Of a DNA stretch of 23,542 nt, positions 1-23,542 are shown piece after piece. A program made the translations under genes and the position numbers. Source of the stretch: Vitrella brassicaformis CCMP3155 (lineage: Eukaryota; Protista; Chromerida); the NCBI GenBank assembly GCA_001179505.1, contig CDMY01000758.1, positions 1-23,542 on the forward strand, given 5' to 3'. A model generated the notes under the pieces. The model made no database searches. It was not told where the DNA came from and saw only the letters and a program-made list of their open reading frames with translations. Numbering within the stretch: the stretch's first letter is position 1; each line of letters begins with the position of its first letter.

Positions 1-67
1 AGCCTATGAGGAAGCCAACGAGAACCACCAGAATGGCCATCATTGGCGTCAGCGCGACAAGAAGCAA
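1..67 (-). CDS. Exon of a second aryl-sulfate sulfotransferase-like paralog (hydrophobic signal/anchor segment); gene runs off the left edge
   Basis: Acceptor ggggccag| at 68-69, then LLLVALTPMMAILVVLVGFLIG, matching LLVVTPLIAILVVLVALLIG of the ASST gene near 20366-20430. Upstream donor ctccag|gtgag near 146, with a 14-nt tandem duplication (acctggagcagcgg x2). The ATG seen in the other copy (20873) reads aag here, so this copy may be 5'-damaged. Confidence 0.7.
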   Translation of the reverse strand, partial: MLLVALTPMMAILVVLVGFLIG

Positions 68-832
68 CTGGCCCCCGCACCGACAACACACGAATCAACG
101 AATCACACCAAGGACACGGAGATGTATGCGATGTGTGTACTCTCACCTGGAGCAGCGGACCTGGAGCAGCGGTGCCTTGTACAAACCCTGATGGTAGCCT
201 TGGGACCAGATTTTTGTCGAAAAAGGGGATTTTGGGGTAAATGTCTCCTGGGTAAATCTGTCGGCCTCTCTTTCCCGTCAAACACTAGACGAGGGCAGCG
301 GAGCCCTAGGACATAATGACACGCTGGCCCGAATGCGCTGGTCGCGTCTCCTTGGTCCCTCGTGTCCCCCCTCCCGGCGTATCGCTGGCTCTCTGTCTTC
401 CTCTTCCTCAGGTTCCCCGTTTGGATGGGTTTGTGCCGATCGCCGTGGGTTTCAGATATAGTTGCCAGACGTTAACAGGATCCACTCTTATTAACTCATA
501 ACCTTGTTTTATTGGGCGTTCATTTAGATGTGCCGAATCATGAAATGCTCCCGCCACATGTCATGAGATTCACTTGCTGGTCACTACTGGTCACACTCTG
601 TCTGTGTCAGCATCCGGCAATAGGCATATGGTAGCAGCTTTGCAACCAGACAAATTAAGGGCGCTTCGAGTGTCCGGCATCAACCCCGACCAGCAACACA
701 GGTCAAAGATGCAATGGCGTTTTGTCCACAGCTTTTCGTGGATGGTCAAAGAGACATGCCTACATTCGAGTCCACGTTGAATTGCCATGGACAGACTGTT
801 CAACTGGTGCGTAGACTAGAAAGGTCGAGACA

Positions 833-1238
833 CAAGGCAAGCGTCTTGGTGGTCGAAAACTGGCTGCGAGCCACGAAAACCGACCTCTGAGCCCAAAACC
901 AGCTTTGCACAGTGCAAAACCGGTTTTGCGACAGAGAAAACCCGTTTGCGATAGAGAAAACCGGTTTTGCTTTTTTTCAAAGCCCGGTTTTCCCTGTTTG
1001 AGTGCCGGTTTTATAGAGACACGACCACAAATAGATGTCTCCACAAAACTGTGGCTCGAAAACCGGCACTCAAACAGGGAAAACCGGGCTTTGAAAACAA
1101 GCAAAACCGGTTTTCTCTATCGCAAACGGGTTTTCTCTGTCGCAAAACAGGTTTTGCGCTGTGCAAAGCTGATTTTGGGCTCAGAGGTCGGTTTTCGTGG
1201 CTCGCAGCCAGTTTTCGACCACCAAGACGCTTGCCCTG
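833..1238. mobile_element. Non-autonomous foldback/MITE-like DNA element, 406 bp
   Basis: Inverted arms 833-1012 and 1059-1238 (180 bp each, 5 mismatches counted) around a 46-bp spacer. Arms carry repeated AAAACCGGTTTT-like motifs. Termini are CA(A/G)GGCAAGCG. The element is absent from the paralogous site at about 21240. No clean long TSD; only a CA dinucleotide flanks both ends. Confidence 0.85.
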
Positions 1239-1466
1239 CAGCCAGTTGCACTCCAACTGATGAACTTCGAGCTCTATTTATCCATGTGCATCTCTCTCCA
1301 TCGAGCCACCCGCTCCCTCCTCAAGAGCGACTACATGTTTCTGTCAGATCCCGGCAGGACAGGAGGTAGGCCGGCGCGCGGTGGCAGGTCTCTGCACCGC
1401 AGCTCGCTCCGTCTGTGTGCATTCCTATCGTCCATCAGGCACTCCCACGCCCGGCCACACTATGTC

Positions 1467-3522
1467 CTAGCACAGCGTCTCACGAGACATTTGCTGCCAT
1501 CCAATCGGCCTGTCTATCTCAGCGAAGGCCTCGCGTGGTGGAGGCTTTGGGAGCAGCTGATAAGTGCTCATATCGTATGCTACTCTCATCTGCAGGATGC
1601 TGCGTGATAAGAGACTCATTCTTCTCGTCTCACGTGTTTGTTTTTATGCATGCTCGTCACTATGTGTCTGCGCTCCGGCGCTTCAAGAATTCAGTATGAG
1701 CATGTACGGTTTTTTACATGTTAATTTGCCCTTCAACACGTCTATGTTATGTCTGACCGTATTCCGATACGGTCATTTGTACGAATGTGTACCCTCCATA
1801 AGGTATACGTACACCTCCCTCGTCGGTTTGCCCGCCGGGCAAGCCGACGAGGGAGGTGGTGGGTGTTTTTCTATAGGGTGGCCGGCTATGGCGACCACGT
1901 ATGGGTGATGTGAGACACCCATGGCCGGCCACCTCGTGGCCAGTCAGGCCAGGATCACGGCCGTCTCCCAAGCGAAGCAACCGAGGAGGGTTGTCTGTAG
2001 TGATGCAGTGATTCACTGAATGAGTGAATGAATGAATGACAATGATCTTGGTCTCTTACCTTCCTCTTCGGCGCGCTTCAGCAGCGAAACAGATTCAGGG
2101 TCACGGAGGTATTCCCCGACGACAAACAAAGTACAAGAGATGTGGACACAGATCTGTGTCTATTTGTATGTGTGTGTGCCTATGACGTGCCTTGATGCGT
2201 GCGATAGGGTCGTTCATCTCGTCTCTGTCGAGGAGTATGGCCATTATGGGCACAGAATGGGGCACGTCGTCACCACTCACACCCGTGGTGTCTGCATCAT
2301 CCCATCCATCACATGTCTCGTGTCTATATCATATGTGCGGGAAAGGGCACCTGCTGGGTGTCCGTGGACACTCTCTGCGTCTGCCTCAGAGCCGTCAATG
2401 AACGACGCACCCTATCGAACACCACACCACACACACACATACACAGAGAGAGAGAGGGAGACACCATATGTGCTGTGCTTGGTGTCTCGGCCGTTTTCTT
2501 ACACGTTTGTCTCTCTCCCTGTCGCCTTCATCAAAAGCCCCTGAGATATGCATGCACGTAGGCATGTGTGTGTTTGTGCATACGTGAGGTGTGTGCTGAC
2601 TGACTGCCTGGCCGACTGACTGACCGTAGTGGCGCCCCCCCAGCCGACGAGATGGGTCATGTTCCGGCTCTTCCAGAACTTACGGTCCAAATCCTGTGTG
2701 TGCACACACATATGCAAATGCACATACATTGAGGAAGGAGGGACAGGTATCTGCATGTACATATGTACATATCTTACCTACCTGAAGTTTGCGGTCGAGG
2801 ATTCGGTATGCATTGCGCTCCACCGTCTCCGTCCGACCTGCACACACACAATCACACACACATCCATAGGATGTGTGTGTGTGTGTGTGTGTGTTAGGTG
2901 CACAGCGGCTATGATTTGCCGCTGTACGTCAACCCTTTTCACCTCATCCCATTCTACGGTACACTCACACACACCAATCTTGCGTGTTTGTGGAGCGGTG
3001 TACCTCCCTTAGCACCGGTCGATCCCGGTGTCTCCCTCTCCCCCCCGCTCCCGACTCCCCGTTCGCCGTACTTGACGCGCTGGTCCTCCAGCCAACCGGG
3101 GGTCAGATGGTCGATGTAACTACACACACACAATGCAATGCCATCCATCCATGTCATGACACACACAGACGCCCTTGGGTTGGGTGTCTGTCTGTGCGTT
3201 GCTTATGTACGTACGTCCAGAGGGATGGCAGCTGTATGGGCAGCTCCTCTGCACGGCCGTCGATCGCTGATATGTGCAAGGGCTGTGGGGGCGGGGGGGA
3301 GACACACACACACGGATACGCACACACACACACACACAGATACGCACACACACACACACACACACAGTGACGCGCGTGTGTATGTGTGTTCTTGGCGGCG
3401 TCCCTGAGCATGTCTCTCTGCCGTGTGGACTGCCGCGATGGCGGGGCGTGCAGGTACTTGGAGGCCATCGTAGGAAAGGGCGCCGGCAGGTCCTTGTACG
3501 CCAGAAGAGGCACACCCAATGG
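1467..3522 (-). CDS. Multi-exon hypothetical protein; both ends unresolved
   Basis: Exons bounded by AG/GT. Clean in-phase joins link YIDHLTPGWLEDQRVKY (3120-3004), GRTETVERNAYRILDRKLQ (2837-2782), DLDRKFWKSRNMTHLVGWGGATT, GLLMKATGRETN and VRRSLTALRQTQRVSTDTQQ, and separately VVGEYLRDPESVSLLKRAEEE to DNPPRLLRLGDG. Likely upstream exons are PLGVPLLAYKDLPAPFPTMASK (from 3522) and AIDGRAEELPIQLPSLWT. Candidate last exon MRVAYDMSTYQLLPKPPPREAF...LC* (TAG 1467-1469). Joins around 2130-2300 and below 1930 are unresolved. No family recognised. Confidence 0.5.
1812..1933. other. Two adjacent inverted-repeat hairpins
   Basis: 1812-1858: 22-bp stem (cacctccctcgtcggtttgccc / gggcaagccgacgagggaggtg, one G-T pair) with a 3-nt loop. 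About 1878-1933: ggtggccggctatgg pairs with ccatggccggccacc; an alternative inner stem is atgggtg/cacccat. Confidence 0.85.
2872..2894. repeat. (TG)n microsatellite (representative; many similar intronic tracts, e.g. 3302-3366, 7188-7214, 9160-9220, 11541-11577)
   Basis: Directly visible dinucleotide and tetranucleotide tracts, mostly within introns. Confidence 0.95.
2898..2958 (+). pseudogene. ERG25: Orphan exon of a sterol C4-methyl oxidase (ERG25/MSMO1, fatty-acid hydroxylase family)
   Basis: ttag|VHSGYDLPLYVNPFHLIPFY(G)|gtacac, with intact splice sites. It resembles human MSMO1 [20 protein letters not shown] as recalled. The downstream HDxHH exon and the upstream His boxes were not found in the window. 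Confidence 0.75.
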
Positions 3523-3639
3523 CTGCAGGGAACATCGATATATCAGCATGGATGCACACAAAGCGAGCGGGGTCCATCAATGATACAACAAACAAAAAAC
3601 CTTGTAGGGGCTTCGTCCATGTGTCTCTGCTTAGTCGCC

Positions 3640-3720
3640 ACCTCTTTCATCAGCTGATTGACGAAGTGTGAGCCATTGTCAGTGATTATCTCTTCTCCAC
3701 TCGGGTCCCCCCGAAGTTGA
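3640..3720 (-). mobile_element. LTR-retrotransposon (Ty3/Gypsy-like) integrase core relic
   Basis: Translation EEIITDNGSHFVNQLMKEV fits the rve motif around the second catalytic Asp (IxTDNGxxF). VNFGG lies just upstream in another frame. No other pol domains or LTRs were seen. Confidence 0.6.
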
Positions 3721-4015
3721 CGACTTCGGTATCCACTGCAGCGCACGTCAGGCAGCGCACGTCAGGCGAGTAGCGAGAATGTGCCCCTCGTGAACAACAC
3801 TGTTACAATAGTCTGTCTCTCAATCATTCACTTTCCGAAGAGACTTGATATTGACGTGGGTGTCGTAGCTGCCACACAAGACACTTATATAGTGTACAGA
3901 AACAGAGACAGGTCTCAACCGAATGCGCCAATCAAGGCAAGAAACAGGACACAAGTGCAAGCCACAACTTACACGTTACGTCACGATCCCAGGTCACGAT
4001 GCTTGAAACCAGTTT

Positions 4016-7000
4016 CTAGCGTGACGTGGTGAGGATATGGACATTCTGCCTTAACCCTTCATCCTCATCATCCTCGCCTGTGTCATCAGCATCCTCAAAG
4101 TCAATGTCGCCGCTGTCCATCCTAACAGCCGCAAACCACATGGGCGACGTTGGCGAACTGATACCAGACACACAGTATGTGCATGCGCACATTGATCACG
4201 TCGGCAGATTTTCTTCCCTCGTGGTCGTACCGTTCGCCTGCAGGAACCTCTTCCGGCTCTTCTGCGTTGTGGTTGTCTCCCTGCTCCCCCGCGGCCTCCG
4301 TAGGCGATCTGACTTCAATGCCCTCAAGAGCCAGCGCCATGGCAGCTGTGCCGCTCTGCTGCTCCTGTGGGCGTTTCGGCGACGCAGTGGGAGAGTTTTC
4401 GACACTCTTGAAATGCACCTCGGATGGCCGTGCGTCCCTGCCTTCCAGACCCGGCTCATACCTCCCGCTGGCCATGGGGCTCTTGCCTGTCTTGATGATG
4501 CTGCTCATGCGACTCAGAAGCCCCATCAACACCCCAGCCCCAGGCTTCTTGTCGGGACCCCTCATATGCGCACGAGTCAAGCGCCTGAAAGAGAAGACGG
4601 TAAGCAACCCCATGCAAAGCGGGATGTCATAGGACATCTATAGATGCAGTCGGAATGTGCACTCACCCTGACGTGGCCATGTTGACCTGGAAGACGTCGC
4701 CAGCGTACAGGTCGTCAGGGATCAAATCGGAACCTGCATATATGCGGGCAGCGTGTGTCAGCGTTGCCTGGCACTCTGGCTGTGTTTTCCTTCGTCATGT
4801 CTCACCTTCTCTGCCCTGCACGAAAGCCAACACAGAAAACGGTAATTACCTAGCCCTACAGACTGTAGATGCGCGCAGGCACATACCAGGACTTTGTGAA
4901 GGCCCTTGACGTAAAGGGGCTTGTCGATGGCCTCGAGCTGCAGGCGGCAAGCGAGGCACGGAGCATAGCGACACCATTAAGCACCAGTGGCCACGTTGCT
5001 GCGATATGATGTGTTGTGCGTGTGGATGTAGGCCGACCTTTAGCATTTCGACTGTTTGTCTGAGTTTCCTCTTGTCGGGCGCCGTGACAGTCTCCAGATC
5101 CATCTCCTGCACACACCAATGTAGTGACCAATACATACCACCTCCCGCCGCCCTGTAGAAACACATTCATAGAGGCATCCATGTGCCTGACCAAGAACTC
5201 AGAGGGGGTGTGATAAAGACAGTATCCAACCTGCAGACATCATACGACCAACAGCAAGTGGTGCTGTGCCATCGACCCACTCTTCCGCCTACGATTTTGG
5301 AATCGAGAGTGAGTCTTTTGAGTTGCATTTTCTGCATTTTCTTGAGTCGTTTGTTGGACGCCATGACGATTGGCAGGACGATGCTGACGATGACAAGTGC
5401 GAAGCTGATGAAGACGGTGCCGAGCAGGGTGCCGATGAAGACAGACTCGTTCCTGTCTGTGCGAGGAATGAAGTACTGGCCGCTCACGCACATGACACAC
5501 AGCGCCAGCAGCAATGACACATCCAGAACTGACACATTGATCAGCCAGCCAAGCATTCAATCACATCACCACACAGCATAATACAGCCATGGCAAGGAAA
5601 TTATCACTGTGCGCCTTCTCTGTGCTAGGCGTGTACAATTGTTTTCGTTGGAGAGCCAAGGCCAGTAGAAGATCTGCAGTGCGAGCGGCCATATTGGTGT
5701 CAGATTCTGTATGTGCCGTTTGTGGCTCCTCGTGTGCCCATGCGCGTGCCTGTAGCGAGAGGGACACGATGATGATAAAGATGGTGATGAGGGCCTGCAA
5801 GCTGCACACACAAGGGACGGCAAGTTCAAACAGAGACCATTCCCTCTTGTTGGCCGATCCGCATCGCTGAGCCTTACTGGCCGTCATTCGGCGACATGGC
5901 TATACATGCACACATACACACAGACACACACACACACACGAGACACAGAGAGGAAGATAGAGGTGCTGTAGTGGCATGCAGCGCGCGTGAATGTGCAACT
6001 GACCCGTGACGGTAGCCAGCAGCCCGTTGCGGGCCAGCAGGATGGCTCCCCACCTTTGCATGAATGAAGTACACATAAGCCATCAGTGACACCCCAGATT
6101 GGATAGTGATCTACCAGTAGACGTCAGGGCGGAACCTGCGAACAAACAATGCACGGCACGCGATATATTAGTGTCAAGAGCGGAGGCTCTATAATGGACT
6201 TACCGAAAGAAGAGGAATCGGAATCGTTCCTTGAAGGATTTGTTCTCGTAATACCAAGGCGCCACAATGCTCACGTACGCAAACAGGGCATAAACACCAA
6301 ACTGGTAAGCGCAGAGATCAAGCATATGGACACCACTCGAAGCGGCCAGGGACAGGCAGCGACAGCTGTGGTGGTCATTTCACGCACCACATAGAAGAGC
6401 ATGACGAGGATCCCGACGGGAAGGAATTGCGTCCGCCATTCGTTACTGTCGCAGAGGATCTCCGGGTAAGCGAACAAGGTCCTCTTCTTGCTGCCATGCT
6501 CGTAGCACTGACCGTACGGCGGACACACCAGACATACAACATATAGGGCAATATGCACAGCCCCGCACCTGGAATGCGGCGCAGGCATTATTGACGAAAG
6601 AAATGTACAGAATCTGCACCGCCATCCCAAGGCTGTGGGATAGGAGGCAGGCAGAGAGGCAGAGAAGGAAGAATGGGGAACAAAGAGAGCATCAGGCACC
6701 TGTTGCAGAATTTATCGAAGTCTGTGAGGTCTGAGGAAGTGATGCGCTCGATGCACCGCACGAGTGGATTCCTCTGCACCATGAAGAACCGGGGCTTGGC
6801 CTCCTCCTCCTTATCCTCCGCGTGGACGTCCCTGACCATCCCGCGCGTTCTCTCCTTCATTGTCGGCGAGGCGTTCTCGGGTGACGGCCGGAAAATCTCC
6901 ACCATACGCGGGTCGGCCATTGCCTGACCCTCCCCCGCACCCTCGTCTGAGTCGTTGTCGCGGGGGACGATCTCGGGCAGGGCCTCGTCAGGCAGGTCCT

Positions 7001-10000
7001 CGATGGCCTCATCGTTGTCCGCAGCCAAAGAACTGTGCCGCCGCCGAGACACATCCTGCGAGCAGAAACAGAGAAACCCCGACGTAGTACAGGATCAAGG
7101 AACAGACAGGCACGTTTGGCGTCCTGTGGGCGAGGGCGGGCTCGTGTCGGGTAGGATGGTCTCTCTCCCTCTCTCTCCCTGTGTGACTGTGTGTGTGTGT
7201 GTGTGTGTGTGTGTCCGCGAACCTTTCCATGGGCCACTCGGTACATGACGCGAGTAAGGGATGAGCGGCGGCTTCGCTCCTGCGGGGCCGGGATGATGGG
7301 ACCTGTGGGCATACACACATACTACTACCTCGATGGACGCACGTGGAATTATTGCTGCGACTGTACCAGGTATGATTCGCAATGATTTGAGCATTGCACA
7401 GATTCCCCAGAGGGAGAAGAAGATGAATATGATGACAATGGGCACCAGCTGACGAGTGATGTAGCTGGCCAGAGGAGTCCGGCCAATCACGCAAGCTGAC
7501 AAACGTCAGCCACATGTTTACGTATGTCTCTTCCCATGGCCCTTTGTGGTGTCTGTGCCTGACCGAGGCGGATGAATTCGACGTCGAAAAGGAAGATGCC
7601 AGCGAAGGAGAAGATATCCCGCATAAATTGGGGATAGTCTATGTTGAAGGTCCCAACTATGCTGCACGCACAACACATGCAAGCCATGCTGAGGGCCGTG
7701 TTTGTCTCATGTGCCGAGTCTGTCTGTCTGTCTGTCTGTTTGTGCACGTCCCGACTCTAGCGAACTGCTTACGAAAGGTTCTGCATGAAGTTGATGAGCA
7801 TGCCGAGTGTGAGTGAGATGTTGAGAGTGACGGCGATCTTTCTGCTCTGCGGAGTGTTGACGAATATGTGGAACACGATGGCCAGAATGTAGAGCAAAAT
7901 GAGAGTGATGACGAACGGCCCCAAACTCGACGTGCCAGAGCCGCACTTGTTGCAGCTGCCCGCACGCTTGTAGTAACCTCGCTGGCATATGCTGCTTGCG
8001 CGAGACACACACAAGGAGACAGATGTTCATCGTATCGTTGTGCATGTCCTGTCCTGTCCTATCGTGCCGTGCGTGTATCTTACGAGCATGCTCTGCCTTC
8101 CCTGCCTTCGTCGCAGAGGGGCAATTCCTTCTGTAGAGCAGGGTCAGGGCTGCCACCTGAAGAGGGGACGCAACACAGATGCACAGCTGGTTTTGCTAGC
8201 TGCTCCCAAATTGACAGGAGGGCAAGTTGGCTGCTTGTGTATGTATGTATGTGTGTGCGTACCAAGACATGCGTATGGTTCGAGGCATCTGAATACATCG
8301 ATGTCCTCAAAGCTAGCTTTATCCTTGACGAGGGCGGCCCAGTAGTTCTTCTCCAGTAGGGGCAAGTCGTACAGACGATCTGCCTCCTCATCGTATAGCA
8401 CACCCACACAACGCAGACCGGTGTACTTGTTGCCGTCACAACCTGACACATGCACACATGCCCACACACACGCGACTTATTAATACAGGTGAGTACGCAA
8501 TCATGTGTCTCACTTGCCCACTTACCTTTGCACATATCGTGTTTAATGTCGAGAAAAGTGCCCTCGACACAAGTGCAGTCCTCAATGGTGCGAGCACCGA
8601 CATCGGGGGTCGATTTAGTGGAGGGACACTCCTGAATGAACAAAGGAACAAATGAATGCTGAATGAATGAATGAATGAACGAATGAAGCACATAGACGCG
8701 TACGATGCATTGTGTTTGGCCGGTATCATTCTGATAGGTTCCCTTGGGGCAATTGAGACACAGTTCCGTGCCGTTGTCCGGAGCATAATTCCCCTTGGCC
8801 TGCACAGCCAGCATGCAGTATACGCCAGACACGGACGCATAATCAGGGTTCCTCTGGAGGAAGAGGTGTGCGAATGAGTGTGGCAGCGTACACAGGGGTC
8901 GCAGATTTCGCTCCCCAGCTGATCCGTGGAGTTGCCTGCAATAAATACCCACTCGTGCGCAATCGCCCGTTTCCCTGACTTTGCCTGCGGGAGGTGAGAA
9001 TGGCTGACCGGGTGGGCAGGGAGTGCATGACAGGGAGCCATTCGTGTCGGCATACATTCCCCTGGCGCACGGCGTGCAAGACGGCTGGCCCGTGTCACCA
9101 TTGTACGTCCCCAGCAGACACGGAATGCACTCCTCCTGACCTGAATACCCACACAGAGACAGACATACATACAGATAGACGGACAGACAGACAGACAGAC
9201 AGGCAAACAGACAAACAGACGTAGATGGTAGCAATACGGACATGTGGAAGGCACGTGACAGTGACTGACCTGCTTGCGGCTGGAAGTGGCCTGCTGGGCA
9301 CTGTCGGCACATCCAATCGCTATCAGCGTACTGCCCCGCCGGACACTCCGGCGGGAGAGATAAAATCTCCATGGCGTTGTCGGCAAATCGCCACGGCCCA
9401 TACCACGTCATTTTCTGCAGATACCACTCGTACGCAGCAGCTGTACCGCAGGGAACAGCAAAATACGACATAGCACATCGACAACCCGATATCTCGGCCC
9501 TCTCTCCTCTCTCTGTGTGTGTGAGTACCTTCCGGTTGGGTAGGTGCCCCGCTTTCGTCAATCCGAAAGTATGAGGTTTTGGGGATGGAGTCATTGCGGT
9601 TGCCCGTCGAAGGGTCAAAGCTGACGTTGCCGCCAATTCCTAAAGAGGAAGGAGGCAGACTCATGTGACGGTTACCCAAAGCATCTAGACATACCGACAA
9701 CAGGGGCCTGACTTTCAAGCATCGCCTTCAACAGGTCGCCGCGCACGTCCTGCAATTGACCGCACAGACGAGCATGTCACCACCTTTCTGTAGTTGTGCC
9801 GCTGATCAGTACTGTTATATTAGTGCCATTGTTGAGGAGCGTGTTTGTGGCCACTAAGAGCGCCATCATGGCGTCGAAAGCACGACTTGACTGACATGGA
9901 AGACACGCACGGCGCTCGAGGAGGTCTCTGTCTTGTGTGTGTGTCTGTGGGTTGAGTTGTGTGCACCTCTCCGCCCGCCACGGGGTCTGGCTCGGGTATG

Positions 10001-12614
10001 CCCATCCCCCCCGGCCATGGGTAGGGGGGGGGTCTGCCTTGGAAGATGTCGATGTCCGTGTAGTTGGGGTAGGGCTCGATAAAACCGATTCCGGAATAAG
10101 TGGCCGCCAGACCTCCATCGTAAAAGATGCCTGACCAACACACACACGACCCAAACAAAGAGACAGCCATCACATGTGCACTTTGCTCCATCGACAGGGC
10201 TGACACCTACCGTCTAATGCCGTGCAGTCGGTTGCGTTCCTGATGGTGCGGTTGCAGGCTCCGTCCTTCTCGCACCCACCTGGAAGCAAATATGCGCGGC
10301 CCCACCGACCACACACCCACTAACCCACTCACTCACTCACTCACTCATTCACATGTGTGCGACCTGGCACTCACCATACAAGTAGCAGTGCATCTGGTCA
10401 GGGAAGTCACTCGGGGTCAGTTCTTCGTTCCAGAATTTTACGAACCTGAAGACCAACCAACACACGACAAGCATAGATGGCTCGATGAGTGTGCCTGTCG
10501 ATTGTGATGCGTCACGGGCGAGAGTGGCTCACTTAGGGTAGTTGGTAGGGTCGCGGACGTCAGTTCTTTCCAGCATGCCGCCGGCGAACTGACCAATGAC
10601 GTCTGGATGCCAAAAGGGAGGGTACCCCCCATTTGTCTCATAGTCGCACAGCGGGTCGTTCGGCAGTGTTGGGTCGCAGGTCCAGTCCGCTGGAGAATTG
10701 GGGAGTCCAAGGGTCCTGCAGCCACACACATACCAGGGAAGCGAGCCGACAATCAATCTATCTGATGAGCCGACCACATGCCCTCACCCCTCTCTGTGGA
10801 CGAAGATGTCCGACGTCACGACCCGCCAGAAGTGCCCCGGACCTACGAGGCCCTTTTCGATGATCAAGGGAAAGAACACCGAATACCCCGTCGACAGGAA
10901 GAGGACAAAAATACGACTGTTGAGTGTCGCCATGGACAGGTCGATTCGGCTGCTCCTGTCGATACATTCATACATACACAAAACGCACACACACATACAA
11001 CGCGATGGCCTGGTGGCGTGAGCAGTGCCATTCTGTGTCTCATACCAGAGCAGCTTGATTGCTTCCACCTGGTCAAGGAAGCTTTTTCTGTCGTTGAAAT
11101 CTCTCTCGCTGGGCAGTCCTTGCAAGGGCTGACCACGAAACTGCATACATCAACGTAGGTCACACGCACAAGGCTTCCATGCAGCCGCCGGCCAGCAGGG
11201 TGATTTGATGGTTGGGCGGATTTGTCACCTCAAGCTCATCGCCATATGCTTCCTTGACACACCGTTCGTAACGCTCGAAATGGCTCTGACCTGCGTGTAG
11301 GCAGCGCAAATGAGGCAAGCCACAATCTCAGCTTCCTGCTACCCACTGCCCCTCTGTGGCGGGTGACCTTGACATACCAAGGACATTGTCGGAGTAGAAA
11401 AAGGTCATCCGCCTGATTGTGAAATTCTTGACAATTTCCAAATCCGCGTTGCACAGTTCGCCTCCGTGCAAAGTCCTGCACACAGGTGCAGCCATAGCGC
11501 ATAGTGTTGTCTAGGCAAGAGATGCAATTTCTCTGTCTCTCTTTCTCTCTGTGTCTGTCTGTCTGTCTGTCTGTCTGGGTCTCCTCAACTGCCGTGAGGT
11601 GTGTGTGCGTACTGTACGTACGTACGTACCTGAACATGTACTGATAGAAGGCACGCCTCGACAGATCGGGGTCGCCCGAAAGGTCGGATATCTGGACCGT
11701 CTTGAATGTAGTGCCTGCCCGTTGATTGCCGTACAACACGAGAAGCCGAACATGACAATCACGGCTGTTCGGAGGCTCCTTCCTGTCTGTTGTCGTCCTA
11801 GTGTGTCAATGTGTGTGTGACGTATATGTGTCCGTACCAAGCGAAGCAATGGCTTTTGTGGAGGCGGAGATGTGACAACATATCAACGCATTCACTAACG
11901 CGTGTGCCACACAACATAGTGCATGAGACACACAGAGACACATCCAAAGATGCGTGGCCGTTGGTGCGTGGCTGGTGCCGGGGCTCCGTTTCTTGTCCCC
12001 TTTTTTGACCCCGTCTGTACCTGGTTCTCTCGTTCCTGCACATGGTCTCATCAGACCTGCAGCACGCAGCACTCTTGTGTGGCCCGCCTCATGTCTATGT
12101 CTCCATCGCCAAGCTGTGTCCGTTTTCAGCTTTCTCAGTGTTCCCGTGAAGGCACCTACCTTGTGCCCATTCAACAGTCCGCGCCTGAAGCCAACCAATT
12201 GACAAACCGATCAAGCAATCCATGTCGTCCGACGTACCGGACGGTGCTCCAGTGAGTGTGTGTGAGTCACTTACCTGGTTTTCGATGGTGTCGAGTATGT
12301 CTAATGAGATGTTAAAGTCCCTCTTGTCCGCCAGCGGCACCGGCAGCAGATCCGTATAGTTCTTCTCCCACACTAGTTTGGCTACCCAAGCCTGAATAGG
12401 AAAGATCCACGCGAACGACCCAAACCTGTAGACAACACGCGGCAACATCCAAGGAACCACTCATGCATGTAAGCGGCCCTCAGAAGGAGGCTTTTAGAAC
12501 GTATTCTGACCTGAAGTCTCCAGCGTATCCAAGCTCAAGCGTGCCGTCCACCTGCGCCGCAGACGGCACGACTCCAACGAAGAGGACAAACAGGAACGAT
12601 AAGCGGAAAACCAT
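4016..12614 (-). CDS. Receptor-like membrane protein: signal peptide + Venus-flytrap (ANF_receptor/periplasmic-binding type 1) + GCC2/GCC3 Cys-rich repeats + about 9 TM helices + acidic tail; many short exons
   Basis: ATG 12614, MVFRLSFLFVLFVGVVPSAAQ signal peptide. Exons 12614-12511 and 12425-12275 join in phase. VFT motifs: NISLDILDT, VNALICCHISASTKAIASL, QISDLSGDPDLSRRAFYQYMFRT, RRMTFFYSDNVLG, RIFVLF..GLVGPGHFW, AFDAMMALL, GIGGNVSFDPSTGNR. Cys repeats: CPAGQY..CRQCPAGHFQ, CIPCLLGTYN..CTPCARGMY, CLNCPKGTYQNDTGQ. TM motifs: RFRFLFFRFRPDVYWWG, WPWLSNENNFLD. Last exon 4121-4016 (RMDSGDIDFEDADD...TSR*) is preferred but not certain. Confidence 0.88.
5350..7930 (-). other. Multi-pass TM region of the receptor gene (about 9 hydrophobic segments, with a large acidic loop at about 6700-7050)
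   Basis: Hydrophobic segments: LGPFVITLILLYILAIVFHIFV; IAVTLNISLTLGMLINFMQNLSIVG; LVPIVIIFIFFSLWGICAML; SLGMAVQILYISFVNNACAAF; FLPVGILVMLFYVFGVYALFAYVSIV; WGAILLARNGLLATVT; ALITIFIIIVSLSLQIFYW; LDVSLLLALCVMCVSG; FIGTLLGTVFISFALVIVSIVLPIV. Confidence 0.75.
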
Positions 12615-12621
12615 TCGTATT

Positions 12622-15600
12622 ATGGAAGAGAAACGAAGGAAGAAACGGTGCGAGAGCGTGCGAGCTACGACCCCCTCCAGCCCCCACGTCTCTCTTTGCG
12701 ATCGTTTGCCTGGGCAGCAGCCACCAGCTCACCGTCGACCACGCGCTCCTCAAGCAGAACATCACAGCGGGGCAGAAGACACCCGTCTGTGACACCCGTC
12801 ACCATCGGAGTGACCAACGATGGCGCCACCGAGGCCACCCTCGATATCTCTCTCAAGGGTGGAATGCGCCCCTATTTCGGCCCAGAGATACCATCTGGAC
12901 GGCGGAGGACTACGACAGCTATTGGAGCTGGTGGTATGCCTCGAACGAAAGCGACAAGCGCGTCTGGTCCGAGGACAAAGGTCGGGAGGGCTGGGCAAGA
13001 GATCTAGAGATCTGTGTCGACAATGCACACGGGACAGAGATCTGACACGTCACCCGTCCTGCTGTGCGTGCTGCAGAGGCGTGGCTGCCCAGTGGTGGAC
13101 AGGTCCACAGCTTCGGGTTTCGCGAGAGTCCGGGCCTCTTCTCACCCGGACCCCGTGGTACTACGAAGGGTAAGCCGCGATCATGTATCAAATGCCTCAC
13201 ATCCAGCGAGCGGGTCGAATCTGTCGATTTCCTTACGCGCGCAGAGGCGCCATTTCAGGCCACGAGCGTCGGAATCCCCTACAGTACTGCGCACGCATAC
13301 ACGCGGAAGACAGGCCGTGGGTGGACTCGCTTTCTTGTATGTGATTGTGTTGGTTAGCGGCCATCCGGGTATCCAACGGTCATGGTACGCTGCATGACAG
13401 AGAGGGTTGCATCCAGGTGCAAGTTGCTTGCATCCCTTGCCTTGGTCTCCTTCAGGGGCTACGTTGGCATTGCCCGCTGGAATCCCGACTGCGGCTGGAC
13501 CGGCATTGCTAGAGCAGAGGAAAACCGGACCATGGAAGGTGGGTGGGCCGATTGAAAGACGGCGAGCCCGGCCATGCAATCACAACACCTGCTCTCTGTG
13601 TCCGTGCTCTGCTCTCTTTCAGACATCTGCCGCTGGAACCCTGGCTGGTAACCTGTGACATGTTGCATCAAATAAGAACGAGGGTCGAGGGCGTCTCGAT
13701 TGTCCTTCAGGGGATGGGTCGGCATTGCGCGAGGGTATGGCCCCCACGAATACACTGGATTCGGGTGACGGACGCGCACCGCACAGATACACACGTACAT
13801 ACATATGCAATGAATGGATTGGCCTCGTCTTGTGCACGGCCTGGTTCAGGTGGGTTGGCAACGGCCGCTGGTCATGGGTGAGTGCACTGAAGAACGAGAG
13901 GAGTGCGCCATTAGGGCAGGTTTCACGGATGCGCCATTATGGATGGGTGGGTTGCCAAGGGGCGCTGGTGAGTCCTGCCTACCATGGCTGGTGAGCCAAT
14001 CCAGAAAAGAAAAGGAGAGAAGGCTTGTCGCTGCTTTGCCCATTTTCCGGCCGCCTGTCTGTCCGGCGGCATATGAATGGACCAGGGGGTGGTTCGGCAT
14101 TGCGAGATGGCACCCTGCTGCCTGCGGTTGGGGATGGACGGGCATTGCCGGCTGGCTCGACAGCTACTTCGGGGTTCTGGGGCACGTGGGCCTAGGCCGC
14201 TGGAACCACTTTATTTCCATCGTAACCAACCTGCCTGCTATCACTTGATGCCCCGCCATCACATTTCTGTGTGTGTGTGTGTATGCAGGGCGTCGCCGGT
14301 GGGGCTGGATGTCGCCCGGTTATTCAGCGGTGGGGCTGGGCGCCCCCCGGCATTCAGCGGTGGGGCTGGATGTCCCCGGGCTTTCAGCGGTGGGGATGGG
14401 GGCCGCCCGGTATTCAGCGCATCTGAATGCCCGCTGGCATCCATCAGTGGGCATCCATCGCACCTGGGGATGGACGTCTCCTGGCATCCAGCGCAGCTTC
14501 TGGGGCTCTCCCGGCCTGCAGCGGTGGAGTGACTGGGGCCCCCAGCGCTGGATGCCTGGGAGCCCCAGCGCTGTATGCCACCGGACATCCATCGGGAGAA
14601 GCCGGGAGGCAGCAGCATGCCGTCCTCGCCAGCGTCGGTCCACCGCTGAATGCCGGGTGACATCCACCGCTGAATGCCACCGGACATCCAGCGGGATATG
14701 CCGGGGGCCCCCCAGTCACCCCAGGAGCGTTGGATGCCTCCAGAGTCCCCAGGCATTCAGCGCTGGGGCTCCCCAGGCATCCAGCGGTGCGTCTCGTGTG
14801 GCCTGTTTTACCAGGAAGAGGCCGCTGTATCGGCCCGGCGTCTGGAGGCTGCTCCAGCTCCCCAACCCACCGACGGTGGGTCCTACAGCCGACCCCCACA
14901 ATGGAAATGTCCCCAACGGCCAGCACCTGGAAGGACGTCTCCTGGAAAATCGTGCCTATCGGATACTGCAGGTAAAGAAAAGGCCCAGCGACTAGCCAAC
15001 CAAGGTATCAATCCAGATAGATCGACGATGGAAAAGTGCGTGTGTCTTGTGTGGCAGCTACACCTTCTGCTCATGGGGCGCCATGCGGCTTCGAGTTCGC
15101 ATCCAACTATTGCGGCGCCCGCTTCTGAGCCGTCTACGAGGGGCACGCAGAAACTTTCGGATTCTTCAAGTAGGACACTCTGCAACCATCATGGATGATG
15201 GATTCTCACCTCGTCCTAACTGGCGCCCCAACTTCCACGACTGTGCCATCGGTGAGCTCCCTGCCTCAGCACACCTCTCCAACTTCGACCTCAGTCTTTT
15301 CGAAACATCCGCGTGGCGCAAGAGGTCAGTTAACCACCCGGACAGCCAGCGTGCTACAGGAGTGCAGCATGGTTGCGTGTTGTGTCTGTGTGTTAGTGAG
15401 GTGACTCCTCGTGACCTGGGTATGAAGGCAGGTACGACGTGGGAGTCGTTGGTGGGTACGGCCAAAGACCACGTGCTGCACAAGTGGAACATGGTCCTGC
15501 TCTGATCATTCGACACCACTGCTATCAACGCCGCCAGCCCCAACTTCTACTGGAAGAACATCACACCCCCACCGGTAGGTGTGCATGGAACATCAGTCAA

Positions 15601-16684
15601 TCACCAGCCAGAGGTGTCTCACTCTCTGCCTCCCCTCTCGCTGGTTTTGGTTGTGCGGGCTCGTCAGCTCAAGGCCAAGCAGGGTGGTGGTGGCTCCCGT
15701 CGGCTGGCGTATGTAGACTTCCCCTCTAGCACCCTTTTCCGAGTGTTGGGCGACTGGAACTATACGGAGACAAAGGCCAATGAATACCTCATCCGTTCGG
15801 TCAAAGTTGACGACGACAACAAGATACTCGCCGTCACATTGGACACGGTCAGCAAGCCGGCAAGCCAAAGGGGAGCGGGCGGGACAAACACGTGAACACA
15901 GAACTCTTCAAGTAACAGACCCAACCACCATGGCCAGCCCCATGTGAATCTGTGTGTTTGTATATCTTTGTTATGCCTCGGTGTCATTGCTGTCCATCCA
16001 CCGACCCATGGATCGATCAGTGCGGAGATATCGATGCTGTACAGCCTGGCACGGTACCCTGGCTGCCCATGCCGCTGCCACTCTTTCTCACTGCCGATGA
16101 CTTTGCCAAGCTGTCGAGTGCACACGCTGCCATCGAGGCCGACATCCAGGAGTCACTCGACCTCAGCAACGTCACCAACGCCACACAAACCGCCAGACGA
16201 GCACTCCAGGCCAAAGAAGACACGTCAGCAAGACATTCGTGCCGTGCATCCCGACCTGTGTGCGTGTCGTTGGATTGCTTGCTTCAGCACGTCTGCGGAT
16301 GAGGCCGACCTGCCCGGTGGCAAGGGCGGCAAGTCGGGGCGGGAGCTGAGTGGCACTCCCCCCAGCGGCAGCACCACCGTTGTGGGGCTGCCTCCCCGCA
16401 TCCTGGTCGTCTACCACAACGCTACCCCTGCAGAGGCAGGACGCAGACGACTCAGCGGGCTCACAGACATCGCCGACAAACTCGGAGACGGTACCTATGC
16501 ACCTATGTGGATGTGCACGAAAGGCAGACAGCCAGGCAGGGCCAGGCAGGCGTGGACAAGAGTCAACATCTGCATTGCTTTCTCGCTCCCCGAGTCATAT
16601 GCCTCGCAGGATATCGATTGGAGAGCTCGTCGGCATTGTTTCTGTTCACAAGGTGGAGATGAAGCCTACACAACCGTGCGCTAG
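12622..16684 (+). pseudogene. Degenerate spliced gene for a Trp/Gly/Pro-rich repeat protein (GIARW/GIQRW repeats) with C-terminal RRALQ/RRRLS motifs
   Basis: Plus-strand AG/GT exon chain joining in phase: SGHPGIQRSW|GYVGIARWNPDCGWTGIAR..|DICRWNPGW|GWVGIARGYG..; later ..NFYWKNITPPP|LKAKQ..LAVTLDT|CGDIDAVQ..RRALQAKEDT|TSADE..GRRRLSGLTDIADKLGD. Disruptions: frameshifts at about 12790, 12886 and 14320 and in-frame TGA at 15503-15505. Start and stop are tentative; family not recognised. Confidence 0.55.
14294..14790. repeat. Minisatellite of 30-nt units plus degenerate, mixed-orientation GIQRW-coding repeats
   Basis: Units start at 14294 (31 nt), 14325, 14355, 14385 and 14415 (cagcggtggggctggatgtccccgggcttt type = QRWGWMSPGF). 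The minus-strand ORF 14259-14756 also reads GIQRWMSPGIQRW. Confidence 0.9.
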
Positions 16685-17056
16685 TATGGGCTGTCAAGAT
16701 GCAGCTGCAGCAGGAGAAGGGCCTCCTCGCCACAAAACAAACAGTCATTCATTCATCAGTCGACCAATATGGAGGACAACCGCACACTGGCTCATTACAA
16801 TGTCCAGGAGGACGCGACTCTGCACTTGGATTTTCCGTGAGGACACAAACAAGTCGTCCACTCATATTGTGCCCGAGTGCCCTTTCTGTCTTTACTGTAT
16901 GGCTTGCAGTGTGCTCACCAGTGGCCGTTACGGTTTCGGGGCGAGCATCGGTGTGTCGGCCGAGGAGCTGTCAATGCTGACAGAAATGGATGGAAGTAAT
17001 GCGGCGCTGGTCGAAGCCTGGCATGGCAAAGAGCACATGCTCCAGTGGTCGGCGAG
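16610..17056 (+). pseudogene. Frameshifted ubiquitin-like domain plus a following exon
   Basis: Three collinear pieces in different frames: ISIGELVGIVSVHKVEMKPTQ / VKMQLQQEKGLLATKQTVIH / MEDNRTLAHYNVQEDATLHL (16769 onward). They align with ubiquitin ([20 protein letters not shown]). Donor cc|gtgagg joins in phase to ag|tVLTSGRYGFG..WSAR|gtgac. Confidence 0.65.
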
Positions 17057-17284
17057 GTGACAGAGGCCTTTAAGAGCATGGCCACCATACTCACAACATC
17101 CTGCTCACCAAGCTCCGCAAGATCTGACCACACGAGACACAATATAGAAAGACAATGAGACAAGGCTCTCAATGTTGTATCGATGCATGTATGCAGGCTG
17201 GTCACTGTAGTAGATCCTTACACATAGCAATAGAAAGAGCACGTAGACATAGTAAAAGGAACACGTAACGACAAAGACACGTAG

Positions 17285-17365
17285 CGTTCGAGACCACGAC
17301 AAACACTTGTATATTAAGCATGTACGTTCGAGACCACGACAAACACTTGTATATTAAGCATGTAC
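17285..17365. repeat. Perfect 40-bp tandem duplication
   Basis: cgttcgagaccacgacaaacacttgtatattaagcatgta x2 (17285-17324 and 17325-17364). Confidence 0.95.
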
Positions 17366-17870
17366 TCAAAACACTGCAAGTATGAAAGACTGACAAGGGG
17401 GGGGGAAGACACAGTGCTGACTTGTGTTTCATCCTGTGCACCTCAGCGAGCTCACCGAAGCTCGCCGTCTCTTCGTTATGCTTTAATAAGCGTTGCTCGT
17501 TTGTTTCCCTTTCCTTGCTTGCAGTGTCTTTGTTGAGGCTCGAACGAGCGCCGTTGTCCATTGAAATCTTTCTAGACGTCCATTGAAACACAATCGGCAA
17601 CGTGCCATAAAATCAGACATGGTTACAGTGTTTATTCGACAGACACCCGGCCACTACAAATCATTTCGATGTATTGCAGACCGTCAGACTCTGCCTGCCG
17701 TTGCGCTATGCATTCAATGCTTTCCATCGTAGACTCGCTCGATTCATATCCCTTTTACGCTCGCGCAGGGCTGACTGTGTGTCTAAGGCCGTGCACAGGG
17801 GGCCGTTACCGGACAGACTGCCTTTCGTCCAGCTTTGACTTAATGGACGTGTGAGCGACTCTGAAGCACG

Positions 17871-20800
17871 TCAACAAATGGATCTCGATATGTCGTTTTG
17901 CAGTATCACAAGCTTGTAGCAAAATCGTGCGGATAAGGTCCATATCCGGCTGTTCTACGAAGTTCTCAGTAATGTCTCCATTCCTATTTATTTATTGCCT
18001 ATTGCTTGCATACCCTTAGCTCCCACCCACGGCACGTGTCGAGGAAAGACGAAGGAAGTCAAAACACAAACTCACGCGAAAAAACCAAAAGCAGGGCAGC
18101 GGGCAACCACGCATATTCGTGCGCTTCTAGACTCGTTACCAGACCATGTCCTTACCATAGCACCTTCCTACAGGACACTCTGAAAATGGCAAAACAGGCA
18201 ACTTTGTACAAACGGCTGGGTCCTGACAGACGAGATTGAGAGCACGGACGCCAGAGTAGCTCGTCGAATACCGCCAGGCGCGGAGACTGTTCCCAGTGTC
18301 GGGACAAACCTTGTTGGTTTCCCTGACAATCAGGATCCACGACACAGGCAGTAAGGGGTAAGGTAACGTGAGTGGAGTGCATGTGTGACAGTAGAGATGC
18401 ATCGTTATGTTTGTGTAGGGAGTGTTTAATGCACTTGCTTTCTTTTATCTGACTGACTGATCACTCACCCCTTGGAGGCTGAGACGTCAATCGAACGTGG
18501 AGACGCATAGAAGATCAAATATTTGGATCCCGGAAGCCTCTGGCAGGATGAAACGATATCTGCCCGGTCGAAGTCGTACTGAAAGACCTGCTCAGTGTTT
18601 TCTACCCAACGACTCGGATCTCCGTAGCTGGTTCCGCATACTCTGGGTACTACGAATTCCTGAAAAAGGAGAGAAATACAAATACATCCGAATGCATCCG
18701 ATATCCAGCACCCCTCCATGCCCTACCTGGCAACAGCTTCCCTCCGCCCAACATCCATTGTTGAAGACGATTATGTTGCGGGTTGGCGACACGTCATATC
18801 TCGCCTCCTTGATGGCACCCAGCAAAGTTGAACTGAAGCGAATGTCATTGAAGCTCCACTTGGCACTGTGGCTGCTGTAGAGGACGCGATTAGCGTCAAA
18901 CGGGTCCGCGCGATAGTTGAAGGGACGGCCATAACGGAACAGAAAATCGCCTTTGGCCGTCGCTGCCTCGGCGGTGCTGATGGAGTGGTCGATTATGTAG
19001 ATTTCGCTTGTGTGACTGATGAGACAGAACATAAGAGCAGTAAAAGGACAGCATAGAAGAGACAAAGCGTGACGCTCTCACCGGGACGATATCATGATCT
19101 GGTCCAGCTCCTCGTTGTAGTCGAGTGAGTTCCAGTGAAGCCAGTCCACTGAAACTGAAAAGCTTATGTCCCTCGCTGTCACGGGCGGGATGTTGACATC
19201 GAGTCTGTAGTAGTAGTCGTCTGGATGGTCGCAGTAAGGAACTGACATAACCAACAGCAGCAGGCACAGCATCCATTTCTCTATGTCCATGAATGTGTGT
19301 GGGGGGTGTTTTACGTGTGTGTGCGTGTGTGTGGTGTACCGTAATTGTCCTTTGTCCTATCGAAGTCCTGGACCACAAGAGCGATACAGAGACAAAGGGG
19401 GAAGCCACACACTTACCTGGATAAGGTGGTCCCACATTCTCCAACCTGCCAGTGCACGACAGAATTTAATGATGGCAGACAGCATGATTTACACATGTCG
19501 TGCATCATATACTTACGCCACACTTCCTTTGCGGAGTTCTTGCCGACCGGCGTGACCTCAACGATCTCCTCCGTCAGCAGATACCCCGACTTGTTTTGGT
19601 TGTCTGGTATGTCTCGTGCAGGATCGCGGCCGGCCTGAATGGCCTCAGCGTAGTCCTTGACGACCCACAGGAGGTACAAGATGTTGCCGTTCGGCAGCCC
19701 AATTGTCTCGTGGTGCTGAATGGCAATGCGTCCTCTCTCGAATTTCGTGGTGTTAAAGTCCCACACGACCTGAGCCATGTACACGCATCCCTCACTCACT
19801 CAAATCATCCATCGATACATCTTGCGTACGGTGCTGTCTTGATCGATGAGCTGGAGAATCCCAGCGCGTCCGCCGTACGGAAACCACGGATCAGCGCGGA
19901 GCCCGGGTCTAGTTGGATCACTCGCACTTCGGAGGGCCAAACCATTCCTCAAAATGGAGGTCGCACCTGCCGCGGTGCCTCCGCTTTTCGTATCAGTGAT
20001 GTTGTACGTCTTGGCGATGCACAAATTCGAGTCATAGAGATATGCGACATTGACGCCATTGGGCGCCCACAGGGTCAGCTGGTCCATATGTCTCCCTCGC
20101 ATCTTGTCTAGAGGTCTGGTGTTCTCGAGGACCGATAGTACTGAAACCCACACAGTCAGCCATTTCATGTGTGCCAGTCCCATGACATATGCGGTCATCT
20201 CTGTGCATGACTGACCACCTGATGATGTGTTGGAGGTGAGGTTGCCCTGATGCACGGAAGTATCCACGTCATCTGTGCCATCGGCACGCGACGAAGTCAC
20301 GTGTCGGCGCCTCGGCGCGTGCCGGCGGACGGTGTTGCCTTGGGATACGGGCCCGGCCGAGGCGGAGCCTATGAGAAGGGCGACGAGAACCACCAGAATG
20401 GCAATCAGTGGCGTCACGACAAGAAGCTGGCCCCGCACCGACAACACACGAAACAGACCACGGAAGGGACACAGAGATGTGTGTGACGAAGGTGGTGCAC
20501 CACTGAGTGCTTTCACCTGCAGCAGCGGTGCCGATGACTTGTACGGATCCTGGTGCTGCCTTGGGACGAGATCTTCTGTGAGGAGGGAGCCGATAGCCGA
20601 TTTTTTTGGTAAATGTCTCTCTGGGAATCTGTCGGGGCGAGTCGTCCCGTCAAACCGAGACGAGGACAGCCGAGCCCGGACTGACACGCTGCCCCGAATG
20701 CACTTCGTCGTGTCTCCTTCATGCCACGTCCCCCTTTCCCCCCCTCCCGGCGTATCGCTACCGCTGGCTCTGTGTCTTCCTCTTCTGGCAGGTTCCCGCT

Positions 20801-20873
20801 TGGATGGGTTTGGTGAGGTGCCGATCGCCGTGGGTTTCAGATATAGTTGCCGACGTTGACAGGATCCACTCAT
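17871..20873 (-). CDS. assT: Aryl-sulfate sulfotransferase (ASST, arylsulfotransferase family), signal/anchor-bearing, about 10 exons
   Basis: In-phase spliced motifs: [147 protein letters not shown]. The start (ATG 20873 or shorter) and last exon (TGA 17871 or earlier) are uncertain. Confidence 0.88.
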
Positions 20874-21268
20874 AACTCATAACCTTATTTTATTGGGCCT
20901 TCATCTATATGTGCCGAATCATGAAATGCTCGCGCCACATGTCATGATCACTGTAATTAAAGAGTTGCATCTCCTGTACATGAAGATTCACTTGCTGGTC
21001 ACACTCTGTCTGTGTTAGCATCCGGCAATAAGCATATGGTATCAGCTGTGCAACCAGACAAATTAGGGGCGCTTCGAGCTCGTGTCCGGCATAAACCCCG
21101 AAGCAACACAAGTCAAAGATGCAATGGCGTTTTGTCCATAGCTTTTCTTTTCGTGGTGGTCAAAGAGACATGCCTACATTCGAGTCCACGCTGAATTGCC
21201 ATGGACAAACTGTTCAACTGGTGCGTAGACTAGAAAAGTTGACAGCCAGTTGCACTCCAACTGATGAA
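20366..21268. repeat. Direct duplication, copy 2 (empty site for the MITE at about 21240)
   Basis: Matches 1-830 and 1239-1264. Reads tagaaaagttgacagccagttgc where copy 1 has tagaaaggtcgagaca[406 bp]cagccagttgc. Confidence 0.95.
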
Positions 21269-22574
21269 GTTGTGCGTAGAGCTGTCTTGTATGGAAGCTG
21301 TCCTGGGTTCGCCCTGCACGATGCCGCCGATACACAGAATATATATTATATATCGAGTAAGTGATGCGCGGAATCGGTTCTTGGCAAATGTACAGAAGCC
21401 AGAATGGGGAAGTAGAACAATGAGCGCCCTCTGAGCAACCAAAGCAACAAGCAGCCAACACATGAATACACCATGCACACGACAGCTCAGATCAGTTTCA
21501 CGAAGTGTGCTCTAAGCTGAAAGCTGAGCTGACGGGGGGTGGTTATACAGCCCCAGTTTCCCGGCGACAACCCAACTTTTTTTCTAGAACGTTTTTTCAA
21601 GATCTGTCTTCTGATATCTGTGGAGGGTTTACTGCGAGGAACGACTTTGCTTCGAGCTTTAAATCCGTTAACGCGTTCGCGCGAAAAACGGCGGCAAAAA
21701 CCCGGAAAATCGGTTTTTGGCTGTTTTCTCTCGGGTTTCTGGTGCGCCTGACGCGCAAGTCTGTGTGTGATTGCTCTTTGTGTGCTCTGTCCTCACGCAA
21801 GCTCTGCGTTCCGTGAAACACGAGAACAAGCCACGGAAGGTTGACGCTGCCGTCAACCCAAATCACCACAATTGTGTCAATGCATGATACATGAAGTGCG
21901 CATCGCTTTTCGTTTCGTCAGAAAGAAAAAGGGATCACTGAAAGTTTACACAGCCATGAACCATCAGTCACACAATGCATCGTTCACGGCACAACTGCTT
22001 TACGCTCTCTTCGTACGCAAGCGGTCGTCGCTCTTCGTCCGCGCAAACGGGACCATAGCCGCTGAAAACTTGCTCACCGCCAACTCAATCGCAATGTCCT
22101 TGCACACGCTTCAAGGTCGATCTGGTTGATGAAATATAGGCGCACGGACGCTGCGAGAGACGAGTCTGCTTCTAATCGCCATTGCGCCCTCTCGTTCGGG
22201 TAAAAGGTGGCGAACACTGGTGTCGGTTACACGGAATTCTGCTTTCTCTCGGGACCCTCATTCATTCGATGCAAAAGCATGTATGTCTGATACATCTCGT
22301 CATGCTGTGTCTGCACGCCAGGTGCCACGCCAGCGGCCATCGCCCTGCGCCGTCTTGAGAAAGAGAACCAGCCACCGAATGTTGGCACAGCTGTGGACCT
22401 AAATCGGCACGATTGTGGCAATGCGTGATACATTTCGCTATGCTGTGTTCACACTGCGAGCGGCCACTCCCTCCCCCAAAAAGGAGACTCCACCCGAAGT
22501 TTACACAGTTGTGTCGGACCCAAGCTGGCCATCGAAGATTAACGCAACCGCGAAGCCAGCCGCAGTCAGGATCC

Positions 22575-23084
22575 CTACTGACAGCGAGCTGAAGCAGATA
22601 ACATGCTTTCACGAGAAACAGACTCCTTATCATTCAAACCGGCTGAGGCGGTTCGACGGACTGCACCTTTCTCGACTACATAGAGGCATTCGAGTGGCTG
22701 ATCCATTGAGCAAGCCATGAGAGGGAGGATGCTGCCTCCGTGCTTCGTATACGCGCCGGCCCCGCTGGGAAGCTCTCCAGTGTTGAAACAATCCAGAGCC
22801 TTGAGCAAGCACACGTCCGCGCCGTGACTCTCGGCGCCGCACCTTGAGCATGGTGCCCCGCTCTGCCAAAGGTTGACGCCAGAGCCCCCCGTGCGAATCG
22901 TATTCTCGCTGCTCAGCACCCTAGCCAAAAAGGCCATGGCACTGACAGTGCAACCAATCAAACACAACCTGCCCAAGTCACGCAGACACACAAAGGAAGG
23001 AACACCGACGCCGACGGTGCTTTCAAGCCAAATCACATAACGGACTGCACCGCCGCAGACGTTGGCTCTGGCGGTTGCAGACAT
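22575..23084 (-). CDS. Hypothetical ORF containing a CCHC zinc knuckle
   Basis: CSRCGAESHGADVC (22809-22850) fits C-X2-C-X4-H-X4-C exactly. Possible starts are ATG 23084 or 22937. Downstream exons were not resolved. Confidence 0.4.
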   Translation of the reverse strand: MSATARANVCGGAVRYVIWLESTVGVGVPSFVCLRDLGRLCLIGCTVSAMAFLARVLSSENTIRTGGSGVNLWQSGAPCSRCGAESHGADVCLLKALDCFNTGELPSGAGAYTKHGGSILPLMACSMDQPLECLYVVEKGAVRRTASAGLNDKESVSRESMLSASARCQ

Positions 23085-23272
23085 TTAAACTGCAACCCCC
23101 CTGTGCAAGCCTCCTCCCCTCATCGCACATTTTATCGCAATTTTTTGAAAACGAAAAATATTTTAAAAATAAATATTGAGGAATTTTAGGAGAATTCCGA
23201 CAAACAAGGAACGCATTTTAAAAGCCGCCAAAGAAAAGGAAGAGAAAATTTAAAAGCTTTGGGTTGCAACCC
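23073..23272. other. AT-rich island bracketed by GGTTGCA/TGCAACC inverted motifs
   Basis: Hairpin ggttgcag-acatttaaa-ctgcaacc (23073-23097), poly-A/T tracts at about 23128-23260, and palindrome gggttgcaaccc (23261-23272). Confidence 0.7.
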
Positions 23273-23542
23273 GTTGAATCACACTTCCTTGCCATGTTCT
23301 TTCCTCGCATACCAATGCCTTTCACACATCGAACTGGATAACACTCGTTTGTATTGACCACACAGTCCATTTGCCTTCACACTTACGCACACACTCGCAC
23401 GCACACATAAGACGGACATAAGATTACATACAACACATACATAATTCATACAGAAACAGCCAGACAGTGTCGGTAGAGGCACCACATTCATTCACAGAGA
23501 CAGACAGTCGAGGACGGTACGTACGTGAACCAATGAATAATT

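What the first reader, a model, noticed from the sequence alone, without database searches (positions are those of the whole stretch)
4016..12614. Class C GPCR-like ectodomain (Venus flytrap + Cys-rich) on a non-canonical bundle of about 9 TM helices in a protist
Seen: signal peptide, VFT motifs, Cys repeats and about 9 hydrophobic segments. Known: VFT + Cys-rich + 7TM is the mGluR/CaSR layout, and apicomplexans lack canonical G-alpha. Here the membrane part carries motifs (RFRFLF..YWW, PW..N.N.LD) that I associate with protist GCC2/GCC3 membrane proteins rather than 7tm_3. Inference: this is a convergently assembled small-molecule sensor with an unknown, possibly G-protein-independent output.
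Basis: partly seen in the sequence, partly recalled or inferred. Interest (0 to 1): 0.72.

Follow-up and report, generated by a model that had tools for sequence, protein, structure and literature searches.

The report
Flytrap sensor on CRMP-type nine-helix core
This is one real, expressed gene of a chromerid alga (most likely Vitrella) that puts a small-molecule-binding "Venus flytrap" head and a cysteine-rich stalk on a nine-helix membrane body, not a GPCR body. That body looks like the CRMP family which malaria and Toxoplasma parasites need to trigger invasion, a link supported here only by motif comparison.

Summary
A minus-strand gene of at least 34 exons starts at ATG 12614. It encodes a signal peptide, a Venus-flytrap domain, about six Ephrin_rec_like (GCC2_GCC3) cysteine repeats, and a multi-pass membrane domain with a long acidic loop.

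- **One gene, expressed:** an MMETSP transcript ORF reproduces eight splice junctions that link the flytrap end, the Cys repeats and the first membrane helices.
- **Flytrap:** it is 61% identical to Vitrella brassicaformis CEM23436.1. That protein passes Pfam ANF_receptor, and its Atlas model matches class C, GABA-B and taste-receptor flytraps.
- **Membrane part:** it is not 7tm_3. Its exons hit, in order, a profile of a eukaryote-wide "Ephrin_rec_like + 9 TM" family. Of 30 members, 16 match Pfam TRP PF06011 (yeast Flc/Pkd2 type) at E 0.01 or better, one of them above Pfam's cut-off. Its ordered motifs match the published Toxoplasma CRMPA/B core by eye.

So this is a CRMP-type receptor with a flytrap head, convergent with class C GPCRs. 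Its output is unknown. Earlier notes of this scan report sister genes of the same design on other DNA of this genome.

The parts
12511..12614 (-). Exon e1: start codon (12614-12612), signal peptide, and the first strand of the flytrap (VDGTLELGYAGDF)
   Evidence: Direct reading. Aligns with P0151 residues 8-36, 18/29 identical. GT donor present.
9270..12425 (-). Exons e2-e15, the Venus-flytrap (ANF_receptor-type) domain: 12425-12275, 11778-11630, 11475-11378, 11290-11229, 11140-11046, 10955-10788, 10715-10533, 10445-10364, 10268-10211, 10130-9967, 9890-9813, 9749-9695, 9639-9529, 9440-9270. The 3' half of e15 already encodes the first Cys repeat.
   Evidence: All borders are AG/GT and phases are consistent. 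The exons align in order with P0151 residues 42-568; 61% identity over 466 aligned residues for e1-e15. P0151 passes Pfam ANF_receptor and has Atlas flytrap matches.
8084..9140 (-). Exons e16-e21, the Cys-rich stalk of Ephrin_rec_like / TNFR-like repeats: 9140-9009, 8935-8892, 8799-8704, 8631-8526, 8442-8263, 8156-8084
   Evidence: Pfam PF07699 E=9.2e-23, 5 stretches. All junctions are reproduced exactly by the MMETSP transcript ORF P0001.
7773..7991 (-). Exon e22: juxtamembrane Cys knot (CQRGYYKRAGSCNKCGSG, DUF7630-like), TM1 and TM2
   Evidence: Family profile positions 57-113, E=1.2e-7. hhalign 87% on the Cys knot. Junctions 8084|7991 and 7773|7661 are fixed by P0001.
7367..7661 (-). Exons e23-e24 (7661-7564, 7495-7367): outer loop 1 (NIDYPQFMRDIFSFAGIFLFDVEF..C) and TM3
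   Evidence: Family profile positions 119-151 (E=0.02) and 152-190 (E=0.14), following directly on e22. AG/GT borders.
6700..7302 (-). Exons e25-e26 (7302-7223, 7055-6700): long cytoplasmic loop between TM3 and TM4. In e26, 28 of 118 residues are Asp/Glu.
   Evidence: Open frame, AG/GT borders and phases. Composition. Family members have a far shorter loop here (model).
6204..6632 (-). Exons e27-e29 (6632-6569, 6507-6388, 6301-6204): TM4, a two-cysteine outer hairpin, TM5, and the start of the RFRFLFF motif
   Evidence: Family profile positions 262-316, E=1.3e-5, and 312-342 (weak, E about 12) across the predicted e28/e29 junction. AG/GT borders.
6004..6135 (-). Exon e30 (6135-6115, a 21-nt micro-exon, FRPDVY) and e31 (6053-6004, WGAILLARNGLLATVT = TM6)
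   Evidence: Together they give exactly the family spacing FLY..Y....W.WE. The same motif occurs in TgCRMPA/B. No transcript evidence.
5637..5801 (-). Exon e32: Ser/His/Arg-rich loop and TM7 (IWPLALQIFYWPWLSNENN). An alternative GT-AG solution exists: 6053-6011, 5794-5768, 5706-5637.
   Evidence: Both solutions keep the frame. A splice-site matrix built from the other introns of this gene favours the listed one. Unresolved without RNA reads.
5293..5528 (-). Exon e33: TM8, TM9 and a basic membrane-proximal stretch (KRLKKMQKMQLKR)
   Evidence: Family profile positions 412-483, E=0.04, last in the ordered series. Kyte-Doolittle peaks of 2.35 and 2.87.
4016..5106 (-). Cytoplasmic C-terminal tail: e34 (5106-5038), then tentative exons 4937-4887 or 4937-4850, a possible 10-nt exon at 4815-4806, 4733-4667, and 4584-4174 followed by 4121-4019 with the stop at 4018-4016. 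Alternatively the frame reads through to a stop near 4123.
   Evidence: GT-AG borders and phase arithmetic only. No homology or transcript support. Treat as provisional.

Best explanation
The locus is a single expressed gene of about 1,570 codons in a chromerid alga, most likely Vitrella brassicaformis or a near-identical strain.

**Architecture.** From outside to inside the protein has: a signal peptide; a bilobed Venus-flytrap domain of the ANF_receptor / periplasmic-binding-protein type I kind; a rigid stalk of about six Ephrin_rec_like cysteine repeats ending in a juxtamembrane Cys knot; a nine-helix membrane core (N-terminus out, C-terminus in) of the 'Ephrin_rec_like + 9 TM' family; a lineage-specific acidic loop of about 190 residues after TM3; and a cytoplasmic tail. 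By motif comparison only, that membrane family is the one which includes the apicomplexan and ciliate CRMPs. It is distantly related to the fungal Flc/Pkd2 'TRP' family, PF06011.

**Most likely mechanism (inferred).** A small ligand closes the flytrap. The movement passes through the disulfide-rich stalk to the nine-helix core, probably within a dimer as in class C GPCRs and as predicted for CRMPA/B. The core then changes its cytoplasmic face or lets cations through.

**What is shown and what is inferred.** Shown: gene structure, expression of the central part, the domain identities, and the absence of a 7tm_3 body. Inferred: ligand binding, the direction of signalling and the nature of the output.
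For: **Gene model**
- 34 exons, all with AG/GT borders and consistent phases.
- Eight junctions are reproduced exactly by the MMETSP transcript ORF P0001, which runs from the end of the flytrap into the first membrane exons.

**Flytrap**
- e1-e15 align in order with CEM23436.1 at 61% identity.
- CEM23436.1 scores ANF_receptor at 34.6 bits against a cut-off of 25.4.
- Atlas feature scores are 0.95-0.96 to ANF_receptor clusters.
- The Atlas's own model has TM-scores of 0.59-0.63 over 368-395 residues to GABA-B, T1R, GLR and guanylate-cyclase flytraps.

**Stalk**
- PF07699 E=9.2e-23.

**Membrane core**
- 58 of the 150 best Ephrin_rec_like proteins carry a C-terminal multi-TM cluster.
- A jackhmmer profile built on these clusters (52 of the 58 matched it) hits the window's exon pieces in genome order at profile positions 57-113, 119-151, 152-190, 262-316, 312-342 and 412-483.
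- Two of those hits are significant on their own, E=1e-7 and 1e-5.
- 16 of 30 members match PF06011 at E 0.01 or better and 12 of 30 match DUF7630. One member is above the PF06011 cut-off.
- An AlphaFold model of a member (pLDDT 80, pTM 0.72) shows nine membrane helices.

**CRMP link**
- The published TgCRMPA/B TM-core sequences (PMC9815656, S2 Table) show the same ordered motifs as the family consensus and the window.
- CRMPs are described as Ephrin-receptor-like/EGF repeats plus nine TM, with many diverse copies in Chromera.
Against: - The window's own protein could not be folded or searched as a whole. The joined model was left out by rule, so the nine-helix count and the flytrap fold rest on relatives.
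- No single window exon reaches Pfam ANF_receptor, TRP or 7tm_3.
- Four of the six ordered profile hits are weak on their own (E 0.02 to 12).
- CRMP membership was checked only by eye against published sequences, not statistically.
- No solved structure resembles the membrane core: Foldseek E 0.06 or worse, VIA-align Z 7.6 or less, which is within noise for helical bundles. Nothing is therefore known about a pore or a coupling surface.
- TM7 in the preferred exon model has only about 15 hydrophobic residues.
Exons e1-e14 and e24 onwards lack direct transcript support.
Confidence: 0.72

Rival explanations
1. The nine-helix core is itself a cation channel of the fungal Flc/Pkd2 'TRP' (PF06011) kind. 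The protein would then be a ligand-gated channel, with flytrap closure opening a Ca2+-permeable path. This would be an analogue of ionotropic glutamate receptors built from unrelated parts.
For: - 16 of 30 family members match PF06011 at E 0.01 or better (best 1e-11), and one is above the curated cut-off.
- An Atlas cluster with the same predicted fold carries Ephrin_rec_like in 78% and TRP in 12% of its members.
- Fungal PF06011 proteins affect Ca2+ homeostasis (PMC8618638).
- An earlier scan note on a sister gene reached the same Flc/Pkd2 reading.
Against: - No window exon reaches PF06011.
- The family lacks the TRP_N/ML-like head of the fungal proteins.
- Channel activity of PF06011 proteins is not backed by any solved structure among the entries searched.
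- Family members carry C2, TIR, WW or START domains on the cytoplasmic side. That fits a receptor that recruits partners better than it fits a pore.
- Toxoplasma CRMPs act in a protein complex (PMC9815656).
Confidence: 0.25
2. It is a true, divergent class C GPCR. The membrane part would be a 7tm_3 domain blurred by divergence and extra helices, signalling through heterotrimeric G proteins.
For: - The layout flytrap + Cys-rich region + multi-pass membrane domain is that of mGluR/CaSR.
- NCD3G gives a sub-threshold hit on the relative CEM23436.1: 27.2 bits against a cut-off of 38.9.
- PANTHER calls TgCRMPA 'GPCR-like' (PMC9670195).
Against: - No 7tm_3 hit on any exon piece or on any of 30 family membrane domains.
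- The family model has nine helices and a different loop pattern.
- Foldseek against solved GPCRs gives TM-scores of 0.1-0.2.
- The membrane exons match the Ephrin_rec_like/9TM profile instead.
Confidence: 0.03
3. The flytrap and the membrane protein are two neighbouring genes, or the model is a read-through artefact. On this reading the real flytrap product is a short GPI-anchored protein like its relative CEM23436.1.
For: - The relative CEM23436.1 ends after three Cys repeats in a hydrophobic, GPI-signal-like tail. It has its own transcripts ending there (P0152, P0091).
- No transcript evidence was obtained here for e1-e14.
Against: - Transcript ORF P0001 begins inside e15, which encodes the last flytrap residues and the first Cys repeat. 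It continues without a break through e23 in the membrane domain.
- e14 and e15 are contiguous in the alignment to one protein.
- There is no in-frame stop, no hydrophobic tail and no room for a promoter in the 55-129-nt introns around e13-e16.
Confidence: 0.05
4. The flytrap no longer binds a small ligand. The protein would be an adhesion or contact receptor, or a scaffold like other CRMPs whose heads are lectin, Kringle, LRR or EGF modules, with the flytrap serving only as a protein-protein interface.
For: - CRMP heads are highly varied and mostly adhesive (PMC9815656, PMC9670195).
- Heads seen on the same membrane core include LRR, PA and Chlam_PMP.
- The ANF_receptor match covers only profile positions 64-210 of 353, so pocket residues could not be assessed.
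Against: - The flytrap is kept at 61% identity between two paralogues with no frame damage.
- The Atlas model aligns over both lobes, 368-395 residues.
- Flytraps on membrane proteins generally bind small ligands (established knowledge of class C GPCRs, iGluR/GLR and natriuretic peptide receptors).
Confidence: 0.12

Closest known systems
Cysteine repeat modular proteins (CRMPs) of Apicomplexa and ciliates: TgCRMPA/B, PfCRMP1-4, Tetrahymena CRMP1/2
   Same: - Signal peptide and a modular ectodomain.
- Ephrin-receptor-like/EGF-like Cys repeats next to the membrane.
- A conserved core of nine TM helices, N-terminus out and C-terminus in.
- The same ordered core motifs: C..C..GY..C..CP; IKI...FP.W; W.IGIP; GFL..GF....WYWE....ARK; QPFDKRS..LD.
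- The family is reported as expanded and diverse in chromerids (PMC9815656).
   Different: - The head here is a Venus flytrap. The two CRMP papers read mention none, and a combined-term paper search listed none.
- There is a ~190-residue acidic loop after TM3.
- The protein is much shorter than the parasite CRMPs.
- The organism is a free-living alga without host invasion.
- Membership was tested only by motif comparison.
Class C GPCRs (mGluR, CaSR, GABA-B, T1R)
   Same: - The order flytrap, then Cys-rich stalk, then multi-pass membrane domain.
- The flytrap is of the same ANF_receptor type. The Atlas model of the relative aligns to GABA-B and T1R flytraps at TM about 0.63.
   Different: - The stalk is made of Ephrin_rec_like repeats, not one NCD3G domain.
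- The membrane domain is not 7tm_3 and has nine helices.
- There is no evidence of G-protein coupling.
- The resemblance is one of design, that is, convergent.
Fungal 'TRP' family PF06011 (S. cerevisiae Flc1-3, S. pombe Pkd2, A. nidulans TrpR)
   Same: A multi-pass core with a weak but recurrent profile similarity: 16 of 30 family members at E 0.01 or better, and one above the cut-off.
   Different: - The fungal proteins carry an ML-like TRP_N head and no Cys repeats or flytrap.
- No window exon reaches the model.
Vitrella brassicaformis CEM23436.1 (P0151), and the GPI-anchored flytrap EhVFT of Entamoeba (PMC12965686)
   Same: - CEM23436.1 shares the signal peptide, the flytrap and the first three Cys repeats at about 61% identity, in the same order.
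- Like EhVFT, it is a flytrap held at the surface without a multi-pass domain.
   Different: They end in a short hydrophobic, GPI-signal-like tail. The window's gene continues into more Cys repeats and the nine-helix core.
Venus-flytrap receptor kinases, natriuretic-peptide receptor guanylate cyclases, and plant or animal glutamate-receptor channels
   Same: An ANF_receptor-type flytrap grafted on an unrelated output module, which shows that the flytrap is a portable sensor.
   Different: The outputs there are a kinase, a cyclase or a tetrameric pore. Here the output is a CRMP-type nine-helix core of unknown activity.

Membership tests
Class C GPCR (Glutamate family) | N-terminal Venus flytrap (Pfam ANF_receptor) | tested here: met
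   Met through a 61%-identical relative. P0151 scores ANF_receptor at 34.6 bits against a cut-off of 25.4. Atlas structure and feature matches agree. The window's exons e1-e15 are collinear with P0151. Single window exons give no hit.
Class C GPCR (Glutamate family) | NCD3G cysteine-rich domain between flytrap and membrane | tested here: inconclusive
   NCD3G is below threshold on P0151: 27.2 bits against a cut-off of 38.9. The stalk scores as Ephrin_rec_like instead, E=9.2e-23.
Class C GPCR (Glutamate family) | 7tm_3 heptahelical domain | tested here: not met
   No 7tm_3 hit on any exon piece or on 30 family membrane domains. The family model has nine helices. Foldseek TM-scores to solved GPCRs are 0.1-0.2.
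Class C GPCR (Glutamate family) | Coupling to heterotrimeric G proteins | not testable with these tools
   Needs an assay. The genome's G-alpha content was not examined.
CRMP (cysteine repeat modular proteins) | Cys-rich EGF/Ephrin-receptor-like repeats directly before the membrane core | tested here: met
   PF07699 in 5 stretches. The juxtamembrane knot CQRGYYKRAGSCNKC aligns to the family profile and resembles LCSECRRGY..CTSCP of TgCRMPA.
CRMP (cysteine repeat modular proteins) | Conserved core of nine transmembrane helices | tested here: inconclusive
   Exon pieces map in order onto a family profile whose modelled member has nine helices. Nine to ten hydrophobic segments lie in e22-e33. The window's own joined sequence was not folded, and TM7 is short in the preferred model.
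CRMP (cysteine repeat modular proteins) | Sequence homology of the core to TgCRMPA/B or PfCRMPs | tested here: inconclusive
   Ordered motif agreement was seen by eye with the sequences printed in PMC9815656, S2 Table. No statistical comparison was possible, because those sequences have no reference usable in the tools.
CRMP (cysteine repeat modular proteins) | Role in regulated exocytosis; CRMPA/CRMPB heterodimer | not testable with these tools
   Needs genetics and biochemistry in the alga.
Pfam TRP PF06011 (Flc/Pkd2 type) | Match to the PF06011 model above its curated cut-off | tested here: inconclusive
   The window's exons give no hit. Among relatives, P0150 scores 38 bits against a cut-off of 28.5, and 16 of 30 reach E 0.01 or better.
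Pfam TRP PF06011 (Flc/Pkd2 type) | ML-like TRP_N head | tested here: not met
   No such hit on any exon piece or on P0113, P0150 or P0151. The head is a flytrap plus Cys repeats.

The most novel reading that the evidence does not exclude
Chromerids kept, or invented, a family of receptors in which interchangeable ligand-binding heads drive the same nine-helix core that apicomplexan parasites later specialised as the trigger of rhoptry discharge. The flytrap here is one such head; earlier notes of this scan report LRR and bacterial solute-binding heads on sister genes. If so, the CRMP core is a general ligand-to-cytoplasm transducer, a third large class of eukaryotic surface receptors beside GPCRs and single-pass receptors. 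The flytrap versions would offer a defined small-molecule switch with which to find out what the core does.
Probability: 0.3. Interest if true: 0.85.

Novelty: new variant of a known kind. Interest (0 to 1): 0.62.

Why it matters
[quoted passage not shown] What their nine-helix core does is unknown, and so is what activates it. The published model, "a GPCR-like sensor of host contact", is inferred from adhesive heads.

A free-living relative that mounts a classical small-molecule flytrap on what looks like the same core argues two things. The core can transduce a ligand-induced conformational change. It also gives an experimentally simple handle: add the ligand and read the output. The parasite proteins do not offer this.

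The gene is also a clear case of convergent receptor design, because the class C GPCR layout has been rebuilt on an unrelated membrane domain. This matters for GPCR censuses in protists, which can be misled by the ectodomain. Some relatives are already labelled "G protein-coupled receptor-related" or "metabotropic glutamate receptor" in databases.

Tried and rejected
**Searches for the window's own full-length protein**
- The word search with the 519-residue piece returned only P0001, an out-of-frame ORF of the mRNA.
- The whole-library HMMER search returned repeat proteins and one relative.
- Two metagenome scans with membrane exons found nothing.
- A look-up of contigs encoding P0001 found nothing.
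- A word search with the flytrap of P0151 found only its own cluster.
- The protein therefore seems absent from the collections, and no reference existed for folding it.

**RNA evidence**

**Structure and profile attempts**
- AlphaFold on P0151:20-545 without an alignment failed (pLDDT 35) and was not used.
- MAFFT of exon fragments against P0151 misaligned them, so pairwise local alignments were used instead.
- hhalign of the family alignment against single exons was informative only for e22.
- A profile search of PDB sequences and two fold searches found no solved relative of the membrane core.
- The Atlas feature search with exon e22 alone was uninformative.

**Other readings considered**
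- The Toxoplasma TRPPL channels are of the PKD type and are not relevant.
- A second exon solution for TM6/TM7 was rejected as primary because of weak splice sites, but it is not excluded.
- Cluster names for ten giant family members gave no annotation.

- The joined spliced protein was never built for, or sent to, any search or fold. All searches were made exon by exon by reference.

Full report
**What is there**

The window has about 54% G+C, short GT-AG introns and CA/TG microsatellites, so it is eukaryotic. Between 12614 and about 4016 the minus strand carries a chain of short open segments that read as protein.

The first is an ATG at 12614 followed by MVFRLSFLFVLFVGVVPSAAQ, a signal-peptide-like start. 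I built the exon model by hand from three-frame views and then checked it by script. The 34 exons from 12614 to 5038 all have AG and GT borders, carry no in-frame stop, and have consistent phases. They hold 1355 codons, with introns of 55-496 nt.

**Is it one expressed gene?**

The word search with the longest stop-free piece returned a single hit, P0001. This is a 328-residue ORF predicted from a transcript of the MMETSP marine-protist transcriptome collection. It is an out-of-frame reading of this gene's spliced mRNA.

- Its segments match the window exactly, in eight blocks.
- For each of seven joins there is exactly one GT-AG pair that reproduces the ORF: 9270|9140, 9009|8935, 8892|8799, 8704|8631, 8526|8442, 8263|8156 and 8084|7991.
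- Its last codon and stop fix an eighth join, 7773|7661.

The transcript thus runs from exon e15 (the last flytrap residues and the first Cys repeat) to e23 (the outer loop after TM2). The ectodomain and the membrane domain are therefore on one mRNA.

Exons e1-e14 and e24 onwards have no direct RNA support. I could only note that one run, guessed to be RNA, holds 40% of the sampled words of 7000-10500, about the exon share of that stretch.

**The head**

No single exon reaches a Pfam model. The whole-library search found P0091, whose cluster holds Vitrella brassicaformis CEM23436.1 (P0151, 671 residues).

- The window's exons e1-e15 align one after another to P0151 residues 8-568, with 285 of 466 aligned residues identical.
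- P0151 passes Pfam ANF_receptor: E=1.5e-8, 34.6 bits against a cut-off of 25.4.
- The ESM Atlas places P0151 with ANF_receptor/Peripla_BP_6 clusters, with feature scores of 0.95-0.96.
- The Atlas's own model of P0151 aligns over 368-395 residues, at TM 0.59-0.63, to the flytraps of GABA-B receptors, T1R taste receptors, plant GLRs, guanylate cyclases and bacterial binding proteins.

My own AlphaFold run without an alignment failed (pLDDT 35) and is disregarded. The flytrap is therefore well supported for the relative, and for the window by 61% identity along the whole domain. The ligand pocket was not assessed.

P0151 itself ends after three Cys repeats in a hydrophobic, GPI-signal-like tail. 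Its own transcripts end there too (P0152, P0091). It is a free-standing paralogue, comparable to the GPI-anchored flytrap of Entamoeba (PMC12965686).

**The stalk**

Piece 8083-9639 scores Ephrin_rec_like (formerly GCC2_GCC3) at E=9.2e-23 in five stretches. Exons e15-e21 encode about six such repeats. Exon e22 opens with a juxtamembrane knot, CQRGYYKRAGSCNKCGSG, of the DUF7630 kind.

**The membrane part**

There is no 7tm_3 hit anywhere.

- Of the 150 best Ephrin_rec_like proteins in the library, 58 have a C-terminal cluster of six or more hydrophobic segments, and 52 of these proved mutually homologous.
- A jackhmmer profile of this group hits the window's exon pieces in genome order, at adjoining profile positions:
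  - 7772-8026 at positions 57-113, E=1e-7
  - 7490-7756 at 119-151
  - 7098-7505 at 152-190
  - 6274-6711 at 262-316, E=1e-5
  - 6203-6379 at 312-342, weak (E about 12)
  - 5170-5556 at 412-483
- The predicted joins e28/e29 (LFYV|FGVYALF against llYpiGIPllF) and e29/e30/e31 (FLFFRFRPDVYWWG against FLY..Y....W.WE) restore the family's spacing. This supports even the 21-nt micro-exon e30.
- Named members come from Anaeramoeba and Plasmodiophora.
- Predicted structures of the same shape occur in green algae, haptophytes, ciliates, cnidarians and sponges, with Ephrin_rec_like, LRR or Chlam_PMP heads. Members found by sequence also carry PA domains on the head and WW, C2 or TIR domains on the cytoplasmic side.
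- An AlphaFold model of one member (P0113:454-1087, pLDDT 80, pTM 0.72) shows the Cys knot and nine membrane helices. It also has a two-strand outer hairpin between TM4 and TM5 and an amphipathic helix after TM5.
- It has no convincing solved relative.
- Sixteen of 30 members match Pfam TRP PF06011, the fungal Flc/Pkd2/TrpR family, at E 0.01 or better. One is above the cut-off.

**The name of the family**

After I had reached the PF06011 link, the scan's earlier notes on other pieces of this genome called the same membrane body "CRMP-type" and named the organism Vitrella. I treated this as a lead.

The literature describes CRMPs as alveolate proteins with Ephrin-receptor-like/EGF repeats and nine TM. 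They are essential for rhoptry discharge, are "GPCR-like" but not GPCRs, are expanded and diverse in Chromera, and have homologues in Dictyostelium (PMC9670195, PMC9815656).

The TM-core sequences of TgCRMPA/B printed in the S2 Table of PMC9815656 show, in the same order, the motifs of the family consensus and of the window:

- LCSECRRGY..CTSCP
- IKI...FPSW
- a two-cysteine loop before VGI..L
- WSIGIP
- GFLHNGFVKKYWYWEMVVFARKF, against the window's RFLFFRFRPDVYWWGAILLARNG
- QPFDKRS..LDKLE, against the window's WPWLSNENNFLDVSL

This is agreement by eye, not a statistic.

**Open points in the model**

- **TM6/TM7.** Two GT-AG solutions keep the frame. A splice-site matrix built from the gene's other introns favours the one with a 31-residue Ser/His/Arg-rich outer loop and a short TM7. 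The alternative gives a longer TM7 but needs three weak sites.
- **The tail.** Below 5038 the model rests on phase arithmetic only. Otherwise the frame ends near 4123.

**Reading**

The class C layout is rebuilt here on an unrelated nine-helix body. The body can now be named: the Ephrin_rec_like/DUF7630 nine-helix family, which looks like the CRMP core and is distantly like PF06011.

How it signals is not known for any member. I consider transduction of flytrap closure through the stalk to the core the most likely working, probably in a dimer. The output would be either recruitment at the large acidic loop and tail or cation flux. The second I rate at about one in four.

The pairing of a flytrap with a CRMP-type core is not mentioned in the two CRMP papers I read, and a combined-term paper search listed no such paper. 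It was also absent from the 26 relatives with Pfam annotation found by the word-limited family search, though that census is far from complete. Earlier notes of this scan report sister genes of the same design in this genome, so this is one member of a small family rather than a unique fusion.

**Restrictions observed**

Noticed in passing
window 7774-9401 (minus strand), protein P0001: The only database protein matching this gene is a 328-residue 'complete' ORF from an MMETSP transcript. It is read one base out of frame across eight exons, so it is an annotation artefact. The true product seems absent from the protein collections searched, including the annotated Vitrella proteome.
   Followed up: partly
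L001:6001-9716 (Vitrella brassicaformis CDMY01000568.1), protein P0151: This paralogue has the same signal peptide, flytrap and three Cys repeats, but ends in a hydrophobic, GPI-signal-like tail instead of the nine-helix core. A free and a membrane-coupled version of one sensor head therefore coexist.
   Followed up: partly
window 9150-9260, 8640-8700, 7180-7215, 5900-5950 and other introns: Intronic (TG)n/(CA)n and (TGTC)n/(GACA)n microsatellites translate into strongly hydrophobic strings (CVCVCV, SVCLSVCL). These score as membrane helices on a hydropathy scan and could inflate a helix count made from raw ORFs.
   Followed up: yes
window 6115-6135: A 21-nt micro-exon (FRPDVY) is needed to keep the frame and to restore the family motif spacing. 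A possible 10-nt exon at 4806-4815 in the tail is unverified.
   Followed up: partly
window 4123-4140: If the last intron is not spliced, the protein would end in ...HVVCGC. A C-terminal CXC resembles a Rab-type prenylation signal. This is probably chance.
   Followed up: no
window 13800-17100 and 17871-20873: The flanking ORFs gave no Pfam hit when scanned as raw ORFs. These include the G+C-rich stretch at 14-15 kb (64% G+C) and the region that another note reads as an aryl-sulfate sulfotransferase. They are probably also split by introns.
   Followed up: no
proteins P0164, P0166, P0172, P0173; Atlas row 3: Database names for relatives of this membrane family include 'G protein-coupled receptor-related', 'insulin-like growth factor binding protein' and 'Metabotropic glutamate receptor 8 (Fragment)'. 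All are taken from the Cys-rich part and are misleading for GPCR censuses.
   Followed up: no
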